Source: a virus
Lineage: Duplodnaviria; Heunggongvirae; Uroviricota; Caudoviricetes
Virus record (IMG/VR): IMGVR_UViG_2531839130_000013
Length of the DNA stretch: 45,266 bases
Direction: 5' to 3' (one strand)
Shown here: positions 1 through 45,266 of the stretch, piece after piece
How the letters are laid out: the number at the start of each line of letters is the position of its first letter
Numbering within the stretch: the stretch's first letter is position 1
Position numbers and translations under genes: made by a program
Notes under the pieces: generated by a model
Databases searched by the model: none
What the model was told of the DNA's origin: nothing
What the model saw: only the letters and a program-made list of their open reading frames with translations

Positions 1-1119
1 TCAAATAACCAACTTAACCCATTCCTGACCTCGAGTATCGTTATAGCGATCGGTGGTTGCCTGGACTTTATGCCCTAGTAATGTTTTTGTATCGATACCC
101 TGTGCACGGTACAGCCGTTCTGATAGAGAGCGTTGTTCATGAAATGTTGGCGGAGTTTTTCCTGCTGGTGGAATTATCCCAGCCAGATCCCGTGCTTTGG
201 CAAAGTAGTCGCTCAGGTTGTCTTTACTCATCGGCTTCGGTTGTTTCTGGTGCCGACTATGGATTAGATATGGACTTAATATTCTGTCTCGGCACCCATC
301 AATAACTTCTTTTAACGTTATCCCAATGGCATCACAGCGTAGTGTAAGCGGTAACGCCAGACGCATTCCGGTTTTTCCCTGGGTGATATGCAAGTGTTCG
401 TTCCACACATCTGAAAAACGCATGTGGCAAATGTCATCACGGCGCTGACCAGTAACAATCGCAAGAAGCATTGCGTTACGGATAAAGTGTTTTTCAGGCG
501 TTGCATTGTAAATTTTTTGCCAGTCTTCCATGGTGAGCCTGGCTCTGGTTACTTTAGGGATCGGTTTACGGGTAGCCTCCGGAGGATTCCATCCAGGAGG
601 AACTTCCCCTGCATGCTGTGCTTCTTTATAAATATCAACCCATAATCCACGATTTACTCTCGCTGTGCTGACCATGTCTTTATCCAGCCACTCATCCAGT
701 ATTAATGCAAAGTCTCTTACTTCCAGTTCTTTCAATGGGTGGTTTCCCAGACGGGAAACCAGGTATGCAGCCATTCGAGTTTTTTCTTTGTGAGTTGTAG
801 CTGCAATATCTCCATTTTTCAGTCGCGCGTCCTGTATTTTCAGATATCGATCAACCCATGCCTTTAATCTGATGCCCCGACGTTTTGTTGCTGACGGACT
901 TTCATCAATTTTGCGCATGAAATATTCAGCTTCTGCTGCAGCTATTCGCTGATTGGCTGTGGAAGCGATTTTTTCTGCTTTGCCTTTGTCTGTTCCGAGA
1001 CCGTGAAATTTTCCAGTCACAGGGTTTTTATACTGGTAGTAAACCCTGCCAGTTCTGCGATCAAACTTTTCGTAAAGACCGGTTACGTCAGTGCTGTTTT
1101 TTCGTGGCCTCGGTGACAT
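1..1119 (-). CDS. int: Tyrosine-type site-specific integrase (lambda Int family)
   Basis: 372-aa ORF; the stop codon is the first three bases of the window (tca on +). C-terminal catalytic region with HxxR-type motif and C-terminal Tyr (TDRYNDTRG); 5' end overlaps the upstream xis-like ORF as in lambda. Confidence 0.9.
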   Translation of the reverse strand: MSPRPRKNSTDVTGLYEKFDRRTGRVYYQYKNPVTGKFHGLGTDKGKAEKIASTANQRIAAAEAEYFMRKIDESPSATKRRGIRLKAWVDRYLKIQDARLKNGDIAATTHKEKTRMAAYLVSRLGNHPLKELEVRDFALILDEWLDKDMVSTARVNRGLWVDIYKEAQHAGEVPPGWNPPEATRKPIPKVTRARLTMEDWQKIYNATPEKHFIRNAMLLAIVTGQRRDDICHMRFSDVWNEHLHITQGKTGMRLALPLTLRCDAIGITLKEVIDGCRDRILSPYLIHSRHQKQPKPMSKDNLSDYFAKARDLAGIIPPAGKTPPTFHEQRSLSERLYRAQGIDTKTLLGHKVQATTDRYNDTRGQEWVKLVI

Positions 1120-1366
1120 GAGTTAAAATCTCCTTCAGTGCATCATCATCGCCAGTATGAATTTCCGGCGCAATTCCCGTTTCACCAGGTCCAACAAATA
1201 CTGCCCGGCGATCTATCAGCCAACGCCCACGAATTTTTTGTGGTCTTGGAACGATGTATCCTAGTTTTCCGTATTTCACCAGGGTAGTGTTTGTTATTGG
1301 GAGACTGAACCGTTTTGGTTTCCACTCGTCGAGCGTTATCAGGTACTGTTCGCTCATGGCTATCAC
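1088..1366 (-). CDS. xis: Excisionase (Xis-like)
   Basis: Small basic ORF immediately upstream of int and overlapping its start; size and position fit an excisionase. Start codon uncertain (alternative Met at about 1357). Confidence 0.65.
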   Translation of the reverse strand: MIAMSEQYLITLDEWKPKRFSLPITNTTLVKYGKLGYIVPRPQKIRGRWLIDRRAVFVGPGETGIAPEIHTGDDDALKEILTHVTEATKKQH

Positions 1367-1418
1367 TCCGGAACGCGCCAGTTGCAGAATACCAACGACA
1401 ACTGGCGACGGTTGAACA

Positions 1419-3890
1419 TTAAAAATCAGCCTGACTCGGGATCAGTTTTTGCCAGATAGCTGAAACGTATTTTGCCTGGTAACGAGCGTCATCAAGTGCA
1501 TTATGGCGCTCACCTTCGAATGGGATAGCAGTTCTGGCATCGAAGTCTATGGCTTTCCCCAGCTCAACGATTGTGCGTACATCGCGATCGTTGTAGTAAC
1601 GCCACGGGCAGGGGATCCCCTGCCGCTCGTATGAACGGCGCAAAATAGTGTTGTCGAAGTTGGCTCCATTTCCCCAGACCTGAACAAAAAATTCACCGGA
1701 GTTTTCGTCGATAAATTCCCGCAATTGTAACAGTGCATCATCTAACGGGATTTCATCGGTCATAATGGCAGATTGCGCTTCGCGTGATTGTTTAAGCCAC
1801 CATTTAATGGTGTCCCGATCAATGACTCCGCCAGCAGTTTCCAGATCGATAGTCTTACTAAATTCCGGTCCCATATCTCCGGTTTGCGGATCGAAAAATA
1901 TTGCACCTATTGAGATAATCGGGGCATCGGGATTTTTTCCCATGGTTTCAAGGTCGATCATCAGATGAATCCCCGCTCTGCTGGTGGATGTGAGATTATG
2001 ATGACCGTTCGCCTTAATTAAGGGATCTGACGCCTCGCCAGTTTCACTATCGCTGGCATGATGCTGATTGCCGCCAGTGTTCTCCTTGTGCTGATGCGCA
2101 GTGCCTTCCATTTCCTCCGGATCATTTTCCTGAACTTCAGGCTGATTCTCTCCATCGAATATTTCCTGGTATGTTGCGTCACCCATCACCGCACCACAAT
2201 CAGGGCAGTTGCCGCCACCGCTCTGACCGCAGGCGGTGCAGATCTTTTCCGGTTCCTGTTGCACTACTGGTTCAGGTTGTTTCGTTTCTGGCTCGTTTTG
2301 TTGCGTATTTTGGCTGTTTTGTTCCGCTTTCTGGTCGTTCTGTTCCGTTTCTTGCTGGTTCTGGTTCGCAGAATCGCGGGTCTGGATCCCCTTAACCCAT
2401 TTCGGATCATTCGGGTCGCTAATCCCTTCAACAAATTCACCACGTGATACTGCAAGCAGTTCATCGGCGTCAGGCTGGCTGATATTGGCTGCCTGCATAA
2501 TTTTGTTTACTTCGTCAGCGGTAACTTTTACCGGTTCTGGCTGTGCGGTCGTGTCAGATGCACCAGTATTTTGTTGTGAACCTGAGTATGTACTGTTTTT
2601 GCGGGCGAAATATTCTTCTTTCGTGATTTCAGTAGCCCCGGCAGCCAGCGCCTTATCCAGACCAGAAAGTTTGTTTGCGCGACCGTATTTTTCGCCATCC
2701 TTGTCGGTGAAGAGGAAGTAGAACGGCCCCTCACGCTCTACAGATGGTTCGACTTCCACTTTGCATTCGGTTTTTTCGTTGTCCGGAATTGCCGTTTCCA
2801 CTGCATCAGTTTCTGGTACTGGCGACGAGAGAGTATCAGTTGCGCTCTGATTTGTTCCTTCATCTTCAAACACGCCCTTTGTAGTCAGGTATTCAGTAAT
2901 GTATTTGTTCAGTGCCACAGGATCTTTGTGAATGTCGATCGGACGTCCACGGACAAGGCCAAAAATAGTCTGGCGGTCGTAGCGAAGGGCATCAGGCTGT
3001 TTGCGCATCGATGCCGAGATACGCTTCCAGTCTTCGCGGTCGTTGTCGATAACTTCATTTTTTGCCCAGCGATGGATGCTGCCGTCAATGTTTCCGGCAT
3101 CCACATCACCAGGCCAGAGAGCGTAGGCCAGTTCGTCATCCAGTGTTTTCCATGTCTGCTTGTATTCGCGATGAATGACTGCAGTGACAGGGGAGATATT
3201 TTCTGCTGAGTTTTCAGTGTGCTGTCGGTTGACTCTGGCGCGGGCGAGATCAACAGCAGACGTGTATTTTCCGGTTTCCTTGCGTTCACCTTCGCGACGT
3301 TTTTTCCAGATGCGCATCTCTGCCTGAATTTCGGGCCATTTAGCTCCAGGCTTACATTTATGCTTAACCCACCCGATGGCATGCAACTTAAGTTCTGGAT
3401 ACATGGCGTTAACTTCTGGCATTTTCATCAACGCTTCAACGATATGTCCGTCGAATGTTGCCATGTCTTCCTGCAACAATTCCTGCGCGCTAATCACCAT
3501 ATCAACGGTGATGTTTTCACATGTGTCGAACTTAACCATGACAGCGTTCTGTACTTCAGGGGCCAGCTTGTCAAAAGTGACGTTCATCGGATCTGATTCA
3601 GTCTCAACCGGGACAAAGGAAGCAGACTCCTCATCCCAGCGGTTTTCCTGCATATATTCAGCATCCCAGGAATCGAGGGCAGGGCGGGGTATACCGGGTT
3701 TATCCTCGCAAACAAGAAATTTATAAGCGCAGTCCTGAGCAGCCGGATAATGCTCCAGGAATTGCCAGTGAAATTTTGCGCGGGCGCGACGTTCATCACC
3801 GGCTTCAATGGCAGTGGCTACAGCGACTGCACCTTCTTCCTTTATTGCCTGTTCGTCCGGAATGGCGGCGCAAATAAAGACTTTACTCAT
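1419..3890 (-). CDS. Large exonuclease-like protein with C-terminal DnaQ-like (DEDDh) 3'-5' exonuclease domain
   Basis: 823-aa ORF. C-terminal third has exonuclease motifs (IDLET..., HNALDDARY); central part is acidic and Q/N/E-rich with a Cys4 cluster (CTACGQSGGGNCPDCG). Sits where lambdoid recombination genes lie. Confidence 0.6.
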   Translation of the reverse strand: MSKVFICAAIPDEQAIKEEGAVAVATAIEAGDERRARAKFHWQFLEHYPAAQDCAYKFLVCEDKPGIPRPALDSWDAEYMQENRWDEESASFVPVETESDPMNVTFDKLAPEVQNAVMVKFDTCENITVDMVISAQELLQEDMATFDGHIVEALMKMPEVNAMYPELKLHAIGWVKHKCKPGAKWPEIQAEMRIWKKRREGERKETGKYTSAVDLARARVNRQHTENSAENISPVTAVIHREYKQTWKTLDDELAYALWPGDVDAGNIDGSIHRWAKNEVIDNDREDWKRISASMRKQPDALRYDRQTIFGLVRGRPIDIHKDPVALNKYITEYLTTKGVFEDEGTNQSATDTLSSPVPETDAVETAIPDNEKTECKVEVEPSVEREGPFYFLFTDKDGEKYGRANKLSGLDKALAAGATEITKEEYFARKNSTYSGSQQNTGASDTTAQPEPVKVTADEVNKIMQAANISQPDADELLAVSRGEFVEGISDPNDPKWVKGIQTRDSANQNQQETEQNDQKAEQNSQNTQQNEPETKQPEPVVQQEPEKICTACGQSGGGNCPDCGAVMGDATYQEIFDGENQPEVQENDPEEMEGTAHQHKENTGGNQHHASDSETGEASDPLIKANGHHNLTSTSRAGIHLMIDLETMGKNPDAPIISIGAIFFDPQTGDMGPEFSKTIDLETAGGVIDRDTIKWWLKQSREAQSAIMTDEIPLDDALLQLREFIDENSGEFFVQVWGNGANFDNTILRRSYERQGIPCPWRYYNDRDVRTIVELGKAIDFDARTAIPFEGERHNALDDARYQAKYVSAIWQKLIPSQADF

Positions 3891-3982
3891 TTTGTTTTAC
3901 CTCATTACAGATTTAAGGGTGAACAAATCCCTGCCATTGCTGGCATATAAGAATGAAAGCGGATGTTTATTACGGAACTGTT

Positions 3983-4174
3983 TTAAAGACCTGCCGGGAT
4001 TTCGTTATTATCCTGGTGAATAACTTTATCGACCGGGTAACAGTTACCGGGAATTTTCTGTTCGGTTGCTGCAGTCATACATTCCTGCATTGTCCTGTGA
4101 ACACTGACTGCAATATCAACTGGCTCTCCGGAAACAAGATAAACTGTCAGAACAAGCGCAAATGCTGAATTCAT
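3983..4174 (-). CDS. ydfD: Small membrane protein, YdfD-like (Qin prophage lysis protein family)
   Basis: 63-aa product MNSAFALVLTVYLVSGEPVD... with N-terminal hydrophobic segment; its ATG overlaps the dicB stop (ATGA). Start chosen at the internal Met of the 81-aa track ORF. Assignment from memory of Qin prophage synteny. Confidence 0.45.
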   Translation of the reverse strand: MNSAFALVLTVYLVSGEPVDIAVSVHRTMQECMTAATEQKIPGNCYPVDKVIHQDNNEIPAGL

Positions 4175-4359
4175 TGTGCACATCCTTTTGGCATCAGACG
4201 TAAACGAGCCAGCATTGAAACAATGCATATTTTATTTAATAGCTCCCCTTCTTGTTTTCTCTTGTTAATGGCATCTTCAGTAAATACTGAGTTACTGATA
4301 GTGACACCAATTTCAAAACAACCTTCAGACGTATTAACGTTTGGTAATAACGTTTCCAT
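4171..4359 (-). CDS. dicB: Cell-division inhibitor DicB-like protein (62 aa)
   Basis: Internal Met of the 97-aa track ORF gives METLLPNVNTSEGCFEIGVTISN...LMPKGCAQ, 62 aa, matching my recollection of DicB almost residue for residue; GAGGA Shine-Dalgarno about 9 nt upstream; directly downstream of the DicF sRNA as in Qin. Confidence 0.6.
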   Translation of the reverse strand: METLLPNVNTSEGCFEIGVTISNSVFTEDAINKRKQEGELLNKICIVSMLARLRLMPKGCAQ

Positions 4360-4528
4360 TATCGCGTCCTCAACAATGAATTTTGTGATGCGGTGCCTGG
4401 TGCCTCCAGGTGACGTTAACCAGTTAACAATTAACGCCGGATACAGAGAACCCACCCATAACACTGTTTTTGGTTTTAACTGTTCCGCGTGCGCTTAGCC
4501 GCATTCACCGCATCACAAAATTCACTTT

Positions 4529-4586
4529 AAAAAGGGCGGCAGAGCAGTCACGGAGTAAAACTGATACCGCTAAACGCCACCAGAAA
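4529..4586 (-). ncRNA. dicF: DicF small RNA (ftsZ-targeting sRNA of Qin-type prophages)
   Basis: Reverse complement of 4534-4586 reads tttctggtggcgtttagcggtatcagttttactccgtgactgctctgccgccc, near-identical to the 53-nt DicF sequence as I recall it, followed by a U-tract on the minus strand. A perfect 9-bp stem (4612-4620 / 4640-4648) lies just upstream in transcript order. Confidence 0.7.
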
Positions 4587-4920
4587 ATTGATAACAGAGG
4601 GCGTTGCAGCGGGGTTGTCACTTAAGCGTATGGTCAACCTGACAACCCGGTGTCCTCAACGGGGAAGGAATAACCCCGCCATACTTACCGCCGCGCCATT
4701 TCGCGGATTGCCACAACCGGAAGCGCACGGTCGACGAAAATTTAACGACAGGCTATCTATGAACCAGCAACCTCGCCGTGCGCTTTCGCGTTATGCTCTG
4801 ACTTTTCAGAGAAATATCCTTTCAGTAAACTGTCAGTACCGGATGCTCACCCGTGTCCGGCGCACGCACTCCACCTCACCCGTGGAGAACTCCTTAAGTA
4901 CCAACCCTCAGGATGGTGAA

Positions 4921-5142
4921 ATGACTAGTAAAAATGTAAATATCCAGTTTAACCACGATGTTTCTCCTGCCGGACTTGCGGATGAACTCACTGCTATAAA
5001 AACAGCAATTATGCTACTTGTTGCTAAGTTGCCAGCAGCATCACAACCATCAGATATTTGTGACTCATTACGTAAGATGAATTCAACAAAATGCAACGAG
5101 ATGGCATCACTTATTGAAATAGCTATTGATTTTAATGATTAA
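4921..5142 (+). CDS. Hypothetical small protein (74 aa), opposite in orientation to the left operon
   Basis: ATG at 4921 inside a longer track ORF, weak SD (GGATGG); protein-like composition; 3' end overlaps the convergent minus-strand gene by 11 nt. Could be a shadow ORF. Confidence 0.25.
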   Translation: MTSKNVNIQFNHDVSPAGLADELTAIKTAIMLLVAKLPAASQPSDICDSLRKMNSTKCNEMASLIEIAIDFND

Positions 5143-5506
5143 TCGAAATCTCATGGCTAACTGTAACACTCCCGTCTGTGGCGGGATGCTTTAAATCACA
5201 GGAGTTAACGCTTTTTGTTGCAAAGTAATTTTCAAGGGGGTCTATTCGAATCCCTTTCTTTTTCATTAACAAGCCAAACCCCTTATCAATGATGTCCATT
5301 AGATCCAGGAAGTATTTTTTATGTAAATCCTGGTTATCAGAGAGCTGCTTCTCTTCGTACAGACCGATAAAGGCACGACGCACGTTACCGGATATAGTAT
5401 AGATGGTTTCTTTTTCTACGGTACTCAGGTCAAGAGTCGCCAGTTGGGAACGAACTATATTCGCTGCCATTTCCTGGAATTGCATTGGTAAATCTTTAAA
5501 TTCCAT
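5132..5506 (-). CDS. Hypothetical protein (124 aa)
   Basis: Clean ORF tightly packed in the leftward early operon; no recognisable motif. Confidence 0.5.
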   Translation of the reverse strand: MEFKDLPMQFQEMAANIVRSQLATLDLSTVEKETIYTISGNVRRAFIGLYEEKQLSDNQDLHKKYFLDLMDIIDKGFGLLMKKKGIRIDPLENYFATKSVNSCDLKHPATDGSVTVSHEISINH

Positions 5507-5528
5507 TATTAGCCTCGTTGGTTAGCTA

Positions 5529-5747
5529 TTAACGTGGGTATGTAATCATTCTGGCAATGCTTAATGCCGCTGCTTTTTCCAGCCTGGTGATATCCTGCTC
5601 CAGAGCGGACAGATTTTCAGCCTGCTTAGCCCTGGCTTCATTGGCCCATTTCAGATCCTGCGCTGCATTAATTTTCTGGCGCATCCACTCATAAAGTTCA
5701 TCATCGGTATAGTCTTGTGCGATGATGACGGGTTCTCGTTTCTGCAT
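5529..5747 (-). CDS. Hypothetical protein (72 aa)
   Basis: ORF in the leftward operon, predicted coiled-coil-like composition. Confidence 0.45.
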   Translation of the reverse strand: MQKREPVIIAQDYTDDELYEWMRQKINAAQDLKWANEARAKQAENLSALEQDITRLEKAAALSIARMITYPR

Positions 5748-5775
5748 ACTGATTCCTCGCGGTGCTGTTTCGCTT

Positions 5776-5904
5776 ATCAGCCGTTAGATTTTGCGGAACT
5801 GGAAAGCGCCTGTTTAAATTCGTTGAAGCTGAGAGCTTCTTCGCCTTCGGCAAGACCTTCGAAGTATTCTTCGTAAGCCTTTTCCATGATTGTGTCGAAA
5901 TCCA
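5776..5904 (-). CDS. Hypothetical small acidic protein (42 aa)
   Basis: Hand-translated minus-strand ORF MDFDTIMEKAYEEYFEGLAEGEEALSFNEFKQALSSSAKSNG with SD-like GGTGAGTG upstream; fits the gap between neighbours. Below the size cut-off of the ORF track. Confidence 0.35.
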
Positions 5905-5906
5905 TA

Positions 5907-6143
5907 TCACTCACCTGAGTTTCTTTCCAGCCAGCGACGGGCACCATTTTCGGTTTTAAACGTTTTGCTTTTGGTATACGTCATCGCGGTGAACGTACCG
6001 TCCTGGTTGGGGAACACGCCACATACCAGAGATTCGCTGTTGCCAAGATCGATAGTATCCATGCTGACCTCATTTCCCCTTAACGCCGGGGTAGCGGAAC
6101 AAAAACCTGCTGCATAGTTATTAAAGTTGAACCCTGCCGTCAT
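5907..6143 (-). CDS. Hypothetical protein (78 aa), first gene of the leftward early operon
   Basis: ORF directly downstream of the candidate pL-type promoter; start may be at an internal Met. Confidence 0.45.
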   Translation of the reverse strand: MTAGFNFNNYAAGFCSATPALRGNEVSMDTIDLGNSESLVCGVFPNQDGTFTAMTYTKSKTFKTENGARRWLERNSGE

Positions 6144-6241
6144 GTTCTTACGCCTCGGGCTGGCTACTTAACCCCTGACCACTGCCTGGTAACTCGAAGT
6201 ATTGCCCTGCATTATGTGGGGCGGGGTGGGTTGATATTTTT

Positions 6242-6269
6242 AGTTTAATAAACATTAAACTTAAGTCAA
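6242..6269 (-). promoter_or_regulatory. Candidate leftward early promoter (pL-like): -35 TTGACT, 16-bp spacer, -10 TAAACT on the minus strand
   Basis: Minus-strand hexamers are identical to those of the candidate rightward promoter at 7257-7286; ACTAAAC-like operator motifs nearby (6254-6260, 6276-6282). Confidence 0.4.
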
Positions 6270-6353
6270 GTAAAAACTAAACCGCAGGGCGTAACAAACA
6301 CAACGCTTTTGATAAAGTCGTTGCGGTTGTTATGTTTCTATTGGTAGTGAAAG

Positions 6354-6632
6354 TTAGGGAAACTGGCGTCTTGCGTGGATCACGTTTACTACTTCAACGC
6401 TTGATGTTGTTACGCGGTATAGAATTATATAGTTAGGGTGGGCTACAATCTCACGCAAGCCAGGTACTCTGTCGCTTGGTGGGTATAAATACGGATGTTC
6501 GGATAACGGCAGCACACAACCCCTTAATCGCTGCCATAAGCGTTCAGCCGCATCTATGTCGAAACGAGCAATATAACTAGTTATATCATCTAGGTCGGTA
6601 TCTGCGCTTTCAAGCCATAACACGGGTAACAT
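6354..6632 (-). CDS. parE: ParE/RelE-family type II toxin (about 92 aa)
   Basis: C-terminal region REIVAHPNYIILYRV...VEVVNVIHARRQFP is typical of the ParE/RelE fold; start placed at internal Met (MLPVLWLE...) abutting the antitoxin stop. Sizes (92 aa toxin, 63 aa antitoxin, upstream repressor) match the three-component PaaR-PaaA-ParE prophage modules of E. coli O157 as I recall them. Confidence 0.75.
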   Translation of the reverse strand: MLPVLWLESADTDLDDITSYIARFDIDAAERLWQRLRGCVLPLSEHPYLYPPSDRVPGLREIVAHPNYIILYRVTTSSVEVVNVIHARRQFP

Positions 6633-6633
6633 T

Positions 6634-6825
6634 TTACTGCTTGCTCCGTTCCTTGCGCATTTTAGCAAAGCGTTCTGCCATTCTGCGCTCAACTTCGTCA
6701 TGGGGAATTGCTGGGCGTGGATCTGCAAGGCTCGTTGCTACTTTTGCACGCAGCCATTCGTTGTAACTGTTTTCTTGTTCAATGGTTTCAAATTCAGAAA
6801 CCATTGGTGAAAGGGCTCTATTCAT
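6634..6825 (-). CDS. Antitoxin partner of the ParE-like toxin (63 aa, PaaA-like)
   Basis: Start MNRALSPMVSEF... preceded by GGAGGA SD; small acidic/basic protein immediately upstream of the toxin with near-adjacent stop/start. Confidence 0.6.
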   Translation of the reverse strand: MNRALSPMVSEFETIEQENSYNEWLRAKVATSLADPRPAIPHDEVERRMAERFAKMRKERSKQ

Positions 6826-6845
6826 GTTTCCTCCGGTTTTATAAC

Positions 6846-7217
6846 TCAGGCGCGGCGGCATTTTTGCGCCGCAATCCATCTCGCTATGAGATCTTCCATT
6901 GATTCTTTTTTCTGCTTTAACTCGCTGATTATCTGGCGTTGCTCATCCTCAGGGAAGGCTGAAAAAATCTGCAATAATTCCAGTTGATTAGACGTTAACC
7001 CTGCATGTGGTGGAGAAACCTCCGGTTGTTCTGCGTATTCCGCATCCAGATACCCTTCCGGCATCCCGTATGTTTGCTCTATTCTTCTGGCAGCCTTTTC
7101 TCCAAACGAGGCTCTCCCACTCATTAGTTGAGATAGGTAGCTCTTCTCTTTGGGTGGCAGAGTTTTATCTTTAAACCACTCCTTGAGACGTAAACGGCGA
7201 ATTTCTTTTTTTTGCAT
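6846..7217 (-). CDS. Phage repressor-like HTH regulator (cI/DicA/PaaR-like), probably leaderless
   Basis: HTH-like segment KSYLSQLMSGRASFGEKAARRIEQTYGMPEGYLD; C-terminal LELLQIFSAFPEDEQ resembles the DicA C-terminus. Start set at MQKK (7217) because the longer 158-aa reading runs through the divergent promoter and the cro-like start; a GATAAT -10 sits 6 nt upstream of this ATG. Confidence 0.7.
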   Translation of the reverse strand: MQKKEIRRLRLKEWFKDKTLPPKEKSYLSQLMSGRASFGEKAARRIEQTYGMPEGYLDAEYAEQPEVSPPHAGLTSNQLELLQIFSAFPEDEQRQIISELKQKKESMEDLIARWIAAQKCRRA

Positions 7218-7223
7218 GTGGTA

Positions 7224-7305
7224 ATTATCTTTAGTAATCACTAAACAAGCAAATACTTGACTTAATGGTTTATTAAACACTAAACTCTCAAAAAAAACAC
7301 TAAAC
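7224..7305. promoter_or_regulatory. Divergent promoter/operator region: leftward pRM-like promoter, rightward pR-like promoter, three CACTAAAC repeats
   Basis: Leftward -10 GATAAT (7224-7229 on +) and -35 TTGCTT (7247-7252) with 17-bp spacer; rightward -35 TTGACT 7257-7262, 18-bp spacer, -10 TAAACT 7281-7286; direct repeats CACTAAAC at 7239-7246, 7278-7285, 7298-7305. Confidence 0.45.
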
Positions 7306-7315
7306 CGAGGAAGGT

Positions 7316-7618
7316 ATGACATTAAAAGAGTTTATTAAATCATTGAGGGTTGGTGATGCTAAGAAATTCGCAGCCAGACTTGGTGTATCGCCATCTTACT
7401 TATCGCAAATGGCGTCTGGACGAGCAGCTATATCTCCAACACGCGCCCTTATGATCGAATCTGCGACGGAAGGCCAAGTAAGTAGGGCGGAGCTACGACC
7501 CCATGATTGGGAGCTTATTTGGCCTGAGTATGCGAGCGGCATTCGTTTGGGGCAAACACATGTAGTTCATGCTGAAGGTGATTGTAGTGCATGCTTATCT
7601 GATGGAGTTGATTCATGA
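7316..7618 (+). CDS. Cro-like HTH protein (YdaS-like)
   Basis: 100-aa ORF divergent from the repressor, GAGGAAGG SD; HTH-like FAARLGVSPSYLSQMASGRAAISPTRAL; position equivalent to cro. Confidence 0.65.
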   Translation: MTLKEFIKSLRVGDAKKFAARLGVSPSYLSQMASGRAAISPTRALMIESATEGQVSRAELRPHDWELIWPEYASGIRLGQTHVVHAEGDCSACLSDGVDS

Positions 7619-8040
7619 AAATCAAGCATGAACACATCCGCATGGCGATGAATGCCTGGGCGCATCCGGACGGTGAAAAAGTTCCGGCTGCGAAAATTAC
7701 CAAAGCGTATTTCGAGCTGGGAATGACGTTCCCGGAACTGTATAACGACAGCCATCCGGAAGCCCTGGCTCGCAATACTCAGAAAATTTTCCGCTGGGTG
7801 GAGAAAGACACCCCTGATGCGGTTAAAAAAATTCAGGCGTTGTTACCAGCTATCGAAAAAGCAATGCCGCCTCTGCTGGTGGCCCGAATGCGCAGCCACA
7901 GTTCAGCCTGGTTTCGGGAGCTGGTGGAGACGCGGGAACGGCTGGTGAGAGACGCTGATGATTTTGTCGCAGTGGCGATCGCTGGTTTCAACCAGATGAA
8001 TCGTGGTGGCCCTGCAGGAAATATTGTGGCTGTGCATTGA
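7615..8040 (+). CDS. YdaT-like protein (cII-position regulator / putative toxin family)
   Basis: 141-aa ORF starting MKIKHEHI..., overlapping the stop of the Cro-like gene; synteny and N-terminus resemble Rac prophage YdaT as I recall it. Confidence 0.5.
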   Translation: MKIKHEHIRMAMNAWAHPDGEKVPAAKITKAYFELGMTFPELYNDSHPEALARNTQKIFRWVEKDTPDAVKKIQALLPAIEKAMPPLLVARMRSHSSAWFRELVETRERLVRDADDFVAVAIAGFNQMNRGGPAGNIVAVH

Positions 8041-8105
8041 CTCGCAATATTCATACCGGATCACTTCCGGCAATTTGTGAGTAAAAAGATTCGGTATCAA
8101 AAGAG

Positions 8106-9152
8106 GTGAGTATGGCTAACGCCTGGCTCAGATTATGGCATGACATGCCAAACGATCCTAAGTGGCGAACAATTTCCAGGTTGTCAGGACAGCCAATCGC
8201 AACAGTGATGGCTGTGTATATCCACCTTCTGGTGAGTGCGTCACGAAATGTCACGACATGTCACGGTGTGTCACTACGTGGTCACATTGATGTCACGGCG
8301 GAAGATTTAGCAAGTGCGCTTGATGTGACGGAAGAAGTAATTGATTCAATTTTACAGGCAATGCAGGGGCGGGTACTTGATGGAGATTTGATCAGTGGAT
8401 GGGAAAAACGCCAGGTACTGAAAGAGGACAATGGCAACGTTTCACAAACCGCGAAATCCCCGGCAGAGCGCAAGAGAGCGCAGCGCGAGAGGGAAAAATT
8501 ACGAAAACAGAATGAGGGGGCGCGCGACGAGTCACGCATCTGTCACGACATGTCACGACGAGTCACGACAGATAAAGATACAGATAAAGAATTAAACCCC
8601 ACACATAACGCGCGCGTGCGAGAGAGTGCTCCTGCCAGTGAGGCAAATGGCGTGCCGTTGCAAACAGCGGAACCTGATTACCTGGAAGGCCTGAGCGAAC
8701 CCATCGGGAAATTTCCGATGACCGATGGCTGGCATCCGTCGCCGGATTTTCGACGACGGGCTGCGCTGTGGGGCGTGGCTCTTCCTGAGCCGGAATTTAC
8801 ACCAGCTGAACTTTCCGCCTTCCGGGACTACTGGGCAGCGGAGGGCAAAGTGTTCACGCAGGTTCAGTGGGAGCAGAAATTCGCCCGTCACGTAAATCAC
8901 GTCAGGGCGCAGGCTAAACCAGTCAGCAAGGGGGTAAACCATGCAGCAGCACCAGGTGGCACCGCATCACGGGCAGTTCAGGAAATTCGGGCAGCACGTG
9001 AGCAGTGGGAACGTGAAAACGGATTTATCAGCGACGGAAACGGCCTGGAAGCTGTGGGAACTCATGGGGGAGGTTTATTCGAACCGCTGGACCCAGAAGA
9101 ACGGGGCCGCACCTTCGAAGCTCTGGATTGCACAGATTGGCGCGATGACTGA
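8106..9152 (+). CDS. Replication initiation protein (O-like; YdaU/DUF1376-type N-terminus)
   Basis: 348-aa ORF with N-terminal WLRLWHDMPNDPKWRTI motif; two clusters of TGTCACG iterons lie inside the coding sequence, as the lambda ori lies inside O; immediately followed by a P-like gene. Confidence 0.65.
   Translation: MSMANAWLRLWHDMPNDPKWRTISRLSGQPIATVMAVYIHLLVSASRNVTTCHGVSLRGHIDVTAEDLASALDVTEEVIDSILQAMQGRVLDGDLISGWEKRQVLKEDNGNVSQTAKSPAERKRAQREREKLRKQNEGARDESRICHDMSRRVTTDKDTDKELNPTHNARVRESAPASEANGVPLQTAEPDYLEGLSEPIGKFPMTDGWHPSPDFRRRAALWGVALPEPEFTPAELSAFRDYWAAEGKVFTQVQWEQKFARHVNHVRAQAKPVSKGVNHAAAPGGTASRAVQEIRAAREQWERENGFISDGNGLEAVGTHGGGLFEPLDPEERGRTFEALDCTDWRDD
8239..8298. repeat. Iteron cluster 1: about six copies of (T)GTCACG at roughly 10-bp spacing
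   Basis: gcgTCACGaaaTGTCACGacaTGTCACGgtgTGTCACtacgtgGTCACattgaTGTCACG read directly from the sequence. Confidence 0.6.
8527..8564. repeat. Iteron cluster 2: four copies of GTCACG(A) followed by an A/T-rich tract (8565-8595)
   Basis: GAGTCACGcatcTGTCACGacaTGTCACGacgaGTCACGacag then gataaagatacagataaagaattaaa; iterons plus AT-rich region are ori-like. Confidence 0.55.
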
Positions 9153-9606
9153 GCAGCAAATCCGACAGGTCTGCCGCCAGTGCATGGACCGCTGCCGGGC
9201 GGGTGAAACATGGCCTCCGGACCTGGCTGAGTTTGTGGCACTGATTTCGGAGAGTGGGGCAAATCCATTTGGTCTGACGGTGGATGCTGTGATGGAGGAG
9301 TACCGTCGCTGGCGCAATGAGTCCTGGCGATACGACGGAAGCGATAAATACCCATGGACTCAGCCTGTGCTGTATCACATTTGCCTCGAGATGCGTTCAA
9401 AGGGGATTGAGCGCCAGATGACCGAAGGGGAATTAAAACGGCTTGCAGAACGGCAGCTGACGAAATGGGCAAAGCATGTTAGTAACGGCCTGAGCGTTCC
9501 GCCAGTCCGGCGACAACTGGCGGCACCCAAACGCCCGTCGGGACCAACGCCAATTGAGTTACTGAAACAGGAATATGAACGCCGGAAAGCGGCTGGGTTT
9601 GTTTGA
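8941..9606 (+). CDS. Replication protein P-like helicase loader
   Basis: C-terminal two-thirds align by eye with lambda P ([14 protein letters not shown] / [27 protein letters not shown]...[11 protein letters not shown] / YPWKSNAHYWLVTNLY...AELRRKAADEL). 5' end overlaps the initiator gene; true start may be the Met at 9064. Confidence 0.6.
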
Positions 9607-9640
9607 GTTGAGAAGTAATTTTTACCGGGAGGAAATTTTA

Positions 9641-10402
9641 ATGGAGACCGTTTTTGACGCACTGAAAGCGATGGGAAAAGCTACGTCGGTAGAACTGGCT
9701 GAGCGACTTGATATCAGTCGTGAAGAAGTGCTGAACGAACTATGGGAACTGAAAAAGGCTGGTTTCGTTGATAAAAGCGCGTACACCTGGCGTGTGGCTG
9801 ATAACAACGTTCAGCAGGAACAGCCAGCGCCAGAAGAACAGCCGGAAGAAACCTCCACGGCGACAGTAGCGAAAATCTCAGAGTGCGATTTAACCGCGAC
9901 GATTGAACAACGCGGACCACAAACGGCTGATGAGCTGGCTACATTGTTTGGTACCACATCACGCAAAGTGGCTTCAACGCTGGCAATGGCAATCAGCAAA
10001 GGCCGTCTGATTCGTGCTAATCAGGACGGTAAATTTCGTTACTGTATGCCGGGCGATAATTTACCAGCAGAGCCGAAAGCAGCATCGGTAGCGGAAACTG
10101 ATGGTAAAGCCTTTCCTCAGCCTGCATGCGTTGCGTTACCAGTACAGGAAGCTGCAACACAGGAAGATATTAAAACAGAGACTGTGGCGGACATTGTGCA
10201 GTCGCTGCCATCGTTTACTGAAACGCGAGCGGATGACCTGGTTTTACCATCGCTGCATATGGCAAACCGCGAACTGCGTCGGGCGAAAAATCATGTCCAG
10301 AAGTGGGAGCGAGTCTGCGCCGCGCTGCGGGAGCTGAACAAGCACCGGGATATTGTACGACAGATTACTGATTCTTCCCGCCATGTTGCATCGGAAAAGT
10401 GA
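9641..10402 (+). CDS. Hypothetical protein with N-terminal winged-helix-like segment (253 aa)
   Basis: Start [12 protein letters not shown]... with GGGAGG SD; N-terminal [28 protein letters not shown] looks like a wHTH; acidic/Q-rich linker. Confidence 0.5.
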
Positions 10403-10834
10403 TTGCCGGAGGCACCTGTGGCAAAAGTATTTACACCAGAAGAGCGGGAAAAAATTAAAGGGCAGGTTATTGAACTCGTGCGCCAGAGTGGGCGCGAGAC
10501 GTTACGGCAACTGGAAGCTAAAACAGGGGCGACAAGATACCTGATGAGCGTTCTCGCCAGAGAGCTGGTTGCCAGTGGTGATGTATACAACTCTGGCTAC
10601 GGGTTATTCCCGTCTGAACAGGCTCGTAAGGACTGGATAAAGGCCCGCAAAAAGATGTCGAAAGCAGCAGTGAAAAAAAAGAGCGACCCGGACTTGGTTT
10701 ATTCATTACCAGACGGAGAAATACGTCGTTACAACAGACGACAGAACATAATCTGTCGCGAGTGCCGGAAGAGTGAGGTTATGCAGCGAGTGCTGGCGTT
10801 TTATCAGGGGAATTTTGAGGAGGAGGTACTGTGA
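10403..10834 (+). CDS. Hypothetical protein (143 aa)
   Basis: ORF abutting the previous stop; contains a CxxC pair near the C-terminus (CRECRKSE); no family recognised. Confidence 0.4.
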   Translation: MPEAPVAKVFTPEEREKIKGQVIELVRQSGRETLRQLEAKTGATRYLMSVLARELVASGDVYNSGYGLFPSEQARKDWIKARKKMSKAAVKKKSDPDLVYSLPDGEIRRYNRRQNIICRECRKSEVMQRVLAFYQGNFEEEVL

Positions 10835-10891
10835 GTGAAATTAGCTATCAGTCTTCAATTACCGCTGGCATTCGCATCAAAGGAGAGGAGC

Positions 10892-11251
10892 ATGGAAATA
10901 AAACCAGAAGATGAGTTAAGTAATATTGTTTTATTTCCGGTAAAAGAGGATGACCCACGTAATCAGGTTAATTTTCTTTATGAGCCATCGGAAAGACCAT
11001 GCTGCCATCACGCTTCTGTCCGGGTTGACGAAAAAGAGCGTCAGGTCCGCTGTAAAATCTGCGGTGCAGTTGTGGAGCCATTTGACTGGATGCTCTCTGT
11101 GGCGAAAAGAGAAACCAGACTGGCAGATGGTGTAAAACAATTGCGTCAGGAGGAACGGGAAAGACGGAAAAATATAGAAAAGTTAATTCAGATTGAGCGT
11201 AACGCGAAAGCGCGGATACGCAGGGCGAAAAAAACAGAACTGAATAATTAA
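10892..11251 (+). CDS. Hypothetical zinc-ribbon protein (119 aa)
   Basis: Start MEIKPEDE with strong AAAGGAGAGGAG SD; Cys/His cluster CCHH...C.IC suggests a zinc ribbon; basic C-terminal tail. Confidence 0.5.
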   Translation: MEIKPEDELSNIVLFPVKEDDPRNQVNFLYEPSERPCCHHASVRVDEKERQVRCKICGAVVEPFDWMLSVAKRETRLADGVKQLRQEERERRKNIEKLIQIERNAKARIRRAKKTELNN

Positions 11252-11395
11252 ATTTAGCACTGTAAATAATTTTAATCCTTAACCTGAGGGATTTCTGCAC
11301 CCTCAGAACATCAGTAGGCCGCCCGAAAGGGCGGGAAGCAGTCACACATTTGTTTCCGATAGTCCCGTTCTAATGCTAGACTATTTGATATTTTC

Positions 11396-12082
11396 ATGAC
11401 CACAATAAATACGTTTATGACAGTTGCTGATTTCAAACGGCCTAAATTGGAGCTCCCAAACGGGGCAAACAAACTACTACTGCACTCTTGCTGTGCTCCA
11501 TGTTCCGGTGAAGTGATGGAGGCGCTTCAGGCCTCGGGAATCGACTACACCATCTTTTTCTACAACCCGAACATTCATCCTCAGAAAGAGTATTTAATTC
11601 GTAAGGATGAGAATATTCGCTTTGCTGAACAACACGGCGTGCAGTTTATCGATGCTGATTACGACACAGACAACTGGTTTGAACGTGCCAAAGGAATGGA
11701 ATGGGAGCCCGAGAGGGGGATCCGTTGTACCATGTGTTTTGACATGCGTTTTGAGCGGACAGCGTTGTACGCTGCTGAAAATGGTTTCAGTGTGATCAGC
11801 AGTTCGCTGGGCATTTCACGCTGGAAAAATATGCAGCAGGTTAACGACTGTGGGCGGCGAGCCGTCGCGCATTATCCGGGAATGGTGTACTGGGATTATA
11901 ACTGGCGCAAGCAGGGCGGCTCGTCCCGTATGATTGAAATCAGCAAGCGCGAAAAATTCTATCAGCAGGAATATTGTGGCTGTGTGTATTCTCTGCGCGA
12001 TACCAATCTACACCGCAAATCTCAGGGACGCCCTCTTATCAAAATTGGTCAACTCCACTACGGTAAAGAAGAGAAGGAGTGA
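11396..12082 (+). CDS. queH: QueH-like protein (DUF208, epoxyqueuosine reductase family)
   Basis: N-terminal [11 protein letters not shown] motif plus downstream conserved Cys (CTMCFD, YCGCV) match the signature of QueH/DUF208 as I recall it; stand-alone gene between replication genes and the hok locus. Confidence 0.6.
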
Positions 12083-12262
12083 TTTTATGGATCACCTTTC
12101 TGATTGATTTCATATTGGCGAGGTAGCAGGAGTTAAGTAGAATTGCTGCGGGTGCTTGAGGCTATCTGTCTCAGGCATGAACACCAAAAGGCAGATAGAG
12201 AAAAGCCCCAGTTAACATTACGCGTCCTGCAAGACGCTTAACATTAATCTGAGGCCATATCT

Positions 12263-12322
12263 ATGCGACACATAGAGATTAGCCTCTTACGGACCGAAAG
12301 GTCAAGGAGAAGCGGGCTATGA
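12263..12322 (+). CDS. Short leader ORF (19 codons) whose stop overlaps the hok ATG (mok-like coupling ORF)
   Basis: atgcgacacatagag... ends in TGA overlapping the hok ATG (cTATGAag); the leader region is rich in inverted repeats typical of hok mRNAs. Confidence 0.3.
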   Translation: MRHIEISLLRTERSRRSGL

Positions 12323-12474
12323 AGCAGCGAAAGGCGATGTTAATCGCCCTGATCGTCATCTGTTTAACCGTCATAGTGACGGCACTGGTAACGAGGAAAG
12401 ACCTCTGCGAGGTACGAATCCGAACCGGCCAGACGGAGGTCGCTGTCTTCACAGCTTACGAACCTGAGGAGTAA
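12319..12474 (+). CDS. hok: Hok/Gef-family type I toxin (51 aa), HokD/RelF-like
   Basis: Hand-translated: MKQRKAMLIALIVICLTVIVTALVTRKDLCEVRIRTGQTEVAVFTAYEPEE, essentially the Hok/RelF sequence; AAGGAGAAG SD upstream; below the size threshold of the ORF track. Confidence 0.85.
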   Translation: MKQRKAMLIALIVICLTVIVTALVTRKDLCEVRIRTGQTEVAVFTAYEPEE

Positions 12475-12544
12475 GAGACCTGGCGGGGGAGAAATCCCTC
12501 GCCACCTCTGATGTGTCAGGCATCCTCAATGCACCCGCACTTAA

Positions 12545-12569
12545 CCCGCTTCGGCGGGTTTTGTTTTTT
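12545..12569 (+). terminator. Intrinsic terminator downstream of hok
   Basis: cccgc-ttcg-gcggg stem-loop followed by an 11-nt T-rich run. Confidence 0.6.
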
Positions 12570-12641
12570 CTGAGCATCCTGGTTTACAATCCACATGCCA
12601 GCCTGAACAACTGGCACCTGCTGCGCCAGCAGAGAAAACAG

Positions 12642-12914
12642 ATGGCGCACAAGACCAAATTACACAATTCTGATACCGTTCGTGCCAGCAGGCACGGGCG
12701 GTGTTCGCACGCATTCAAATATGACTGGTATCAGCACGACCCCTGCACTGAAGAACAGGCCGAATGGCTGATTCATAACTACCGCAGACGTGGGTATGAG
12801 TTTAGGAAAGCCCTCAGCCTCGATTATCGTCACTGGATAATCTACGTCAGACTCCCTTATTCCGAACGCCCACCGCGTCCGTCCCGCACATTCCAGCAAC
12901 GCATCTGGAGGTAA
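12642..12914 (+). CDS. Hypothetical protein (90 aa), in the position of Qin rem
   Basis: Start set at MAHKTKLHN because the longer reading runs through the hok terminator; Cys/His-containing small protein; named by synteny only. Confidence 0.4.
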   Translation: MAHKTKLHNSDTVRASRHGRCSHAFKYDWYQHDPCTEEQAEWLIHNYRRRGYEFRKALSLDYRHWIIYVRLPYSERPPRPSRTFQQRIWR

Positions 12915-12915
12915 C

Positions 12916-13965
12916 GTGCGGGTATTACTTCGACCTGTTCTGGTGCCGGAACTTGGGGTGGTTATCGTTAAGCCAGGTCGTGAATCCATGCAGGTATTCC
13001 ATAACGGCAGAGTGCTGGTTGAACCGGAGCCAAAAAGCATGCGCGGTCTGCCGTCCGGGGTCGTTCCTGCCGTTCGCCAGCCGCTGGCGGAAGACAAATC
13101 TCTGCTGCCATTTTTCAGCGATGAGCGGGTGATTCGTGCTGCCGGCGGCGCTGGTGCACTGTCTGACTGGCTCCTGCGTCATGTTAAATCCTGCCAGTGG
13201 CCTCATGGTGACTACCATCACAGTGAAACCGTCATACATCGTTACGGTACCGGCGCGATGGTGCTGTGCTGGCACTGCGACAACCAGCTGCGTGACCAGA
13301 CATCCGAATCACTCGGGCAACTTGCTCATCAAAACCTGTCAGCATGGATGATTGACGTCATACGCCATGCAGTGAATGGCACGCAGGAGCGGGAATTATC
13401 GCTGGCTGAATTATCCTGGTGGGCGGTCCGCAATCAGGTGGCGGACGCGCTTCCGGAGGCAGTATTACGTCGTTCTCTGGGGTTACGTGCGGAAAAAATC
13501 CGCTCTGTGTACCGTGAAAGCGACATCATACCGGGAGAGCAGACAGCCACCAGCATACTGAAGCAGCGCACAAAAAATATTGTGCTACCGCCTCACGCCC
13601 ACCAGCAACAGAACCCACCACAGGAAAAGACGGTGGTCAGCATTGCCGTTGATCCGGAGTCTCCTGAATCTTTCATGAAGCGACCTAAACGTCGCCGCTG
13701 GGTTAACGAAAAGTACACGCGCTGGGTTAAGACACAGCCGTGTGCATGTTGTGGTAAGCCAGCCGACGATCCCCATCACCTGATTGGTCACGGTCAGGGA
13801 GGGATGGGGACAAAAGCCCACGATATTTTCACGCTACCGCTGTGCCGGGAGCATCACAATGAACTTCATGCTGATCCGCTGGCATTTGAAGAAAAGCATG
13901 GTTCCCAGATTGATTTAATTTTTCGTTTTCTTGATCACGCCTTTGCAACCGGCGTGCTCGGGTAA
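12916..13965 (+). CDS. DUF968-family protein with C-terminal HNH-like Cys/His motif (YdfU-like)
   Basis: GTG start with GGAGG SD; C-terminus CACCGKPADDPHHLIGHGQGGMGTKAHDIFTLPLCREHHNELH is HNH-like; 349 aa like Qin YdfU. Confidence 0.55.
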   Translation: MRVLLRPVLVPELGVVIVKPGRESMQVFHNGRVLVEPEPKSMRGLPSGVVPAVRQPLAEDKSLLPFFSDERVIRAAGGAGALSDWLLRHVKSCQWPHGDYHHSETVIHRYGTGAMVLCWHCDNQLRDQTSESLGQLAHQNLSAWMIDVIRHAVNGTQERELSLAELSWWAVRNQVADALPEAVLRRSLGLRAEKIRSVYRESDIIPGEQTATSILKQRTKNIVLPPHAHQQQNPPQEKTVVSIAVDPESPESFMKRPKRRRWVNEKYTRWVKTQPCACCGKPADDPHHLIGHGQGGMGTKAHDIFTLPLCREHHNELHADPLAFEEKHGSQIDLIFRFLDHAFATGVLG

Positions 13966-13977
13966 AAGAGGTTACTG

Positions 13978-14349
13978 ATGCGTATAGAGTTTGTTTTGCC
14001 TTACCCGCCAACGGTGAACACCTACTGGCGACGTCGTGGCAGTACATATTTTGTATCAAAAGCCGGTGAGCGTTATCGCCGTGATGTGGCGCTCATTGTT
14101 CGCCAGCAGCGACTGAAATTAAATCTGTCCGGAAGGCTGGCGATCAGGATTATTGTGGAGCCACCGGATAAGCGCCGTCGTGACCTGGACAATATCCTGA
14201 AAGCGCCACTGGATGCACTGACACATGCGGGACTGCTTATCGACGACGAGCAGTTTGATGAAATTAATATTGTGCGCAGTCAGCTTGTACCTGGTGGTCG
14301 GCTGGGCGTGAAGATTTACGAAATTACAGGTGGTAACGATGGCACGTGA
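13978..14349 (+). CDS. rusA: Holliday junction resolvase RusA
   Basis: Translation aligns with E. coli RusA including DRRRRDLDN...DALT catalytic region; typical nin-region position upstream of Q. Confidence 0.8.
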
Positions 14350-14704
14350 TATTCAGATGGTTCTTGAGCGTTGGGGAGCGTGGGTGGCAAATAATCATGA
14401 GGATGTCACATGGCCATCGATTGCTGCTGGCTTTAAAGGATTAATACCGTCGAAAGTTAAATCGCGTCCGCAATGTTCCGACGATGACGCAATGATCATT
14501 TGTGGCTGTATGGCCCGGTTGAATAAGAACAACAAAGAATTACACGATTTGCTGGTAGATTATTACGTGGCGGGCATGACGTTTATGGCGCTAGCACGAA
14601 AGCATGGTCGTTCGGATTGCTGGGTTGGCCGTTTGTTGCAAAAGGCTGAAGGGATAGTTGACGGCATGTTGATGATGCTTGATATCAAGCTGGACATGGA
14701 CTGA
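14330..14704 (+). CDS. Late-gene antiterminator Q-like protein (about 120 aa, QuuD-type)
   Basis: Position immediately after rusA and before the lysis-side cargo; size matches short Q-family antiterminators; Cys-containing IICGCMARL segment. Start probably MARDIQ at 14339. Confidence 0.5.
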
Positions 14705-14720
14705 TAAAACTTAACTCACA

Positions 14721-14744
14721 TACCCTCTCCATGCGGAGAGGGTA
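14721..14744. terminator. Bidirectional hairpin between Q and the convergent lipoprotein gene
   Basis: Perfect 10-bp inverted repeat taccctctcc-atgc-ggagagggta between two convergent stop codons. Confidence 0.5.
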
Positions 14745-14748
14745 TGAA

Positions 14749-15228
14749 TTAAATGTTTTTATAATAACTCGCTTTTTCGTTAAAATTATTTTTGTTTTCT
14801 CTGGATGGAGAACTTACGTAGTTTTCCCATGCGCTATACGTTTTGATTAATGCTTCTCGCTCTGTAGGTGATTTTGTGTTTGCCTTGAGTTTTTCAAATG
14901 GTTCTTTTGCTGCATTTAAAACGATCATCATTTGCTCGATGTCGCAGTCAGCGATTGCTTTTGATATATCGGGATCCCAGCCAACTCTCACTAACATATC
15001 TTGCTTGCTGGAAGTAATAAATTGTGTAGTGTTGATTATCATTTCTCCCTTATATAGAAGCTTTAAAAAATTATTTTTGTTAACTTGCTGGGGCGTGTTG
15101 TCCAAGGTGATATTTTCGCATTTCTTTAAATACGCATAATGATCACTATTTCTGTTTTCTGCGGAAGATTGAGCCGTACACCCTGTAATGATCAATGTAC
15201 TTAATAATGTCAATGCTATTTTTTTCAT
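14749..15228 (-). CDS. Lipoprotein of unknown function (159 aa), AT-rich accessory gene
   Basis: N-terminal signal peptide with lipobox LIITGC; markedly lower GC than flanking phage genes; opposite strand to the late operon. Confidence 0.6.
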   Translation of the reverse strand: MKKIALTLLSTLIITGCTAQSSAENRNSDHYAYLKKCENITLDNTPQQVNKNNFLKLLYKGEMIINTTQFITSSKQDMLVRVGWDPDISKAIADCDIEQMMIVLNAAKEPFEKLKANTKSPTEREALIKTYSAWENYVSSPSRENKNNFNEKASYYKNI

Positions 15229-15304
15229 ATGGGCCTGCTTGTGAATTATCGTACAAGAAAAGTTCGACTAAATTTTATCGTAAAAAGACATCGCCGAACA
15301 GATG

Positions 15305-15332
15305 TTTACAATCGTAAAAAATCAAATATGCT
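15305..15332 (+). promoter_or_regulatory. Candidate sigma-70 promoter (TTTACA, 16-bp spacer, TATGCT), possible late pR'-type promoter
   Basis: Hexamers read from sequence, positioned about 35 nt upstream of an intrinsic terminator and upstream of the plus-strand cargo and lysis genes. Confidence 0.3.
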
Positions 15333-15366
15333 GTTAAGAGTGGTTACTTCGCCACACAGCTTAAAC

Positions 15367-15386
15367 CCGCCGCCAGGCGGTTTTTT
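15367..15386 (+). terminator. Intrinsic terminator (candidate tR'-like)
   Basis: ccgcc-gcca-ggcgg hairpin followed by TTTTTT. Confidence 0.45.
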
Positions 15387-15509
15387 GTGTCCGAAAAACG
15401 GCGCAGTACGTTAAACGTGCTGGTGGTTGCGAATACCGGTCTTTCAGCTTGCTGGCTTTTTCGACAAGAGTTATTGGTATGTCACGTTAACCAGAAAAGG
15501 GAAAAAGAC

Positions 15510-15707
15510 ATGCTAAAACAGCAGGATATGACCGAAACTGCCAGAGTGGTGTTTAATGAATTAAGCGTCACCGAACCGGCGACCGTCGGGGAGATTGCGC
15601 AGAATACTTACCTTTCACGCGAACGCTGCCAGTTAATACTGACCCAGCTTGTTATGGCGGGTCTGGCAGATTATCAGTTCGGTTGTTACAGACGCCTTCC
15701 GCGGTGA
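15510..15707 (+). CDS. Small hypothetical protein (65 aa), possible winged-helix regulator
   Basis: Start MLKQQDMTETAR with SD upstream; located just upstream of the methyltransferase gene. Confidence 0.4.
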   Translation: MLKQQDMTETARVVFNELSVTEPATVGEIAQNTYLSRERCQLILTQLVMAGLADYQFGCYRRLPR

Positions 15708-15857
15708 AGGTTTTTTAATTTGTGGTAATGGGCGGCTGGTGGGTGTTAGCGGCACCTGCCAGCCATCTGCTCATGCGTTGTGGTCACAAGCAAACCTCAG
15801 GCCCATCTGCTTTGCGCAAAAGCGGTATGAGCCTATCAGAGAAGTGCTTATTGATCT

Positions 15858-23739: not shown

Positions 23740-25307
23740 ACGGGGAACTGGTGGATATTCATGGGCAGCCTTTACGGCAAAGCATGGGATATTCTGGTGG
23801 TGGTTCCGGGTTCGGTGGGCAAATGGCAGAATGGCTGCCTGCACCGGAAAGTGCCGACGTGGCGCTCTTACCTTCCATTCATCTGGGTAACGCCCGCGCG
23901 GATGATCTGGTCCGTAACAACGGTATTGCATCGAATGCAGTGGAAATTCATAAGGATCATATTGTCGGGCACATGTTTCGTCTGAGTTACCGTCCCAACT
24001 GGCGCTGGCTGGGGATGTCGGAAGCAGATTCACATGCTTTTATTGAAGATGTTGAGGCGGCGTGGATGGAATACTGCGATCCGGTGTTTGGTATGATGGA
24101 TGTGGAAGGGCGTCGTTCGTTTACCGAATTCATTCGTGAAGGGGTGGGGGTCCATACGTTTAACGGTGAAATTTTTGTCCAGCCCGTATGGGATGCGGAA
24201 TCCACGTCATTATTCCGGACGAAATTCAAAACCATCAGCCCGAAGCGTGTCAGTACACCCGGTTATGGTACCAGCGATCGTTTTATGCGTGCCGGGGTGG
24301 AAATAAACCGACACGGAAAAGCGCTGGCCTACCATGTTCAGGATGATGACTGGCCCGGCTACGGTGTCAGTAAATGGACACGAATTACGGCAACACTGCC
24401 TTCCGGACGACCGGGAATGATCCATGTGTTTCAGCCACAGGAAGACGGGCAGACCCGCGGGGCCAACCAGTTTTATTCTGTAATGGAGCGTCTCAAGATG
24501 CTCGACACACTGCAGGCCACGCAACTGCAGTCGGCGGTGGTTCGCGCCATGTATGCCGCCACGATTGAATCCACACTGGATTCGGAAAAAGCGTTTGAAT
24601 ATATCGCCGGGGTGGGAGATGGAGGTAAAAATCCCCTGAACACCATCATGAAAGGCTACGCGCGTTATTACGCCACCAATACGGTAAAACTGGGCGGGGT
24701 CCGTATTCCGCATCTTTACCCGGGAGATTCACTGAATCTGCAGACAGCCCAGAATGCGGATAATGGTTTTTCTGAACTGGAAAAGGCGCTGTTACGTTAC
24801 ATTGCTGCCGGACTGGGTGTGTCGTATGAGCAGCTTTCCCGTGATTATTCACAGGTCAGTTATTCCAGTGCCAGGGCATCCGCCAATGAGTCGTGGCGGT
24901 ATTTTATGGGAAAACGAAAATTTGTGGCCAGTCGCCTGGCGTCACAGATGTTTGCCTGCTGGATGGAGGAAGCCCTTATTCGTGGTGTGATCCGTCCGCC
25001 GAAATCCCGTTTCTCATTCTGGGAGGCCCGTTCCGGGTGGTGCCGTGCCGAGTGGATTGGTGCCGGTCGTATGGCGATTGATGGCCTTAAGGAAGTGCAG
25101 GAAGCGGTGATGCGCATTGAAGGCGGCCTGAGTACATACGAGAAAGAGCTGGCCCTGATGGGGGATGACTATCAGGAGATTTTCCGCCAGCAGCTACGGG
25201 AAACTCAGGAGCGACAGGCTGCCGGTCTTCCGCGTCCGGTCTGGATAAAGGACGCGTTTCAACAGCAGATCCGACAGACAACGGGAGAAAAAGGCGATGC
25301 GCTGTAA
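23736..25307 (+). CDS. B: Portal protein (lambda B-like)
   Basis: 523 aa; position and size as lambda gpB. Confidence 0.85.
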   Translation: MNGELVDIHGQPLRQSMGYSGGGSGFGGQMAEWLPAPESADVALLPSIHLGNARADDLVRNNGIASNAVEIHKDHIVGHMFRLSYRPNWRWLGMSEADSHAFIEDVEAAWMEYCDPVFGMMDVEGRRSFTEFIREGVGVHTFNGEIFVQPVWDAESTSLFRTKFKTISPKRVSTPGYGTSDRFMRAGVEINRHGKALAYHVQDDDWPGYGVSKWTRITATLPSGRPGMIHVFQPQEDGQTRGANQFYSVMERLKMLDTLQATQLQSAVVRAMYAATIESTLDSEKAFEYIAGVGDGGKNPLNTIMKGYARYYATNTVKLGGVRIPHLYPGDSLNLQTAQNADNGFSELEKALLRYIAAGLGVSYEQLSRDYSQVSYSSARASANESWRYFMGKRKFVASRLASQMFACWMEEALIRGVIRPPKSRFSFWEARSGWCRAEWIGAGRMAIDGLKEVQEAVMRIEGGLSTYEKELALMGDDYQEIFRQQLRETQERQAAGLPRPVWIKDAFQQQIRQTTGEKGDAL

Positions 25308-26913
25308 TTTATCACATATTGCCGCGATGGCATTTAATGAGCCGCTTTTACTGGAACCCGCCTATGCGCGGGTTTTCTTTTGCGCACTGGGTAAGGAGAT
25401 GGGGGCGGGCAGCCTTGCCGTTCCGCAGCAGGCCGTTCAGCTTGATGCCGATGGTATGCAGCTGGAGGTTACCGATTATATGACTGGTGGTCCGCGTCCG
25501 GTAAAGAGTTACCAGGTGAAAAATGGTATTGCCATTCTGCCGGTGAGCGGCACGCTGGTACATAAAATGGGTACCCTGCAGCCATATTCCGGTATGACCA
25601 GTTATGACGGTCTGACTGCCCGTCTTAAGTCAGCGGTGAACGACCCGGATGTACGCGGCATTTTACTGGATATCGACAGTCCGGGCGGTCAGGCTGCCGG
25701 GGCGTTTGACTGTGCTGACATGATTTACCGTCTGCGGGAACAGAAGCCCGTGTGGGCGCTGTGTAATGACATGGCCTGTTCAGCCGCCATGTTGCTGGCG
25801 GCGGCCTGTACGCGTCGGCTGGTCACGCAGACGGCAAAAATTGGTTCGATTGGTGTGATGATGGCGCACACCAGTTACGAGAAACAACTGGCACAGGAAG
25901 GCGTGGATATCACGCTGATTTACTCCGGGCAGCACAAGGTTGACGGCAACAGTATTCAGGCGTTGCCGACAGGTGTGCGTGCGGATTTTCAGCGCCGTAT
26001 TGATGATGCCCGCCGGATGTTTGTCGACAAGGTGGCACTTTATACGGGGCTGAGTTCAGAGGTGGTGATGAATACCGAGGCTGCCGTTTATGACGGTCAG
26101 GCAGGCATTGATACAGGCCTGGCTGATCAACTGATTAATGCTGCAGATGCCGTTGATGTAATGGTTTCTGCTCTGAACGACTCTGTTACACAGGAGAATA
26201 CGATGACACCAAAAAATCTCACCGTTGCTGAAGCGGTGTCCCAGGAAAATCAGCGCGTGATGGGGATCCTGAATTGTCAGGAGGCGAAAGGACGCGAAAA
26301 ACTGGCGCAGATGCTGGCAGGTCAGCAGGGAATGTCAGTTGAGCAGGCAAAAACATTACTGGCAGCGGCACCGGCAACCGGCACGGCAAGTTCCGGCGAT
26401 CAAATTATTGCGTTGCCGGAAGCAAAAGGACGTGAACAACTGGCACGGACGCTGGCTGAACAGCCGGGAATGACGGTGGAGCAGGCGAAAACGTTACTGG
26501 CAGCGGCACCGGCAACCGGCACGGCAAGTTCCGGCGATCAAATTATTGCGTTGCCGGAAGCAAAAGGACGTGAACAACTGGCACGGACGCTGGCTGAACA
26601 GCCGGGAATGACGGTGGAGCAGGCGAAAACGTTACTGGCAGCGGCACCGGCAACCGGCACGGCAAGTTCCGGCGATCAAATTATTGCGTTGCCGGAAGCA
26701 AAAGGACGCGAAAAACTGGCACAGGCGCTGGCTGAACAACCGGGAATGACAGTGGAGCAGGCGAAAACGCTGCTGGCAGCTGCGCCATCAGTATCGCAAC
26801 CGTCACAGGTAACACTTTTTGAGCGCTTCATGGCACAGCATGCCGCCAGTGCCGTTTCCGGTGGCGGAACTGCCGGGAACGGGGAAAAAGAACTGCTGAT
26901 GAGTATGCCGTAA
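25297..26913 (+). CDS. C: Head maturation protease / scaffold (lambda C/Nu3-like, S49 ClpP-type) with an internal tandem-repeat linker
   Basis: N-terminal S49-type protease region (ILPVSGTLVHK..., DSPGG); C-terminal part carries four in-frame 46-aa repeats. Confidence 0.8.
   Translation: MRCNLSHIAAMAFNEPLLLEPAYARVFFCALGKEMGAGSLAVPQQAVQLDADGMQLEVTDYMTGGPRPVKSYQVKNGIAILPVSGTLVHKMGTLQPYSGMTSYDGLTARLKSAVNDPDVRGILLDIDSPGGQAAGAFDCADMIYRLREQKPVWALCNDMACSAAMLLAAACTRRLVTQTAKIGSIGVMMAHTSYEKQLAQEGVDITLIYSGQHKVDGNSIQALPTGVRADFQRRIDDARRMFVDKVALYTGLSSEVVMNTEAAVYDGQAGIDTGLADQLINAADAVDVMVSALNDSVTQENTMTPKNLTVAEAVSQENQRVMGILNCQEAKGREKLAQMLAGQQGMSVEQAKTLLAAAPATGTASSGDQIIALPEAKGREQLARTLAEQPGMTVEQAKTLLAAAPATGTASSGDQIIALPEAKGREQLARTLAEQPGMTVEQAKTLLAAAPATGTASSGDQIIALPEAKGREKLAQALAEQPGMTVEQAKTLLAAAPSVSQPSQVTLFERFMAQHAASAVSGGGTAGNGEKELLMSMP
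26281..26788 (+). repeat. In-frame tandem repeat, about 3.7 copies of a 138-bp unit, inside the C/Nu3-like gene
   Basis: Units start at 26281, 26419, 26557, 26695; copies 2 and 3 are identical, copies 1 and 4 diverge; encode EAKGRE(Q/K)LA..LAEQPGMTVEQAKTLLAAAPATGTASSGDQIIALP. Confidence 0.85.
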
Positions 26914-26953
26914 GCGTGGATCCGTGATTCAGATAAATCAGGAGACTGAGAAA

Positions 26954-27289
26954 ATGATTAAAACCACCACAGAAAAGCGCGCGGACGGGCGCATTTTTGC
27001 CGGAAGCGATCCGGTATATACCGCAACAGGTACCAGTGGTATCAGTGTTGCCACGCCTTCACTGACGCCACTGATGCTGGATGACGCCAGCGGAAAACTG
27101 GTGGCATGGGATGGTCAGAAAGCCGGAACGGCTGTGGGGGTGCTGGTACTGGCGCTGGCCGGGACCGAGCCCACACTGACGTACTACAAAAGTGGTACGT
27201 TTGCCACCGAATCGCTGGTCTGGCCGGATTCGGTGGATGCGGTGAAAAAAGCCAACGCGTTTGTGGGAAGTGCCATCAGCCACGCCTGA
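26954..27289 (+). CDS. D: Head decoration protein (lambda D-like)
   Basis: PLMLDDASGKLVAWDG...YYKSGTF aligns with lambda gpD; SD CAGGAG upstream. Confidence 0.85.
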   Translation: MIKTTTEKRADGRIFAGSDPVYTATGTSGISVATPSLTPLMLDDASGKLVAWDGQKAGTAVGVLVLALAGTEPTLTYYKSGTFATESLVWPDSVDAVKKANAFVGSAISHA

Positions 27290-27358
27290 TGGTGAAATGA
27301 TTAACTGAAAAAACGGGTCGTGATGCGGCCCGTTTGTGTTTTTAAAGGAAAGTCAATT

Positions 27359-28387
27359 ATGGGGTTATTTACCACGCGTCAGTTGCTCGGCTACACCGAG
27401 CAGAAAGTGAAATTCCGTGCGCTGTTTCTGGAGCTGTTTTTTCGTCGTACGGTCACTTTCCATACTCAGGAAGTGATGCTGGATAAAATCACTGGAAAAA
27501 CACCGGTTGCGGCATATGTGTCTCCGGTTGTGTCAGGTAAGGTACTGCGCAGTCGTGGTGGTGAAACCCGCGTGTTACGCCCCGGCTATGTTAAACCAAA
27601 ACACCGGCTGGATTATCAGCAGGCGGTGGAGCGTCTTCCGGGGGAAGATCCGGCCCGTCTTAATGACCCGGCCTACCGTCGCCTGCGTATTCTGACTGAC
27701 AACCTGAAACAGGAAGAGCAGGCGATTGTGCAGGTGGAAGAAATGCAGGCGGTCAGCGCTGTTCTGCAGGGTAAGTACACCATGAGCGGTGAACAGTTTG
27801 AGACGGTGGAAGTGGATTTTGGACGTTCTGCCGCCAATAACATAACGCAGGCAGATGGACGCGAATGGTCAAAACAGAATGTTGACACCTTTGATCCGAC
27901 GCATGATCTGGATGCGTACTGCGATTTTGCTTCCGGTACCATCAATATTGCGATTATGGACGGTACTGTCTGGCGTATGCTGAACGGTTTTAAGCTGTTT
28001 CGTGAAAAACTGGATACCCGCCGTGGCTCAAAATCTGAACTGGAAACCGCGCTGAAAGATCTGGGTTCCGTGGTTTCTTTTAAAGGTTATTACGGTGATC
28101 TGGCCATCATGGTGGCGAAAACAACGTATGTTGATGAAAGCGGGGATGAGCAGCGCTATCTGCCGGAAGGCACACTGATTCTTGGAAACACTCAGGTGGA
28201 TGGTGTCCGTTGTTATGGCGCAATCCAGGATAACCAGGCGTTGAGTGAAGGGATCACCTCTGCAATTCGTTATCCGAAACACTGGTTAGAGGTGGGGGAC
28301 CCGGGGTGCGAATATACCATGACGCAATCTGCGCCGTTGATGGTGTTGCCGGATCCGGACGCGTTTGTGGTAGTTAAGGTGAAATAA
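27359..28387 (+). CDS. E: Major capsid protein (lambda E-like)
   Basis: Strong match to lambda gpE along its length (SPVVSGKVLRSRGG, AQVEEMQAVSAVL.GKYTM, KLDTRRGS.SELETA.KDLG, SAPLM.L.DPD). Confidence 0.9.
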   Translation: MGLFTTRQLLGYTEQKVKFRALFLELFFRRTVTFHTQEVMLDKITGKTPVAAYVSPVVSGKVLRSRGGETRVLRPGYVKPKHRLDYQQAVERLPGEDPARLNDPAYRRLRILTDNLKQEEQAIVQVEEMQAVSAVLQGKYTMSGEQFETVEVDFGRSAANNITQADGREWSKQNVDTFDPTHDLDAYCDFASGTINIAIMDGTVWRMLNGFKLFREKLDTRRGSKSELETALKDLGSVVSFKGYYGDLAIMVAKTTYVDESGDEQRYLPEGTLILGNTQVDGVRCYGAIQDNQALSEGITSAIRYPKHWLEVGDPGCEYTMTQSAPLMVLPDPDAFVVVKVK

Positions 28388-28434
28388 GGTCAGGTGGGAT
28401 ATTCCCGCCTTTTTCTTTATCGCACAGGAGAGAT

Positions 28435-28818
28435 GTGATGACAAAAGAAGAAATAACAGCGCGTCTTCAGGAGCTGGCGGTAGCACTCGGGCGCGATGCC
28501 GATATTTCAGGCTCTAAAGCTGATCTTGAACAACGTCTGGCGGAGTGGGAAGAAGAATTAAGTGATGGTTCAGACGGCCTGTATAAGGATGATGAAGAAC
28601 CACAACAAAAAAACGAAACACGATCCGAACGTGGGGAGAGTGAGAACCGAAATTCTGTGGATATGGTCATGGTCAAAGCTGTGGTGATGTTACATGTCAA
28701 TGCACTCCACGGCACACGGGATAACCCCGTGGAATTTGTACGTCCGGGAGAAGTGTTTCGTGTATCTGCTGTGGTGGCAGCCAGCATGGCAGAAAGTGGC
28801 CTCGTGAAAATGTGTTGA
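28435..28818 (+). CDS. FI: DNA packaging protein FI-like
   Basis: N-terminal TKEE(I/L)ARL... and C-terminal LHATRD.PV.FV.PG..FRVSA.VAA.M.E.GL resemble lambda FI. Confidence 0.8.
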   Translation: MMTKEEITARLQELAVALGRDADISGSKADLEQRLAEWEEELSDGSDGLYKDDEEPQQKNETRSERGESENRNSVDMVMVKAVVMLHVNALHGTRDNPVEFVRPGEVFRVSAVVAASMAESGLVKMC

Positions 28819-28831
28819 ATGTGGGGGAAAG

Positions 28832-29206
28832 GTGGCAGATTTCGATAATCCGTTTGATGCCGCCGTCGCCATGGCTGACGAGGTCATTCTTTGTCATATG
28901 GGGATTACGGCGGTAATTACGTCCGGTCAGCTTGAAGGAAAAACACTCAGGGGTGTTTTTGATGATCCTGAAAAAATTTCTTTCGTTGCCGGAGGAGTAC
29001 GGTTTGAAGATTCTTCACCGTCTTTGTTTGTGAAAACAGCAGATATTACGGGACTGCGCCGTCTGGATACGCTGGAGGTTGGTGGGGATCTTTTTCGGGT
29101 GGATCGCATTACTCCGGACGACGGGGGATGCTGTTATATCCGCCTGCAACGGTGTGACACTTCCCGGGGTGATATCAGTACTGGGCGATATTATGAAAGG
29201 TCTTGA
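28832..29206 (+). CDS. FII: Head-tail joining protein FII-like
   Basis: MADFDNPFDAA...RGVFDDPE..S..G.GVR.E.SSPSLFV.T closely matches lambda FII; C-terminal end differs and overlaps the Z start. Confidence 0.8.
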   Translation: MADFDNPFDAAVAMADEVILCHMGITAVITSGQLEGKTLRGVFDDPEKISFVAGGVRFEDSSPSLFVKTADITGLRRLDTLEVGGDLFRVDRITPDDGGCCYIRLQRCDTSRGDISTGRYYERS

Positions 29207-29771
29207 AAACGCCATCCGTAATCTGAACAGCCTTGATACCCGTATGGTGCCACAGGCCAGCGCATGGGCGATAAACCGTGTAGCGCAGAAAGCGGTCTCG
29301 GTAGCTACCCGGCAGGTTGCGCAGAATACCGTTGCGGGTGACAACCACGTCAAAGGGATCCCCCTGAAAACGGTGCGTCAGCGCGTCCGGGTATTGAAGG
29401 CCAGCCCGTCAGGAAAAATGTATGCCCGTATCCGGATTAACCGGGGCAACCTGCCAGCCATTAAGCTGGGGGCGGCTCAGGTCAGGCTGGCGCGGCGTGG
29501 CGGAAAGCTACGGTACCGGGGAAGTGTGCTGAAGGTGGGCAAATATCTTTTCCGGGATGCGTTTATTCAGCAACTGGCGAACGGTCGCTGGCATGTGATG
29601 CGGCGTATTGACGGCAAAAATCGTTACCCCATTGATGTGGTGAAAATCCCGTTGTCCGGACCGCTGACGCAGGCATTTACGGAAGCCAGTCGGCATATTG
29701 CTGAAACGGAGATGCCGAAACAACTGGGTTATGCACTGAAGCAGCAACTGAGGTTATTTCTGACACGATGA
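29190..29771 (+). CDS. Z: Tail completion protein Z-like
   Basis: Start MKGLENAIRNL; AFIQQL.NGRWHVM.R..GKNRYPIDVVKIP matches lambda gpZ. Confidence 0.8.
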   Translation: MMKGLENAIRNLNSLDTRMVPQASAWAINRVAQKAVSVATRQVAQNTVAGDNHVKGIPLKTVRQRVRVLKASPSGKMYARIRINRGNLPAIKLGAAQVRLARRGGKLRYRGSVLKVGKYLFRDAFIQQLANGRWHVMRRIDGKNRYPIDVVKIPLSGPLTQAFTEASRHIAETEMPKQLGYALKQQLRLFLTR

Positions 29772-30169
29772 ACAGACATACAAAAATCCGTCAGGCGGTA
29801 CTGGCACGTCTGTGTGAGGAGTGTGGCGAGTGCGCCACATTTTTTGACGGGCTTCCGGCCTTTATTGATGCACAGGAGTTGCCCGCTGTGGCGGTCTGGC
29901 TGAGCGATGCCCGGTATACCGGAAAAATGACAGATGAGGACGACTGGCAGGCCGTTCTGCATATCGCTGTGTTTATCCGTGCGCAGGCACCGGATTCAGA
30001 GCTGGATGAGTGGATGGAAAATAGCATTTATCCGGCGCTGAGGCATATACCGGCGCTTTCCGGGCTGATCGACACCATGACACCGCAGGGGTTTAACTAC
30101 CAGCGCGATGATGAGATGGCGACGTGGGCGATGGCGGAAATCACGTATCAGATCGCCTACACGAACTGA
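29768..30169 (+). CDS. U: Tail terminator protein U-like
   Basis: ATFFDG.PA..D....PAVAV.L....YTG matches lambda gpU. Confidence 0.85.
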   Translation: MNRHTKIRQAVLARLCEECGECATFFDGLPAFIDAQELPAVAVWLSDARYTGKMTDEDDWQAVLHIAVFIRAQAPDSELDEWMENSIYPALRHIPALSGLIDTMTPQGFNYQRDDEMATWAMAEITYQIAYTN

Positions 30170-30188
30170 ATAAATAATGTAAGGAGGA

Positions 30189-30962
30189 GTGATGTCCACA
30201 CCGAATCCACTGGAGAAAACGAAAGGCGCAGGGACAACATTCTGGATGTATACCGGGATGGGAGATCCGTTTGCGTCTGCATTGTCAGACACGGACTGGC
30301 TGCGACTGGCAATGGTGAAGGATTTGCAGCCGGGCGAAATGACGGCTGATGCGGAAGACGACACGTATCTTGATGATGAGAATGCGGACTGGAAGAGCAC
30401 ATCTCAGGGCCAGAAAACCGCTGGCGATACGTCTGCCACACTGGCATGGCGTCCGGGCGACAGCGGACAGAAAAAACTGGTTGAGTTGTTTTATTCCGGC
30501 GAGGTTTGTGCGTTTCGCATTCTGTACCCCAACGGCACAGTTGATGTTTTTCGTGGCTGGTTGAGTTCGCTGGGCAAAGCGGTGACGTCAACGGAAGTGA
30601 TGACCCGGACCATCAAAATCACCGGGATTGGGCGTCCGTACCTGGCGGAAGAGTGTCAGGAGGTGGTCAGCGTCACCGGTGTGACGGTGACACCGATGGC
30701 GGTGACACTGCATCCTGGTGAAACGTCCAAACTGACGTTTGTGCTTGTACCGGAAAACGCCTCGGATAAAACGCTCACGGTGTTTTCCACGGATCCGCAG
30801 ACAGCAACGGTAAGCCTGAGCGGCCTTGTGGCTACGGTATCTGCCCGCCAGGAAGGGACGGTCAGTATTGTGGGTATGAGCGGTGATGGCCGTACGGGGC
30901 AGGTGGTCAAGGTGACCGTGGCCCCTGCTGAGGAGAAGAGTACCGGACGTACCCGGGGATAA
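30189..30962 (+). CDS. V: Major tail protein V-like with C-terminal Ig-like domain
   Basis: KGAGTT.W.Y.G.GDP...LSD.DW.RLA.VKDL.PGE.TA...DD.YLDDE.ADW matches lambda gpV. Confidence 0.9.
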   Translation: MMSTPNPLEKTKGAGTTFWMYTGMGDPFASALSDTDWLRLAMVKDLQPGEMTADAEDDTYLDDENADWKSTSQGQKTAGDTSATLAWRPGDSGQKKLVELFYSGEVCAFRILYPNGTVDVFRGWLSSLGKAVTSTEVMTRTIKITGIGRPYLAEECQEVVSVTGVTVTPMAVTLHPGETSKLTFVLVPENASDKTLTVFSTDPQTATVSLSGLVATVSARQEGTVSIVGMSGDGRTGQVVKVTVAPAEEKSTGRTRG

Positions 30963-30983
30963 CAGGGCCATGTTTATCATCAG

Positions 30984-31005
30984 CCCCGGTTCGCCGGGGT
31001 TTTTT
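30984..31005 (+). terminator. Intrinsic terminator-like hairpin after V
   Basis: ccccgg-ttcg-ccgggg followed by TTTTTT. Confidence 0.5.
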
Positions 31006-31022
31006 ATTCGGGGAGAAGAGAA

Positions 31023-31412
31023 ATGTTTCTGAAACAGGATACGTTTAATTACGGCAATCAGTCGGTGGTACTGAATGAACTGTCTGGTCTGCAGCGTGTG
31101 GAATACCTGGCTTATGCCCGTGAACGCGCGGCGCAGTTTGATGAGGCTTCTGCAGGAATGGAAGAAGGGGCCCGCCAGATTGCTTTTATGGAAATGGGGA
31201 TGGACATCAACGCCTGGCTGGTTTCCCGTTCGCTGTGGAATGCCGACCAGTCTCAGAATGTGGCGGCGCTTTTTTCCTCCGTGCGCGTGACATGGTCCTG
31301 GGATGCGCTGGGGATGGCGGCGGAAAGCATTCTGGCGCTGAGCGGTATGGCACTGACAGTGGCGACAGAGGGGGATGACGTGAAGGAGGTGCTGACGCCG
31401 GAAAAGTCCTGA
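31023..31412 (+). CDS. G: Tail assembly chaperone G-like
   Basis: MFLKQDTFNYG....V.L.ELS.LQR.E.LA matches the lambda gpG N-terminus; followed by a -1 frame ORF (T). Confidence 0.8.
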   Translation: MFLKQDTFNYGNQSVVLNELSGLQRVEYLAYARERAAQFDEASAGMEEGARQIAFMEMGMDINAWLVSRSLWNADQSQNVAALFSSVRVTWSWDALGMAAESILALSGMALTVATEGDDVKEVLTPEKS

Positions 31413-31735
31413 CGCAGGAAATGCAGTTTGTCATGCGGCTGGCCCGGGAGTTCCGGCGGGGCGACTGGCGGCGAATGCTGTCAGAAATGTCAGCCACAGA
31501 ACTGGGAGAGTGGGGGGATTATTTCCGGCGGCAGAGTTTCAGTGATGTGTGGCTGGATGCGCAATTTGCCACACTGAAAACGCTGATTGTGCAGATGGTT
31601 TCCGGAAAAACCGTGGCGGCGGATATGTTCAGCCTGTTGCCTTCAGAGACAGAAGCGCCCGTCCGGACAGATGAAGAGCTGATGTTTCTGGGGGAAGGTA
31701 TCGCGGGAGGAATAAGAATTGAGCCAGATAGCTGA
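31379..31735 (+). CDS. T: T-like segment of the G-T tail assembly chaperone, reached by -1 frameshift from G
   Basis: Open -1 frame from 31379 overlapping the last 11 codons of G; product ...EFRRGDWRRMLSEMSATE... resembles lambda gpT; A-rich slippery-like GGAAAAG at 31400-31406. Confidence 0.65.
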   Translation, partial: REGGADAGKVLTQEMQFVMRLAREFRRGDWRRMLSEMSATELGEWGDYFRRQSFSDVWLDAQFATLKTLIVQMVSGKTVAADMFSLLPSETEAPVRTDEELMFLGEGIAGGIRIEPDS

Positions 31736-34700
31736 CCTTGTTATTGATTTAAGTGTTGATACGGCTGATTTTAAGGAACAGCTTCCGCGTATTAAAGCGC
31801 AACTCAATGGTACCGCCAGCGAAGCGGCGCGCGCAGAAGCGCGGGTCAGACAGTTTGAAGCGAGTCAGAAGCAGGCGGCGACTACCGCGGTGAAACAGAC
31901 TCAGGCACTGGCGGGGAATGCGCAGGCGCATGTTTCGTTGTCAGAGGATGTGGAACAGACCCGTCAGCGACTTGATGCCCTGAACCGGAAAATGCGTGAG
32001 GAGCAGGCGCAGGCGGCGGCACTGGCTGCTGCTCAGGATAAAGCCGCTGCTGCATTTTATCGTCAGATTGACAGTGTGAAACAGGCGGGGGCCGGACTGC
32101 AGGAGCTGCAGCGTATTCAGCAGCAGGTCCGTCAGGCCAGAAACAATGGTGGCATCGCGCAGCAGGATTATCTGGCGTTAATCTCCGAAGTGACGGCAAA
32201 AACCCGCGTGCTGGCTCAGGCTGAAGAATCCGCCACCCGCCAGAAGACGGCCTTTATCCGGCGGCTGAAGGAGCAGGTATCCGCTCAAAATCTTTCATCC
32301 ACGGAGCTGCTCAGGGCAAAAGCCGCGCAGCTGGGTGTCAGTAGTGCGGCTGAGGTGTATATCAGCAAAATGGAAAAAGCCGGGAAGGTCACGCATTCGC
32401 TGGGGCTGAAAAGTGCGGCGGCCCGCCAGGAGATAGGTGTTCTGATAGGTGAAATTGCCCGGGGTAATTTCGGTGCGCTTCGTGGCTCCGGGATCACCCT
32501 GGCTAACCGTGCCGGATGGATTGACGCGCTGATGTCCCCGAAAGGCATGGCTGTCGGCGGGGTTATCGGTGGACTCACTGCTGCTGTTGTCGGGCTGGGA
32601 AAGGCCTGGTATGACGGTCAGAAGGAGGGGGAGGTGTTTAATCGTCAGCTGGCGTTGACAGGGCATTATGCGGGCATCACTACCGGACAGCTGTGGACTC
32701 TCAGTCGCGCCATTTCCGGGAATGGTATCACGCAACATGCTGCAGCCAGTGCGCTGGCTCAGGCGGTTGGCAGCGGTGCATTTCGTGGAGGTGATATCGC
32801 CATGGTGGCGAAAGCTGCCGCGCAAATGGAAAGTTCAGTGGGGCAGTCTGTCAGCGACACCATCAGTCAGTTTAAGCGACTGAAGGATGACCCGGTAAAT
32901 GCAGCCAGGACGCTGGATAATGAACTGCATTTCCTGACTGCCACCCAGCTTGAACAAATCCGTGTTCTCGGGGAACAGGGGCGTGCCAGTGATGCTGCCC
33001 GGATCGCCATGTCAGCGCTGGCAGAGGAAACCGGTAAACGCACATCTGATATTGATAATAATCTCAATGCGCTGGGCAGTACGCTGCAAACCTTATCTGA
33101 CTGGTGGAAGCAGTTCTGGGATGCCGCCATGAATATCGGGCGTAATGATTCCCTTGATGCGCAGATTGCGGCGCTGCAGGAAAAAATTCAGCGTGCGAAA
33201 AAATCGCCCTGGACAAATGCATCCACCACAGTGGAATACGACCAGCAGCGCCTTGATGAACTTCAGGAGAAAAAGCGCCAGAAAGATTTACAGGATGCAA
33301 AAGAGCAGGCAGAGCGGAATTATCAGGAGCAACAGAAACGCCGGAATGCTGAAAATGCCGCGCTGAACCGGATGAACGAAACGGAAGCGGCACGACATCA
33401 GCGTGAAATTGCGCGTATTAATGCCATGCAGTACGCAGATCAGTCGGTCAGGGACGCAGCGATACAGCGTGAAAATAAACGTCACAAAAAAGCCATTAAG
33501 AAAGAAACGCCTGCCACCCGTAATGATGAGGCCACCCGGTTATTACTGCAGTACAGCCAGCAACAGGCGCAGGTGGAGGGGCAGATCGCCGCCGCCAGAC
33601 AGTCCGCGGGACTGACCACGAAAAAAATGACGGAAGCGCATAAGCAGCTTCTGGCCCTGCAGCAGCGTATCAGTGATTTAGCCGGTAAAAAGCTGACGGC
33701 AGATGAAAAAAGCGTGCTGGCGCATAAGGATGAACTGATTCAGGCGCTGACGCTGCTGGATGCAAAACAGCAGGAGCTGCAGAAGCAGACGGCGCTGAAT
33801 GACCTTAAGAAAAAATCCATTCAGCTTGCCAGCCAGCTGGCGGAAGAGGAGCGGGTTCTGCGTCAGCAACATGACCTGGATATCGCCACGACAGGGATGG
33901 GGGATAAACAGCGTCAGCGATACCAGGCACAGTTCAGTCTGCAACAAAAATATCAGCAGCAGCGGGAACAGTTGGAGCGTGACAGTAAGCGGAAAGGAAC
34001 ATATGGCACAGATGAATACCGGAATGCTGAGCAGACGCTGACAGACAGTCTTAACCGGCAACTGAACGAAAACAGACGCTACTGGCAGGAGCAGGAACTG
34101 ATGCAGGCAGACTGGAAAAACGGTGCCATGCGGGCGTTTCAGAATTTTACGGCAGATGCGGATAATGCGGCAGGAACTGCTGAGCAGATGTTTACAGCGG
34201 CATTTAACAGTGCAGGTAATGCACTGGCGACGTTCTGCACGACAGGTAAACTGAATTTCAAATCCTTTACCGCCTCGCTTCTTTCCGACCTGGCAAAAAT
34301 CATGGCGCAGATGGCCATTATGCAGGCGGTGAAGGGGATTGGTTCGGCGTTTGGCTGGGGGAGCGCATCCGCTGCCAGTGTGACGCCCAATGCGGATGGC
34401 GGTGTTTATCAGTCTGCGGATTTGAGCCGTTACAGTGGCTCAGTGGTTAACCGCCCGACGTTTTTTGCCTTTGCAAAAGGCGCGGGGGTGATGGGAGAAG
34501 CGGGGCCTGAAGCCATTCTGCCACTGCGTCGTGGTGCCGACGGTAAGCTGGGTGTTGTGGCGGATATTGGTGGTTCAGGCATGGTGATGTTTGCCCCGCA
34601 GTACAACATCGCGATCAATAACGACGGTACGAACGGGCAGATAGGTCCGGCTGCCCTGAAGGTGGTTTATGACCTCGGGAAAAAAGCTGCAGCGGACTTT

Positions 34701-34751
34701 ATGCAACAGCAGTCCCGTGATGGCGGTCAGTTAAGCGGAGTGTATCGGTAA
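31719..34751 (+). CDS. H: Tail tape measure protein (lambda H-like)
   Basis: 1010 aa, coiled-coil-rich, position between G/T and M. Confidence 0.9.
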   Translation: MSQIADLVIDLSVDTADFKEQLPRIKAQLNGTASEAARAEARVRQFEASQKQAATTAVKQTQALAGNAQAHVSLSEDVEQTRQRLDALNRKMREEQAQAAALAAAQDKAAAAFYRQIDSVKQAGAGLQELQRIQQQVRQARNNGGIAQQDYLALISEVTAKTRVLAQAEESATRQKTAFIRRLKEQVSAQNLSSTELLRAKAAQLGVSSAAEVYISKMEKAGKVTHSLGLKSAAARQEIGVLIGEIARGNFGALRGSGITLANRAGWIDALMSPKGMAVGGVIGGLTAAVVGLGKAWYDGQKEGEVFNRQLALTGHYAGITTGQLWTLSRAISGNGITQHAAASALAQAVGSGAFRGGDIAMVAKAAAQMESSVGQSVSDTISQFKRLKDDPVNAARTLDNELHFLTATQLEQIRVLGEQGRASDAARIAMSALAEETGKRTSDIDNNLNALGSTLQTLSDWWKQFWDAAMNIGRNDSLDAQIAALQEKIQRAKKSPWTNASTTVEYDQQRLDELQEKKRQKDLQDAKEQAERNYQEQQKRRNAENAALNRMNETEAARHQREIARINAMQYADQSVRDAAIQRENKRHKKAIKKETPATRNDEATRLLLQYSQQQAQVEGQIAAARQSAGLTTKKMTEAHKQLLALQQRISDLAGKKLTADEKSVLAHKDELIQALTLLDAKQQELQKQTALNDLKKKSIQLASQLAEEERVLRQQHDLDIATTGMGDKQRQRYQAQFSLQQKYQQQREQLERDSKRKGTYGTDEYRNAEQTLTDSLNRQLNENRRYWQEQELMQADWKNGAMRAFQNFTADADNAAGTAEQMFTAAFNSAGNALATFCTTGKLNFKSFTASLLSDLAKIMAQMAIMQAVKGIGSAFGWGSASAASVTPNADGGVYQSADLSRYSGSVVNRPTFFAFAKGAGVMGEAGPEAILPLRRGADGKLGVVADIGGSGMVMFAPQYNIAINNDGTNGQIGPAALKVVYDLGKKAAADFMQQQSRDGGQLSGVYR

Positions 34752-35080
34752 TGGAGACGTTTCACTGGAAAATTCGTCCTGATATGACAGTTGCATCGGA
34801 ACCGAAGGTGTTGACGGTAAAGCTGGGGGATGGCTATGAACAGCGGCGACCGGCAGGACTGAATAATTTATTGTCTGTTTACAGTGTGACTATCCGGATA
34901 CGTAAAGGAGAACATCAGTCACTGGAGGATTTTCTGGCGCGGCATGGCGGTGTCAGGGCGTTTCAGTGGGTGCCGCCTTATGGCTGGAAACCAGTCATGG
35001 TGGTTTGTCGTAAATGGTCGACACGCGTTGGGGCGTTATGGGTGACTGTAACGGCAGATTTTGAGCAGGTGGTGAACTGA
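34751..35080 (+). CDS. M: Minor tail protein M-like
   Basis: 109 aa; position and size as lambda gpM. Confidence 0.85.
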   Translation: METFHWKIRPDMTVASEPKVLTVKLGDGYEQRRPAGLNNLLSVYSVTIRIRKGEHQSLEDFLARHGGVRAFQWVPPYGWKPVMVVCRKWSTRVGALWVTVTADFEQVVN

Positions 35081-35778
35081 TGCAGGATATACAGCAGGAA
35101 ACACTGAATGAATGCACCCGTGCGGAGCAGTCGGCCAGCGTGGTGCTCTGGGAAATCGATCTGACAGAGGTCGGTGGAGAACGTTATTTTTTCTGTAATG
35201 AGCAGAACGAAAAAGGTGAGCCGGTCACCTGGCAGGGGCGACAGTATCAGGCGTATCCCATTCAGGGGAGTGGTTTTGAACTGAATGGCAAGGGCAGTGC
35301 TGCCCGTCCGACACTGACGGTTTCTAACCTGCACGGCATGGTCACCGGGATGGCGGAAGACCTGCAGAGTCTGGTCGGCGGAACGGTGGTCAGGCGTAAG
35401 GTTTACGCCCGTTTTCTGGATGCGGTGAACTTCGTCAACGGAAACAGTGACGCCGATCCGGAGCAGGAGGTGATCAGCCGCTGGCGCATTGAGCAGTGCA
35501 GCGAACTGAGCGCGGTGAGTGCCTCTTTTGTACTGTCCACGCCGACGGAAACGGACGGCGCTGTTTTTCCGGGACGTATCATGCTGGCCAACACCTGCAC
35601 CTGGACCTATCGCGGTGATGAGTGCGGTTATCACGGTCCGGCTGTCGCGGATGAATATGACCAGCCGACGTCCGATATCACGAAGGATAAATGCAGCAAA
35701 TGCCTGAGTGGCTGTAAGTTTCGCAATAACGTCTGCAACTTTGGCGGCTTCCTTTCCATTAACAAACTTTCGCAGTAA
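35080..35778 (+). CDS. L: Minor tail protein L-like
   Basis: Near-identical to lambda gpL as recalled (MQDIQQETLNECTRAEQSASVVLWEIDLTEVGGERYFFCNEQNEKGEPVTWQGRQYQ...). Confidence 0.9.
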   Translation: MQDIQQETLNECTRAEQSASVVLWEIDLTEVGGERYFFCNEQNEKGEPVTWQGRQYQAYPIQGSGFELNGKGSAARPTLTVSNLHGMVTGMAEDLQSLVGGTVVRRKVYARFLDAVNFVNGNSDADPEQEVISRWRIEQCSELSAVSASFVLSTPTETDGAVFPGRIMLANTCTWTYRGDECGYHGPAVADEYDQPTSDITKDKCSKCLSGCKFRNNVCNFGGFLSINKLSQ

Positions 35779-35782
35779 TCCC

Positions 35783-36526
35783 ATGACAGAGACAGAATCA
35801 GCGATTCTGGCGCACGCCCGGCGATGTGCGCCAGCGGAGTCGTGCGGCTTCGTGGTGAGAACGCCGGAGGGGGAAAGATATTTTCCCTGCGTGAATATCT
35901 CCGGTGAGCCGGAGGATTATTTCCGGATGGCTCCGGAGGACTGGCTGCAGGCAGAAATGCAGGGTGAGATTGTGGCGCTGGTCCACAGTCATCCCGGTGG
36001 TCTGCCCTGGCTGAGTGATGCTGATCGGCGGCTGCAGGTGCAGAGTGATTTGCCGTGGTGGCTGGTCTGCCGGGGGGCGATTCATAAGTTCCGCTGTGTG
36101 CCGCATCTCACCGGGCGGCGCTTTGAGCACGGGTCGACGGACTGTTACACGCTGTTCCGGGATGCTTATCATCTGGCGGGGATTGAGATGCCGGATTTTC
36201 ATCGCGGGTATGACTGGTGGCGTAACGGTCAGAATCTCTATCTTGACAATATGGAGGCAACGGGTTTTTACCGTGTCGCACTGACAGAGGCGCAGCCGGG
36301 CGATGTGCTGCTGTGCTGTTTTGGTTCATCGGTGCCGAATCATGCCGCCATTTACTGTGGTGATGGCGAGCTGCTGCACCATATTCCTGAACAACTGAGC
36401 AAACGAGAGAGGTATACCGACAAATGGCAGCGACGCACACACTCCCTCTGGCGTCACCGGGCATGGCGCGCATCTGCCTTTACGGGGATTTGCAACGATT
36501 TGGCCGCCGCATCGACCTTCGTGTGA
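35783..36526 (+). CDS. K: Tail assembly protein K-like (JAMM/MPN plus NlpC/P60-like domains)
   Basis: HSHP JAMM motif and downstream Cys/His peptidase-like motifs; start set at MTETESAIL after the L stop. Confidence 0.85.
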   Translation: MTETESAILAHARRCAPAESCGFVVRTPEGERYFPCVNISGEPEDYFRMAPEDWLQAEMQGEIVALVHSHPGGLPWLSDADRRLQVQSDLPWWLVCRGAIHKFRCVPHLTGRRFEHGSTDCYTLFRDAYHLAGIEMPDFHRGYDWWRNGQNLYLDNMEATGFYRVALTEAQPGDVLLCCFGSSVPNHAAIYCGDGELLHHIPEQLSKRERYTDKWQRRTHSLWRHRAWRASAFTGICNDLAAASTFV

Positions 36527-37095
36527 AAACGGGGGCTGAAGCCATCCGCGCACTGGCCACACAGCTCCCGGTGTTTCGTCAGAAACTGAGCGACGGCTGG
36601 TATCAGGTACGGATTGCCGGGCGGGACGTCAGCACGTCCGGGTTAACGGCGCAGTTACATGAGACTCTGCCTGATGGCGCTGTGATTCATATTGTTCCCA
36701 GAGTCGCCGGGGCCAAGTCAGGTGGCGTATTCCAGATTGTTCTGGGGGCTGCCGCCATTGCCGGATCATTCTTTACCGCCGGGGCCACCCTTGCAGCATG
36801 GGGGGCAGCCATTGGGGCCGGTGGTATGACCGGCATCCTGTTTTCTCTCGGTGCCAGTATGGTGCTCGGTGGTGTGGCGCAGATGCTGGCACCGAAAGCC
36901 AGAACTCCCCGTACACAGACAACGGATAACGGCAAACAGAACACCTATTTCTCCTCACTGGATAACATGGTTGCCCAGGGCAATGTTCTGCCGGTTCTGT
37001 ACGGTGAAATGCGCGTGGGGTCGCGGGTGGTCTCTCAGGAGATCAGCACGGCAGACGAAGGGGATGGTGGTCAGGTTGTGGTGATTGGTCGCTGA
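36424..37095 (+). CDS. I: Tail assembly protein I-like
   Basis: 223 aa with glycine/alanine-rich hydrophobic central region as in lambda gpI; 5' overlap with K suggests the real start may be the Met at 36463. Confidence 0.75.
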   Translation: MAATHTLPLASPGMARICLYGDLQRFGRRIDLRVKTGAEAIRALATQLPVFRQKLSDGWYQVRIAGRDVSTSGLTAQLHETLPDGAVIHIVPRVAGAKSGGVFQIVLGAAAIAGSFFTAGATLAAWGAAIGAGGMTGILFSLGASMVLGGVAQMLAPKARTPRTQTTDNGKQNTYFSSLDNMVAQGNVLPVLYGEMRVGSRVVSQEISTADEGDGGQVVVIGR

Positions 37096-37155
37096 TGCAA
37101 AATGTTTTATGTGAAACCGCCTCCGGGCGGTTTTGTCGTTTATGGAGCGTGAGGA

Positions 37156-40100
37156 ATGGGTAAAAGCAGCAGTAAGGGGCACACTCCGCGCGAAGCGAAG
37201 GACAACCTGAAGTCCACGCAGTTGCTGAGTGTGATCGATGCCATCAGCGAAGGGCCGGTTGAAGGTCCGGTGGATGGATTAAAAAGCGTGCTGCTGAACA
37301 GTACGCCAGTGCTGGACAGTGAGGGGAATACCAATATCTCCGGCGTCACGGTGGTGTTCCGGGCCGGTGAGCAGGAGCAGACACCGCCGGAGGGATTTGA
37401 ATCCTCCGGCTCCGAGACGGTGCTGGGTACGGAAGTGAAATACGACACGCCGATCACCCGGACCATCACGTCGGCAAACATTGACCGACTGCGTTTTACC
37501 TTCGGTGTGCAGGCACTGGTGGAAACCACCTCAAAGGGAGACCGGAATCCGTCGGAAGTCCGCCTGCTGGTTCAGATACAACGTAACGGTAGCTGGGTGA
37601 CGGAAAAAGACATCACCATTAAGGGCAAAACCACCTCGCAGTATCTGGCCTCGGTGGTGGTGGATAACCTGCCGCCGCGCCCGTTTAATATCCGGATGCG
37701 CAGGACGACGCCGGACAGCACCACAGACCAGCTGCAGAACAAAACGCTCTGGTCGTCATACACCGAAATCATCGATGTGAAACAGTGCTACCCGAACACG
37801 GCACTGGTCGGCGTGCAGGTGGACTCGGAGCAGTTCGGCAGCCAGCAGGTGAGCCGTAATTATCATCTTCGCGGGCGTATTCTGCAGGTGCCGTCGAACT
37901 ATAACCCGCAGACGCGGCAATACAGCGGTATCTGGGACGGAACGTTTAAGCCAGCATACAGCAATAACATGGCCTGGTGTCTGTGGGATATGCTGACCCA
38001 TCCACGCTACGGCATGGGGAAACGTCTTGGTGCGGCGGATGTGGACAAATGGGCGCTGTATGTCATCGGCCAGTACTGCGACCAGTCAGTGCCGGACGGC
38101 TTTGGCGGCACGGAGCCGCGCATCACCTGTAATGCGTACCTGACCACACAGCGCAAGGCGTGGGATGTGCTCAGTGATTTCTGCTCGGCGATGCGCTGTA
38201 TGCCGGTATGGAACGGGCAGACGCTGACGTTCGTGCAGGACCGACCATCAGATAAGGTGTGGACCTATAACCGCAGTAATGTGGTGATGCCGGATGATGG
38301 CGCGCCGTTCCGCTACAGCTTCAGCGCCCTCAAGGACCGCCATAATGCCGTTGAGGTGAACTGGATTGACCCGGATAACGGCTGGGAGACGGCGACAGAG
38401 CTTGTGGAGGACACGCAGGCCATTCTCCGTTACGGTCGTAACGTCACGAAGATGGATGCTTTTGGCTGTACCAGCCGGGGGCAGGCACACCGCGCCGGGC
38501 TGTGGCTGATTAAAACAGAACTGCTGGAAACGCAGACCGTGGATTTCAGCGTCGGCGCAGAAGGGCTTCGCCATGTACCGGGCGATGTCATTGAAATCTG
38601 CGATGATGACTATGCCGGTATCCGCACCGGCGGGCGCGTGCTGGCGGTAAACAGCCAGACCCAGACGCTGACGCTCGACCGTGAAATCACGCTGCCATCC
38701 TCCGGTACCACGCTGATAAGCCTGGTTGACGGAAGTGGCAATCCGGTCAGCGTGGAGGTTCAGTCCGTCACCGACGGCGTGAAGGTAAAAGTGAGCCGTG
38801 TTCCTGACGGTGTTGCTGAATACAGCGTATGGGGGCTGAAGCTGCCGACGTTGCGCCAGCGCCTGTTCCGCTGTGTGAGTATTCGTGAGAACGATGACGG
38901 CACGCATGCCATCACTGCCGTGCAGCATGTACCGGAAAAAGAAGCCATCGTGGATAACGGGGCGCACTTTGACGGCGACCAGAGCGGCACGGTGAATGGT
39001 GTCACGCCGCCAGCGGTGCAGCACCTGACTGCCGAAGTCACTGCAGACAGCGGGGAGTATCAGGTACTGGCCCGCTGGGACACGCCGAAGGTGGTGAAGG
39101 GCGTGAGCTTCCTGCTTCGCCTGACTGTAACAGCGGATGACGGCAGTGAGCGGCTGGTCAGCACGGCCCGGACGACGGAAACCACTTACCGCTTCACACA
39201 ACTGGCGCTGGGGAACTACAGGCTGACAGTCCGGGCGGTAAATGCGTGGGGACAGCAGGGCGATCCTGCCACCACCACCTTCCGGATTAACGCACCTGCA
39301 AAACCCGCCACCATTGAGCTGACGCCGGGGTATTTTCAGATAACGGCGGTCCCGCGTCTTGCGGTGTATGACCCGACGGTACAGTTTGAATTCTGGTTCT
39401 CAGAAAAACGCATCACGAACACAGCACAGGTGGAAAAATCTGCCCGTTATCTGGGGGCCGGCAGTCAGTGGACTGTCCAGGGGAGCCGGATTAAGCCGGG
39501 GACGGATTTCTGGTTTTACGTGCGAAGCGTCAACCTGGTGGGAAAATCTGCTTTTGTGGAAGCCAGCGGGCAGCCCAGCAATGATGGTGAAGGGTATCTG
39601 GAAATTTTCCGGGGGCTGATAGATGAGACGCTTCTTGGTCAGGCACTGAAAGAGCGCATTGATGCTTCAGCGCTGCGTACGGAGGTCACGCAACTGGAAG
39701 AAGACATCCGTCAGCGGATGGACACGGATATCGCAGAAGTGACCCGGAAAATCGGGAAGGCGGAAAACACTCTCACGCAGCTGGTTGCGAAAAAGAATGA
39801 GGACCAGGCACTGGCCATCGCGCAGGTGAACCAGAAAGTGGACCGGGTGAGCAGTGAAATCTCACAGACTGTCAGCCAGGGGCAGTCAGAAAACGCCCGA
39901 CAGATAGCACAGGTCCGCCAGTACGTGGATAAAAAAGGGAGTGAAATTACCTCGACCACGGATAAAAAGCTGGGTGACCAGGCCGTGACCATACAGCAAA
40001 TCCAGCGGGTTCAGTCAGACACGCGCAATGAGCTGAATGCCATGTATATGCTGAAGGTGCAGAAAACAAAAAACGGTATTCCCTATGTGGCCGGTATTGG

Positions 40101-40857
40101 TGCAGGGATTGAGGATGTTGATGGTCAGACCCTGAGTAACATTCTGCTGCAGGCCGATCGCATTGCGATGATTACCCCGGAGAACGGTAACACCACGCCG
40201 CTGTTTGTGGCGCAGGGGAATCAGCTGTTCATGAACGACGTGTTCCTGAAGCGACTATTTGCGGTGAGCATCACGTCATCCGGTAATCCTCCGGCATTCT
40301 CCATGACACCGGACGGGCGGCTGACGGCGAGAAATGCTGATATCAGCGGTAACGTGAATGCGAATTCCGGGACGCTCAACAACGTCACGATTAATCAGAA
40401 CTGCCGGATCCTTGGAAAACTGTCAGCCAGCCAGATTGAAGGCGATATTGTCAAAACGGTGGGTAAGGCTTTCCCGCGAAATGGAAGTTATGCCAGTGGC
40501 ACTATAACCGTCACGGTTTATGATGATCAGGGATTCGACCGGCAGATTATCATTCCGCCGGTATTATTTCGTGGTACGAAACACCAGAATTTCAACAGTC
40601 ATAACCAACAGTCATACTGGTATTCCACCTGCAAGCTGCAGGTGTTTAAAAACGGGGCTGAGATTTTCCATGAACCGGCAACGGATGTCAGCCGGGTGTT
40701 CTCATCGGTGATAGATATGCCGGCAGGACGGGGTCATGTCACCCTGACGTTTAATGTGTCGTCGACCGGCGCGAACAAATGGACGCCGACAACGTACATC
40801 AGCGATTTACTGGTGGTGGTCATGAAAAAATCCACGGCAGGAATCAGTATCAGCTGA
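37156..40857 (+). CDS. J: Host specificity protein J (central tail fibre)
   Basis: 1233 aa; N-terminus [45 protein letters not shown] typical of lambda gpJ; C-terminal part longer than in lambda. Confidence 0.9.
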
Positions 40858-40876
40858 CGATTTATTAACCCGGAGG

Positions 40877-40900
40877 GGCACCCGAAGCGGTGCCTTTTTT
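40877..40900 (+). terminator. Intrinsic terminator after J
   Basis: ggcacc-cgaagc-ggtgcc followed by TTTTTT. Confidence 0.55.
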
Positions 40901-40924
40901 ATTGACTGAAAACGAGAGGTAATC

Positions 40925-41536
40925 ATGCGCCATATTTTATTTTTTGTCGCTTTTCTGGCAGGAATGGCCCTTCCTGCGCAGGCTGAAGTCGGACACGGTG
41001 CGTTTTCCGTGGGATATGCTCAGGTTCACCCGGGCGGCGTGCCGGCATTGTCCGGTACCGGTGCCCGTACAGGTGATTTAAAAGGGATTAACGTGAAATA
41101 CCGTTATGAATTCACGGACCATGCGGGTGGTATTGTTTCGCTGAGTTATGCGTCGGCGAAAAAAAGCGACACGATGAAGACGGGTGAAAATACGCTCCAT
41201 TATGAAAGCCTGCGCGGTCGTTATGTGAGTCTGATGGCCGGCCCTGTCTGGCAGGTCAGTGAGCAGGTCAGTCTCTATGGCACGGCTGGGATGGCTTACA
41301 CCCGCTGGTCTGACAGTGTTCAGGATTACCGACGTGATGAATTGAAACCGGGGTATGTGAAGGAGACGACCACCGCCAGTGATGGCTATACCGCACGACA
41401 CCTGTCGCTGGCATGGGGTGCGGGTCTTCAGTTCAGCCCGGCAGAAACGGTGACTATTGACCTTGCTTATGAAGGCTCCGGCAGTGGTGACTGGCGCACT
41501 GACGGTTTCATCGTGGGTGTCGGTTATAAGTTCTGA
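40925..41536 (+). CDS. lom: Lom-like outer membrane protein (Ail/Lom/OmpX family)
   Basis: Signal peptide (FLAGMALPAQA) and beta-barrel ending in aromatic residue (GVGYKF); position between J and stf as in lambda; flanked by terminators. Confidence 0.85.
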   Translation: MRHILFFVAFLAGMALPAQAEVGHGAFSVGYAQVHPGGVPALSGTGARTGDLKGINVKYRYEFTDHAGGIVSLSYASAKKSDTMKTGENTLHYESLRGRYVSLMAGPVWQVSEQVSLYGTAGMAYTRWSDSVQDYRRDELKPGYVKETTTASDGYTARHLSLAWGAGLQFSPAETVTIDLAYEGSGSGDWRTDGFIVGVGYKF

Positions 41537-41562
41537 TTAGCCAGGTAACACAGTGTTATGAC

Positions 41563-41590
41563 AGCCCGCCGGTTCAGGCGGGCTTTTTTG
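41563..41590 (+). terminator. Intrinsic terminator after lom
   Basis: agcccgcc-ggttca-ggcgggct followed by TTTTTT. Confidence 0.6.
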
Positions 41591-41600
41591 TGGGGTGAAT

Positions 41601-43724
41601 ATGGCAGTAAAGATTTCAGGTGTGCTGAAAGACGGGGCGGGTAAGCCTGTCGTAAATTGTGCGATTGAACTGCGGGCCAGAAGAACCAGTCCGACCGTTG
41701 TGGCACACGTTGTCGCCACTTGTGTGACGGACAATAACGGTGCTTATGTGATTGAGGCTGAGCCGGGGTATTACGAGGTTGCGCTTAACCGTAACGGCTG
41801 GCAGCCAACCCGTGTCGGGGATATTTATGTGGCACCGACTGACACACCTGGGACACTGAACGCGTTTCTGGATGCACCAAAGGATGGTGATTTACGTCCG
41901 GAGGTGATGAAGCGTTTTGAGGAAATGGTGGATGCAGTTACCCGGCAGTCAGAGCAGGTCACTGATGACCGTAAAAGAGCAGAGTCGGCAGCGGATACAG
42001 CAACAAACGCAGCGACCTCTGCTCTTGACAGTAAAAATAAGGCAGAAGAGCTGAAAAATCAGGCACAGCAGAGCGCCGAAGCGGCTGCAAAAAGCGAGCA
42101 GAACGCAAAAAGTCACGCTGATAATGCAGCCGGAAGCGCACAACAGACTGCACAGGATGTGACAGCAACCGAAACGGCCCGTGATGACGCAGAGCGTTTT
42201 GCGAATGAGGCAGAAAACAGTGCTCAGGCATCAGGGGCAGCGCGGAATGAATCGGTTGATGCAGCCGGACGCGCCAGTCAGTATAAGGAAGCAGCATCTT
42301 TGGCTGCGACCAGTGCAGAAAATGCGGCAAATGTTGCGCTGGGCCATGAAAATAACGCTGCCGAATACGCCCGGCAGGCGAAGGCCAGCCAGGATGCGAG
42401 CGCAGGCAATGCGCAGGAAGCGAAACAGCAGAGGGACGAGGCGCAACGGATTGTTGATGACCTGAAGGGAAGCAATGCTTCCACAACAGAAAAAGGCCTG
42501 GTGCAACTCTGTAGTGATACAGACAACGACAGCGAGGAACTGGCAGCCACACCAAAAGCCGTCAAAACCGTCATGGACGAGACGAAAACAAAAGCGCCGC
42601 TGGACAGCCCGGCATTCACCGGCACACCCACCACACCAACCCCACCGGACGATGCTGCCGGTCTGGAAACAGCGAACGCGGCATTTGTTCGCAAACTGCT
42701 TGCTGCGCTGGTTGACTCGTCACCGGAAGCCCTGGACACGCTGAACGAGCTGGCAGCAGCGCTGGGCAATGACCCGAACTTTGCGACAACGGTTACTAAA
42801 GCACTGGCAGGTAAACAGCCGCTTAACAATACGTTAACCAATATCAGCAAGGTAGGGGTGGGACAAAACTCTCTCCTTTATTTTGGTGATAACTTTGAGG
42901 CAAAAGCAATTCCATGCAGCAACAAGGCTCGCTTATTACTGTCACGAAACACGCCTGGAGACATGCGCACGGAGCTTGGACTGAAAGCTGCTGCTACGAT
43001 GGAACCCCAGAGCTATATCCGCGACCGCGCACCGGGCAGGCTGGCACTGTCCGGTATGCATGGGTTCGGTCAGGCATTTGCCAGCACCGAAGCCCTGACA
43101 TTTAACGGGCAGGCCGATTTTGTTGAATGGCTGAAAGTGGCCACGCCGGGGCGTTATGCGGTCAGTCTTGCGGATTCTTCCATGCTGCTGGTAGGCACCA
43201 AGAAATTTAACGGCATCATTGATGTGATGTGGTCGCCCTTTGATAACGATGAGTCGGACACAATACGCAAATTCAAAACACTGCTGTGTTTTAACCAGTA
43301 TTACGAAGGTGAGCATAGTATTCATTTCCTGACTTACCGCTTTAGTGGAAACAACTGGAATGCAACAGTAAGCCCCATTATTTACGACGGCGATTCGCTG
43401 GCCTTCCTGCTGTCCAGGACGGCGGGCTCAGGCTCATATTTCAAATACCCGGCAGTGGGTGTTCCAGTGCTGGCTGTTTATCGCGGAACAACTTTCGGGG
43501 ATAAAGAAATCAATATTGGCCTGGGTGATGTGGTGCAGGGGTCACAACTGGGCGGAGTTAATCTTTCGTGCTTAATATCTTCTCCTGGGGTTGGCTCCTA
43601 CAATTCCGCACCGAGTGCAGGAGCTACAGGGTACACTTTCCCGGGGCGTTATATGGCGCTATCCGGGGTCAGGGACTCTAAAGGAATAACCGGTCGTATC
43701 TGCCTGTTTGTGCGCATCGAGTAA
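41601..43724 (+). CDS. stf: Side tail fibre protein (Stf-like) with divergent C-terminal domain
   Basis: N-terminus MAVKISGVLKDGAGKPVVNCAIEL... matches lambda Stf; alanine-rich coiled-coil middle; C-terminal 300 aa unlike lambda. Confidence 0.8.
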   Translation: MAVKISGVLKDGAGKPVVNCAIELRARRTSPTVVAHVVATCVTDNNGAYVIEAEPGYYEVALNRNGWQPTRVGDIYVAPTDTPGTLNAFLDAPKDGDLRPEVMKRFEEMVDAVTRQSEQVTDDRKRAESAADTATNAATSALDSKNKAEELKNQAQQSAEAAAKSEQNAKSHADNAAGSAQQTAQDVTATETARDDAERFANEAENSAQASGAARNESVDAAGRASQYKEAASLAATSAENAANVALGHENNAAEYARQAKASQDASAGNAQEAKQQRDEAQRIVDDLKGSNASTTEKGLVQLCSDTDNDSEELAATPKAVKTVMDETKTKAPLDSPAFTGTPTTPTPPDDAAGLETANAAFVRKLLAALVDSSPEALDTLNELAAALGNDPNFATTVTKALAGKQPLNNTLTNISKVGVGQNSLLYFGDNFEAKAIPCSNKARLLLSRNTPGDMRTELGLKAAATMEPQSYIRDRAPGRLALSGMHGFGQAFASTEALTFNGQADFVEWLKVATPGRYAVSLADSSMLLVGTKKFNGIIDVMWSPFDNDESDTIRKFKTLLCFNQYYEGEHSIHFLTYRFSGNNWNATVSPIIYDGDSLAFLLSRTAGSGSYFKYPAVGVPVLAVYRGTTFGDKEINIGLGDVVQGSQLGGVNLSCLISSPGVGSYNSAPSAGATGYTFPGRYMALSGVRDSKGITGRICLFVRIE

Positions 43725-43737
43725 CGGGGAATAAAAC

Positions 43738-44313
43738 ATGAAAATCAGAGCGGTAAAGGGCATCAGAAACGCCCATTATCTTGAAAATGGTGCGGTTGAC
43801 TGCGAGGTGTTATTTGAAGGTGAAACGGAATTCGTCCCGTATACCGCCATGCAGGATGATACCGCACCGACAGGCCAGCGCATCTGGGAAGAGTTGCAGA
43901 ACGGCAAATGGGGCGAAATCGCCCCTTTCACTGTCACGCCGGAACTTATCGCCGCGGCGAAGGATGCCAAAAAGCAGGAAATCGAGGCATGGCGCACAGA
44001 ACAGGAAGCACTGCCGTTCACCTTTGAATGGAACGGTCGCACCTGGAACGCTGGCCCCGACTCAATGGCCCGTCTTTATCCGGTAGTAATGGCGGCGAAA
44101 TCTGATACGGCACTAACCGCCCTTGCATGGGGTGATGCCGATAATCAACAGGTGAAACTGTCAATGCCGGAACTGGAAGAACTGGCGACAGCAATGGCGC
44201 AGGCACAGGTCGATCGCAATAACGAGATTTATCAGCGTCAGCGGGAGATGAAGGAAGAACTGAATAATCTTGATGATTTACGCTCAATCCGAGCGTTTGA
44301 CGTTACGCAATAA
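43738..44313 (+). CDS. Hypothetical protein downstream of stf (possible tail-fibre accessory protein)
   Basis: 191-aa ORF in the position where lambda has tfa, but the sequence does not resemble Tfa. Confidence 0.45.
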   Translation: MKIRAVKGIRNAHYLENGAVDCEVLFEGETEFVPYTAMQDDTAPTGQRIWEELQNGKWGEIAPFTVTPELIAAAKDAKKQEIEAWRTEQEALPFTFEWNGRTWNAGPDSMARLYPVVMAAKSDTALTALAWGDADNQQVKLSMPELEELATAMAQAQVDRNNEIYQRQREMKEELNNLDDLRSIRAFDVTQ

Positions 44314-44675
44314 AAAAACATTGATATGCCAGCCCCTTGTAAAAATATTGAACATGGACGCTTTGAGTTGAATTGGATTTACATGGGGCACCTTGGGGCA
44401 TATATGGGACATAAAAAGGCCTCAGACAAACAGCAAAATCGAGTTCAGGAGTTTTTAGAAAAAATACAACCATCTTAAAAAAACTTAGAAAACGCCCAGA
44501 AATCCACAGGATGGTAAAAAATATCTATGAATCATGGGTTTCCAGTTATATTCGCTCGGCGCAGCGTTAGTGTTTCATGAAATATTTTTTCCTGAATCAT
44601 CAACGGCAATGGCGTTAATTCTGGCAATGGGAACCTACGGTGCAGGTTATGTGGCACGTATTGTCGGAGCATTTA

Positions 44676-45068
44676 TTTTCGGAAAAATGGGCGACAGACG
44701 CCGCAGGACGTACTCGGAGTAGTAACGCGTATGGTCATTGCGCCGCGAGTGCCAATAACTTCCACCACAGCACCTGCAAGACAAATATTTCCGCAACCTG
44801 TATCTGTAATAACCTTATTATTTGCATAAGCCCATGAGCCTTTGCACATCCAGTAAGGATGGTTAAATGCCCCCTGACTCTCCAGCCACGAAATAAATTG
44901 CGCGGTTGTCCAGATCTGACTATCGCCACCAATATTCAGCCATGCTCTATATGCGCGGCAGGCACCAATATTTTTGGTGAAGGTATCTTTTACCGGAATA
45001 TCTGCACCGTTCTGGTTTTTCTGTAATGCGCCAGAAGCCTGATTTACCGTTTCCTGTAAACCGAGGTT
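44676..45068 (-). pseudogene. Start-less tail-fibre C-terminal coding segment on the minus strand (alternative fibre tip of an invertible segment)
   Basis: Open minus-strand frame with no start codon: ...NGADIPVKDTFTKNIGACRAYRAWLNIGGDSQIWTTAQFISWLESQGAFNHPYWMCKGSWAYANNKVITDTGCGNICLAGAVVEVIGTRGAMTIRVTTPSTS...; its 5' end abuts a gix/pix-like crossover sequence and the adjacent invertase gene. Tail-fibre assignment is by context and composition. Confidence 0.4.
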
Positions 45069-45076
45069 TTAGATAA
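45051..45076. promoter_or_regulatory. Candidate Pin/Gin-type recombination crossover site (pix/gix-like)
   Basis: ttcctgtaaaccgaggttttagataa resembles the gix consensus as I recall it (TTCCTGTAAACCGAGGTTTTGGATAA); about 55 bp upstream of the invertase start. Confidence 0.4.
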
Positions 45077-45130
45077 TGGCCGTATCCGGCCTGCATGGCA
45101 TGATTTGCGCTTTTGGACGGGAGATTCAGT

Positions 45131-45235
45131 GTGCTGATTGGTTATGTAAGGGTATCAACAAATGACCAGAATACAGACCTGCAACGAAACGCTCTTGTTT
45201 GTGCAGGATGTGAACAAATATTTGAAGATAAATAA
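45131..45235 (+). pseudogene. pin: Pin/Gin/Hin-family serine DNA invertase, N-terminal 34 codons ending in a premature TAA
   Basis: GTG start; VLIGYVRVSTNDQNTDLQRNALVCAGCEQIFEDK then TAA where invertases continue LSGTRTDRPGL; the following codons still encode SGTRTGRPGL in frame, indicating a point-mutational stop. Confidence 0.6.
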
Positions 45236-45266
45236 AGCGGAACAAGGACAGGCCGACCTGGATTAA

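Follow-up and report, generated by a model that had tools for sequence, protein, structure and literature searches.

The dicF-dicB-ydfD cassette of a Qin-family prophage: a typical copy with a structured RNA between dicF and dicB

Introduction

When a lambda prophage is derepressed, Kil, encoded in the early left operon, blocks FtsZ-dependent cell division, and in this respect it resembles the dicF-dicB-ydfD cassette that is the subject of this work. We know of no sequence relationship between the cassette and lambda Kil or other division inhibitors of pL operons, and to our knowledge lambda has neither a DicF-like sRNA nor a MinC-dependent mechanism.

[quoted passage not shown] In K-12, a processed, Hfq-bound DicF of 53 nt accumulates and represses ftsZ (PMC10448788, PMC5069750), DicB causes a MinC-dependent block of FtsZ-ring formation and also inhibits ManYZ (PMC10448788), and overproduction of YdfD results in lysis through inhibition of IspG (PMC8835842). 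The sRNA passes through a 190-nt precursor with a 5' end made by RNase III, and formation of the 53-nt species requires RNase E (PMC10448788). A 72-nt form of DicF has a 3' end that is generated by RNase III (PMC9438474, PMC5069750). As of 2016, phage genomes with the cassette were not known (PMC5069750). Here we describe the cassette in a 45,266-nt stretch of viral DNA (IMG/VR record IMGVR_UViG_2531839130_000013; hereafter the window) and compare it with these systems.

Results

Identity and distribution of the cassette

The minus strand of the window carries dicF at 4534..4586, dicB at 4171..4359 and ydfD at 3983..4174. DNA identity to K-12 is 96-98% across the three genes and both flanking intergenic regions. 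An initial annotation made from the sequence had named all three genes, including a near-perfect DicF at 4534-4586 for which it proposed an Rfam scan, and its identifications were right by Rfam, Pfam and K-12 alignment. Aligned over all 53 nt, dicF is identical to its K-12 counterpart at 51 positions, the substitutions being A10G and G16A, and the match to Rfam family RF00039 at 4534-4585(-) covers the full-length model with 68.6 bits (gathering score 48; E 3.8e-13, whole window). The gene for the 62-aa division inhibitor DicB is 98.4% identical to that of K-12 at the DNA level and 59 of 62 residues are shared; residues 1-62 align with positions 1-62 of the Pfam DicB profile (PF05358) at 133.2 bits against a gathering score of 27, and a Shine-Dalgarno sequence, GAGGA, is located at 4367-4371(-). 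YdfD, a 63-aa DUF1482 protein with a lysis function known from K-12 (PMC8835842), is identical at 60 of 63 residues and scores 88.4 bits with PF07358 (gathering score 25). The stop codon of dicB overlaps the start codon of ydfD in an ATGA at 4171-4174, through which ydfD is predicted to be translationally coupled to dicB.

The cassette was found in 4,652 of 5,426 complete E. coli genomes and, at full length, in eight sequenced phages; functional phages that carry it include Tritos, mEp460 (mEp460_ev081), HannyBb and PhiR42_1. In all loci examined the gene order is ydfA-like genes, DicF, dicB, ydfD, exonuclease, xis and int, and this synteny is the same in K-12 Qin, strain 720632, phage Tritos and 15 of 15 dicB loci. 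The dicF-dicB-ydfD genes of the window are a real, ordinary copy of a well-studied cassette in its usual place. The observed sequence identity, family membership, gene order, helices and helix covariation, together with the K-12 literature on processing and function, support, with a probability of about 0.92, the explanation that this is a bona fide and apparently intact cassette in its native early-left (pL/dicBp-type) operon slot, with K-12-like processing and activities, carried by a Qin-family lambdoid prophage that retains int, xis, the full-length exonuclease gene and morphogenesis genes.

A rare DicF allele

Nucleotides 17-53 of DicF are identical to K-12 and are followed by CCCTTTTT. 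The RNA retains the 3' region for pairing with the ftsZ and pykA mRNAs and finishes with an intrinsic terminator hairpin and a U-tract at 4529-4533(-). A simple terminator scan did not call this terminator; because the pattern of the scan excludes an interrupted stem and a long loop, we relied on the Rfam structure. The G16A substitution breaks the basal G16-C52 pair of the terminator stem, a pair that the Rfam alignment marks as non-canonical. The exact combination of A10G and G16A is rare, being present in 16 of 3,925 dicF-bearing records. The 16 carriers may simply be clonal relatives among ETEC strains.

It is possible, though we consider it the less probable outcome, that the two substitutions alter DicF, in that nt 6-12 would pair with nt 46-52 on the 3' strand of the terminator, hide the 5' seed for xylR and change the terminator hairpin. 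In the ViennaRNA ensemble the probability of this alternative helix goes from 0.00 in K-12 DicF to 0.99-1.00 with A10G or with the window allele, the mean unpaired probability of nt 4-13 drops from 0.90 to 0.31, and G16A weakens the canonical hairpin from −15.9 to about −13 kcal/mol; the non-canonical basal pair and the rarity of the allele point in the same direction. However, these values are thermodynamic predictions for an isolated 58-nt RNA, apart from Hfq, co-transcriptional folding and the precursors, and the alternative fold still has a GC-rich stem followed by a U-tract, such that termination may be unaffected. Moreover, the ftsZ-pairing 3' part is unchanged, the alleles were not discriminated by RNAduplex against the K-12 ftsZ and xylR leaders (near-full-length duplexes, with energies at most 1.1 kcal/mol apart), and the possible clonality of the carriers also counts against this reading. 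Folding thus suggests a possible departure from K-12 in how efficiently DicF terminates or in its action on 5'-seed targets, and this would not conflict with our main reading of dicB and ydfD.

The surrounding operon

The gene dicF lies after ydfC and ahead of dicB in an operon under repressor control, and the proposal that the cassette lies within an early left operon of this kind was borne out. Downstream of ydfD, on the same strand, are, as the next gene of the operon, that for a full-length 823-aa exonuclease (1419..3890; Rv2179c-like Pfam domain, phrog_2082), which corresponds in intact form to the K-12 pseudogene ydfE disrupted by IS2, and, at the distal end of the operon, genes for an excisionase (1088-1366) and an integrase (1-1119), both assigned by PHROG family. 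Upstream, also on the minus strand, are a 124-aa ORF that is absent from K-12 at this position (5132-5506), a ydfC-like ORF (5529-5747), a 56-aa ORF (5777-5947) and a ydfA-like DUF1391 gene (5907-6143). A consensus scan gave a candidate pL/dicBp-like promoter, TTGACT-16-TAAACT, at 6242..6269(-), and the conserved operon leader starts directly downstream of it. The immunity region (6846..7618) consists of a repressor-like gene on the minus strand (6846-7322; PHROG transcriptional regulator families) and a divergent Cro/YdaS-like gene on the plus strand (7316-7618; PHROG transcriptional regulators and Pfam YdaS/HTH_3/P22_Cro).

The initial annotation had taken the cassette to be apparent mosaic cargo, a Qin-type module inside an otherwise lambda-like early left operon. 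Lambdoid phages are mosaic, and either dicF-dicB-ydfD or kilR can occupy the division-inhibitor slot, as illustrated by the natural recombinants L109, in which kilR comes after DicF, and L031, in which dicB comes after a Rac-type hairpin; to this extent the description holds. The lambda-like setting is not supported. Since the entire operon (ydfA/DUF1391, ydfC, dicF, dicB, ydfD, the full-length ydfE-type exonuclease gene, xis and int) is collinear with the dicB operon of Qin, it does not fit the picture of Qin cargo among lambda-like genes. Its ORFs have matches to DUF1391, to PHROGs of unknown function, to the Rv2179c-like exonuclease, and to xis and int; homologues of N, cIII, gam, bet and exo were not detected among them, and no lambda early-left families were matched, whereas a lambda-type pL operon would have N, cIII, kil and gam/bet/exo-type genes around the cassette. 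The flanking genes are all Qin genes in Qin order, and on either side of dicF the intergenic DNA shares about 97% identity with K-12. The discontinuities are found at the immunity region and the insertion of the upstream 124-aa ORF, and among loci the variable parts are the immunity region and some of the small upstream ORFs. We therefore regard foreign origin as unlikely, and native residence in a Qin operon remains our preferred reading.

Processing sites of DicF

The published RNA ends were computed onto the window, which placed the 5' end of the 190-nt precursor at about 4723 (4534+189), the 5' end of 53-nt DicF at 4586 and the 3' end of 72-nt DicF at 4515. Since the sizes of 190 and 72 nt were estimated from gels, the cuts can be placed only to within a few nucleotides. 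A further statement in PMC10448788 is that RNase III cuts "between positions 813 and 814"; we could not reconcile this numbering with 190 nt when we deduced the start of transcription from the length of the 1,146-nt transcript, and the size-based estimate was used. For an experimental RNase III cleavage map of the locus, PMC5371410 gives only a citation of Faubladier.

Of the computed ends, 4723 and 4515 lie within the strongest two helices. The first is an imperfect leader hairpin at 4718..4788(-) in which 4776-4788 pairs with 4718-4730 (inverted repeat I3; 13 nt, 92% complementary; fold z = −2.24), which is probably the RNase III site that gives the 5' end of the 190-nt pre-DicF. In the leader alignment this hairpin shows two wobbles and one mismatch only; among the 15 DicF loci aligned, variation was too low for a covariation test of helices I3, I4 and I2. 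By alignment with K-12, the 53-nt 5' end maps to an AU-rich single-stranded junction, AUCAAU|UUUCUGG (4586..4592, minus strand), and we infer that RNase E would cut at the 4586/4587 junction in the window as well.

A different element had been proposed as a possible processing stem that releases DicF from a longer transcript, namely a 9-bp stem (GGGTTGTCA/TGACAACCC; arms 4640-4648 and 4612-4620, 19-nt loop; 4612..4648, minus strand). The stem is indeed a perfect inverted repeat just upstream of DicF, 26 nt from its 5' end and inside the 190-nt precursor, and it is present in the minimum free energy (MFE) folds of the leader. Stem-loops beside an RNase E site can help to position cleavage, MicL being an example, and this counts in its favor. 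On the other hand, RNase III needs about two helical turns (about 20 bp) of double-stranded RNA, for which 9 bp is too short. The published ends, about 4723 and 4515 for RNase III and 4586 for RNase E, an enzyme that cuts single-stranded RNA, all lie outside 4612-4648; the stem falls between these sites and, with both RNase III ends outside it, differs from a site with a mapped end. About 16% of the dinucleotide shuffles made of 4360-4910 also contain a perfect inverted repeat of at least 9 bp, and the fold z-score is −0.9; the stem alone is not beyond chance. Furthermore, its 3' arm has an alternative partner at 4665-4679 (repeat I2) that competes for it, and no compensatory change was seen among 15 distinct leaders. 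A processing role for this stem is accordingly very improbable.

A structured spacer between dicF and dicB

The second helix, overlooked in the initial annotation, closes a structured spacer RNA at 4375..4526(-). Its arms at 4506-4524 and 4377-4395 (repeat I1) form 19 perfect base pairs, extendable to 21, and enclose four to five inner hairpins, among them CCUGGAGGCACCAGG. The spacer has an MFE of −66.8 kcal/mol (z = −6.56). Covariation supports the fold, with 93% of cells paired compared to 33-40% when the partners were slid, and with seven pairs changed on both sides. The 19-bp helix itself is 98% paired over 15 homologues (two compensatory and five wobble-only pairs). It offers the approximately 20 bp of double-stranded RNA, with a mapped end inside, that characterize an RNase III site: the computed 3' end of 72-nt DicF, 4515, corresponds to position 10 of the 5' arm. 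The placement of the published ends onto the helices suggests that the 19-bp helix holds the RNase III site for this end. That the repeat acts instead as DNA, as a protein-binding palindrome or recombination site, is the weakest of the alternatives and hardly credible. In its favor, the two arms are a perfect palindrome pair in DNA and the junctions of dicB-type/kilR-type recombinants fall at or near the 3' arm. Against it, the arms are 110 nt apart, natural substitutions (K-12, strain 41 and kilR types) are mostly G·U-compatible and keep RNA rather than DNA pairing, compensatory changes also occur in the inner hairpins, and the published RNase III-dependent 72-nt end lies inside the 5' arm.

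The spacer matches the Rfam family STnc100 (RF02076) with 38.4 bits (E 1.1e-6, 851-nt search), below the gathering score of 47, and kilR-type spacer copies score 32.9-43.8 bits; it is a relative of STnc100 and not a curated member. A link between the family and this locus is absent from PMC12370729, which mentions DicF once in an unrelated context, and from the Pas preprint, which mentions none of DicF, dicB and kilR. We also considered that STnc100-type motifs might always be gene leaders; this was rejected, as 107 G/C-variant copies are without a consistent downstream ORF.

Discussion

What is known of RNA processing and of the activities of the proteins and the sRNA comes from the K-12 literature, and for the present copy the following route would apply by analogy. 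In the lysogen, the prophage repressor would hold the operon off, and derepression would lead to a polycistronic RNA. In transcripts that end at the intrinsic terminator of DicF, RNase III would trim the leader helix near 4723 to give the 190-nt intermediate, and RNase E would then cut at 4586/4587 to give the 53-nt, Hfq-binding DicF. In read-through transcripts, RNase III would cut in the 19-bp helix that closes the structured spacer, which would leave 72-nt DicF and an mRNA for dicB and ydfD whose leader is short. DicB would recruit MinC, blocking FtsZ-ring assembly, and would also inhibit ManYZ; YdfD would inhibit IspG, with lysis when overproduced. The expectation of the initial annotation that derepression would block host division is in keeping with experiments on the K-12 operon (PMC10448788, PMC5069750).

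As it stands, the presence of the cassette matters little, DicF, DicB and YdfD being textbook prophage regulators that are found in most E. coli. Three uses remain. The corrected processing anatomy allows RNase III and RNase E sites to be placed properly when such loci are annotated. The cassette is seen to be part of the conserved backbone of a Qin-type phage that is intact, whereas work in K-12 has been limited to a decayed remnant. Attention is also drawn to the STnc100-related, covariation-supported spacer common to dicB and kilR leaders, which, if borne out by experiment, could explain how toxic division inhibitors are gated after read-through of the DicF terminator.

A more speculative suggestion, which we offer tentatively and would not expect to hold in full, is that the spacer is a divergent STnc100/PasD sRNA excised by RNase III via the 19-bp helix, and that it serves as a conserved 5' control element and as a recombination joint for dicB-ydfD and kilR in Qin/Rac-type phages. 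If so, the dicBF operon would encode two regulatory RNAs, and the orphan STnc100 family would gain its first mechanistic context. Possibly, Rac-type loci have a DicF paralogue of different seed upstream of kilR.

Comparison with known systems

The likeness to STnc100/PasD extends over the whole spacer, which aligns end to end with the model. Both have a multi-hairpin architecture, a closing helix that ends in GGUG/CACC, and a CCNGGAGGCACCNGG hairpin that is conserved and in which N/N covaries as U-A or G-C. They differ in the closing helix, which is about 9 bp in canonical copies and 19 bp in the window spacer, and in context, since canonical copies have no consistent following gene and are placed elsewhere in prophages, for example downstream of stx2.

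In Rac-type prophages and in Stx phages (Rac-SA53, Shigella phage 75/02 Stx), the kilR locus occupies the same slot, between ydfA-like ORFs and the exonuclease gene. It has the same structured leader of about 165 nt before the division-inhibitor gene (82-91% identity) and, upstream, a terminator hairpin with a stem resembling that of DicF. The differences are that the KilR protein is unrelated to DicB, that ydfD is absent, that the upstream hairpin scores 39-41 bits against the DicF gathering threshold of 48 and is without the DicF 5' seed, and that a bulge and a G·U pair interrupt the closing helix, which in the window has 19 perfect pairs.

Among phages, Tritos, mEp460_ev081, HannyBb and PhiR42_1 contain the full 678-nt region at 96.5-98.1% identity. 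Tritos, the one of the four for which the annotation was inspected, has repressor/cro, small ORFs, DicF, dicB, ydfD, exonuclease, xis and int as in the window. Phages with the cassette differ from the window in immunity, replication and small-ORF content, and no phage record covering at least 80% of the first 25 kb of the window was found.

The K-12 Qin dicBF operon (ydfABC-dicF-dicB-ydfDE) has the same genes in the same order, the same processing helices and the same ATGA overlap of dicB and ydfD. In the window, the exonuclease (ydfE), xis and int genes are intact, whereas those of K-12 are IS2-disrupted pseudogenes. The immunity region of the window is of a different type, with a ParDE-like pair adjoining the repressor, and an extra ORF, encoding 124 aa, lies between ydfC and the dicF leader. 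Finally, the window DicF has the A10G and G16A substitutions, and the 19-bp helix of the spacer is perfect, whereas that of K-12 contains two G·U pairs.

Identity and prevalence of the dicF-dicB-ydfD cassette

The minus strand of 3983-4660 encodes DicF, a 62-aa DicB and an overlapping 63-aa YdfD, and this assignment, made in the initial annotation, was borne out by Rfam, Pfam and alignment to K-12. The annotation had named the Rfam scan and the K-12 alignment as checks and identity below about 80 percent as evidence against dicF. Rfam, run on the whole window, returned a full-length DicF match (RF00039) at 4534-4585(-) with 68.6 bits, above the gathering score of 48 (E 3.8e-13). The 53-nt dicF at 4534-4586(-) is identical to that of MG1655 at 51 of 53 positions, the changes being A10G and G16A, and the intergenic DNA on both sides is about 97% identical to K-12. 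DicB (4171-4359(-); Pfam DicB, 133 bits) and YdfD (3983-4174(-); DUF1482, 88 bits) match their K-12 counterparts at 59/62 and 60/63 residues, and their reading frames overlap in ATGA.

The cassette is a known and very common element, so that its recognition was correct but not new. The 678-nt region was found in 4,652 of 5,426 complete E. coli genomes, at a median of two places per genome and a maximum of nine, and the 53-nt dicF was found in 3,916 genomes. Sequenced temperate phages also carry the full-length cassette, including Tritos, in which DicF is annotated, mEp460_ev081, HannyBb and PhiR42_1. Balasubramanian et al. (2016) saw it in no phage genome, a statement now superseded.

Predicted DicF processing sites

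Passages on DicF processing in PMC10448788, PMC9438474 and PMC5069750, all citing Faubladier 1990, attribute the 5′ end of a 190-nt K-12 precursor to RNase III, the 5′ end of the 53-nt DicF to RNase E, and the 3′ end to an intrinsic terminator or to RNase III cleavage of read-through RNA, which gives a 72-nt DicF. We placed these ends on the window by counting from DicF. The 190-nt end maps to about 4723, on the 3′ arm of a leader hairpin with imperfect pairing (4776-4788/4718-4730; fold z = -2.24), and the RNase E cut falls at 4586/4587, where the RNA is AU-rich (AUCAAU|UUUCUGG). A perfect 19-bp inverted repeat (4506-4524/4377-4395) takes in the 72-nt 3′ end, which is at 4515, position 10 of its 5′ arm.

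A 9-bp inverted repeat at 4612-4620/4640-4648 is indeed perfect, but its proposed role as the stem that releases DicF, the one mechanistic novelty of the initial annotation, was not supported. It lies between the sites at about 4723 and 4586/4587, within the 190-nt intermediate, and the published ends map elsewhere. Stems of nine base pairs are too short to serve as RNase III substrates. Such a stem also arises in about 16% of shuffles, and its fold is no more stable than that of shuffled DNA (z = -0.9); among 15 distinct leaders it varies by only one wobble and one terminal mismatch, which gives no covariation support, and its 3′ arm could pair instead with 4665-4679. Together with its length, these points argue against it as the processing stem. 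It may have a minor role in holding the RNase E site single-stranded.

The A10G + G16A allele

The exact allele of the window is rare, being present in 16 of 3,925 dicF-bearing E. coli records, mostly ETEC strains. The pair at the base of the terminator stem is lost through G16A, and A10G is predicted to let nt 6-12 form a 7-bp helix with nt 46-52. ViennaRNA ensembles showed that A10G by itself raised the probability of this alternative helix from 0.00 to 0.99 and lowered the accessibility of nt 4-13 from 0.90 to 0.31. The 5′ seed (nt 6-12) is thus predicted to be hidden by pairing with the 3′ strand of the terminator, while the ftsZ-pairing 3′ part of DicF is unchanged. Because published work places xylR pairing at the DicF 5′ end, xylR would be the target most likely affected.

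A structured spacer shared by dicB and kilR leaders

The 19-bp helix, which the initial annotation missed, closes a 148-nt multi-hairpin RNA in the dicF-dicB spacer (MFE -66.8 kcal/mol, z = -6.56), the structured region being at 4375-4526(-). In a permissive Rfam scan the spacer aligned end to end with STnc100 (RF02076) at 38.4 bits and E of about 1e-6, so that it is a relative, though one scoring under the gathering threshold of 47. The same module, at 82-91% identity, immediately precedes kilR, a division inhibitor gene unrelated to dicB in product, in Rac-type prophages and Stx phages (L004:2996-3185, L005:3005-3203 and L007:3008-3194 in comparison contigs). A Rac-type terminator hairpin precedes the kilR module (L004:2952-3006, L007:2951-3006) and scores 39-41 bits with the DicF model, under the Rfam cut-off of 48. 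Its stem resembles DicF and its 5′ single-stranded part differs; it could represent a paralogue of DicF that uses a different seed, or simply a terminator common to both. Natural recombinants at the module occur on two IMG/VR contigs: in L109, kilR comes after a true DicF and a dicB-type spacer, and in L031, dicB-ydfD comes after the Rac-type hairpin.

Over 15 distinct dicB- and kilR-type modules, the window MFE structure was 93.1% paired, falling to 33-40% when partners were slid, and seven pairs were changed on both sides. Pairing in the closing helix reached 98.1%, two positions being compensatory and five wobble-only. Two neighbouring pairs that are G-C in the window are G·U in K-12, a pattern in keeping with pairing in RNA rather than a palindrome in DNA. 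Among core motifs on viral contigs, the inner hairpin is CCUGG/CCAGG in 30 copies and CCGGG/CCCGG in 108, and is broken in 0 of 138. In this wider family the base of the closing helix covaries, GCAUC, AUGCA and ACAAC each being matched by the complement. The long form of 19-21 bp was found in dicB-type leaders only; in kilR leaders a bulge separates 13 bp from about 9 bp, and canonical STnc100-type copies have a closing helix of about 9 bp and no consistent downstream gene.

On phage contigs L018, L083, L073, L050 and L097, stretches of 0.3-4 kb contain two to three canonical STnc100-type motifs; the family is multicopy and not bound to a single genomic slot. A 2026 preprint links STnc100 with PasD sRNAs and never mentions DicF, dicB or kilR, and a STEC vesicle study detected canonical STnc100 as RNA, one copy being downstream of stx2. 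An STnc100-like leader common to dicB and kilR is a modest lead beyond the original claim.

Operon organization and comparison with Qin

All operon features are on the minus strand. A repressor-like gene (6846-7322), a ParDE-like pair (6354-6879) and a candidate pL-like promoter (6269-6242) are followed by a ydfA-like DUF1391 gene (5907-6143), a 56-aa ORF, a ydfC-like gene (5529-5747) and a 124-aa ORF of unknown function (phrog_6937, 5132-5506). A 320-nt leader precedes dicF, a 174-nt spacer separates it from dicB, and ydfD is followed by an 823-aa exonuclease gene (1419-3890), full length and intact where K-12 has the pseudogene ydfE, then by xis and int. The operon matches the Qin dicB operon of K-12 gene for gene except for the phrog_6937 ORF, which K-12 lacks at that spot, and the gene order of the window recurs in strain 720632 and phage Tritos.

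The cassette had been described as Qin-type cargo in an otherwise lambda-like operon, a description that did not hold. Family searches with the operon ORFs matched no lambda early-left family. The order ydfA-like to DicF, dicB, ydfD and exonuclease (then xis and int) was found in 15 of 15 dicB-bearing loci from genomes and IMG/VR with sufficient flank. Sequence breaks lie elsewhere: one in the promoter/operator region, which varies with immunity type while the transcribed leader just downstream is held in common, and one at the phrog_6937 insertion, present in some dicF loci (L056, L075, L109, L031) and missing from others. The cassette is therefore operon backbone.

Within the ParDE-like pair, which occupies the position of rexAB in lambda, a Pfam ParE_toxin domain begins at about residue 36 of a 124-aa ORF, and an overlapping 81-aa ORF upstream could be the antitoxin; the pair also occurs in L033, L115 and L046. 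Divergent promoter-like sites at 6242-6269(-), upstream of the dicF operon, and 7257-7286(+), upstream of a cro-like gene, have identical hexamers (TTGACT ... TAAACT), suggesting a pL/pR-type pair of a single immunity type. Elsewhere, a sok antitoxin RNA at 12150-12321(+) (RF01794, 105.5 bits) indicates that the prophage has a type I toxin-antitoxin locus of the hok/sok kind, and tRNA-Met (CAT) and tRNA-Arg (TCT) genes (16957-17032 and 17130-17206, both +) sit upstream of late and lysis genes.

Since the sequence is nearly identical to that of K-12 throughout, the favoured reading is that this copy behaves like the operon of K-12. In the lysogen the operon would be silent under repressor. [quoted passage not shown] Coupling of induction to division arrest, as originally suggested, is plausible since the prophage, with int, xis, replication, lysis and morphogenesis ORFs, looks complete and in this differs from Qin.

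Follow-up and report, generated by a model that had tools for sequence, protein, structure and literature searches.

The paaR2-paaA2-parE2/ydaS-ydaT locus of the window (the whole 45 kb stretch of DNA analysed here) is, judging from its sequence, very probably (probability about 0.93) the immunity region, or lysis/lysogeny switch, of a lambdoid prophage of the CP-933P (Sp12) type. The same switch was characterised in CP-933P of E. coli O157:H7 EDL933, which corresponds to Sp12 of Sakai, by Jurenas et al. (2021, mBio; PMC8630535), using 5' RACE, N-terminal sequencing, mass spectrometry, EMSA and DNase I footprints, together with gfp fusions for PRM, PR, PL and PRE and a dual-reporter analysis of bistability. 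That 2021 study already reported these promoters, a repressor mRNA without a leader, operators common to OR and OL, and the bistability. The first-pass annotation, which reported most of these features, was therefore correct, and what it described is known and ordinary; it has little weight as a discovery, and its worth lies in a bare-sequence reading having recovered the correct architecture. The experiments on the O157:H7 copy established where transcription starts, that translation is leaderless, which sites are footprinted, and that there is repression, activation and bistability; the same behaviour is predicted for the allele in the window because the two sequences are nearly identical.

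Identity of the locus

Strain PV15-279 (locus L002) served as the O157:H7 reference and as a proxy for EDL933. All 15 of the tested EDL933-designed primers from PMC8630535 match this reference exactly, and 10 of the same set match the window exactly, among them the PL and PRE cloning primers (two for each promoter). The region contains the Pfam families PaaA2, ParE, YdaS and YdaT, and the gene order and content of the immunity region equal those of CP-933P. Protein identity to O157:H7 is high for PaaR2 (121/123), PaaA2 (63/63), ParE2 (92/92) and YdaS (99/100), and lower for YdaT (118/141). The immunity-region sequence is kept in 593 of 5426 complete E. coli genomes, and phage Evi, deposited as a phage genome, carries a 98%-identical immunity region. 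We found nothing that contradicts a CP-933P-type switch. Since this immunity type is common in E. coli and occurs in prophages that look intact, it could serve as a natural model for studying how a CI analogue that cannot be cleaved, and that is coupled to a ParE toxin, gets switched off.

Early promoters and the ydaS-ydaT genes

The rightward promoter PR lies at 7257-7286 on the plus strand (-35 TTGACT at 7257-7262, -10 TAAACT at 7281-7286), and the leftward, PL933P-type promoter PL at 6242-6269 on the minus strand (-35 TTGACT at 6269-6264, -10 TAAACT at 6247-6242). Both are identical to their O157:H7 counterparts, and a consensus promoter scan lists each of them independently. The first-pass annotation had described them as matched promoters with the same hexamers, which the sequence bears out; the match needs one refinement, as the spacers are unequal, with 18 nt in PR and 16 nt in PL. 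The likeness extends beyond the hexamers, with a 12-nt perfect inverted match, TACTTGACTTAA (6261-6272 and 7254-7265), and a shared 24-nt inverted arm at 79% identity. In O157:H7, 5' RACE agrees with the predicted PR933P, and PL933P, with the same -35 and -10 as PR933P, is repressed by both PaaR2 and YdaS (PMC8630535). The PL of the window lies between the published PL933P-gfp primers, both of which are exact in the window and delimit a fragment at 6236-6353.

Downstream of PR, ydaS (7316-7618, plus strand), the Cro analogue, encodes a protein of 100 aa with the Pfam families YdaS_toxin/HTH_3 and is preceded by a Shine-Dalgarno sequence, GAGGAAGG, at 7307-7314. It is followed by ydaT (7615-8040, plus strand), the CII analogue, whose 141-aa product belongs to Pfam YdaT_toxin and to phrog_163 (CII-like activator) and is 84% identical to the studied O157:H7 protein. 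The YdaT recognition site TTGATT-N6-AATCAA has been footprinted (Prolic-Kalinsek et al. 2023, PMC9986795), and its sole match in the window is the high-affinity operator OM, TTGATTCATGAAAATCAA, at 7608-7625, at the ydaS/ydaT junction. The fragment equivalent to PRE933P occupies 7524-7643 on the minus strand, bounded by the published PRE-gfp primers, both of which are exact in the window; PRE933P is a leftward promoter activated by YdaT (PMC8630535).

The repressor and its probable leaderless transcript

The repressor gene paaR2 (6846-7217, minus strand) encodes a CI analogue of 123 aa that begins MQKKE and is identical to the O157:H7 protein over residues 1-65, the differences between the two proteins being two linker substitutions. 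PaaR2 matches PDB 7NKV/8C3K (E = 1.3e-39 over residues 1-71) and phrog_5736, annotated as a transcriptional regulator; a search of the available literature for a paper describing PDB 7NKV/8C3K/8C3L found none. A comparison of the protein with Pfam at E <= 0.01 gave no family, and an S24 peptidase domain is absent; the O157:H7 repressor was likewise reported to lack a peptidase motif and to be unresponsive to mitomycin C (PMC8630535). PaaR2 works like CI but is not a member of the lambda CI/LexA-type cleavable repressors, which combine an HTH with Peptidase_S24.

The promoter PRM is located at 7224-7252 on the minus strand (-35 TTGCTT at 7252-7247, 17-nt spacer, -10 GATAAT at 7229-7224) and is identical to that of O157:H7. 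Its -35 agrees with the consensus at just 3 of 6 bases, which is why PRM is missing from the output of the consensus promoter scan. Six nucleotides, TACCAC, separate the -10 from the repressor ATG at 7217, which places the expected start of transcription at the A of that ATG, and the sequence upstream of the ATG contains no Shine-Dalgarno. The promoter geometry, on which the first-pass annotation had based its proposal of a leaderless mRNA like that of lambda cI, was verified in the sequence. For the O157:H7 copy the proposal agrees with experiment: the 5' RACE start of PRM933P is the paaR2 start codon, the purified protein begins MQKKE, its intact mass matched, and the paaR2 mRNA from PRM933P was described as leaderless, like lambda cI (PMC8630535). 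MQKKE is also where the chains deposited in the PDB for the N-terminal domain of PaaR2 begin. For this allele, a leaderless paaR2 mRNA is predicted from the promoter geometry, the absent Shine-Dalgarno, an upstream frame that is not conserved and the near-identity to the O157:H7 copy.

Operators

The 8-mer CACTAAAC occurs three times in the window, always on the plus strand (at 7239, 7278 and 7298) and always in the right control region, within 67 bp. The whole-window count is not significant, with 1.04 copies expected and 11 of 100 shuffles reaching three. For this reason the raw count gave way to a clustering test and a palindrome scan. The clustering is significant, three copies within 70 bp being found in 0 of 2000 dinucleotide shuffles. 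Outside these copies, ACTAAAC appears in the window only at 6276-6282, in the left control region, and a 14-nt direct-repeat family has five copies, two in OL and three in OR. When all 18-bp palindromes of the window were scored against the published half-site consensus GTTTAGTAA, four of the five best sites in the 45 kb fell in OR and OL (7229-7246, 7268-7285, 6243-6260 and 6265-6282); a stray palindrome at 10697-10714 ties for third with both OL sites.

The best of these palindromes, with 2 mismatches to the consensus, is IR1, CTTTAGTAATCACTAAAC (7229-7246), which lies over the spacer of PRM and the adjoining edge of the -10 and carries CACTAAAC at 7239-7246. The second best is IR3, GTTTATTAAACACTAAAC (7268-7285), over the PR spacer and -10, with CACTAAAC at 7278-7285; as direct repeats, IR1 and IR3 are spaced by 39 bp. 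Between them lies a degenerate IR2 at about 7249-7266, over the PR -35 and adjoining the PRM -35, in which only the right half resembles a half-site; its register is approximate, having been placed from this 39-bp spacing and the "four equally spaced" repeats of PMC8630535. IR4 (7288-7305) covers the start of PR transcription and the ydaS leader, and only its right half, ACACTAAAC (7297-7305), is conserved. On the left, GTTTAATAAACATTAAAC (6243-6260), a member of the direct-repeat family, covers the PL spacer and -10, and GTCAAGTAAAAACTAAAC (6265-6282), which contains ACTAAAC, covers the PL -35 and the sequence upstream of it.

In O157:H7, PaaR2 and YdaS footprint overlapping repeats that cover PRM and PR, although PMC8630535 leaves open whether the contacts follow the inverted or the direct repeats and what their precise sequences are. 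By sequence comparison, CACTAAAC is the right half of the published 18-bp inverted repeats, not a whole operator, and a description of the operators as 18-bp imperfect inverted repeats that overlap direct repeats is preferable to one as an 8-mer. The first-pass annotation had proposed this 8-mer, present three times on the right and in degenerate form on the left, as a shared-operator motif; the three copies and the left ACTAAAC stand, whereas the motif is only half of an operator and its count alone is not significant. The underlying idea of operators shared by the two control regions agrees with the repression of PL933P and the PRM/PR footprints reported for PaaR2 and YdaS, and would extend to this allele. 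We infer that individual repeats may play lambda-like OR1/OR2/OR3 roles.

The allele in the window differs little from O157:H7 in its control regions. The intergenic region between the divergent paaR2 and ydaS measures 98 bp (7218-7315), compared with about 97 bp in the CP-933P type. The two sequences agree at every base from the paaR2 ATG to the end of the PR -10, and beyond it there are one substitution and one extra A, both confined to IR4 and the PR start: a T for G at 7288, and A8 for A7 at 7290-7297. The A8 run, also found in E. coli E2855, puts the last half-site one base further off, at 20 instead of 19 bp, and the A7/A8 length could tune the switch in this way. PL and OL are identical to O157:H7 except for position 6282, which is C here and T in O157:H7.

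The repressor operon

Behind paaR2, on the same strand and separated by gaps of 20 and 1 nt, lie paaA2 (6634-6825, minus strand; 63 aa; Pfam PaaA2, E = 9.7e-20), encoding an antitoxin, and parE2 (6354-6632, minus strand; 92 aa; Pfam ParE_toxin, E = 2e-16), encoding a ParE-family toxin. Both products are identical to those of O157:H7. The module does lie between the two control regions, as had been proposed, but the emphasis belongs on its co-transcription with the repressor as a paaR2-paaA2-parE2 operon. The only Pfam model that PaaA2 matches is the toxin-binding PaaA2 model, of 33 residues; the antitoxin was reported to lack a DNA-binding motif, control of the operon lying with PaaR2, YdaS and YdaT (PMC8630535). 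The arrangement is thus distinct from a canonical two-gene type II toxin-antitoxin (TA) operon, in which the antitoxin binds DNA and autoregulates.

A hairpin just after the parE2 stop (6292-6332, minus strand; fold of 6262-6362, -22.1 kcal/mol, z = -3.8) is a possible end of the paaR2-paaA2-parE2 transcript. The hairpin is non-canonical, and the scan flagged no canonical intrinsic terminator between parE2 and PL.

Proposed working of the switch

In the model that we favour, PaaR2 would be the functional equivalent of lambda CI, made leftward from the weak PRM on an mRNA without a leader that starts at its ATG and would run on into paaA2-parE2, at the position of lambda rexAB. PR would drive ydaS and ydaT, and PL, 1 kb to the left, the early-left genes. 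PaaR2 and YdaS would compete for repeats about 20 bp apart, with IR1 on PRM, IR2 and IR3 on the PR -35 and -10, IR4 on the PR start, and two comparable sites on PL. At low levels, PaaR2 would turn PR and PL off and stimulate PRM, and at high levels it would turn PRM off too; YdaS would favour the PRM side, and the outcome would be a bistable switch. YdaT, bound at 7608-7625, would turn on a leftward PRE-like promoter feeding paaR2.

Alternative explanations

The hexamers and the repeated 8-mer could in principle be chance features of AT-rich intergenic DNA, with the real promoters elsewhere. The non-significant raw count of CACTAAAC would fit such an explanation, as would the number of promoter-like sites in the 4-kb region, which only slightly exceeds that of the shuffles (9 vs 6.0). 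Its probability is nonetheless negligible: TTGACT-N15-19-TAAACT occurs exactly twice in the 45 kb, where 0.02 occurrences are expected and none of 100 shuffles contains as many, the 8-mer clusters as it never does in shuffled sequence, the region is conserved in the E. coli genomes cited above, and the 5' RACE and gfp-fusion results published for identical promoter sequences refute it (PMC8630535). It is also very improbable that the repressor is made in a longer, leadered form from a promoter further right. The ORF listing does show a 158-aa frame (6846-7322) starting from an ATG at 7322, but it is the extra A that keeps this frame open, and in the window only; a stop lies 27 codons upstream of MQKKE in both O157:H7 and phage Evi. 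Such an extension would cross the operators and overlap with the start of ydaS, the RefSeq annotation has the 123-aa form, and the N-terminal sequence and intact mass (PMC8630535), like the PDB chains, point to a protein beginning MQKKE. The 158-aa ORF was therefore rejected as the true repressor.

Alternatively, paaR2-paaA2-parE2 might be a plain three-component TA operon autoregulated by PaaR2, next to which the likeness of the flanking promoters would have nothing to do with immunity. The locus was originally described in such terms (Hallez et al. 2010, as summarised in PMC8630535), PaaA2 and ParE2 are genuine TA proteins, and the locus stabilises plasmids. As the sole explanation, this is improbable and largely refuted by the repression of PR933P and PL933P by PaaR2: the repressor acts mainly on PR (ydaS-ydaT) and also on PL, and YdaS and YdaT in turn regulate the operon (PMC8630535), which occupies the cI-rexAB position of lambda between the PL and PR of a lambdoid prophage. 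The two views are compatible, with a TA pair embedded in the CP-933P-type switch.

Comparison with known systems

The closest known system is CP-933P, which shares with the window an identical DNA-binding domain of PaaR2 and identical PaaA2 and ParE2 proteins, and in which PRM, PR, PL, IR1-IR3 and the YdaT OM site are the same base for base. The flanking PL-operon and replication genes differ, and CP-933P is cryptic, whereas the prophage surrounding the switch in the window looks complete.

Lambda shares the logic of the region, with divergent PRM and PR within about 100 bp, a weak PRM, a leaderless repressor mRNA, a repressor and a Cro analogue that compete for the same repeats, a further set of operators at PL some 1 kb away, accessory genes co-transcribed with the repressor, and a CII analogue that activates a leftward promoter at the cro/cII junction. 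There is, however, no detectable sequence relationship. Unlike lambda CI, the PaaR2 of the window (123 aa) has neither a Pfam match nor an S24 peptidase domain; four repeats about 20 bp apart with mixed direct and inverted symmetry take the place of three 17-bp operators, the PR and PL hexamers are identical, and rexAB gives way to a TA pair. YdaT, a tetramer of the POU type, does not have the CII fold (PMC9986795).

The Rac (RacR/YdaS/YdaT) and Qin (DicA/DicC) prophages of E. coli K-12 resemble the region described here in that their repressor is a short HTH protein that lacks a cleavage domain and is encoded divergently from a YdaS/Cro-like gene, with YdaT next, in cryptic lambdoid contexts. 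Identity to the CP-933P proteins is only 26% for the YdaS and 31% for the YdaT of Rac (PMC8630535), and Rac has no TA pair behind the repressor.

Host prophage and induction

The surrounding lambdoid prophage encodes an integrase, an exonuclease, O/P-like replication genes, and lysis, terminase, portal, head and tail genes, and is apparently complete. Without an S24 peptidase domain, PaaR2 would not undergo RecA-mediated cleavage, and without a LexA-like cleavage domain the induction step of a lambda-like switch would be missing or different. We tentatively consider it possible, though rather unlikely, that the switch controls a real lysis-lysogeny decision in a complete prophage with a RecA-uncleavable repressor and another route of induction. 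Candidates for such a route are an antirepressor, a flip of the bistable switch that is either stochastic or tied to stationary phase, or a signal of another kind. The window was also searched for LexA boxes as a link to the SOS response: it contains no exact box (CTGT-N8-ACAG), and a relaxed search returned four sites, only one of which, at 15866-15885, is box-like and may be a candidate lead on the induction route.

Identity of the immunity region

The locus is the paaR2-paaA2-parE2 / ydaS-ydaT immunity region as found in CP-933P (Sp12), the cryptic prophage of E. coli O157:H7. Pfam profiles identified the PaaA2 antitoxin (6634-6825, minus strand), the ParE toxin (6354-6632, minus), a YdaS-type HTH protein (7316-7618, plus) and YdaT (7615-8040, plus). 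No Pfam family was found for the 123-aa repressor PaaR2 (6846-7217, minus); it matches PDB 7NKV/8C3K ('Phage repressor protein CI') from its first residue, with E = 1.3e-39. As the O157:H7 reference we used the locus of strain PV15-279. All 15 tested EDL933-designed primers of Table S3 of Jurenas et al. match this reference exactly, EDL933 being the sequence material of that study (Jurenas et al. 2021, mBio 12:e02947-21, PMC8630535). In the window, 10 of the 15 are exact, and exact primers delimit the PL933P-gfp fragment (6236-6353) and the PRE933P-gfp fragment (7524-7643).

PaaA2 (63/63) and ParE2 (92/92) are identical to their O157:H7 counterparts, YdaS matches at 99 of 100 residues and YdaT at 118 of 141, while PaaR2 shares 121 of 123 residues, with residues 1-65 identical and both changes in the linker. 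The alignment revealed no differences from the start codon of paaR2 up to and including the -10 hexamer of the rightward promoter PR. The right control region (OR) departs from O157:H7 only by a G-to-T change at 7288 and an extra A in the run at 7290-7297 (A8 versus A7), and the left control region (OL) is identical over 6236-6281, with one change at 6282. The A8 form is shared with E. coli E2855; in phage Evi, a G interrupts a run of equal length. The extra A places the half-site of inverted repeat IR4 20 bp after that of IR3 rather than 19. At the sequence level, the locus has every feature of a CP-933P-type immunity region, a known arrangement for which the experiments that the first-pass annotation had proposed have already been carried out.

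Escherichia phage Evi (LR597642.1, 3164-4967) carries the same PL / parE2-paaA2-paaR2 / ydaS-ydaT region at ~98% identity; as this is a deposited phage genome, cryptic prophages are not the only carriers of the immunity type. The DNA of parE2 is present in Evi and its annotation is missing. Of 5426 complete E. coli genomes, 593 contain the OR segment.

Matched promoters and shared operators

PR (TTGACT 7257-7262, 18-nt spacer, TAAACT 7281-7286, plus strand) and the leftward promoter PL (TTGACT 6269-6264, 16-nt spacer, TAAACT 6247-6242, minus) were each picked up independently by a consensus promoter scan. The first-pass annotation had described identical hexamers at these positions, and the sequence of 5400-8400 bears out both the identity and the coordinates. 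The pattern TTGACT-N15-19-TAAACT occurs twice in the 45,266-base window, against a shuffle mean of 0.02, and none of 100 shuffles reached two. The likeness does not stop at the hexamers: TACTTGACTTAA, a 12-mer, recurs inverted and without mismatch at 6261-6272 and 7254-7265, and over a 24-nt arm the complementarity is 79%. In both promoters, the last base of the promoter-proximal palindrome is the fifth of the -10 hexamer, and the two-base difference in spacer length falls between the -35 hexamer and the palindrome. In EDL933, PL933P shares its -35 and -10 with PR933P and is repressed ~100-fold by PaaR2 and by YdaS (PMC8630535).

The motif CACTAAAC, noticed earlier as a triple repeat in the right control region, indeed has three copies in the window, all on the plus strand (7239, 7278 and 7298). 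The total is unremarkable (1.04 expected; three reached in 11 of 100 shuffles), but the clustering is not, with three copies within 70 bp in none of 2000 dinucleotide-preserving shuffles. Elsewhere in the window, ACTAAAC occurs only once, within the left control region (6276-6282). In EDL933, OR contains four equally spaced 18-bp inverted repeats with half-site consensus GTTTAGTAA, IR1 lying over the repressor promoter PRM and IR3 over PR, while IR2 and IR4 are conserved in one half only; overlapping pseudo-symmetric 'operators' OR1-3 were also reported (PMC8630535). When all 18-bp windows across the 45 kb were scored against this half-site, four of the five top-scoring sites fell in the control regions: IR1 (7229-7246, CTTTAGTAATCACTAAAC) over the PRM spacer and the edge of its -10, IR3 (7268-7285, GTTTATTAAACACTAAAC) over the PR spacer and -10, and two OL sites, one (6243-6260, GTTTAATAAACATTAAAC) over the PL spacer and -10 and the other (6265-6282, GTCAAGTAAAAACTAAAC) over the PL -35 and upstream. 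The fifth, at 10697-10714, has four mismatches, ties with both OL sites and is probably a chance match. By its place in these palindromes, CACTAAAC forms the right-hand, conserved half of IR1, IR3 and IR4. There is also a 14-nt family of direct repeats, A-TAA--ACTAAAC, with five plus-strand copies at spacings of 22 bp (OL) and of 39 and 20 bp (OR), which fits the remark of Jurenas et al. that both kinds of symmetry, direct and inverted, are conserved (PMC8630535). In EMSA and DNase I footprints on the 97-bp intergenic region, PaaR2 covers ~78 bp and YdaS ~65 bp, each spanning both promoters (PMC8630535). The promoter and operator observation is confirmed, and the interpretation first placed on it is supported.

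On the minus strand, the parE2 stop is followed immediately by a stable hairpin (6292-6332), a short way upstream of the PL -35; folding 6262-6362 gave -22.1 kcal/mol, with z = -3.8. With its U-run placed ~10 nt beyond it, within an OL site, the hairpin does not qualify as a canonical terminator; it may terminate the repressor operon or insulate it.

The repressor promoter and its probably leaderless transcript

PRM reads, on the minus strand, TTGCTT (7252-7247), 17 nt, GATAAT (7229-7224), TACCAC and the paaR2 ATG at 7217, so that six bases separate the -10 from the start codon, as originally noted. Its -35 matches only three of six consensus bases, which explains its absence from the consensus scan list, and no Shine-Dalgarno sequence was found ahead of the ATG in the window sequence. 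As far as sequence can tell, these features fit PRM as described in the literature, which is weak, leaderless and stimulated by PaaR2. In EDL933, the starts mapped by 5' RACE fit both predicted promoters, PRM933P and PR933P; that of PRM933P falls on the paaR2 start codon, and the purified protein, whose mass is as expected, has MQKKE at its N-terminus (PMC8630535). The EDL933 paaR2 mRNA is on these grounds leaderless, like that of lambda cI, as the first reading of the sequence had proposed for the window.

The window's ORF list includes a 158-aa paaR2 frame from an ATG at 7322. We rejected this start: the frame is open only in the window, owing to the extra A in the 7290-7297 run, and in O157:H7 and phage Evi a stop lies 27 codons before MQKKE. 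The RefSeq annotation gives the 123-aa protein. At 7218-7229 (minus), a YdaT-activated transcript from PRE would meet the paaR2 ATG without a recognisable Shine-Dalgarno sequence (...AAAGATAATTACCAC ATG); the lambda PRE transcript supplies one for cI.

A probable lambda-like switch

A lambda-like bistable switch is the best-supported mechanism for the locus. In CP-933P, PaaR2 at low levels stimulates PRM while repressing PR, YdaT switches on a PRE-like promoter, and a dual reporter revealed bistability (PMC8630535); by virtue of sequence identity, the same mechanism would operate in the window. PaaR2 bound to the PR-side repeats and OL would shut off early transcription both rightward (ydaS-ydaT, replication) and leftward while aiding its own weak promoter, and surplus PaaR2 would occupy IR1 and turn PRM off. 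YdaS would prefer the PRM side, and YdaT, acting at PRE, would supply paaR2. Footprinting placed YdaT on TTGATT-N6-AATCAA, where ydaS and ydaT meet (Prolic-Kalinsek et al. 2023, PMC9986795), and the sole exact match in the window lies at 7608-7625. Single repeats may take OR1/2/3-like roles, and a PaaR2 octamer might loop OR to OL, as suggested by analogy only in PMC8630535. The toxin-antitoxin pair, carried on the repressor transcript, would serve as an addiction module for the immunity region. For CP-933P, these steps have been demonstrated, apart from the roles of single repeats and the looping.

The switch works like that of lambda, but PaaR2 lies outside the CI/LexA family, as no S24 peptidase domain was found in it (Pfam), and a lack of response to mitomycin C was reported for CP-933P (PMC8630535). 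Nor is the operon a canonical toxin-antitoxin operon of two genes, since its antitoxin lacks a DNA-binding domain.

Prophage surroundings

The window appears to hold a complete lambdoid prophage, with a lambda-type integrase (1-1119), a RecE-like exonuclease (1419-3890), O-like and P-like replication genes (8112-9606), an endolysin (about 18.7 kb), a terminase (21.1-23.5 kb), and portal, protease, major head, tape measure, J and tail fibre genes. The nin-like region carries a gene for a QueH-like protein (epoxyqueuosine reductase, 11396-12082), followed by a DUF968/HNH gene (12916-13965) and an N6 DNA methylase ORF (15858-16907); tRNA-Met(cat) (16957-17032) and tRNA-Arg(tct) (17130-17206) lie ahead of the lysis genes.

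No exact LexA box (CTGT-N8-ACAG) occurs anywhere in the window. A box-like site, TACTGTAAAAATATCCAGTT at 15866-15885, has two mismatches to TACTGT-N8-ACAGTA and is found 8 nt into the N6 DNA methylase ORF; it could be relevant to SOS sensing by a prophage with a non-cleavable repressor. Within the O-like/DnaT-domain replication gene (8112-9152), iteron-like GTCACG-type units with 10-bp spacing (8240-8279) stand beside two copies of TTGATGTSACGG (8287-8304 and 8320-8337), and the repeats at 8240-8337 are probably the prophage replication origin.

Follow-up and report, generated by a model that had tools for sequence, protein, structure and literature searches.

The three genes at positions 6,354 to 7,217 of a 45,266-nucleotide stretch of viral DNA (IMG/VR record IMGVR_UViG_2531839130_000013; hereafter, the window) are almost certainly the paaR2-paaA2-parE2 operon in the immunity region of a CP-933P-type lambdoid prophage, working as the published switch and addiction module. 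Every sequence-testable feature of the PaaR-PaaA-ParE family and of the CP-933P-type switch is present. The region between positions 6300 and 7320 differs from the E. coli 2013C-4538 chromosome at 5 nucleotides in 1021 bp, with ParE2 and PaaA2 unchanged, and all cis-elements described by Jurenas et al. 2021 (PMC8630535) occur in the window in the published arrangement. Because both the proteins and the cis-elements match the published ones, we infer that the same regulatory circuit works here. An initial annotation had proposed a helix-turn-helix repressor, a small antitoxin, and a ParE-fold toxin, lying co-directionally between a divergent PR/PRM region and a PL-type promoter. Its three minus-strand open reading frames (6354-6632, 6634-6825, and 6846-7217) are exact, and matches to PDB and Pfam entries mark them as real genes encoding the proteins proposed. 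The resemblance that it saw to the PaaR-PaaA-ParE modules of O157 prophages is in fact identity (100% for ParE2 and PaaA2, and 122/123 residues for PaaR2). The elements of the locus are as follows.

6242-6269, minus strand: PL933P-type promoter, TTGACT-16-TAAACT (consensus scan), reading leftward into a DUF1391 gene and beyond
6243-6282, no strand: OL operator repeats, GTTTAATAAACATTAAAC and GTCAAGTAAAAACTAAAC, related to the OR repeats (search for direct and inverted repeats)
6293-6332, minus strand: stem-loop directly downstream of parE2, between parE2 and PL, followed by a U-rich tract
6354-6632, minus strand: parE2, a 92-aa ParE-family toxin and the last gene of the trio
6634-6825, minus strand: paaA2, a 63-aa antitoxin without a DNA-binding domain
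6846-7217, minus strand: paaR2, a 123-aa CI-analogue repressor (E66 allele) with an N-terminal HTH and a C-terminal oligomerization domain, starting MQKKEIRR
7224-7252, minus strand: PRM933P-type promoter, -35 TTGCTT (7252-7247), 17-nt spacer, -10 GATAAT (7229-7224), read directly from the sequence
7229-7305, no strand: OR region, four ~18-bp repeats ~20 bp apart (repeat and half-site search)
7257-7286, plus strand: PR933P-type promoter, TTGACT-18-TAAACT (consensus scan), driving ydaS-ydaT
7316-7618, plus strand: ydaS, a 100-aa Cro analogue (Pfam YdaS_toxin, E=3.9e-12, and HTH_3)
7608-7625, no strand: YdaT operator OM, TTGATTCATGAAAATCAA, at the ydaS/ydaT junction
7615-8040, plus strand: ydaT, a 141-aa CII analogue (Pfam YdaT_toxin, E=1.4e-9; phrog_163 CII-like activator, E=4e-45)

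The identity of the toxin-antitoxin (TA) pair is carried by matches over nearly the whole length of both proteins. ParE2 is 100% identical to PDB 5cw7_B/5cze (92/92 residues) and identical to WP_001303511.1 of E. coli 2013C-4538, whereas further PDB matches (3kxe, 6x0a, and 5ceg) are weak, with E between 1e-5 and 1e-3. PDB 3zbe_A is 100% identical to PaaA2 over residues 2-63. Entries 3ZBE and 5CW7 are the E. coli O157 PaaA2 and PaaA2-ParE2 complex, respectively (PMC5086665). The profile search that the initial annotation had proposed matched Pfam ParE_toxin (PF05016) to ParE2 above the gathering score (E=1.9e-16) and found PaaA2 (PF21217; E=1e-19) as the sole domain in the antitoxin, leaving the repressor without a Pfam match. 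The absence of a ParE/RelE fold, named there as the outcome that would speak against the toxin, is thus not what came out. No ribbon-helix-helix or ParD model matched PaaA2 in the Pfam search, and an assignment of the locus to canonical ParDE fails because the antitoxin has no such domain. The NCBIfam name of PaaA2, "RelB family antitoxin," is given via an equivalog built on PaaA2's own family.

The paaA2 start codon is preceded by a GGAGG ribosome-binding site at a gap of 4 nt, and the parE2 ATG follows the paaA2 stop codon after 1 nt. We rejected the longer overlapping reading frames at 6354-6728, 6634-6879, and 6846-7322 as products, since the PaaR2 N terminus is MQKKE (PMC8630535) and the PDB chains begin at the shorter forms. 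The behavior of the pair is known from the literature on identical or near-identical sequences: PaaA2 is a disordered protein that wraps and neutralizes ParE2. It is a labile antitoxin, degraded by ClpAP/ClpXP, and has no DNA-binding domain, whereas ParE2 associates with the nucleoid and induces the SOS response (PMC8630535). Growth inhibition by ParE2, its neutralization by PaaA2, and plasmid stabilization are on record for identical ParE2 and PaaA2 sequences (PMC8630535, citing Hallez 2010). The locus is bistable and addictive, and it stabilizes an unstable mini-F plasmid via post-segregational killing (PMC8630535; also Hallez et al. 2010, as cited there), which corresponds to the prophage-stabilization option in the initial annotation.

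The repressor gene comes first in the operon, co-directional with paaA2 and separated from it by 20 nt. Residues 1-65 of PaaR2 are identical to PDB 7nkv_A/8c3l_A, whose deposited name is "Phage repressor protein CI," and 122 of the 123 residues are identical to WP_001169687.1, an E. coli protein encoded next to the same TA genes. The sole change from the common E. coli allele, G66E, falls in the linker that follows the HTH domain; the exact E66 sequence is present in 1676 index blocks of public assemblies and is, hence, a widespread allele. The phrog_5736 transcriptional regulator family also matches PaaR2 (E=1.6e-39). The "cI/DicA-like" label given to this protein beforehand was only loosely right: a profile search found no Pfam match and, hence, no Peptidase_S24 domain, and the DicA family model (NF007257) aligned with C-terminal residues 70-119 alone, scoring 28.8 bits where the cut-off is 101. 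Membership in the DicA family therefore fails, as does a reading of PaaR2 as a self-cleaving CI/LexA repressor of the S24 type. A LexA box (CTGTN8ACAG), which would point to an SOS-controlled antirepressor, was found nowhere in the window.

In the published system, PaaR2 represses both PR933P and PL933P, and PRM933P is activated by PaaR2 at low concentration and repressed at high concentration (Jurenas et al. 2021, PMC8630535). The leaderless PRM933P transcript carries paaR2-paaA2-parE2, PaaR2 auto-regulates PRM933P, and its repression is stronger at PR and PL than at its own promoter (PMC8630535). Because PaaR2 represses PR and PL and also auto-regulates the promoter of paaR2-paaA2-parE2, it serves both as an immunity repressor of the CI kind and as the TA regulator; the question whether it is one, the other, or both had thus been answered in print (PMC8630535).

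The promoters and operators of the window fit this scheme. Both hexamers, TTGACT and TAAACT, are common to the PL and PR promoters, as described for PL933P (PMC8630535), and these sites, together with operator repeats shared between the two ends of the trio, place it where the initial annotation had put it. On the repressor side, 6 nt separate the PRM -10 element from the first base of the paaR2 start codon (the A at 7217), and there is no Shine-Dalgarno sequence. This geometry is consistent with a putative leaderless paaR2 transcript whose +1 falls on the ATG, in agreement with the reference, where the leaderless transcript was mapped by 5' RACE and by N-terminal sequencing (MQKKE) (PMC8630535). 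Among the four OR repeats, IR1 (7229-7246) and IR3 (7268-7285) are good palindromes, whereas IR2 and IR4 conserve the right half alone (..CACTAAAC). The layout agrees with the four "GTTTAGTAA" repeats that PaaR2 and YdaS protect in footprints (PMC8630535), and OR differs from the reference at one nucleotide, 7288, at the edge of IR4. Across the whole window, we found 13 operator half-sites versus 5.8 expected; they are clustered at OL and OR, and operator repeats cluster at 7229-7305 and 6243-6282 only. Downstream of parE2, a simple terminator scan flagged no canonical terminator. The minus strand of 6265-6365 is predicted to fold at -22.6 kcal/mol (z = -3.0), and the hairpin at 6293-6332 may be the terminator of the operon.

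To the right of the operator, YdaS matches its E. coli 2013C-4538 counterpart at 99/100 residues, whereas YdaT shows 23/141 differences from the protein of that strain and its C-terminal half is mosaic or diverged relative to the CP-933P-type protein. The motif TTGATTN6AATCAA, defined by footprinting (PMC9986795), is matched perfectly at one place in the window, OM at 7608-7625. Experimentally, YdaS behaves as a Cro analogue: it and PaaR2 compete for one set of operators, and two heritable expression states result. YdaT is the CII counterpart and switches on a PRE-type promoter from which the paaR2 operon is read (PMC8630535). Published work on the circuit comprises 5' RACE, N-terminal sequencing, EMSA, DNase I footprints, GFP reporters, single-cell bistability, and mini-F stabilization (PMC8630535; PMC9986795).

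Transferred to the window, the published circuit would run as follows. PaaR2, translated from the leaderless PRM mRNA, would bind OR and OL, shut off PR (ydaS-ydaT and the replication genes) and PL, and auto-regulate PRM. YdaS, acting as Cro, would compete for the operators to give a bistable switch, and YdaT, acting as CII, would bind the operator at the ydaS/ydaT junction and turn on a PRE-type promoter reading back into the operon. The paaA2 and parE2 genes would be carried on the repressor transcript, in the slot of lambda rexA-rexB. Should the cassette be lost or replaced, PaaA2 would decay and ParE2 would be freed, leading to nucleoid association and SOS induction; the net result would be addiction to this particular immunity cassette. 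Since the published prophage is defective and this one looks complete, the switch may behave differently here in a real induction. The G66E change in PaaR2, the base change at 7288, and the diverged C-terminal half of YdaT likewise count against an unqualified transfer.

The window is an apparently complete lambdoid prophage, with an integrase (1-1119), an exonuclease, the immunity region, and DnaT-like and P-like replication genes, followed further rightward by Q, tRNAs, lysis, terminase, portal, and tail genes, with tail fibers near 44 kb. Its best whole-window match among complete E. coli genomes reaches 73% coverage at 94.5% identity, and the prophage most closely related to it overall is found in E. 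coli RM8082. The RM8082 prophage aligns on both sides of the locus, and homology breaks sharply at ~6229/6230, just past the PL -10 element, and at 7609/7610, within the YdaT operator. RM8082 has no TA pair in the slot corresponding to 6230-7609; the repressor there is unrelated and of the LexA family, and a Cro/CI-family gene accompanies it. We found no similarity whatever between PaaR2 and the RM8082 LexA-family repressor, and we rejected the idea that the two immunity regions are diverged alleles: they are non-homologous replacements. From the breakpoints relative to RM8082, the exchangeable unit is therefore OL/PL, parE2, paaA2, paaR2, OR, and ydaS, as delimited by this alignment, with the CII analogue outside. 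The comparative data suggest that the TA pair travels with the exchangeable immunity cassette. The window thus offers a natural example of a TA-bearing immunity cassette in a full-length lambdoid prophage, swapped as a unit relative to a LexA-type region, and the exchange fits the published idea that the TA pair enforces retention of its own immunity type. As a discovery, the locus carries little weight, in that the literature already covers the module, the structures, and the regulatory circuit, and the module itself is a common one in E. coli (~12% of complete genomes).

The module is present in 633 of 5426 complete E. coli genomes, and 576 records match at at least 99% identity. A phage collection contained a single record with the module, coliphage Evi (LR597642; 98.3% identity), where parE2 is intact, though unannotated; Evi is cited as isolated from infant fecal samples (PMC10910852). 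Because an isolated coliphage carries it, the cassette is not confined to defective prophages. The one record in a plasmid collection is a 1.4-Mb "plasmid" that is probably chromosomal. We also scanned one representative genome per species for PaaR2 homologs and found 27 loci in other species at 44-76% identity, in Xenorhabdus, Photorhabdus, Yersinia, Morganella, Raoultella, Enterobacter, Erwinia, and other genera. A divergent YdaS homolog is encoded at 22 of these loci and YdaT at many of them. None of the 27 has a PaaA2 or ParE2 homolog within 3 kb (tblastn, E<=1e-3), nor did the sampled open reading frames downstream of the PaaR2 homologs contain a ParE/RelE domain. In Yersinia aleksiciae (E=5e-24) and Acerihabitans (E=3e-29), the PaaR2-type N-terminal domain is fused to Peptidase_S24 (PF00717). 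An N-terminal domain joined to Peptidase_S24 is the classical architecture of a cleavable CI. The homologs support, at the level of sequence comparison, the placement of PaaR2 in an immunity-repressor lineage. Since neither PaaA2 nor ParE2 is detectable at the 27 switches of other species, the PaaR2/YdaS switch appears to be the older element, with the TA pair acquired later as cargo in the Escherichia lineage.

What the TA pair does for its carrier, and what PaaR2 chiefly controls, can be read in other ways. PaaR2 could be a "split antitoxin," the detached DNA-binding half of a ParD-like antitoxin serving mainly to regulate the TA operon and not to control the prophage. The system was originally described as a three-component TA; PaaA2 is devoid of a DNA-binding domain, and the operon is fully repressed only when PaaR is present (PMC4803016; PMC8630535). 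Such a role accords poorly with the 27 homologs, 22 of them with YdaS, that have no detectable PaaA2 or ParE2 adjoining, with the S24 peptidase domain that some of them share with classical CI, with the operator copies at PL ~1 kb away, and with the stronger repression at PR and PL than at PaaR2's own promoter (PMC8630535). We regard this reading as largely refuted already and give it very little credence. A purely selfish passenger, kept by addiction and of no benefit to phage or host, is a minor but real possibility. The pair is absent from the related switches of other genera, patchy but wide in E. coli, addictive on plasmids, and without a phenotype in either switch state (PMC8630535). Its proteins are, on the other hand, almost invariant across hundreds of genomes, and it has been kept, with parE2 intact, in the isolated coliphage Evi; near-invariance and retention may equally reflect a function, and sequence alone cannot separate a selfish passenger from a stabilizing one.

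The position of the pair invites comparison with the lambda exclusion genes. In that reading, PaaA2-ParE2 would be a Rex-like device for abortive infection or superinfection exclusion, produced in the lysogen along with the repressor: an incoming phage would stop host transcription or trigger PaaA2 degradation, and the ParE2 thus released would kill the infected cell. Many type II TA systems are now known as phage defense, which lends the idea some general plausibility. The initial annotation had assigned the trio to the slot of lambda rexAB, and rightly so, since paaA2-parE2 is described as replacing rexA/rexB (PMC9986795), with the same position and expression logic, and PaaA2 is protease labile (PMC8630535). 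We nonetheless consider a Rex-like role unlikely. PADLOC models match none of the three proteins, there is no homology to RexA or RexB (Pfam gives ParE_toxin and PaaA2 only), our search of the searchable literature found no paper linking PaaA2-ParE2 to phage defense, and ParE2 activation was undetected under the conditions tested (PMC8630535). It is likewise doubtful, though conceivable, that in this apparently complete and possibly inducible prophage the PRM-driven pair is a functional replacement of RexAB, or a guard that kills recombinants in which 6230-7609 has been swapped by a heteroimmune phage. We favor the switch and addiction module as published. Within it, stabilization of the cassette as the benefit of the pair in its native context is put forward as a hypothesis drawn from the plasmid-loss assays, because single-cell work detected ParE2 activation in neither state of the switch (PMC8630535).

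Among known systems, the closest is paaR2-paaA2-parE2 of CP-933P in E. coli O157:H7 EDL933, or Sp12 in Sakai (Hallez et al. 2010; Sterckx et al. 2016; Jurenas et al. 2021). The window shares with it gene order, sizes, and spacing, identical ParE2 and PaaA2, the OR/OL/PRM/PR/PL layout, YdaS and YdaT, and OM. It differs from CP-933P in PaaR2 G66E, in the OR base change at 7288, in the diverged C-terminal half of YdaT, in the genes left of PL, and in a different and apparently complete backbone, whereas CP-933P is defective. It resembles lambda in architecture and logic: the repressor gene is putatively leaderless, the divergent PRM and PR promoters have multi-site operators in common, an OL/PL copy lies at a distance, YdaS and YdaT stand in for Cro and CII, and the repressor transcript would carry two cargo genes. 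To RexAB itself, the analogy is positional only. The CII analogue lies outside the exchangeable cassette, much as cII lies outside the boundary of imm434. Unlike lambda, there is no sequence relation to CI, Cro, CII, RexA, or RexB, the operator has four repeats where lambda has three, PaaR2 is without the S24 autocleavage domain, and the cargo is a ParE-type TA pair, not Rex. With ParD-ParE of RK2, Caulobacter, and Vibrio cholerae (ParDE2), the pair shares the ParE fold, a tightly coupled upstream antitoxin, and post-segregational killing. It departs from canonical ParDE in its antitoxin, which has no ribbon-helix-helix domain, in its regulation by a separate repressor, and in its toxin, which is reported neither to bind GyrA59 nor to inhibit gyrase (PMC10886550). 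The O157:H7 paralog, paaR1-paaA1-parE1 of CP-933M, has the same three-component organization (PMC4803016; PMC8630535) but a separate specificity, as PaaA1 does not neutralize ParE2, nor PaaA2 ParE1 (PMC4803016); by exact identity, the proteins of the window are of the "2" type.

Outside the immunity region, the closest relative of the window is the prophage of E. coli RM8082 (L002). Within that region the entire immunity cassette has been exchanged for a non-homologous one, and the two sides of the exchange hold the following:

Window 6229-7609: OL/PL, parE2, paaA2, paaR2, OR and ydaS
L002 7275-8350, same slot: a LexA-family repressor and Cro

Both breakpoints of this swap are sharp, the left one falling directly past the PL -10 and the right one within the YdaT operator. 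YdaT itself, the CII analogue (window 7615-8040), is a mosaic: its N-terminal DNA-binding part is near the type of the O157:H7 prophage CP-933P, and 17 of its 23 differences from the E. coli 2013C-4538 protein are located past residue 97, in the region of the tetramerisation helix.

An HTH domain joined to Peptidase_S24 is the classical architecture of cleavable CI repressors. We found Peptidase_S24 fused to a PaaR2-type N-terminal HTH domain in Yersinia aleksiciae (L024:3001-3633) and Acerihabitans sp. (L033:3001-3630); two further loci with PaaR2 homologues, L027 and L035, probably encode the same fusion, and another, L028, possibly does. In E. coli, Xenorhabdus and Photorhabdus, a short helical C-terminus takes the place of Peptidase_S24 on this HTH domain. 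The C-terminal difference within the repressor family looks like a domain swap. PaaR2 of the window has no S24 domain, and no canonical LexA box (CTGTN8ACAG) was found across the whole 45 kb of this apparently complete prophage.

The record of Escherichia phage Evi (L003, LR597642.1) annotates paaR2 and paaA2 and leaves parE2 unannotated; the parE2 ORF is nonetheless intact (L003 about 4125-4403), and its product is identical to ParE2 of the window. In one genome, GCA_910664845.1, a PT-VENN/Ntox25 polymorphic-toxin gene (L007:4650-5501) lies directly downstream of parE2, replacing the DUF1391 and kil/dicB genes usual there.

Other cargo and genes of the prophage are as follows:

10403-10834, plus strand: homologue of a Ren-like exclusion protein (phrog_142, E=3e-46)
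11396-12082, plus strand: homologue of QueH, epoxyqueuosine reductase (Pfam, E=1.6e-65)
14749-15228, minus strand: 159-aa ORF (phrog_8179, function unknown)
16957-17206, plus strand: tRNA-Met (CAT) and tRNA-Arg (TCT)

The Ren-like gene is positioned downstream of the replication genes. Directly after the Q-like antiterminator gene comes the 159-aa ORF, which has no Pfam match and sits in a segment (14306-15366) without a match in the RM8082 prophage. The tRNA genes follow a DNA methylase gene (15858-16907) and precede the lysis genes and a TerB-like gene. Stx-type lambdoid phages are known to have tRNA clusters of a similar kind; no stx gene was seen in the window. The QueH homologue occupies the cargo slot of the nin region. 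At a roughly corresponding place in the RM8082 prophage lies a separate ParD/ParE pair (L002 13382-13944).

Follow-up and report, generated by a model that had tools for sequence, protein, structure and literature searches.

Two small overlapping genes in the early region of a prophage carry Pfam family names that call both of their products toxins. Do they encode a toxin-antitoxin pair, or do they encode regulators of the prophage? We analyzed this question in a window of 45,266 nucleotides, which is the whole stretch of viral DNA examined here. The original prediction, made from the letters alone, had placed a gene for a YdaS-like helix-turn-helix (HTH) protein and an overlapping gene for a YdaT-like protein at 7316 to 8040, and both the coordinates and the overlap were found to be exact:

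7316-7618, plus strand: ydaS, ORF of 100 aa (MTLKEF...), Cro analogue, XRE-type HTH regulator, first gene of the rightward operon
7615-8040, plus strand: ydaT, ORF of 141 aa (MKIKHEH...), CII analogue, POU-like HTH domain followed by a C-terminal tetramerization helix

The stop codon of ydaS and the start codon of ydaT overlap by 4 bases (ATGA). A GGAG sequence lies 8 nt 5' of the ydaT ATG, which is typical of coupled translation.

The family assignment of the original prediction was borne out by a Pfam scan. YdaS matched YdaS_toxin (PF15943) over residues 11 to 67 with 46.2 bits (cutoff, 30) and HTH_3 with 28.7 bits (cutoff, 23), and YdaT matched YdaT_toxin (PF06254) with 38.7 bits (cutoff, 21). 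In PHROGs, YdaS fell into phrog_35, "transcriptional repressor" (E value of 7e-24), and YdaT into phrog_163, with the functional label "CII-like transcriptional activator" (E value of 4e-45). Solved structures of close relatives were found for both proteins by PDB sequence search. Of the 100 residues of YdaS, 99 are shared with 8c7k_A ("Phage antirepressor protein Cro"; E = 7e-63). YdaT aligns over residues 1 to 141 with 3c4r_A at about 95% identity (E = 3e-89; six substitutions across residues 2 to 141, read off the alignment) and is 84% identical to 8bt1_A (E = 5e-79); 3c4r has been assigned to E. coli O6:H1, and 8bt1 is the YdaT protein of prophage CP-933P (PMC9986795). Neither product has a toxin fold. 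Both are HTH DNA-binding proteins, and the word "toxin" appears in the family names only. We also considered membership in the Cro families of lambda or P22 and in the CII family. YdaS stayed below the Pfam cutoffs for lambda Cro (PF09048; 15.8 against 32.7 bits) and P22 Cro (PF14549; 16.6 against 30.2 bits), and the CII family was absent among the YdaT Pfam matches at E values of ≤0.1. With these profiles below threshold or absent, family membership was dropped and the functional analogy alone was retained.

The pair is set among the following genes and RNAs:

1-1119, minus strand: integrase, full-length ORF
1419-3890, minus strand: exonuclease
4534-4585, minus strand: DicF RNA
6354-6632, minus strand: parE2, 92-aa toxin, Pfam ParE_toxin (PF05016), 59.6 bits
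6634-6825, minus strand: paaA2, 63-aa antitoxin, Pfam PaaA2 (PF21217), 69.9 bits
6846-7217, minus strand: paaR2, 123 aa starting with MQKKE, CI-analogue repressor, divergent and 98 bp upstream of ydaS
8106-9152, plus strand: O-like replication gene, Pfam DnaT, 65.2 bits, PHROG replication initiation protein
8941-9606, plus strand (ORF): P-like replication gene, Pfam Phage_lambda_P, 60.7 bits, PHROG P-like helicase loader
12319-12474, plus strand (ORF): hok, PF01848, 82.9 bits
16957-17203: two tRNAs

The three genes to the left of the pair, paaR2, paaA2, and parE2, form one leftward operon with every feature by which membership in the PaaR2-PaaA2-ParE2 three-component module was judged. The start sequence MQKKE is the experimentally determined N terminus of PaaR2 (PMC8630535), and the leaderless start published for paaR2 corresponds to the ATG at 7217. 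Over residues 1 to 65, the protein shows no difference from PDB 7nkv_A, "Phage repressor protein CI," and in PHROGs it belongs to phrog_5736 (E value of 2e-39). A Pfam search of PaaR2 found neither S24 nor another peptidase family. PaaA2 additionally matched the NCBIfam RelB-family antitoxin with 83.1 bits, and ParE2 is identical to PDB 5cw7_B at 92 of 92 residues. On the other side of the pair, RefSeq annotates the same combination of O-like and P-like genes in E. coli. The pair thus begins the rightward operon, as had been predicted, with the divergent repressor on one side and the O- and P-like genes on the other; ydaS-ydaT occupy the cro-cII slot of a lambdoid early region, from the repressor to the replication genes. 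Further to the right, an Rfam sok match (12150 to 12321) adjoins hok, long rightward ORFs extend to 44.3 kb, and the late gene set looks complete. From its gene content, the window looks like an apparently complete lambdoid prophage.

Could the pair nevertheless be a type II toxin-antitoxin system, with YdaT as toxin and YdaS as antitoxin or with both products toxic, and so a third addiction module beside ParE2 and Hok? Besides the two Pfam names, RefSeq uses "toxin YdaT family protein," and two small overlapping genes with coupled translation fit such a system. YdaS has a weak, subthreshold match to an NCBIfam HigA antitoxin profile (24.9 bits against a cutoff of 47.7), and the homologues of prophage Rac are toxic once derepressed (PMC5700377, PMC5700373, PMC11879457). 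However, YdaT forms an HTH tetramer that binds DNA at a defined operator, the genes sit where cro and cII sit, and the toxicity of Rac YdaT is due to transcriptional activation of the host gene rcsA, an effect that CP-933P YdaT does not have (PMC11879457). The literature has argued for both a regulatory and a toxin-antitoxin role, as the original prediction recounted, but the latter has been tested and rejected for CP-933P (PMC8630535, PMC9986795): CP-933P YdaT was nontoxic, and the authors concluded against a toxin-antitoxin role of YdaS-YdaT (PMC8630535); PMC9986795 cites an earlier test of that role which failed as well. When strongly overexpressed, PaaR2 and YdaS slow growth (PMC8630535). 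Given the HTH folds with solved near-identical relatives, the position, and the published negative toxicity tests, we rejected the toxin-antitoxin reading, which we regard as extremely improbable. We are highly confident instead that ydaS-ydaT is the rightward early regulatory operon in the PaaR2-type immunity region of a lambdoid prophage and that its products are analogues of Cro and CII.

The coexistence of the pair with a ParE module and a Hok toxin had been noted from the letters alone, and both are there, paaA2-parE2 at 6354 to 6825 and hok at 12319 to 12474. The idea that this would allow redundancy among them to be examined had a weak premise: there is no third addiction module, and ParE2 belongs to an operon regulated by YdaS/YdaT.

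The pair had been likened to that of the Rac prophage. The families and the position are indeed common to both, but judged by sequence identity the closest relative is the PaaR2-PaaA2-ParE2/YdaS-YdaT immunity region of CP-933P/Sp12 from E. coli O157:H7, with Rac at only 33 to 40% identity and its two genes nonoverlapping; the window holds the same module as CP-933P/Sp12. Our reference was the Sp12 prophage from E. coli O157:H7 strain Sakai, stated in PMC8630535 to be identical to CP-933P. Nucleotide identities to Sp12 were as follows:

parE2 against ECs_2281: 100%
paaA2 against ECs_2280: 98.4%
paaR2 against ECs_2279: 99.5%
ydaS against ECs_2278: 98.7%
ydaT: 84%

The published sources on CP-933P are Jurenas et al. 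2021 (PMC8630535) and Prolic-Kalinsek et al. 2023 (PMC9986795), with PDB entries 8c7k, 8co2, 8bt1, 7nkv, and 5cw7. The gene order parE2, paaA2, CI (paaR2), Cro (ydaS), and ydaT is the same in both prophages, as are the orientation of the genes and the ATGA overlap. In Sp12, the full order reads exonuclease, dicB, ECs_2282, parE2, paaA2, paaR2, ydaS, ydaT, replication genes, and mokC/hokC; like mokC/hokC there, hok lies downstream here. The co-occurrence of ParE2, YdaS-YdaT, and Hok is not special to the window, as Sp12 has the same three modules in the same order. There are differences as well. The Sp12 integrase is a pseudogene, whereas that of the window is full length, and the replication genes past ydaT, a DnaT-domain O and a lambda-P-like gene here, are unrelated to those of Sp12. 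No alignment to Sp12 was obtained after 8040. A mosaic joint lies in the 3' part of ydaT: identity to Sp12 falls within this gene and stops at its stop codon.

At the protein level, YdaS differs from its Sp12 counterpart by one amino acid (A37 here, T37 in Sp12). Of the 141 YdaT residues, 23 differ from the CP-933P protein; 17 of these lie from residue 98 onward, in the oligomerization helix and the tail, and the DNA-binding domain (residues 1 to 97) carries the other 6 changes. The ydaT allele here is of the type found in PDB 3c4r, in strain PSS-15 (97%), and in phage Evi (96%). R60-W61 of the recognition helix α3 is invariant across five aligned homologues. For the core of the tetramerization helix, we used the residues named in PMC9986795 (I103, L110, V111, V114, F117, V118, and A121); L110, V111, F117, V118, and A121 are identical to those of CP-933P, and I103L and V114A are conservative changes.

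Three cis-acting regions were located:

6242-6285, minus strand: PL/OL-like region left of parE2, leftward promoter and operator-like repeats
7218-7315: divergent promoter/operator region (OR), 98 bp, from paaR2 to ydaS
7608-7625: YdaT box (OM operator), TTGATTCATGAAAATCAA, across the end of ydaS (stop codon, 7616-7618) and the beginning of ydaT (start codon, 7615-7617)

The OR region has palindromes at 7229 to 7246 and 7268 to 7285 and a conserved right half-site ending at 7305. The half-site CACTAAAC occurs in three copies in the 45-kb window, all of them within OR (7239, 7278, and 7298), and matches to the published half-site consensus, GTTTAGTAA, with at most one mismatch cluster there too; the spacings of the repeat family are 39 and 20. 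A promoter scan placed a PR-like site, TTGACT-18-TAAACT, on the plus strand (TTGACT at 7257 to 7262 and TAAACT at 7281 to 7286). The region is 98% identical to that of Sp12; the differences are a substitution at 7288 and an extra A at 7290, which lie in the left half of the fourth repeat, where conservation is poor. Owing to the extra A, the region measures 98 bp against 97 bp, and the last two half-sites are spaced by 20 bp against 19 bp; the published footprints of PaaR2 and YdaS were obtained on the 97-bp CP-933P region (PMC8630535). The promoter scan also found a PL-like site on the minus strand, TTGACT-16-TAAACT from 6269 to 6242, with the same hexamers as PR. In CP-933P as well, PL933P has hexamers identical to those of PR933P, and it is repressed by PaaR2 and YdaS (PMC8630535). 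Repeat family D1 has copies at 6247 and 6269 here, and 6243-6272 is connected with 7254-7278 by inverted repeats I1 and I3. The operator repeats are confined to the OR intergenic region and the PL-like site.

The pattern of the YdaT box, TTGATT-N6-AATCAA, was searched for with up to one mismatch and has a single match in the window, an exact one at 7608 to 7625; by chance, 0.15 matches would be expected, and at least one was found in 14 of 100 shuffles. A second box, for the second DNA-binding face of the tetramer, was not found in the window even at one mismatch. The identical 18-mer, spacer included, lies over the ydaT start in Sp12, E. coli PSS-15, and phage Evi, and it is one base off in Rac. 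Footprinting identified the box as the high-affinity site of CP-933P YdaT (PMC9986795), and it has been footprinted for Rac YdaT too (PMC11879457). Because the 135 nt around the box (7520 to 7654) are identical to Sp12, the weaker flanking sites reported for Sp12/CP-933P are also present. Since the box overlies the ydaT start, it also explains why the N terminus MKIKHEHI does not vary even though the YdaT proteins share only about 34% identity elsewhere. A leftward sigma-70 promoter (PRE-like) near the box was not found by consensus scan, which is expected for an activator-dependent promoter but does not in itself speak for one. The best candidate by eye is TTCATC-16-CATGCT on the minus strand, from 7652 to 7625, with a -10 hexamer matching the consensus at 3 of 6 positions. 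Since the scan found no leftward site, the PRE-like promoter is taken from the literature and from the sequence identity to Sp12.

How such a region works has been described for CP-933P by electrophoretic mobility shift assays (EMSA), footprints, reporters, and bistability (PMC8630535). PaaR2 is made from a leaderless mRNA, and its footprint covers about 78 bp of the intergenic region; it represses PR and PL and activates PRM at a low PaaR2 level (PMC8630535). YdaS footprints overlap those of PaaR2; the strongest repression by YdaS is that of PRM, and at higher concentration it also represses its own promoter (PMC8630535). Jointly, PaaR2 and YdaS give rise to two heritable expression states (PMC8630535), and the bistability of the CP-933P region was reported in stationary phase. 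CP-933P YdaT has no effect on PR, PRM, or PL but activates a leftward promoter, located between ydaS and ydaT, that is silent in its absence (PMC8630535). Its crystal structure is a tetramer in which POU-like HTH domains are joined by a C-terminal helix bundle, and it binds an inverted repeat with submicromolar affinity (PMC9986795).

By analogy, DNA binding, repression and activation, bistability, and the nontoxicity of YdaT probably carry over from CP-933P to the copy in the window, because the cis sites are identical, YdaS has one change, and YdaT has only 6 changes in its DNA-binding domain, keeps R60-W61, and has a conserved helix core. YdaS should bind the operators and repress PRM and PR, as is known from the CP-933P protein one residue apart, and YdaT should activate the leftward PRE-like promoter, as is known for the YdaT proteins of CP-933P and Rac. 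The resulting model runs as follows. YdaS, as the Cro analogue, would compete with PaaR2, the CI analogue, for the repeated operators in OR and at the PL-like site, and this competition would produce a bistable switch. The YdaT tetramer, as the CII analogue, would bind the box over its own start codon and turn on the weak leftward promoter, the PRE analogue. Transcription from there would read back through ydaS into paaR2-paaA2-parE2 and so favor the repressor state. The true toxin-antitoxin module of the locus is paaA2-parE2, which occupies the position of rexAB and would answer to the same regulators.

We also considered whether ydaS-ydaT could be an inert relic, with reading frames that are still intact although the prophage is decaying and the pair no longer regulates anything. 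The best-studied copy does reside in a cryptic prophage, and YdaT has no known stability regulator analogous to CIII. However, the substitutions relative to Sp12 are mainly synonymous, with pN/pS values of 0.10 for ydaS and 0.22 for ydaT, and both genes are under purifying selection. The cis sites are all intact, and the CP-933P copy works in vivo (PMC8630535). The window has a full-length integrase and a full late gene set, and the phage record Escherichia phage Evi has the same immunity region at 97.1% identity. A relic is thus very unlikely.

Compared with lambda, the logic of Cro is matched, in that a small HTH protein is set against the repressor for shared operators, and so is that of CII, in that a tetrameric activator encoded next in the operon drives a leftward promoter back toward the repressor gene. 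The location, with the repressor on one side and O/P on the other, agrees as well. The parts differ: lambda has three operator repeats, whereas the PaaR2-type region has four spaced repeats; the fold of YdaT is POU-like and not CII-like (PMC9986795); and PaaR2, in contrast to the lambda repressor, has no RecA-dependent cleavage domain.

Compared with Rac of E. coli K-12 (PMC5700373, PMC5700377, PMC5917428, PMC11879457), the two proteins are more distant. YdaS is 40% identical to Rac YdaS over 58 aa (E value of 3e-9), and YdaT is 33% identical to Rac YdaT over 144 aligned columns by BLASTP (E value of 1e-14), or 34% in the alignment. Rac shares the Pfam families, the cro-cII position, the sequence MKIKHEHI, and the box over the ydaT start (one base different). 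It differs in having a 22-bp gap between ydaS and ydaT, which overlap here, in a repressor, RacR, that is unrelated to PaaR2 (E value of 0.054), and in an immunity region without the ParE module that is present here. When Rac YdaT occupies the box, a reverse promoter within ydaS is activated and racR expression rises (PMC11879457). Unlike CP-933P YdaT, the Rac protein is toxic and also binds host rcsA and the intergenic region between racR and ydaS; through the box, the Rac and CP-933P proteins cross-activate (PMC11879457).

These findings on Rac raise the question of whether, in addition to its CII-like role, the YdaT allele in the window controls promoters of the host, as happens at rcsA with Rac YdaT, and turns conditionally harmful once the repressor is lost. 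Binding of Rac YdaT upstream of rcsA results in filamentation (PMC11879457), the box and the R-W recognition residues are common to Rac YdaT and YdaT here, and the allele differs from the tested CP-933P one at the 23 residues mentioned above. But CP-933P YdaT cannot activate rcsA (PMC11879457), and it is CP-933P that the allele resembles in domain 1-97, being only 6 positions off, against 33 to 34% identity to Rac. We consider an effect on host promoters very unlikely.

The pair, its operators, the structures, and the regulatory logic are already known, having been published for a locus that is 98 to 100% identical from parE2 to ydaS. What the present copy adds is its setting. Work to date on the CP-933P switch has been limited to a cryptic prophage and to plasmids, whereas the prophage here is apparently complete, and with the copy in the window the lysis-lysogeny decision could be examined in a live setting. 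For annotation, the Pfam and RefSeq names "toxin YdaT" and "toxin YdaS" are misleading for members of the PaaR2 type, and Cro-like and CII-like regulators would be better names.

The YdaT box and the DNA-reading residues are common to Rac, CP-933P, and the prophage in the window despite very different immunity types, and ydaT varies in the parts for the oligomerization helix and the tail, which in the window contain the mosaic joint. A speculative idea, which we hold to be rather doubtful, takes these two observations as its basis: YdaT might be a common signal among coresident lambdoid prophages, the CII analogue of one activating the repressor establishment promoter of another, while divergent C-terminal helices would prevent the tetramers from mixing. 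In the window, an apparently complete prophage whose repressor is not open to cleavage by RecA, such cross talk, together with the stationary-phase bistability reported for the CP-933P region, might then replace the SOS response in setting lysogeny and induction.

The distribution of the region was investigated in 5,426 complete E. coli genomes. The window from 1 to 24000 was absent from them as a single block (best match, 72% coverage and 94% identity), and the source prophage is therefore a new mosaic of known modules. The block from parE2 to ydaS was found at a coverage of at least 80% in 590 genomes, or about one in nine, and 566 of the 633 genomes matching it did so at an identity of at least 99%. 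With 6300 to 8100 as the query, partial matches were found in 3,262 genomes, at up to seven places per genome.

[quoted passage not shown] Identity falls to 84% in ydaT, which encodes the CII analogue, with the differences concentrated in the final third, that is, the tetramerisation helix and tail, and it is gone directly 3' of the ydaT stop codon. A mosaic joint lies at 7900-8110. Downstream of ydaT, the window has a different replication module from that of Sp12, with a DnaT-domain O and a lambda-P-like protein.

8106-9152, O-like ORF
8941-9606, P-like ORF at its maximal extent

At this extent the two ORFs, which are in different frames, share 212 nt. The PHROG profile phrog_15931 (482 positions) matches both, at positions 1-347 and 281-482, respectively, and in related E. 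coli prophages the O-like and P-like proteins are annotated in RefSeq as two separate genes.

The operator region between the divergent paaR2 and ydaS genes differs from that of Sp12 at 7288-7290 by a G-to-T change and one additional A in an A-run, which places the last two half-sites 20 bp apart, compared with 19 bp in Sp12. The repressor PaaR2 is without an S24 peptidase domain, and induction would therefore bypass the RecA-cleavage route. Judged from its sequence, the prophage may be complete, in contrast to Sp12, because the integrase ORF (1-1119) is full length, with an Arm DNA-binding and a catalytic domain, and the right-hand 27 kb (17000-44300) contains long rightward ORFs along its whole length.

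Further early-region genes and RNAs, and the tRNA genes, were as follows.

4534-4585, minus strand, DicF antisense sRNA (Rfam RF00039, 68.6 bits)
11396-12082, epoxyqueuosine reductase homologue of the QueH type (PF02677, 220.9 bits)
12150-12321, plus strand, Rfam "sok" match (105.5 bits)
12319-12474, plus strand, hok (PF01848, 82.9 bits)
16957-17203, plus strand, two tRNA genes (72.5 and 70.1 bits against the Rfam tRNA family)

DicF in the leftward early region is common to the window and Qin/Sp12-type prophages. The QueH homologue gene lies in the early-right region, immediately 5' of hok. The "sok" match is on the same strand as hok, not antisense to it; the match probably spans the mok/hok leader region. 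Three tRNA genes adjoin the late regulator gene Q in Sp12, and 16919-17395 of the window is 85.7% identical in alignment to the tRNA/Q part of Sp12.

Follow-up and report, generated by a model that had tools for sequence, protein, structure and literature searches.

The replication initiator gene described here raises the question of why one coding sequence should hold a short repeat in two clusters some distance apart, and whether these clusters are DNA sites of a replication origin embedded in the gene. We analyzed a virus-derived stretch of DNA of 45,266 nucleotides (referred to as the window; IMG/VR record IMGVR_UViG_2531839130_000013, Caudoviricetes). In the list of its open reading frames, the initiator gene occupies positions 8112 to 9152 on the plus strand and encodes 346 amino acids; AAGAGGTGA directly precedes its ATG at 8112, and the N terminus of its relatives reads MANxWLRLWH. 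The initiator stop codon is overlapped (ATGACTGA) by the gene for a lambda P-like helicase loader (9145 to 9606, plus strand; Pfam Phage_lambda_P, PF06992, E = 7.3e-16; phrog_109, "P-like helicase loader").

Read directly, the initiator gene contains six and four phased GTCAC(G) repeats, as the original prediction had proposed, and the Tandem Repeats Finder arrays agree (period 10 at 8240 to 8265 and 8541 to 8570; period 6, AGATAA, at 8570 to 8590). Array 1 (8240 to 8297, plus strand) consists of six direct GTCAC(G/T/A) units at a phase of 10 to 11 nt, which start at 8240, 8250, 8260, 8270 (GTCACT), 8281 (GTCACA), and 8292 (spacing of 10, 10, 10, 11, and 11). Array 2 (8531 to 8567, plus strand), which we propose holds the initiator sites of the origin core, consists of four direct GTCACG units, likewise at a phase of 10 to 11 nt, which start at 8531, 8542, 8552, and 8562 (spacing of 11, 10, and 10). 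The cluster coordinates given in the original prediction were accurate to a few bases, and its separation of about 290 bp corresponds to 291 nt from first unit to first unit, with a gap of ~230 bp between the arrays. A single inverted copy, GTGACG on the plus strand (8325 to 8330; minus-strand unit), lies 33 nt past the last unit of array 1. Most loci with GTCACG repeats have a GTGAC copy in the corresponding place (gene nt 193 or 214); its retention is not distinguishable from the effect of selection acting on ALDVT, a conserved peptide. The A/T-rich stretch said to follow the second cluster is also present: directly after array 2 comes an A-rich (GATAAA/GATACA)n tract, ACAGATAAAGATACAGATAAAGAATTAAAC (8568 to 8597, plus strand; 77% A+T and 60% A), a proposed DNA-unwinding element.

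Exact GTCACG occurs 32 times in the 45-kb window; 8 of these copies fall within the two arrays, all 8 on the plus strand. No other 60-nt stretch of the window has at least four GTCAC copies, and shuffled windows reached a maximum of 3. The A-rich tract holds the 25-mer of lowest stability both in the gene and in the region 7300 to 10400; in the window, this 25-mer ranks 25th of 45,242 for low stability. Megablast homology changes partner at 8570 to 8591, that is, at the A-rich tract, which is a recombination joint between N-terminal and C-terminal modules.

Other kinds of element were also considered. A search of positions 7000 to 10000 against Rfam at E ≤ 1 returned nothing. Matches to promoter and terminator consensus sequences were at background level, with none at the arrays. 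A DnaA box look-alike, TATATCCACC (8216 to 8225), is not kept in a Pseudomonas relative and was discarded. The only other GTCAC grouping (minus strand, ~30680 to 30706), considered as a second origin like oriR of SPP1, comprises three unphased copies in coding sequence and was judged to be chance.

We redrew synonymous codons 10,000 times with the protein sequence fixed. The resampled genes contained 1.34 ± 1.10 GTCAC copies (maximum, 7) versus the 10 observed and 0.10 phased GTCAC pairs versus the 8 observed; 0 of 10,000 resamplings reached 10 copies, and 0 of 10,000 reached 8 pairs. Across 25 related genes (median amino acid identity of 61%), third codon positions had a majority-base fraction of 0.90 in the iteron cores and 0.85 in the A-rich tract, compared with 0.55 in the rest of the gene (Mann-Whitney, p = 1.6e-7 for the cores and 2e-4 for the tract). 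The cores of array 1 are the most conserved nucleotides of the initiator gene. Because the phase of 10 to 11 nt crosses all three reading frames, selection for a repeated peptide does not explain the arrays. The repeats and the A-rich tract are under selection as DNA.

In an AlphaFold model, the initiator comprises an N-terminal winged-helix domain (aa 1 to 100), putatively origin binding, with its winged-helix core at residues 63 to 100 (pLDDT >90), a basic charged helix (residues 117 to 134), and a disordered interdomain linker (residues 138 to 193). Array 1 encodes a beta-hairpin (aa 43 to 62, SRNVTTCHGVSLRGHIDVT) within the folded N-terminal domain, and array 2 encodes aa 140 to 152, the beginning of the disordered linker. 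The suggestion that the protein segment between the clusters is a highly charged interdomain linker was thus mostly wrong: the segment includes the winged-helix core, just the helix at 117 to 134 is charged, and the linker starts at array 2 instead. The C-terminal part (aa ~201 to 268), with a DnaT fold in the model, is a DnaT-like single-stranded-DNA-binding domain, which matches Pfam DnaT (PF17948, E = 4.3e-18) and the DnaT structures 6aeq and 4ou6 (58% identity, TM of 0.84 to 0.92 in Foldseek). The match to NF002770 covers positions 81 to 167 only and is below its cut-off; the initiator is not DnaT and shares just the C-terminal single-stranded-DNA-binding three-helix domain with it.

The family of the N-terminal domain is less distinct. 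It spans positions 1 to 118 of the 119 of TIGR01714 (E = 2.8e-4; 21 bits, below the cut-off of 49.8), and PF09681 matches the Evi homologue at E = 0.12. Among the PHROGs, the N-terminal domain matches phrog_4880 ("replisome organizer," 5.9e-6), phrog_1163 (1.6e-4), and phrog_5968; the families matched are named "replication initiation protein" and "replisome organizer," and NCBI names relatives "phage replisome organizer." Phrog_1163 is also the best family of r1t ORF11 (4.9e-68). An hhalign comparison of the N-terminal domain with r1t ORF11 gave a probability of just 4.5%, and neither BLASTP nor hhalign found homology of the initiator to SPP1 G38P. Taken at the level of sequence, the N-terminal domain is probably a distant relative of the N-terminal domain of phage replisome organizers, the homology being weak and the scores below the family cut-offs. 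Searches of Pfam, NCBIfam, and the PHROGs gave no match to the lambda O family; homology to O was ruled out, the N-terminal domain belonging to a different family.

We next surveyed 80 diverse loci from gamma-, beta-, and alphaproteobacteria, Acidobacteria, and phages. Two separated clusters in one coding sequence, as originally predicted, are real and conserved across relatives: both arrays were found in 49 loci, at gene nt ~129 to 165 and ~355 to 430. Array 2 was present in 70/80 and stood alone in 21/80, and array 1 stood alone in 0/80; the 21 loci without array 1 show that such an origin can dispense with it. Close relatives carried 6+5, 6+4, 4+5, 6+6, and 5+3 units (array 1 + array 2). 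The core hexamers fell into four classes by lineage (GTCACG, CGAACG, GCAACG, and GTAACG), and both arrays had the same class in 33/35 loci (permutation mean of 13 and maximum of 22, in counts that ignore shared ancestry). The specificity of both arrays thus changes together across lineages, and in a class-sorted alignment of the initiators, lineage and hexamer class are confounded. The gap between the arrays was mostly 227 to 229 nt in the GTCACG class and ~190 to 230 nt in the CGAACG class (overall, ~190 to 250 nt); no common helical phase was found across classes, in a comparison where spacing is confounded with protein length. Loci without array 1 did not have extra units in array 2 (mean of 3.9 versus 3.8, p = 0.76), and this lack of compensation does not discriminate between a cooperative and an inhibitory role for array 1.

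The A-rich tract was equally regular in position, directly following the last iteron in 24/24 GTCACG-class relatives examined. In an automated test of 40 loci, the least stable 25-mer of the gene started −5 to +30 nt from the last array 2 unit in 34, and in 27 no other 25-mer of the entire 3.4-kb locus was less stable, including loci from hosts of 60 to 70% GC. Furthermore, the N-terminal domain, iterons, and tract occurred together with at least four different partners, namely, Phg_2220_C, DnaB, a primase-helicase of the Toprim-DnaB kind, and a DnaT-like domain accompanied by a P-like loader. One relative with an N-terminal domain 62% identical to that of the initiator (P0114) has Phg_2220_C as its C-terminal domain, indicating that the C-terminal domain is exchangeable.

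From sequence and comparison, we consider it probable that this is the origin for lytic replication of the prophage and that it lies within the gene for its initiator, with array 2 and the tract as the core and array 1 as an accessory element, for which we favor a cooperative role. Binding, melting, looping, and the part played by the DnaT-like domain are all steps that we infer. The N-terminal winged-helix domain would bind the GTCACG units in monomeric form, with one monomer to each helical turn and all on the same face of the DNA. Array 2 (8531 to 8567) and the adjoining tract (8568 to 8597) would form the origin core, the filled array melting the tract; the tethered DnaT-like C-terminal domains would hold the single strands, and the lambda P-like protein encoded next would deliver host DnaB. 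Array 1 (8240 to 8297), ~230 bp upstream of the core, would be a second set of sites for the same domain, and a bridged or looped initiator complex may raise occupancy and strain at the core.

Part of the survey counts against this cooperative role, since the distance between the arrays is not kept to the helical phase (~190 to 250 nt), loci lacking array 1 show no extra array 2 units (p = 0.76), and array 1, missing from 21/80 loci, is dispensable. We weighed an arrangement, possible but rather unlikely, in which array 2 and the tract are the origin and array 1 exerts negative control, through titration or "handcuffing" of the initiator or as an intragenic roadblock that throttles transcription of the initiator and loader genes. 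Such a role would accommodate both the dispensability of array 1 and its never occurring alone (0/80), as well as the unconstrained helical phase. Array 1 begins 130 nt into the first replication gene of the operon, so that a protein bound there would face every transcribing polymerase, and GTCAC is absent from the upstream promoter region (6500 to 8239), so that any autoregulation would have to act at array 1. The conserved inverted copy 33 nt downstream resembles the operator inverted repeats of iteron plasmids. Moreover, plasmids P1 and F pair origin iterons with separate control iterons, of which P1 incA and F incC titrate or "handcuff" the initiator. However, a lytic phage origin has scant obvious need of copy number restraint, and array 1 shares its orientation, phase, and core with the origin array. 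A further thought, which we regard as improbable, is that array 1, coded in the beta-hairpin of the domain presumed to read it, could make the initiator prefer the encoding genome: array 1 lies just behind the polymerase and ribosome as the N-terminal domain folds, so the initiator could act preferentially in cis. If so, each coresident prophage would get a private origin, and the four hexamer classes would record repeated specificity switches that rewrote protein and DNA sites in the same nucleotides.

Two further readings were considered. That the repeats serve the protein or mRNA, as peptide motifs or as mRNA structure or signals, is in keeping with the conservation of the iteron-encoded peptides SRNVT, RGH, and CHD and with the place of the hairpin in the fold. 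We find it highly improbable, because one DNA word encodes VT, CH, and SR by turns with a period that crosses all frames, synonymous positions are conserved far beyond background, and relatives with an equal hairpin length but without the repeats exist (e.g., L154 and L165). Moreover, the word is found again at a distance of 230 nt, where the protein is disordered, both arrays switch it jointly, no Rfam family matches, and characterized relatives use such repeats as initiator-binding DNA (PMC6316719, PMC8965321). Likewise highly improbable, in our view, is that array 1 has no function, having arisen from array 2 by slippage or gene conversion, for example, or that the clusters are chance. The drift of unit copy number between close relatives would fit, but the codon resamplings never reached the observed counts (0/10,000), array 1 keeps its position in lineages that differ by 40 to 60% in protein sequence, it follows the four specificity changes, and its cores are more conserved than any other nucleotides of the gene. 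The comparative data already come close to refuting this last explanation.

The locus is widespread. In a set of 5,426 complete E. coli genomes, this allele is present over at least 80% of its length in 658 and in part in 2,609, and relatives are found across Proteobacteria and in isolated phages. Public records name the protein "DnaT-like domain protein," "hypothetical," or "pyocin large subunit" and leave the origin unmarked. No description of a split origin turned up in literature searches on GTCACG iterons, replisome organizers with iterons, Stx "Eru" replication units, and lambdoid iterons; the paper on the Stx "Eru" replication unit does not mention origins. A defined origin, with its core word, phase, tract, and module joint, would allow specificity and cross talk between coresident prophages to be predicted, and the origin-plus-initiator module could be a portable cassette for vector building. 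In addition, the four matched classes of protein and DNA specificity offer a natural series for the coevolution of initiator and site within the initiator's own codons, and array 1, the additional array, offers a case of protein and DNA codes overlapping in a folded domain that can be put to the test.

The pairing of one presumed initiator with a short repeat in two clusters recalls plasmid P1 (incC/incA), plasmid F (ori2 incB/incC), and phage P4 (ori/crr), in each of which a single initiator recognizes two distinct clusters of one short repeat. There, one cluster adjoins the opening site and the other is accessory, being inhibitory in P1 and F and needed in cis in P4. The two sets are located outside the initiator gene or at its flanks, with hundreds to thousands of base pairs between them. 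In contrast, both sets here are translated within the initiator, to which RepA, RepE, and P4 alpha are unrelated. In lambda, the N-terminal half of O binds the iterons and its C-terminal half deals with the P loader; the four iterons (six in Stx phages) are 19 bp long and internally symmetric and form one contiguous block. [quoted passage not shown] The likeness to lambda ori within O that the original prediction drew holds for the layout, iterons followed by an A/T tract proposed for unwinding, but not for the protein, which is no O homologue, or for the units, which are not 19-bp iterons. The lambda and Stx phage origins lie in the middle of the initiator gene, with iterons followed by an AT-rich tract, and extra Stx phage iterons are bound weakly yet needed for replication (PMC7466680); these are a precedent for accessory iterons.

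The closest resemblance is to the origins of SPP1, r1t, and TP901-1. G38P of SPP1 binds the oriL repeats inside gene 38, which lie beside an AT-rich unwinding element, and a cloned oriL fragment of 356 bp provided the template for in vitro replication (PMC6316719, PMC5737612); TP901-1 ORF13 and Tuc2009 Rep2009 bind direct repeats in their own genes that serve as ori (PMC8965321). We found that in the sequences of SPP1 gene 38, r1t ORF11, and TP901-1 ORF13, a single phased array stands at the gene position of array 2 and an A-rich tract comes after it (in r1t ORF11, four GGAACC units at an 11-nt phase and then AGATAAGAATAGATTAGATAAG). As in these three, the origin in the layout proposed here lies within the initiator gene, where the N-terminal DNA-binding domain meets the remainder, with short direct repeats about one helical turn apart and an A-rich tract immediately after them. 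The N-terminal domain probably has a distant sequence link to this group, with its matches to TIGR01714 (below the cut-off) and to phrog_1163, the best family of r1t ORF11, and the Phg_2220_C domain of G38P and ORF11 occurs in the relative with the 62% identical N-terminal domain. The differences are that those genes have a single array, with none seen within the coding sequence of their N-terminal domain; that the second G38P site of SPP1, oriR, is ~13 kbp from oriL (PMC6316719) rather than 230 bp away in the same gene; and that the C-terminal half of our initiator is DnaT-like and paired with a P-like loader, instead of being Phg_2220_C or DnaD-like as in the SPP1/r1t type. On sequence, then, the locus appears to belong to a known type, the embedded phage origin, in which array 2 and its tract match those of SPP1, r1t, and TP901-1 and array 1 has no counterpart in them.

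The initiator gene runs on the plus strand from an ATG at 8112, preceded by a ribosome-binding site (AAGAGGTGA), to a TGA at 9152 (346 codons), and its relatives begin MANxWLRLWH. Direct reading of the coding strand placed six GTCAC(G/T/A) words at 8240, 8250, 8260, 8270, 8281, and 8292 (array 1), a single inverted copy, GTGACG, at 8325 to 8330, and four GTCACG words at 8531, 8542, 8552, and 8562 (array 2). The last of these directly abuts an A-rich tract, ACAGATAAAGATACAGATAAAGAATTAAAC, at 8568 to 8597 (77% A+T, 60% A). Tandem Repeats Finder reported period-10 arrays at both clusters and a period-6 AGATAA array inside the tract. Of the 32 exact copies of GTCACG in the window, 8 fall in the two clusters, and nowhere else in its 45 kb are there at least four GTCAC words per 60 nt. 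Three minus-strand GTCAC words do lie within 60 nt of each other at about 30680 to 30706; these are unphased (7 and 19 nt apart), lie in apparent coding sequence, and were judged to be chance. To build a null, we held the protein fixed and resampled synonymous codons over the first 520 nt of the gene (10,000 redraws). The 10 GTCAC words observed there compared with 1.3 ± 1.1 after redrawing, and the 8 phased pairs compared with 0.1; no redraw reached either observed value. The two repeat clusters that the original prediction placed inside the initiator gene were thus borne out by direct reading, repeat finding, and codon redraws.

Next, we looked into the protein that the arrays encode. A DnaT-type single-stranded-DNA-binding domain occupies residues 201 to 268 (Pfam, E = 4.3e-18), and Foldseek found 58% identity to two DnaT crystal structures, 6aeq and 4ou6. 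PHROG matches to the N-terminal 160 residues were "replication initiation protein" families and, weakly, the "replisome organizer" family; TIGR01714 (phage replisome organizer N-terminal region) matched over the full model, below its cut-off (E = 2.8e-4), and close relatives carry the NCBI name "phage replisome organizer." From an alignment of 83 sequences, AlphaFold modeled residues 1 to 100 with confidence as an N-domain in which helices 63 to 70 and 74 to 84 and a wing form a winged helix, with a lower-confidence beta-hairpin at residues 47 to 58; beyond it lie a basic helix (117 to 134), a disordered stretch (138 to 193), and the DnaT fold. By this predicted layout, array 1 codes for the beta-hairpin inside the folded DNA-binding domain, and array 2 and the tract code for the beginning of the linker between the two domains. 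The original suggestion of a charged linker in the segment between the clusters was mostly wrong, since that segment holds the winged-helix core.

The repeat period of 10 to 11 nt crosses all three reading frames, so that the same word is read in turn as Val-Thr, x-His-x, and Ser-Arg. We aligned by codon 25 GTCACG-using genes (median amino acid identity, 61%) from Escherichia, Aeromonas, Pseudomonas, Bordetella, Chromobacterium, Stenotrophomonas, and others. The majority-base fraction at third codon positions was 0.90 in iteron cores (Mann-Whitney test, P value = 1.6e-7) and 0.85 in the A-rich tract (P value = 2e-4), against 0.55 elsewhere. The target of selection on the repeats is the DNA and not the peptide.

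Protein-guided retrieval yielded two sets of 80: close viral contigs and diverse genomic loci. Among the close contigs, 54 carried six plus five copies in arrays 1 and 2 and 15 carried six plus four, as in the window; 4+5, 6+6, and 5+3 also occurred. The layout count used 80 diverse loci (76 genomic loci and four phage genomes), a run being at least three phased copies. Both arrays were present in 49 of the 80, at about nt 129 to 165 and 355 to 430 of the gene; 21 had the downstream array alone, none had the upstream array alone, and the simple phased-run detector found neither in 10. The two-array layout is, on these counts, the norm for the family. The core word varies with lineage (GTCACG, CGAACG(C), GCAACG, or GTAACG, every one ending in ACG), each of the four hexamer classes is internally consistent, and the peptides encoded by both arrays shift with class. 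When the word was derived separately per array, the hexamer was identical in both arrays at 33 of 35 loci, against a permutation mean of 13 and maximum of 22 (the permutation ignores shared ancestry); at the other two loci, the hexamers of the arrays are a single base apart. The comparisons mark array 1 as a target under selection, presumably of the domain that would also recognize array 2. Two relative loci, L154 and L165, have a hairpin of equal length without repeats; the repeats were therefore written into a structural element that already existed.

In its stability, the tract resembles an unwinding element. By nearest-neighbor energies, neither the initiator gene nor the whole of 7300 to 10400 has a less stable 25-mer than the tract, which ranks 25th of 45,242 window positions. 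In 34 of 40 relatives, the gene's least stable 25-mer starts −5 to +30 nt from the last array 2 unit; in the other 6, where a crude chain detector set the array end, it is also of the GATAAA/GATACA type or purine rich. The gene's least stable 25-mer is also the minimum of the entire 3.4-kb locus in 27 of the 40, including in hosts of 60 to 70% GC. The last iteron runs directly into (A/T)AGATAAAGATA(A/C)AGA... at every one of the 24 GTCACG-class loci inspected.

The same tract is a recombination joint, with a partner switch at 8570 to 8591. By megablast, 8106 to 8590 has relatives in phages Evi, Tritos, and others (85% identity), whereas 8570 to 9606 has different ones, Rac-SA53 ydaU/ydaV and PPompW prophages (93 to 96%). 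Across relatives, the N-domain, arrays, and tract are fused or adjacent to varied helicase-recruitment partners: a DnaT-like domain and P-like loader in this window, a Toprim-DnaB primase-helicase in Pseudomonas phage phita81A, DnaB in Ralstonia phage Hennie, Phg_2220_C in the relative protein P0114, and an uncharacterized C-terminal half in phage Evi. In Rac-SA53 YdaU, the N-domain is of an unrelated type (DUF1376) and GTCACG is absent; the tract (about 2500 to 2530 of the YdaU locus, L002) and the DnaT-like C-terminal half are shared with the window. Just upstream of that tract, at about 2422 to 2475, ydaU carries an inverted repeat, GTGTTCAAACA...TGTTTGAACA, which may serve the DUF1376-type module as its corresponding initiator site and is possibly tied to the Rac origin.

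Upstream of the initiator gene lie a repressor-like gene on the opposite strand (6846 to 7322), a Cro/YdaS-like HTH gene (7316 to 7618), and a YdaT-like gene (7615 to 8040); minus-strand genes for a ParE toxin (6354 to 6728) and a PaaA2-like antitoxin (6634 to 6879) adjoin the immunity region. The lambda P-like helicase loader gene (9145 to 9606) overlaps the initiator stop codon and is followed on the plus strand by genes for an HTH-DUF1627 protein (9641 to 10402) and a DUF977 (LygF-like) protein (10403 to 10834); in phage Evi, where the annotation shows no loader gene, the DUF977 gene lies directly 3′ of the initiator. Also on the plus strand are, within the early genes of the prophage, a gene for the epoxyqueuosine reductase QueH (11396 to 12082; Pfam, E = 1.6e-65) and, downstream of the replication module, Hok/Gef-family small toxin (12319 to 12474) and DUF968/HNH-like (12916 to 13965) genes.

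Our best reading of this anatomy, with SPP1 and lambda as precedents, is that winged-helix monomers would occupy one site per turn along one helix face, array 2 would nucleate opening of the adjoining tract, DnaT-like domains on a linker of about 55 residues would capture the single strands, and the P-like protein would bring in DnaB. Array 1 is accessory because it is missing from 21 loci and was never found alone. We tentatively favor a cooperative role for it, by bridging or looping, over its main rival, a negative-control role (titration, handcuffing, or a transcriptional roadblock), which we consider rather unlikely; neither copy-number compensation nor helical phasing separated the two.

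An origin embedded in an initiator or replisome organizer gene is a well-known kind of element. We found no published account of this proteobacterial family's origin or of GTCACG-type words, although an older description in a subscription journal is possible, nor, with such journals thinly covered, of a conserved (GATAAA)n tract or a second array in DNA-binding-domain codons. A near-full-length copy of this initiator allele is present in 658 of 5,426 complete E. coli genomes. In public genome records the gene carries no label beyond DnaT-like domain protein or, erroneously, "pyocin large subunit"; the latter, on some RefSeq E. coli copies (e.g., NZ_CP043825.1, 1263839 to 1264885), is an apparent misannotation. 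Many of the family's database proteins are marked "partial," which suggests that assemblies break in the multicopy prophage region holding the initiator.

The resemblance to lambda ori in the original prediction holds in part: in both, iterons and an AT-rich tract lie mid-gene, but the initiator is not homologous to O, and its repeat units are of another kind. In Stx phages, two extra iterons are weakly bound but required for replication (PMC7466680). SPP1 G38P binds direct repeats (AB boxes) of oriL within gene 38, beside an AT-rich unwinding element, and a cloned 356-bp oriL fragment served as the template for reconstituted in vitro replication (PMC6316719, PMC5737612). TP901-1 ORF13 and Tuc2009 Rep2009, of which r1t ORF11 is a homologue, bind repeat regions in their own genes that act as ori (PMC8965321). 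Reading the genes directly, we found AAACGACAC/AAAAGACAC repeats at nt 355 to 415 of SPP1 gene 38, followed by an A-rich tract; four GGAACC words in 11-nt phase at nt 316 to 349 of r1t ORF11, followed by AGATAAGAATAGATTAGATAAGAATAG; and two copies of TTTTCCAGATGTGG at about nt 310 to 345 of TP901-1 ORF13, with an A-rich tract next. None of the three showed an array in the part coding for the N-domain, and array 1 thus sets the window's initiator gene apart. All three carry a single array, which like array 2 lies at the domain boundary and is followed by an A-rich tract; array 2 and its tract therefore appear to be the same device as these embedded arrays.

Follow-up and report, generated by a model that had tools for sequence, protein, structure and literature searches.

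The gene ren of phage lambda enables the phage to escape Rex exclusion. An interaction of Ren with RexB was recorded in a yeast two-hybrid map (PMC3224144), and a bacterial two-hybrid test found the Rex proteins to interact with O as well as with Ren (bioRxiv 10.1101/2021.04.19.439022), while ren is dispensable in lambda (PMC10695390). For YdaW of the Escherichia coli K-12 Rac prophage, the truncated form, a pseudogene product, scored upon over-expression as blocking RcaT, the toxin of retron-Sen2. NinH of lambda, a Fis-like small DNA-binding protein, reportedly acts as a homodimer (PMC7166090). In addition, genes 38 and 25 of phage T4 constitute the precedent for a translation initiation region in which the Shine-Dalgarno (SD) sequence and the AUG are split by a hairpin (PMC3014915).

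The locus compared here with these systems lies in a window of 45,266 nucleotides, the whole stretch of DNA that was analysed, from a virus of the Caudoviricetes (IMG/VR record IMGVR_UViG_2531839130_000013). Positions 9641-11334 comprise three real genes, termed g1, g2 and g3, and two stable hairpins behind them, HP1 and HP2 (Table 1). The gene order of the window reads YdaS, YdaT, O-like, P-like, g1, g2, g3, queH, hok/sok, DUF968, RusA and Q, and the region is the nin-equivalent part of a Rac/lambdoid early-right (PR-type) operon, as a first-pass annotation of the DNA had proposed. The three reading frames of 253, 143 and 119 aa, which that annotation placed between the helicase loader and queH, are all present and all subject to purifying selection (dN/dS 0.14-0.52 for g1, 0.16-0.25 for g2 and 0.10-0.15 for g3), and its description of g1 as a winged-helix and of g3 as a zinc-ribbon protein agrees with profile matches and AF2 models. 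Its remark that no known family could be named for any of these proteins had to be abandoned, since each belongs to a catalogued one. The locus is an ordinary one with three accessory genes that are probably non-essential. The reading preferred here, to which we give an even chance as a whole, is that of a mosaic of accessory genes with a Ren-like protective role, a nin-region protein encoded by g3 and a relic of a split ribosome-binding site at the terminal junction.

Table 1. Features of the locus and its immediate neighbours, in coordinates of the window.
Feature	Position	Strand	Matches and remarks
Lambda-P-like helicase loader, upstream neighbour	8941..9606	+	PF06992 1.9e-16; phrog_109 6.3e-63
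g1, YdaW family (DUF1627), 253 aa	9641..10402	+	PF07789, phrog_630
g2, DUF977 / Ren-like ('LygF' in phage records), 138 aa	10418..10834	+	PF06163, phrog_142
g3, PHROG-1621 protein, 119 aa	10892..11251	+	phrog_1621 3.2e-55
Junction start CTGAATAATTAAATTTAG	11240..11257	+	Read directly from sequence; alignments A3, A4
HP1 CTGAGGG/CCCTCAG	11284..11306	+	7 bp, 9-nt loop, -11.5 kcal/mol
HP2 with degenerate Shine-Dalgarno AGTAGG	11313..11334	+	AGGAGG in most relatives
HP2 CCGCCC-GAAA-GGGCGG	11319..11334	+	GNRA loop, -13.8 kcal/mol
queH cargo gene directly 3' of HP2	11396..12082	+	PF02677 1.6e-65

The product of g1 is a member of the DUF1627/YdaW family, as it covers the whole Pfam model far above the gathering cut-off (1.1e-98; 327.8 bits where 28.1 are required; all of model positions 1-155) and matches its PHROG over positions 1-252 of 253 (1.2e-130). 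A further Pfam match concerns HTH_20 (3.9e-6), and the ATG start codon is preceded by GGAGG 7 nt upstream. The AF2 model, with a mean pLDDT of 64 that rises to 75-86 within the domains, features a first winged helix (residues ~1-50), a disordered acidic linker, a second winged helix (~78-136) and another disordered linker, which is followed by a long helix (~194-252). Foldseek comparison of this model with the PDB retrieved only generic winged helices of the MarR, ArsR and ScpB kinds (E >= 2e-3). A weak match of g1 to phrog_142 (2.6e-5) is a hint only; paralogy of g1 and g2 beyond the common winged-helix fold received no support, as hhalign of the two was not significant (1% probability).

For g2, the frame of 143 aa had been opened at TTG 10403. 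The frame itself is genuine, but the real start is GTG 10418, which yields 138 aa, because the homologues begin with MAKVF; a GGAGG at 10408-10412 lies ahead of this codon. The protein belongs to the DUF977 family, its score exceeding the Pfam gathering cut-off (1.1e-30, 106.9 bits against 22.1, model positions 2-133 of 134). Moreover, it shares membership of PHROG 142, annotated as 'Ren-like exclusion protein', with lambda Ren by the sequence criterion, the two proteins matching this profile near full-length with E-values of 3e-46 and 1.6e-41, respectively. An N-terminal winged helix and a basic linker precede the C-terminal motif N-I-I-C-R-E-C-R-K-S-x-x-M-Q-R-V-L-A-F-Y, which is common to lambda Ren (alignment A7); BLASTP aligns g2 with the Ren C-terminus (E = 5e-7, 33% identity over 58 residues). 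The C-x2-C of g2 was dismissed as a zinc site, since conservation does not extend to its second Cys.

Few prophage sequences of E. coli are as common as parts of this region: some part of it matches 4,619 of 5,426 complete genomes (85%). Within this wide distribution g1, g2 and g3 reassort independently among phages, the preceding loader being either P-like or DnaC-like, and none of the three is universal, each being absent from certain phages of the collection (vB_EcoS-666R9, PPompW, mEp460 and Tritos). In the L042 locus, the identities to g1, g2 and g3 are discordant, with 68%, 63% and 95%, respectively. Because of this reassortment the three genes do not form one unit. The first-pass annotation had regarded them as novel proteins without family, constituting a single anti-defence or host-takeover unit closed by the two hairpins; its claims on family assignment and on the single unit are already refuted, and as a whole this view is improbable. 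What speaks for it are the hints from Ren and YdaW. They are opposed by the catalogued families, the spread of parts of the region over 85% of the complete E. coli genomes, the independent assortment together with the position of g3 next to Q elsewhere, and the lack of relatives in PADLOC and the PDB: PADLOC gave weak HTH-type matches only for the three proteins, the best being g1 against CARF/Csa3 HTH regions (E = 8.5e-5), and single-sequence searches of the PDB with each of them returned nothing but weak wHTH or coiled-coil noise (E >= 0.22). The opposite outcome, an assignment of all three to housekeeping replication or nin families, applies by half, as g3 represents a nin-region family by position whereas g1 and g2 are accessories linked to the replication module.

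Under the preferred reading, the locus would be a mosaic stretch of the early-right operon, in which three independently reassorting, non-essential accessory genes are followed by a conserved junction. g1 and g2 would then be small winged-helix proteins that travel with the replication module irrespective of the loader type, and their most likely role, as suggested by the homology to Ren, would be to shield phage replication and early development against abortive infection or exclusion exerted by the host or by resident prophages. This shielding would probably occur by direct protein binding, as for Ren with RexB and RexA, rather than by sequence-specific control of transcription. The sharing of a PHROG and a motif between g2 and Ren, as well as the effect of K-12 YdaW on RcaT, lends the anti-defence idea some indirect support; against it count the lack of recognisable rex genes in the window, the failure of lambda Ren to reach PF06163, the modest similarity of g2 and Ren and the origin of the retron result from an over-expressed, truncated pseudogene product. 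Another role, less probable yet worth serious consideration, is that g1, g2 and perhaps g3 serve the replication module as accessories and tune prophage DNA replication instead of countering defence, the winged-helix proteins binding the origin, the loader complex of O with P (or its DnaC-like counterpart) or the host replisome. The genes always follow directly on the helicase loader, whatever its family, lambda ren even overlaps the end of P, and the tandem winged helices resemble protein adaptors of the ScpB type; furthermore, the group of Court and Thomason calls ren 'likely involved in DNA replication' and observed the interaction of Rex with O and Ren (bioRxiv 10.1101/2021.04.19.439022). 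Such a role is opposed by the dispensability of ren in lambda (PMC10695390) and by the absence of each gene from some collection phages whose replication modules are otherwise similar.

The third protein, g3, is a member of PHROG 1621 by its profile match, its conserved putative ligands and its C-terminal helix. A disordered N-terminus leads to a small putative zinc ribbon (C38, H40, C54, C57) and a long basic helix (residues 63-118) with the conserved motif NIEKLIQIERNAKARIRR. Among 115 remote members, three of the ligands in the pattern C-x-H...C-x2-C (C38, C54 and C57) are invariant, while H40 is kept in at least 90%; the assignment of these Cys and His residues is based on alignments A1 and A6. 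The AF2 model reaches a pLDDT of 75, with values above 90 in the helix. At 50% identity the family, for which Pfam has no entry, comprises 1,658 clusters (E <= 1e-3). Comparison with known domains yielded little: the Pfam scan gave no family above the cut-off and only a weak match to Zn_Ribbon_TF, the fold search against the PDB and BFVD gave nothing significant (a generic zinc ribbon at E = 0.35), and profile searches of the PDB with A1 and A6 returned weak noise alone.

Outside Escherichia, a g3 homologue is situated immediately upstream of the antiterminator gene Q in 17 of 18 species, with partners from 3-4 different Q families and a stop codon that often overlaps the start codon of Q, whereas g3 and Q are kilobases apart in the window and in most Escherichia prophages, cargo genes being located in between. 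According to the preferred reading, g3 would be a nin-region protein consisting of a zinc ribbon and a long helix, whose ancestral place would be that of the last gene before Q. It is conceivable, though we consider it a long shot, that PHROG-1621 proteins, with their TFIIB-like zinc ribbon and basic helix, are an unrecognised partner of lambdoid late-gene antitermination. The family would then consist of zinc-ribbon and coiled-coil factors that are co-translated with Q and contact RNA polymerase or Q itself, and could act on either to time late transcription. Adjacency to several Q families, the overlapping codons and the nature of the weak best matches, which are zinc ribbons of the TFIIB type and thus of a polymerase-binding module, are consistent with such a function; the probability is kept low by the cargo that separates the two genes in Escherichia, by the lack of g3 in collection phages bearing the rest of the module and by the insignificance of the fold matches. 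Moreover, the gene may occupy this place only because the nin region ends there, beside nuclease genes of the NinG, RusA or YbcO type.

Downstream of g3, a junction of ~95 nt is found in 2,672 of the 5,426 E. coli genomes. At the beginning of this junction every reading frame meets a stop (TGA 11241, TAA 11245, TAA 11249, which is the g3 stop, and TAG 11255), HP2 forms its end, and its start is kept behind differing upstream genes, namely g3, an Ea22-like gene or a short remnant after DUF977 (A3, A4). Both hairpins exist where the first-pass annotation had located them, including the GNRA-tetraloop stem, and are stable; folding of the 161-nt stretch gives z = -2.99 relative to shuffles, and the HP2 pattern has a chance expectation of 0.06 in the window. 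In relatives, the conserved pairs of HP1 are limited to the inner GAGGG/CCCTC, and only 54 of the 85 HP2 copies in IMG/VR are preceded by HP1. Covariation within the hairpins was not significant, with a single compensatory pair that likewise occurred in 129 of 500 shuffles, because HP2 is nearly invariant. Rfam models (E <= 1) matched nothing at HP1 or HP2 in a scan of 9000-13000, the only matches there, sok and a weak isrK-like one, being located downstream, and the HP2 sequence was not found in a search of the literature. Pas sRNAs, which a 2026 preprint connects to DUF1627 neighbourhoods, were excluded here, as they adjoin lysis genes instead. An antitermination RNA of the HK022 put-like or nut-like kind was likewise dropped for the hairpins, since position, stem lengths and the missing boxA do not appear to fit.

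The initial observation that a T-tract is missing was confirmed: the tails behind HP1 and HP2 read GAACATCAG and GAAGCAGTC, respectively, and no terminator was called on either strand within 11284-11340, which leaves stems devoid of the U-tract of an intrinsic (Rho-independent) terminator. The hairpins do not represent the end of an operon; HP2 belongs to a conserved junction of the SD-hairpin-AUG type, of which the window holds a degenerate copy. An SD-like word (GGAG, GAGG or AGGA) was found at most 9 nt before HP2 in 84 of 96 copies at fetched loci, an ATG 2-11 nt behind it in 84 of 96 as well, and 78 of the 85 IMG/VR copies carry an ATG at +6 to +9 that opens a reading frame. This layout precedes at least 5 gene families, with intact copies, for instance, ahead of genes for DUF7167 (GGAGG-HP2-TAGTTAA-ATG) and DUF4014; in other genera, the stretches that separate g3 homologues from Q lack HP2-like elements. 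The layout is present in the relatives and incomplete in the window, where the SD reads AGTAGG and neither ATG, GTG nor TTG occurs within 16 nt. In nearly all of the 4,201 places with homology in E. coli, this homology breaks off at 11334-11337, and the HP2-queH junction is rare (3 of 5,426 E. coli genomes).

In principle, the hairpins may constitute a signal at the level of transcription, i.e. a factor-dependent or leaky terminator, a pause site or a stabiliser of the 3' end of processed early mRNA, which appears unlikely. The stops in three frames at the entrance of the junction, the two stable stems, the termination of homology blocks exactly at HP2 and a positional analogue in lambda, whose intrinsic terminator tR2 lies 28 nt after ren, all suit this explanation, but neither a U-tract nor a terminator call is available on either strand, and 31 of the 85 HP2 copies occur without HP1. 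Furthermore, most copies possess GGAGG just before HP2 and the next start codon 2-11 nt after it, which suggests co-transcription and translation instead of termination. In the preferred reading, HP2 supplies the hairpin to a split, portable ribosome-binding site, which would consist of the SD GGAGG, the 16-nt GNRA hairpin, TA(A/G) and an AUG 2-11 nt further on and which, in thousands of E. coli prophages, would drive translation of any gene placed after the junction. In the window, a queH cassette would have been inserted right after HP2 and the SD would have decayed, leaving a relic and a recombination boundary. Because the SD has decayed to AGTAGG, the ATG is absent and queH is inserted, HP2 in the window is, as judged from its sequence, apparently the relic of a split SD-hairpin-AUG initiation region that marks a mosaic boundary. 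The conservation of HP2 is equally well accounted for by a role at the DNA level, e.g. as a recombination boundary sequence.

As a routine instance of very common prophage genes, the window itself changes little. Nevertheless, few accessory genes of E. coli prophages are as widespread as DUF1627 and DUF977/Ren, and the link to Ren together with the retron result for YdaW makes both families cheap candidates for counter-defence screens. The tight linkage of the g3 family to Q across Enterobacterales provides a testable lead on late-gene control. In addition, the junction of GGAGG, hairpin and AUG has the look of a reusable boundary of translation and recombination cassettes in lambdoid mosaics; it would extend the idea of the split ribosome-binding site from T4 to temperate phages and could improve the annotation of start sites.

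Compared with the described systems, g1 is closest to K-12 YdaW. Both belong to one family (DUF1627, PF07789, PHROG 630), follow a loader gene and contain the pair of winged-helix domains, yet K-12 YdaW is a truncation of 186 aa lacking the C-terminal helix while g1 represents the full form, and the loader is of the DnaC type (YdaV) in front of the former and of the lambda P type in front of the latter. In an analogous manner, g2 and lambda Ren belong to one PHROG, possess an N-terminal winged helix each, share the motif N-[IL]-[IV]-x-[RK]-E-C-R-[KQ]-S-x-x-M-[QK]-R-V-L-A-[FV]-Y and are encoded in the PR operon shortly 3' of the helicase loader. They differ in length, as g2 with 138 aa carries a basic insertion of ~45 residues relative to the 96 aa of Ren, in Pfam membership, since Ren does not match PF06163 (DUF977) at E < 0.01, and in arrangement, g1 intervening between the P-like gene and g2 where lambda has the overlap of P and ren. 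For g3, the resemblance to NinH is one of size and place: both are small proteins of the distal nin region, encoded after a NinG-type nuclease gene and before Q, although in lambda ninI is also positioned between ninH and Q. No sequence relationship was found between the two, NinH did not match g3 in the Pfam scan (E <= 1), and with its zinc ribbon and helix g3 lacks the Fis-type HTH and falls outside the NinH family; a dimer is reported for NinH and a mere guess for g3.

Concerning the junction, lambda tR2 and HP1/HP2 are intergenic stem-loops at a matching operon position, but tR2 consists of an 8-bp GC stem followed by TTTTTATTT, whereas a T-tract is lacking behind both HP1 and HP2. The initiation regions of T4 genes 38 and 25 offer the closer parallel, for in these as in the HP2 junction SD and AUG are 18-27 nt apart and a stable tetraloop hairpin shortens this distance to ~2-11 nt. 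Unlike its T4 counterparts, the HP2 element features a GNRA (GAAA) loop and is reused ahead of at least 5 unrelated gene families as a mosaic junction, and the copy in the window departs from them further by its mutated SD and missing AUG.

The window is a Rac/lambdoid prophage, and g1, g2 and g3, the three genes between the lambda-P-like loader and queH, lie in an ordinary, very common prophage segment of low novelty whose members are of known kinds. All three ORFs are present as the first-pass annotation described them, and codon-level comparison with homologues from the fetched loci yielded dN/dS values of 0.10-0.52, hence all three are real coding genes. The earlier view that none could be assigned to a family cannot be upheld: g1 matches DUF1627/YdaW as a full-length member (PF07789, 1.1e-98; phrog_630), g2 belongs to DUF977 (PF06163, 1.1e-30) and to PHROG 142, "Ren-like exclusion protein" (3e-46), and g3 falls in PHROG 1621 but reaches the cut-off of no Pfam family.

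Features in gene order (window positions; last row, fetched loci)
Feature	Position	Remarks
YdaS-type Cro	7316-7618	early-right operon
YdaT	7615-8040	early-right operon
O-like initiator with DnaT domain	8106-9152	early-right operon
lambda-P-like loader, longest ORF	8941-9606	early-right operon
g1	9641-10402	253 aa
g2	ORF opens TTG 10403; start GTG 10418	138 aa
g3	10892-11251	119 aa
HP1, hairpin	11284-11306	3' of g3
HP2, GNRA hairpin	11319-11334	3' of g3
queH, epoxyqueuosine reductase	11396-12082	PF02677, 1.6e-65
hok/sok type I toxin-antitoxin	12150-12474	directly after queH
Hok ORF	12319-12474	51 aa
isrK-like match	12483-12564	weak
Hairpin with T-run	12543-12560	3' of hok
ORF	12513-12914	133 aa
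DUF968	12916-13965	early-right operon
RusA	13978-14349	early-right operon
Antiterminator Q	14330-14704	early-right operon; PF06530
Double GGAGG-CCGCCCGAAAGGGCGG-TA unit	L050 2364-2379 and 3428-3443	also L044, L069, L112, L124, L140, L172, L180, L191

Among the neighbouring genes, the O-like ORF and the longest P-like ORF overlap by 212 nt; since the PHROG alignment of the P-like protein begins near residue 42, translation of P probably starts 3' of the first codon of this ORF. The sok element matches Rfam at 105.5 bits (gathering score 59), while the isrK-like match reaches 27 bits, under its gathering score of 50 (E = 0.005), its end being the sole terminator-like hairpin with a T-run in that stretch. 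A phage family (phrog_1212) covers just the C-terminal 66 residues of the 133-aa ORF, and the real gene there is likely to be far shorter.

The N-terminus of g1 carries an additional winged helix (HTH_20), and in the AF2 model residues ~1-50 and ~78-136 each form a confidently folded winged helix and residues 194-252 a long C-terminal helix, with two disordered linkers in addition; Foldseek hits were confined to generic winged helices, of the MarR/ArsR kind or in tandem (ScpB). K-12 YdaW of the Rac prophage is, compared with g1, a 186-aa truncation of DUF1627 that lacks the C-terminal helix; its gene was picked up as one that blocks the toxicity of retron-Sen2 RcaT. The start of g2 is placed at the GTG, which is preceded by GGAGG, because homologues begin MAKVF. 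Lambda Ren likewise matches PHROG 142 (1.6e-41) and aligns to the C-terminus of g2 (E = 5e-7), sharing the motif N-I-I-x-R-E-C-R-K-S-x-x-M-Q-R-V-L-A-F-Y, and phage records name the g2 gene LygF or "Ren-like exclusion protein".

The favoured reading is that small winged-helix adaptor proteins of the g1/g2 type would protect replication and early development against exclusion systems, because of the escape of lambda from Rex exclusion that Ren reportedly allows (a finding ascribed to Toothman and Herskowitz, 1980), the Ren-RexB and Rex-O-Ren interactions, the dispensability of ren and the effect of ydaW on RcaT. The Ren-RexB contact stems from a yeast two-hybrid map (PMC3224144), ren is dispensable in lambda (PMC10695390), and interactions of Rex proteins with O and Ren were obtained by bacterial two-hybrid (bioRxiv 10.1101/2021.04.19.439022). 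The authors of the latter work regard ren as probably replication-related, which supports a serious rival, namely a direct replication-accessory role of small winged-helix proteins.

Two modest testable leads emerge, the linkage of g3 to Q and a portable SD-hairpin-AUG junction (SD, Shine-Dalgarno). The g3 family comprises 1,658 clusters at E <= 1e-3 when its profile is run against 1.84 billion representatives and is spread across Enterobacterales in one-genome-per-species data. C38, H40, C54 and C57 are invariant and the C-terminal helix is very conserved in an alignment of 49 sequences, and the three cysteines remain invariant among 115 remote members. The AF2 model shows a disordered N-terminus followed by a small zinc ribbon and a single long helix, with no significant match in PDB or BFVD (best, TFIIB ribbon, E = 0.35). 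Among 18 non-Escherichia loci (L007-L025, one genome per species, homologue at ~7001-7390 of each), 17 have the g3 homologue directly upstream of the antiterminator Q, 16 as immediate neighbours and one with a small intervening ORF. These Q genes represent three to four families (PF06323, PF06530, phrog_753, phrog_127), the upstream gene encodes NinG, YbcO, RusA or an HNH nuclease, and stop and start codons often overlap. Therefore, g3 is a distal nin-region gene at roughly the position of lambda ninH/ninI, although NinH is unrelated in sequence. This linkage and the weak TFIIB-ribbon resemblance are the sole leads to its role.

Some proteins with an ead/Ea22-like annotation hold a near-complete g3 as their C-terminal part (P0015, P0055; L028 2368-2880; L032 3421-3840). 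Ea22-like genes, too, end at this ...CTGAATAATTAA junction, and in-frame recombination inside this variable segment is suggested.

Of 5,426 complete E. coli genomes, 4,619 match some part of 9500-11400 and 149 contain 80% or more of it, DNA identity to the window being only about 90-93%. IMG/VR contigs with exact g3 copies and the same gene order exist; L034 (IMGVR_UViG_2534681703_000014, 45,442 nt) has a 100% identical g3 in the order O, P, g1, g2, g3, HP2, queH, DUF968. The three genes are no fixed unit. The block is preceded by a P-like loader in some cases and by a DnaC-like one (YdaV) in others; L003 and L033 encode DnaC-like, DUF977 and g3 without g1, PPompW prophages have g1 and lack g2, mEp460, Tritos and HannyBb have g2 and lack g1, and phage vB_EcoS-666R9 and several E. 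coli prophages carry g1-g2 without g3. Within a single locus, identity to the window was 68, 63 and 95% for g1, g2 and g3, respectively. The g3-queH junction occurs in only three of the 5,426 genomes. The queH gene is prophage cargo inserted exactly 3' of HP2, and its product has a 98% identical counterpart encoded downstream of g3 in L004 and L006 (E. coli ECMA0423 and S. flexneri SFBU1023); no SD precedes either candidate queH start.

The two hairpins lie at the coordinates given in the first-pass annotation (HP1, -11.5 kcal/mol; HP2, -13.8 kcal/mol), and the fold of the 161-nt hairpin region is 3 sd more stable than that of shuffled sequences. Neither hairpin is followed by a T-tract, as had been noted, and no terminator-like site was scored, whereas in lambda the corresponding place 3' of ren is occupied by tR2, a true intrinsic terminator with a T-tract. 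The implied operon-end reading finds no support, and an ATG soon follows HP2 in most relatives. The 156-nt stretch 3' of g3 matches at 4,201 places in 2,672 of 5,426 E. coli genomes, nearly all matches stopping at 11334-11337, the 3' end of HP2, and only three genomes running on into queH. This conserved junction opens with CTGAATAATTAAATTTAG, in which every one of the three frames meets a stop; upstream lies g3, an Ea22-like gene or DUF977 plus a short remnant, downstream DUF7167, DUF4014, a phrog_660 protein, an HNH gene, Q or queH. HP2 is almost invariant and HP1 retains only its inner five pairs, covariation being not significant.

The fetched loci hold 96 HP2 copies, with 18 distinct flank variants; of these copies, 84 have an SD-like GGAG/GAGG/AGGA word in the 9 nt before HP2 and 84 an ATG 2-11 nt after it; the two sets are not identical, and most copies have both. 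A second, independent set of copies, drawn from IMG/VR with the unit as anchor, shows in 78 of 85 cases an ATG at +6 to +9 that opens an ORF; these ORFs represent at least five gene families, and HP1 is missing in 31 of the 85. The exact 23-mer of the GGAGG-CCGCCCGAAAGGGCGG-TA unit occurs in >120 IMG/VR contigs, and some prophages carry the unit twice, about 1 kb apart, each directly before a start codon. The HP2 of the window is best read as a relic and mosaic boundary, because AGTAGG stands in place of its SD, HP2 is followed by no start codon and queH begins 61 nt further on; other queH-type junctions depart from the pattern likewise. In their sequence layout, HP2 copies with both SD and ATG correspond to the split ribosome-binding sites of T4 genes 38 and 25, in which a hairpin shortens the spacing between a remote SD and the AUG to a functional one (PMC3014915).

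Follow-up and report, generated by a model that had tools for sequence, protein, structure and literature searches.

A Qin-type lambdoid prophage of Escherichia carries, directly upstream of hok, a single-gene cassette whose product is supported as a bona fide member of the QueH (formerly DUF208) family by the agreement of sequence profile, conserved cysteines and predicted fold. Neither the enzyme family and its reaction nor the database name of the protein is new; the novelty lies in the occurrence of a canonical QueH in a phage setting. On balance, it appears likely that the cassette provides an active QueH which benefits the lysogen by rendering queuosine (Q) formation independent of vitamin B12. 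Within this composite explanation, the enzymatic identity of the protein is surer than the explanation as a whole, while the physiological benefit is less sure.

In E. coli, Tgt and QueA generate epoxyqueuosine (oQ) at position 34 of tRNA-Asp, -Asn, -His and -Tyr, and QueG, a cobalamin and iron-sulfur enzyme, reduces oQ to Q. The organism does not synthesise cobalamin de novo and needs to import it. To our knowledge, QueG stands alone among the cobalamin enzymes of E. coli K-12 in having no known B12-independent substitute. QueH performs the same reaction (oQ34 to Q34 in tRNA) as a cobalamin-independent oQ reductase unrelated to QueG, the latter being cobalamin-dependent (PMC5615194; PMC6461909). 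In E. coli, queG is a core gene, whereas queH is accessory. Both enzymes are found in S. aureus and some streptococci, and the differing expression of queG and queH in S. aureus has been ascribed to cofactor supply (PMC13443448; PMC12632869). S. pneumoniae lives with oQ alone (PMC12632869), which weighs against the importance of B12-independent Q.

Family Assignment, Conserved Cysteines and Predicted Fold

The window (the whole stretch of DNA analysed here, 45,266 nucleotides of IMG/VR record IMGVR_UViG_2531839130_000013) is essentially one Qin-type lambdoid prophage. An uninterrupted ORF of 228 codons occupies positions 11396..12082 on the plus strand, exactly as first described in a sequence-only reading of this DNA, which had recognised in the product a QueH-like protein with an HSCCAPCS motif and further cysteine pairs. 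All of these elements were confirmed, with HSCCAPCS at residues 30-37, RCTMC at 110-114 and YCGC at 193-196 (228-aa numbering). A Pfam search, proposed in that reading as a check, assigned the protein to QueH (PF02677; E 1.6e-65; 220.9 bits against a curated cutoff of 23.5 bits; profile positions 1-174 of 175). Furthermore, the PHROG family phrog_3217 (‘unknown function’) matches the product at E 6e-138, and an NCBIfam profile search of the product gave no matching model. The best solved-structure match by sequence was T. maritima QueH (7lc5, E 3e-22), and only T. maritima QueH entries were found.

A library of 1.8 billion proteins yielded 4,736 matches at E <= 1e-3, from which 150 representatives sharing less than 50% identity with one another were taken; the query and T. 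maritima QueH were added to the 85 roughly full-length representatives to give a family alignment of 87 sequences. All seven family cysteines are kept in the prophage protein, namely Cys32, 33, 36, 111, 114, 194 and 196 in the 228-aa numbering (Cys25/26/29/104/107/187/189 in the 221-aa numbering discussed below), and the corresponding columns hold cysteine in 84-98% of the 87 diverse representatives. In another alignment (A2; 26 sequences, 32-72% identity), six cysteines are invariant and the third Cys of CCxPC is nearly so. In the solved enzyme, the cysteines of the CCxPC, RCxxC and CGC motifs bind the metal cluster, as Li et al. reportedly described in 2021. The prophage protein shares 31-32% identity with T. 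maritima QueH, and six of the conserved cysteines align between the two. At the residue following CCAP, the T. maritima enzyme has Asp13 and the prophage protein Cys36; since cysteine occupies this position in 71 of 76 diverse family members, it is the T. maritima enzyme that is the exception. Proteobacterial QueH proteins additionally bear a basic C-terminal extension of ~25 residues, unlike T. maritima QueH.

Structure prediction, another of the checks proposed, led to the same family. An AlphaFold2 model of the product (built from a 50-sequence alignment; pLDDT 78.1, pTM 0.81) was compared with the PDB using Foldseek, and the top five matches were all T. maritima QueH (E 1e-11 to 8e-10; target-normalised TM 0.79-0.82; rmsd ~3 Å; 170-182 aligned columns), while the next-best folds (nucleotide-alpha-hydrolases, e.g., TtuA and argininosuccinate synthetase) were weaker in E-value by approximately six orders of magnitude. 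The modelled protein has the same fold as T. maritima QueH (PDB 7LC5, 7LC7, 9DEU), with a TM of 0.81 (7lc5) and an rmsd of 3.0 Å over 180 columns. From the sequence and the model, we infer that the prophage copy would possess QueH enzyme activity.

Start Codon and Coding Sequence

The ORF contains two candidate start codons, of which Met8 (11417), giving a protein of 221 aa, is more likely to be the real start than the ATG at 11396. Several comparisons point to Met8: chromosomal QueH orthologues begin at the equivalent position, those of Erwinia, Providencia and Photorhabdus have nothing corresponding to codons 1-7 of the 228-aa form, and the RefSeq annotation of prophage QueH is the 221-aa form. 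Moreover, codons 2-7 account for 4 of the 15 amino-acid positions that vary among 24 prophage alleles (Fisher p = 2e-4). No clear Shine-Dalgarno sequence was found before either candidate start codon, so translation may be weak.

The queH Cassette and Its Slot

The extent of the cassette was mapped on 83 loci, consisting of the best-matching 80 of 188 IMG/VR viral contigs with queH along with E. coli 042, E. coli B and phage HannyBb. Along the window, blastn coverage rises from 31 to 82 of these loci at about 11350, and a common block starting at ~11346-11350 runs through queH into hok in essentially all 83. Upstream of ~11346 the contexts diverge (18 distinct 220-nt upstream sequences in the 83-locus set), and just 24 of the 83 loci contain orf138. 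Homology to a related prophage without queH (strain RM8082) ends at 11350, while PPompW phages resume their homology to the window at 12130. The coverage jump, the end of the RM8082 homology and the restart of the PPompW homology together delimit a cassette of ~11346-12129 (Table 1).

Directly upstream of hok, the same slot accommodates relB-relE in the Qin prophage of K-12, which has no queH there, and the adhesin gene paa/adfO in PPompW phages; otherwise collinear related prophages differ in the content of this slot (relBE, paa or other genes). Judged by this comparison of sequences, phages of this group carry differing cargo in the slot upstream of hok. The genes relBE and paa/adfO resemble queH in their position downstream of the replication/DUF977 genes and in their variable presence, but they specify a toxin-antitoxin pair and an adhesin, respectively, whereas the cargo here is a tRNA-modification enzyme. 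The earlier description of queH as prophage cargo is therefore borne out by a discrete insert that varies among collinear lambdoid prophages. Its placement between the replication genes and hok was likewise confirmed, with O- and P-like genes upstream and sok/hok downstream. A promoter/terminator scan detected no terminator-like hairpin in the stretch from the queH stop codon (12082) to hok; such a hairpin first appears at 12543-12560, past hok, and the cassette is without a terminator of its own.

Table 1. Coordinates of the queH cassette and of surrounding prophage features in the window.
Feature	Position	Strand	Remarks
Integrase	1-1119	-	
Exonuclease		-	
DicF sRNA	4534-4585	-	
O-like protein with DnaT domain	8106-9152	+	Upstream of queH
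Lambda-P-like protein	8941-9606	+	Upstream of queH
DUF1627	9575-10402	+	Upstream of queH
DUF977	10403-10834	+	Upstream of queH
orf138	Between DUF977 and queH	+	138-aa ORF, unassigned
queH cassette	11346..12129	+	~0.78 kb, single gene; present or absent as a unit
Promoter-like extended -10 element (TGnTAnAnT type), TGCTAGACT	11374..11382	+	Within cassette, upstream of queH
In-frame upstream ATG and six codons	11396..11416	+	Probably 5' leader, not coding
queH CDS, most likely form	11417..12082	+	Includes stop; 221 aa, start at Met8
hok/sok toxin-antitoxin locus	12150..12474	+	Phage backbone, outside cassette
sok	12150-12321		Rfam RF01794, 105.5 bits
Hok ORF	12319-12474	+	
tRNA-Met(CAU)	16957-17032	+	
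tRNA-Arg(UCU)	17130-17206	+	

After hok, the plus strand encodes DUF968, RusA, antiterminator Q, an N6/N4 DNA methyltransferase, tRNA-Met and tRNA-Arg, and the lysis, terminase, head and tail genes come after the tRNA genes. The tRNA genes had been mentioned in the sequence-only reading, where QueH was suggested to fit with them. They are indeed present; the suggested fit fails, as neither anticodon (CAU, UCU) is of the GUN type. The prophage tRNAs are therefore not queuosine substrates, and a functional link between queH and these genes was rejected as unsupported.

Another suggestion was that the protein acts on a 7-deazaguanine-type nucleic-acid modification, i.e., that it serves phage DNA modification or a related defence/counter-defence function instead of tRNA. 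Phages are known to modify their DNA with Q-pathway enzymes (PMC6884629), and the clusters responsible (DpdA with FolE/QueD/QueE/QueC; Hutinet et al. 2019, PMC6884629) resemble the present case in being phage-borne queuosine-pathway genes. However, these clusters serve to produce preQ0-type bases for incorporation into DNA, and the phages are reported to be without QueA, QueG or QueH (PMC6884629), whereas the prophage queH is a lone gene for a late-pathway, tRNA-specific enzyme. A Pfam scan of ten early-region proteins revealed no TGT/DpdA, FolE or QueC/D/E, and the positions of the remaining large ORFs correspond to those of exonuclease, terminase and portal genes in related annotated phages. 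PADLOC defence-system models gave no match to QueH, and an RNA family search of the window found no preQ1 riboswitch or other Q-related RNA. The protein is, in addition, 88-92% identical to housekeeping QueH. We know of no description of the epoxide on the cyclopentenediol of oQ, the substrate of QueH, other than in tRNA. With the required partners absent among the early-region proteins, no PADLOC match, no preQ1 riboswitch and a housekeeping-like sequence, a role in DNA modification or defence was rejected and can be given only the slightest probability.

Probable Origin From a Chromosomal queH

The nearest relatives of the prophage protein are QueH proteins of Enterobacterales (79-92% amino-acid identity). 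Of the potential donors sampled, Scandinavium (92%) comes closest, followed by Kluyvera (90%) and Enterobacter (88-90%), while Erwinia, Providencia and Photorhabdus share 79-86%. Because identity to the chromosomal QueH of Enterobacter, Kluyvera and Scandinavium reaches 88-92%, a chromosomal enterobacterial housekeeping queH was probably taken up by an Escherichia phage lineage. Chromosomal and prophage versions have a common length, cysteine set, basic C-terminal tail and -10-like element, and differ in their surroundings. The chromosomal genes reside in ordinary neighbourhoods (adjoining tmcA and purC in Providencia, benE in Photorhabdus and a LysR regulator in a Citrobacter/Klebsiella-type contig; between purL and glrK in Erwinia; among DeoR, GH28 and LysR genes in Enterobacter), whereas the prophage copy is a ~0.78-kb cassette beside hok/sok. 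Phage flanks were encountered at only one of 80 species-representative loci, that of Escherichia albertii (99% identity).

The captured segment seems to include regulatory sequence. Comparison of upstream regions brought out the extended -10 element TGCTAGACT (TG at 11374-11375; hexamer TAGACT at 11377-11382), which is separated by 34 nt from the Met8 ATG, the hexamer beginning 40 nt before this codon. In most prophage alleles TGCTACACT takes the place of TGCTAGACT, and TGCTA[C/G]ACT occurs in all four prophage/phage upstream variants compared as well as in the upstream classes listed. Chromosomal queH genes have a -10-like hexamer at a similar distance, -37 to -41 from the start codon: TGCTACACT at -37 in Erwinia, TGCTAAAAT at -41 in the Citrobacter/Klebsiella-type contig, TATACT at -38 in Providencia and TATAAT at -37 in Photorhabdus. 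A simple consensus promoter scan called nothing upstream of queH, as the -35 is weak. These similarities suggest that the element may represent the promoter and leader that queH had on the chromosome and brought with it on capture. With a putative promoter of its own in the cassette, queH could be expressed from a repressed prophage; we infer from the upstream sequence that the promoter would be active and the gene expressed in lysogens.

Distribution, Redundancy With queG and Selection

Among 5,426 complete E. coli genomes, 995 contain queH (92-98% nucleotide identity to the window), a prevalence of 18% that is inflated by clonal sampling (e.g., of ST131, O157 and B strains). The copies are nearly all chromosomal and bear the RefSeq name ‘epoxyqueuosine reductase QueH’, and the exact 221-aa protein is found under the QueH name on 254 NCBI contigs. 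Among the carriers are the laboratory strains B (REL606, ATCC 11303), C and ATCC 8739. In contrast, queG is present in all 5,426 genomes, in keeping with the earlier statement that E. coli normally relies on QueG; in E. coli, queH is therefore always a second enzyme for the same step. Apart from prophages, a tblastn search of 50,697 GenBank phage records gave 25 matches, with Escherichia phage HannyBb as the only credible isolated phage (its queH being annotated ‘hypothetical protein’) and the others being either metagenome fragments lacking annotation or dubious records of very large size.

The gene is intact in 80/80 of the IMG/VR copies sampled (the best-matching 80 of 188, a choice which biases the sample toward intact genes). 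These 80 copies represent 24 nucleotide alleles with a Nei-Gojobori mean dS of 0.113, a mean dN of 0.007 and a dN/dS of ~0.06; between the two main allele groups, dS amounts to 0.27-0.28 and dN to 0.017-0.020. In E. coli B, an intact queH persists in a decayed prophage (frameshifted integrase, IS3, truncated DUF968 and tail genes). As judged from these allele comparisons, queH evolves under strong purifying selection.

Such a pattern has to be set against the possibility that queH is a neutral passenger, hitch-hiking with hok/sok and the prophage and functionless in Escherichia. The tight linkage of hok to queH (69-82 of the 83 loci), the duplication of a universal host gene and the lack of an obvious ribosome-binding site would all accord with a passenger. 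On the other side, hok also occurs in related prophages without queH, and the low dN/dS over the 24 alleles (at a dS of up to 0.28 between the main groups), the intact copies in the sample and the retention of the gene in the decaying E. coli B prophage argue against neutrality. Therefore, a functionless queH is considered improbable, and a gene retained for the activity of its product is the preferred reading.

Proposed Function in the Lysogen

According to the proposed scenario, a chromosomal enterobacterial queH with a short promoter and leader would have been captured as a single-gene cassette, which, in Qin-type lambdoid prophages of Escherichia, would then have settled at the variable site upstream of hok/sok. 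The prophage gene would encode a functional iron-sulfur, cobalamin-independent QueH that removes the epoxide oxygen of oQ34 to yield Q. Expression in the lysogen would proceed from the putative promoter of the cassette and, on induction, also from the early rightward operon. Since QueG needs cobalamin, which E. coli must import, and QueH does not, the last step of Q formation would become B12-independent, and prophage QueH would let lysogens finish Q-tRNA when B12 is scarce or not imported. A B12-related benefit to lysogens may follow from this difference in cofactor. The more specific view of queH as a lysogenic-conversion gene that uncouples Q-tRNA maturation from vitamin B12 is offered only tentatively.

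The enzyme could instead act mainly during lytic growth, where a delayed-early queH would turn host oQ-tRNA to Q-tRNA and thereby aid phage translation, any benefit to the lysogen being incidental. In line with this, queH is co-oriented with the early rightward genes and lies between P/DUF977 and Q, HannyBb with its queH was isolated as a virion, and phage infection has been reported in a preprint to raise Q in Shewanella via queG induction (10.64898/2026.03.05.709803). Nevertheless, the E. coli B prophage in which queH is intact is defective, so that lytic growth is no longer possible, and the promoter-like element borne by the cassette is of the chromosomal type. Codon usage gave no signal of such a role and was uninformative: across 48 genes of the window, NAU accounts for 54.7% of NAY codons (51.5% in early and 56.8% in late genes), which is about the E. 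coli average and shows no enrichment. A primarily lytic function is thus held to be unlikely, and a lytic contribution is compatible with the explanation preferred here, as it does not exclude a benefit to the lysogen.

Novelty and Significance

The sequence-only reading had called a phage-borne QueH unexpected. This holds for the literature, as the search made here found no paper describing queH as phage or prophage cargo, including in E. coli, and a survey of queuosine-pathway genes in viruses found none of QueA, QueG and QueH (PMC6884629). It does not hold for the databases, where RefSeq/PGAP already names the exact protein QueH. Phage queuosine-pathway genes have hitherto been tied to DNA modification; here, a tRNA-specific late step is placed in a temperate phage lineage.

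As a practical warning, the Q/oQ content may vary between E. coli strains owing to a prophage. Strains with and without queH provide a natural, nearly isogenic system for asking whether the oQ-to-Q step affects fitness, as well as whether the QueG step is B12-limited in nature. If the proposed uncoupling from B12 is true, lysogens could keep fully modified Q-tRNA when B12 runs short in the gut. BtuB is the B12 importer and also the receptor for several phages and E-type colicins, and Q-tRNA could likewise survive the loss or repression of BtuB. The strong selection on a mobile oQ reductase would then show, for the first time from population-genetic evidence, that oQ and Q lack functional equivalence in vivo.

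Prophage type and gene surroundings of queH

The DicF small RNA lies in the leftward region of the window, and the corresponding region of related prophages is occupied by dicB; the prophage was therefore typed as Qin-type. Directly upstream of the queH cassette, orf138 (138 aa) harbours a cysteine/histidine motif (CCHH...CKIC), returned no match in Pfam and PADLOC scans, and is found in only about 24 of the 83 queH-carrying loci. On the other side, the cassette is followed by a complete hok/sok locus with a promoter-like site and a terminator-like hairpin at its end. Since no terminator is present between queH and hok, transcription of this gene could extend into the hok mRNA. Further downstream, the tRNA pair comes after two genes, one for antiterminator Q and one for an N6/N4 DNA methyltransferase; the CAU tRNA of the pair could be of the Ile-lysidine type.

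Features of the prophage around queH
Feature	Position	Strand	Remarks
DicF small RNA	4534-4585	-	Rfam RF00039, 68.6 bits
orf138	10835-11251	+	
Promoter-like site of hok/sok region	12115-12143	+	
hok/sok locus	12150-12560	+	
sok	within 12150-12560	+	Rfam match, 105.5 bits
Hok ORF	12319-12474	+	51 aa
Terminator-like hairpin	12543-12560	+	
N6/N4 DNA methyltransferase gene	15858-16907	+	
tRNA-Met(CAU) and tRNA-Arg(UCU)	16957-17206	+	

Allelic and genomic variation

A second queH allele group, which includes E. coli B (locus L002) and phage HannyBb (locus L007), shows 94% nucleotide identity; here, approximately 370 bp of additional DNA (8693-9066 in L002) separates the queH stop codon from hok, and a DNA methyltransferase gene fragment replaces orf138 or DUF977 on the 5' side. 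Among complete E. coli genomes, a few harbour two queH copies, and three copies are plasmid-borne.

Apart from these, five QueH-family proteins from the protein-library searches (P0125, P0129, P0134, P0138 and P0097) carry the QueH domain within a larger predicted protein or fusion. The domain is embedded in predicted proteins of 1,398, 761, 719 and 824 aa, far longer than usual, and is joined to a ribosomal-protein S21 domain in one of 333 aa; these could be genuine fusions or merged gene calls.

Conservation of the QueH clade

In the genome contig scan (80 species-representative loci, L170-L249), the E. coli prophage QueH shares 75-80% identity with chromosomal QueH of Alphaproteobacteria (Sphingomonas, Paracoccus, Acetobacter), Betaproteobacteria (Oligella, Neisseriaceae) and other Gammaproteobacteria (Pseudomonas, Stenotrophomonas). 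Judged from these identities, the clade to which the prophage copy belongs is very strongly conserved, and such clade-wide similarity is explained either by extreme constraint or by horizontal transfer on a wide scale.

Follow-up and report, generated by a model that had tools for sequence, protein, structure and literature searches.

The analysed window, a stretch of 45,266 nucleotides, looks like a Rac/Qin-type lambdoid prophage. The interval under study is intergenic and lies between the prophage queH gene (11396-12082) and the next phage gene (an ORF listed at 12513-12914). It was found to contain the toxin gene hok, a short mok leader ORF, the RNA elements of a hok mRNA and, at the sequence level, a sok gene on the opposite strand. 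The features of the module, in order of position, were the following.

12115-12143, plus strand: candidate promoter of the hok mRNA with the -35 hexamer TTGGCG (12115-12120), a 17 nt spacer and the -10 hexamer TAGAAT (12138-12143); 9/12 in the consensus scan
12148-12161, plus strand: tac element GCGGGTGCTTGAGG at the 5' end of the hok mRNA, paired with fbi in the fold
12162-12198, plus strand: tac hairpin with the arms CTATCTGTCT (12162-12171) and AGGCAGATAG (12189-12198), from the Rfam structure line and the fold
12197-12270, minus strand: predicted Sok antisense RNA of about 74 nt with a 5' tail, a long hairpin (12256..12206) and a U-rich tail (12205..12197); both ends are predicted
12205-12211, plus strand: ucb-like anti-SD GCCCCAG, named by analogy with R1 (PMC9841398)
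12251-12254, plus strand: mok Shine-Dalgarno GAGG, 9 nt upstream of the mok ORF and inside the Sok target region
12263-12322, plus strand: mok homologue in a short form of 19 codons (MRHIEISLLRTERSRRSGL), from the translation and from a position homologous to mok of R1-type and hokW-type loci
12276-12305, minus strand: putative sok promoter with the -35 hexamer TTGACC (12305..12300), an 18 nt spacer containing the conserved GTAAGAGGC box and the -10 hexamer TAATCT (12281..12276)
12304-12309, plus strand: hok Shine-Dalgarno sequence AAGGAG, read directly and located within the invariant AGGAGAAG block of the alignment
12319-12474, plus strand: hok toxin gene of the HokD type, 51 codons plus stop, from the ORF list, PF01848 and the NCBI name HokD
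12524-12538, plus strand: fbi element CCTCAATGCACCCGC, complementary to tac with one bulged T
12543-12570, plus strand: intrinsic terminator of the hok mRNA, AACCCGC TTCG GCGGGTT followed by a T-run, from the terminator scan and the fold hairpin

The 51 codons of hok were intact in the given sequence, with no frameshift or stop in 12319-12474, and the product matched PF01848 (HOK_GEF) with 82.9 bits and E=1.2e-23 in the Pfam profile search (cut-off 22). The toxin shared 50 of its 51 residues (98%) with K-12-type HokD/RelF, the sole change being Q4R. The original prediction of a hok-family type I toxin essentially identical to Hok/RelF was thus borne out. The toxin belongs to the HokD (RelF) orthologue group, judged by its near-identity to the K-12 protein and by the location of its gene, which lies upstream of the DUF968 (ydfU) gene in both prophages. 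NCBI already lists the exact 51-aa sequence, found on 247 contigs, under the name 'type I toxin-antitoxin system toxin HokD [Escherichia coli]'. A cut-off on minimum length would account for the absence of hok from the original ORF track. The hok/sok locus is a known one with respect to its family, subgroup, exact protein sequence and genomic position. As a separate observation, the Tyr46 codon TAC (12457-12459) lies in a UUACGAA context (12456-12462) which resembles the TadA A-to-I editing motif. Editing at this motif has been reported to turn Tyr into Cys in mRNAs of the hok family, hokD being mentioned (bioRxiv 10.1101/2025.08.07.668861, Introduction).

The -10 hexamer of the candidate hok promoter was conserved in the four aligned lambdoid/prophage copies (the window, Rac442, HannyBb and Stx2 phage I) and the -35 region varied with the context. 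The predicted start of the hok mRNA at about 12148-12150 corresponds to position 1 of the Rfam model RF01794 and is homologous to the 5' end of the R1 hok mRNA, GGCGCUUGAGG. RF01794 matched 12150-12321 of the plus strand over the full model (1-157) with 105.5 bits and E=4e-23, the gathering score being 59. The full-length transcript of about 420 nt folded with -180.7 kcal/mol, resulting in a z-score of -8.0 against dinucleotide shuffles. The structured leader and the intrinsic terminator, both of which had been claimed earlier, were confirmed by this match and by the terminator stem at 12543-12560 that is followed by the T-run TTTGTTTTTT. The inverted repeats noted at that time correspond to the tac hairpin and to a small TCTATG/CATAGA hairpin which surrounds the mok AUG at 12260-12276.

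The pairing between tac and fbi comprised 14 bp with one bulge and an energy of -27.3 kcal/mol (RNAduplex), and both the MFE and the centroid structure of the complete transcript contained it. Among those relatives whose 5' end could be placed by the motif GYTTGAGG, the tac/fbi complementarity was usually found about 45-56 nt past the hok stop. This survey covers a part of the relatives, as the 5'-end motif was not matched in many Photorhabdus and Kluyvera copies. Compensatory changes were detected: GGGUGC/GCACCC is replaced by GGGCGC/GCGCCC in Photorhabdus and Pantoea, and the R1 type carries GGCGC with its 3' partner altered too. In the MFE structure of the full-length RNA, GCC.CAG of the ucb-like element (12205-12211) was paired with CUG.GGC of CUGAGGCC (12249-12256), i.e. 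with the mok SD region. The mok SD stayed paired with ucb also in the MFE of the 3'-truncated RNA (12150-12524), an MFE being a weak test of kinetic refolding.

The leader ORF was likewise described in the original prediction, and its length of 19 codons and a stop overlapping the hok ATG were both correct. Its start was corrected to 12263, and the ORF turned out to be a short-frame variant of mok and not an unrelated leader peptide. The TGA of mok (12320-12322) overlaps the ATG of hok (12319-12321) in the string CTATGA. Most relatives share a conserved GAGGC that precedes the mok ATG by 8-12 nt. The distance from the mok-like ATG to the hok ATG was 56, 57 or 58 nt in the 59 loci examined (L001-L059), so that all three frames are represented:

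58 nt, out of frame: a long Mok of 55-69 aa in the surveyed copies and 70 aa in R1; canonical R1 and Rac-type copies
57 nt, in frame: an ORF of 68-71 aa (extended Hok), named 'MokW' in several phage records; hokW type, most of the sampled copies
56 nt, mok stops at the hok ATG (AUGA): an ORF of 19 codons; the window

The form with 56 nt and 19 codons was also found in E. coli SK1144, E. ruysiae, E. whittamii, Erwinia and Kalamiella. The leader of E. coli SK1144 differed from that of the window by one substitution, and the 95-nt leader was matched in about 1000 complete-genome records at 95-99% identity. Two indels separate the window from the hokW-type copies: 2 nt are missing directly behind its mok ATG, and the hairpin further downstream contains one additional T.

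According to the mutagenesis of R1, the translation of mok is needed up to the hok start, and hok translation does not suffer from a mok stop located at that start or further downstream (PMC9841398). The short mok is therefore compatible with normal coupling, which in the window would most simply be achieved by termination-reinitiation at AUGA, although it could weaken the coupling relative to the long-mok relatives. A more far-reaching idea is that the 19-codon mok ending in AUGA is a selected minimal leader acting purely by termination-reinitiation, and that the switches between 56, 57 and 58 nt, including the in-frame form that would make a 70-aa, N-terminally extended Hok, are a tolerated or adaptive tuning of the Hok output. 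We regard this idea as tentative and rather doubtful. If it were true, natural variation would show Mok to be a dispensable peptide, and the threshold at which a hok module fires would differ from prophage to prophage. As an instance of natural variation, the changing mok frame is a minor data point in favour of the published view that mok has to be translated only as far as the hok start; it is worth a footnote and is not a finding in itself.

The presence of Sok had been left undecided in the original prediction. A homologous sok promoter was recognised in the window by alignment with the R1-type plasmid copy and with hokW-type phage copies, whereas a generic sigma-70 consensus scan of the minus strand called no sok promoter. 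The scan missed the site because its -10 hexamer TAATCT matches the consensus at only 3/6 positions and the spacer is 18 nt long. The miss was rejected as evidence for the absence of sok, since the -10 hexamer of sokW, TAACCT, also scores 3/6 and that of the R1 type, TATCCT, 4/6, the -35 hexamers are weak, and the site in the window is homologous to these. With such weak hexamers the thresholds of the generic scan would probably miss the known sok promoters as well. The position of the window promoter is homologous to TTGCGC-17-TATCCT of the R1-type plasmid copy and to TTGCCT-17-TAACCT of the hokW type. In the sokW study, the protection was lost when the promoter was mutated around the -10 region, and sokW supplied in trans restored it partly (PMC8621323, section 2.1, Fig. 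1E legend, primers YO-421/422).

The predicted Sok RNA folded with -32.2 kcal/mol and a z-score of -5.5, and the mok AUG and SD have their complement in its single-stranded 5' tail, which is about 14 nt long. The design of tail, hairpin and U-tract was observed in nine relatives, where the sequences of the inner stem varied and the pairing was kept. The sok promoter box, the 5' tail and the terminator hairpin were conserved in Escherichia, Kluyvera, Photorhabdus, Pantoea, Erwinia and the R1-type plasmid copy. At the level of sequence the sok gene is thus present on the minus strand, with its transcription and exact ends being predicted. The Rfam model RF01794, although named 'sok antitoxin', describes the sense strand of the hok leader, and its positions 1-157 end at the hok AUG. 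As the model matches the plus strand, the match marks the homology of the leader and not the expression of an antisense RNA, and it was not accepted as a proof of Sok.

One of the closest described counterparts of the module is hokW-sokW of Sakai prophage 5 and Stx phages (Takada et al. 2021, PMC8621323), a locus of lambdoid prophages with the same architecture as in the window. A published hokW-sokW primer, GCGGGTGCTTGAGGCTATCTGCCTCGGGCATGAACACC..., is near-identical to the 5' leader of the window from 12148, and HokW (L005) is 90% identical to the Hok of the window. The sok promoter box of the hokW type, TTGCCT-17-TAACCT, resembles TTGACC-18-TAATCT of the window, and the Sok hairpin and tac/fbi are homologous too. 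The two loci differ in the mok frame, since the mok ATG of the hokW type lies 57 nt upstream and in frame, giving the 70-aa 'MokW', whereas that of the window lies 56 nt upstream and its ORF stops at the hok start. In addition, the C-terminus is HokD-like in the window (FTAYEPEE) in contrast to FVDYESEK of the hokW type, and the upstream flanking genes are different, being queH in the window. HokW is toxic and is neutralised by sokW expressed from its own promoter, and the locus aids phage release (PMC8621323). When Sp5 is treated with mitomycin C, sokW falls and HokW rises in a RecA-dependent manner, and deletion of the locus halves the phage release (PMC8621323).

In the case of hokD (relF) of the K-12 Qin prophage, the toxin is identical at 50/51 positions and the hok SD, the 3' UTR, fbi and the terminator are the same as in the window. 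The downstream region, consisting of a small ORF and then the DUF968 protein YdfU, matches as well, except that the window lacks rem, which in K-12-like Qin separates hokD from the small ORF. In contrast to the window, which holds an intact module of the ancestral type, the K-12 hokD is truncated: relBE stands in place of everything upstream of about window position 12305, and its own promoter, tac, ucb, mok and sok are absent. It has been described that relBE integrated into a longer ancestral hokD locus (PMC6379469) and that relF is co-transcribed with relBE (PMC3598666).

The elements of R1 hok/sok (parB) were found in the window in the same order, i.e. promoter, tac, ucb, mok SD/AUG, sok, hok SD, hok, fbi and terminator. 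The comparison was based on a copy on an IncFII plasmid (L001, NZ_CP128973.1, 444-659), which we take to be of the R1 type, its Hok being 100% identical to the R1 Hok sequence used for the comparison. This copy and the window share the conserved boxes GCTTGAGGC, AGCCCC and GCCTCTTAC. The R1 Hok from the plasmid copy was about 44% identical to the Hok of the window in the tblastn alignment, and the Sok hairpin of the window is about 16 nt longer than that of R1 according to the Rfam alignment. R1 hok/sok belongs to a plasmid replicon and has a role in plasmid stabilisation, whereas the locus of the window belongs to a prophage. The mok of R1 has 70 codons in the +1 frame and a spacing of 58 nt (mok ATG 116-118, hok ATG 174-176; PMC9841398), compared to 19 codons and 56 nt in the window. 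In the plasmid copy itself the mok ATG lies 57 nt upstream and in frame, which is 1 nt shorter than the published R1 numbering. Within that copy PGAP annotates just the 33-codon 3' part of hok (558-659).

RNA-controlled hok/sok toxin modules of the hokD/hokW type sit in a large share of E. coli lambdoid prophages. A search of 5426 complete E. coli genomes with the 487-nt region of the window yielded matches in 4943, at a median of two places per genome, and in 3926 genomes at least 80% of the region was covered. The CDS under these matches is annotated as hokD by PGAP in thousands of genomes and the RNA elements are unannotated. The region was also present in 102 phage records, including Stx-converting phages, where the gene is called MokW, Hok, HokD or gef. 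K-12-like genomes matched from about window position 12305 onward only, with relB-relE directly upstream of hokD. E. coli-type hokD sequences, 95-98% identical, were in addition observed on contigs of 275-2995 nt assigned to Acinetobacter idrijaensis, Xanthomonas pisi and a Candidatus Scatousia MAG (L017, L026 and L058), and another one in an 'Actinobacillus phage' record (H64). These copies in odd taxa are likely due to assembly contamination or mislabelling.

On these grounds we consider it very likely that the locus is a real, complete and probably functional hok/sok module of the hokD/hokW type, located in the nin region of a Rac/Qin-like lambdoid prophage. Because its parts are completely conserved, the canonical hok/sok mechanism, which has been shown for R1 and in outline for hokW-sokW, is the best-supported model. 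By homology to R1 hok/sok and Sp5 hokW-sokW, a weak constitutive promoter would produce a hok mRNA of about 420 nt, which would be closed by the pairing of tac at the 5' end with fbi at the 3' end, while the ribosome-binding site of mok would stay paired with the upstream anti-SD. In this closed state the full-length RNA is proposed to be neither translated nor bound by Sok. Slow trimming of the 3' end would strip fbi, after which the 5' region would refold and expose the SD and AUG of mok. As long as the abundant and unstable Sok is present, it would pair with the mok start region and the duplex would be cut by RNase III. Once Sok has decayed, ribosomes would translate the 19 codons of mok, stop at the UGA overlapping the hok AUG, and thereby open and load the hok start. 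The 51-aa Hok would then insert into the inner membrane, and the cell would be depolarised or lysed. The transcription, instability and RNase III-dependent neutralisation by Sok have been shown for the relatives R1 and hokW-sokW (PMC8621323, PMC9841398).

Since the neighbouring early genes lie on the same strand and no terminator was found between queH and hok, read-through upon prophage induction could deliver hok RNA in excess of Sok. It is plausible that Sok is swamped in this way, which would agree with the role reported for hokW-sokW in faster lysis and phage release. Prophage addiction and the exclusion of other phages are also possible roles. In a recent survey, hok was enriched in prophages and its function was left open (bioRxiv 10.1101/2025.08.07.668861).

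The same two indels that distinguish the window from the hokW-type copies might instead mean that the locus is a decaying, non-functional chromosomal remnant, in which the 19-codon mok results from the frameshifting 2-nt deletion and 1-nt insertion, hok is uncoupled from mok and Hok is never made. Such decay would agree with the truncated state of hokD in K-12 and with the report that none of the chromosomal hok loci tested brought about post-segregational killing (bioRxiv 10.1101/2025.08.07.668861, Introduction). However, all the other hok/sok elements of the window are intact, and R1 mok stops placed at or beyond the hok start leave hok translation unimpaired (PMC9841398). The nearly unchanged leader of E. 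coli SK1144 and the roughly 1000 closely similar genome records speak against decay as well, and the recurrence of the 56-nt spacing with AUGA in the distant E. ruysiae, E. whittamii, Erwinia and Kalamiella argues that this form is tolerated or selected. A private frameshift lesion was rejected for the same reason, as both the allele and the spacing recur elsewhere. We therefore find a decaying remnant unlikely.

Far less probable is a hok gene devoid of Sok, expressed as the tail of an upstream operon by read-through from queH in the manner of the K-12 relB-relE-hokD (relF). The terminator scan found no terminator from the queH stop (12082) to hok, and the co-transcription of relF with relBE in K-12 (PMC3598666) offers a precedent. 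In contrast to the K-12-type copy, the window possesses tac, ucb, mok and the sok region together with a promoter-like site of its own, and the K-12-like arrangement was rejected by the alignment. Even more remote is a chance small ORF accompanied by fortuitous inverted repeats. Apart from the fact that ORFs of 51 codons are common by chance, nothing speaks for it, and it is already refuted by the E-values of the Pfam and Rfam matches (1.2e-23 and 4e-23), the z-score of -8.0 of the fold and the thousands of conserved copies.

The value of the locus lies mostly in its annotation, as a small toxin gene and an antisense RNA are easily missed, and the window copy represents the intact form of a module which K-12 carries only as a truncated relBE-hokD fusion. 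Other genes of the window that were assigned in the analysis were the following.

4171-4464, minus strand: DicB (PF05358)
4534-4585, minus strand: DicF RNA
6354-6728, minus strand: ParE-family toxin (PF05016)
7316-8040, plus strand: YdaS/YdaT-like proteins (regulators) of the early region
11396-12082, plus strand: queH, full-length epoxyqueuosine reductase QueH (PF02677, 220.9 bits), immediately upstream of hok/sok
12916-13965: DUF968 gene

The window further encodes DUF977, RusA, antiterminator Q and a DNA methylase in addition to QueH, DUF968 and two tRNA genes. The earlier suggestion that several growth-arrest functions are combined in one prophage is confirmed by the presence of ParE and DicB/DicF beside hok/sok, and the stacking of these functions is typical of Rac/Qin-like elements. 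The listed 133-aa ORF at 12513-12914 (plus strand) overlaps the hok terminator, and comparison with a homologous 92-aa protein of E. coli SK1144 places the probable start of this gene at the ATG at 12641. The two tRNA genes are located downstream, at 16957-17029 and 17130-17203, and the phage may carry tRNA-modification and tRNA cargo together.
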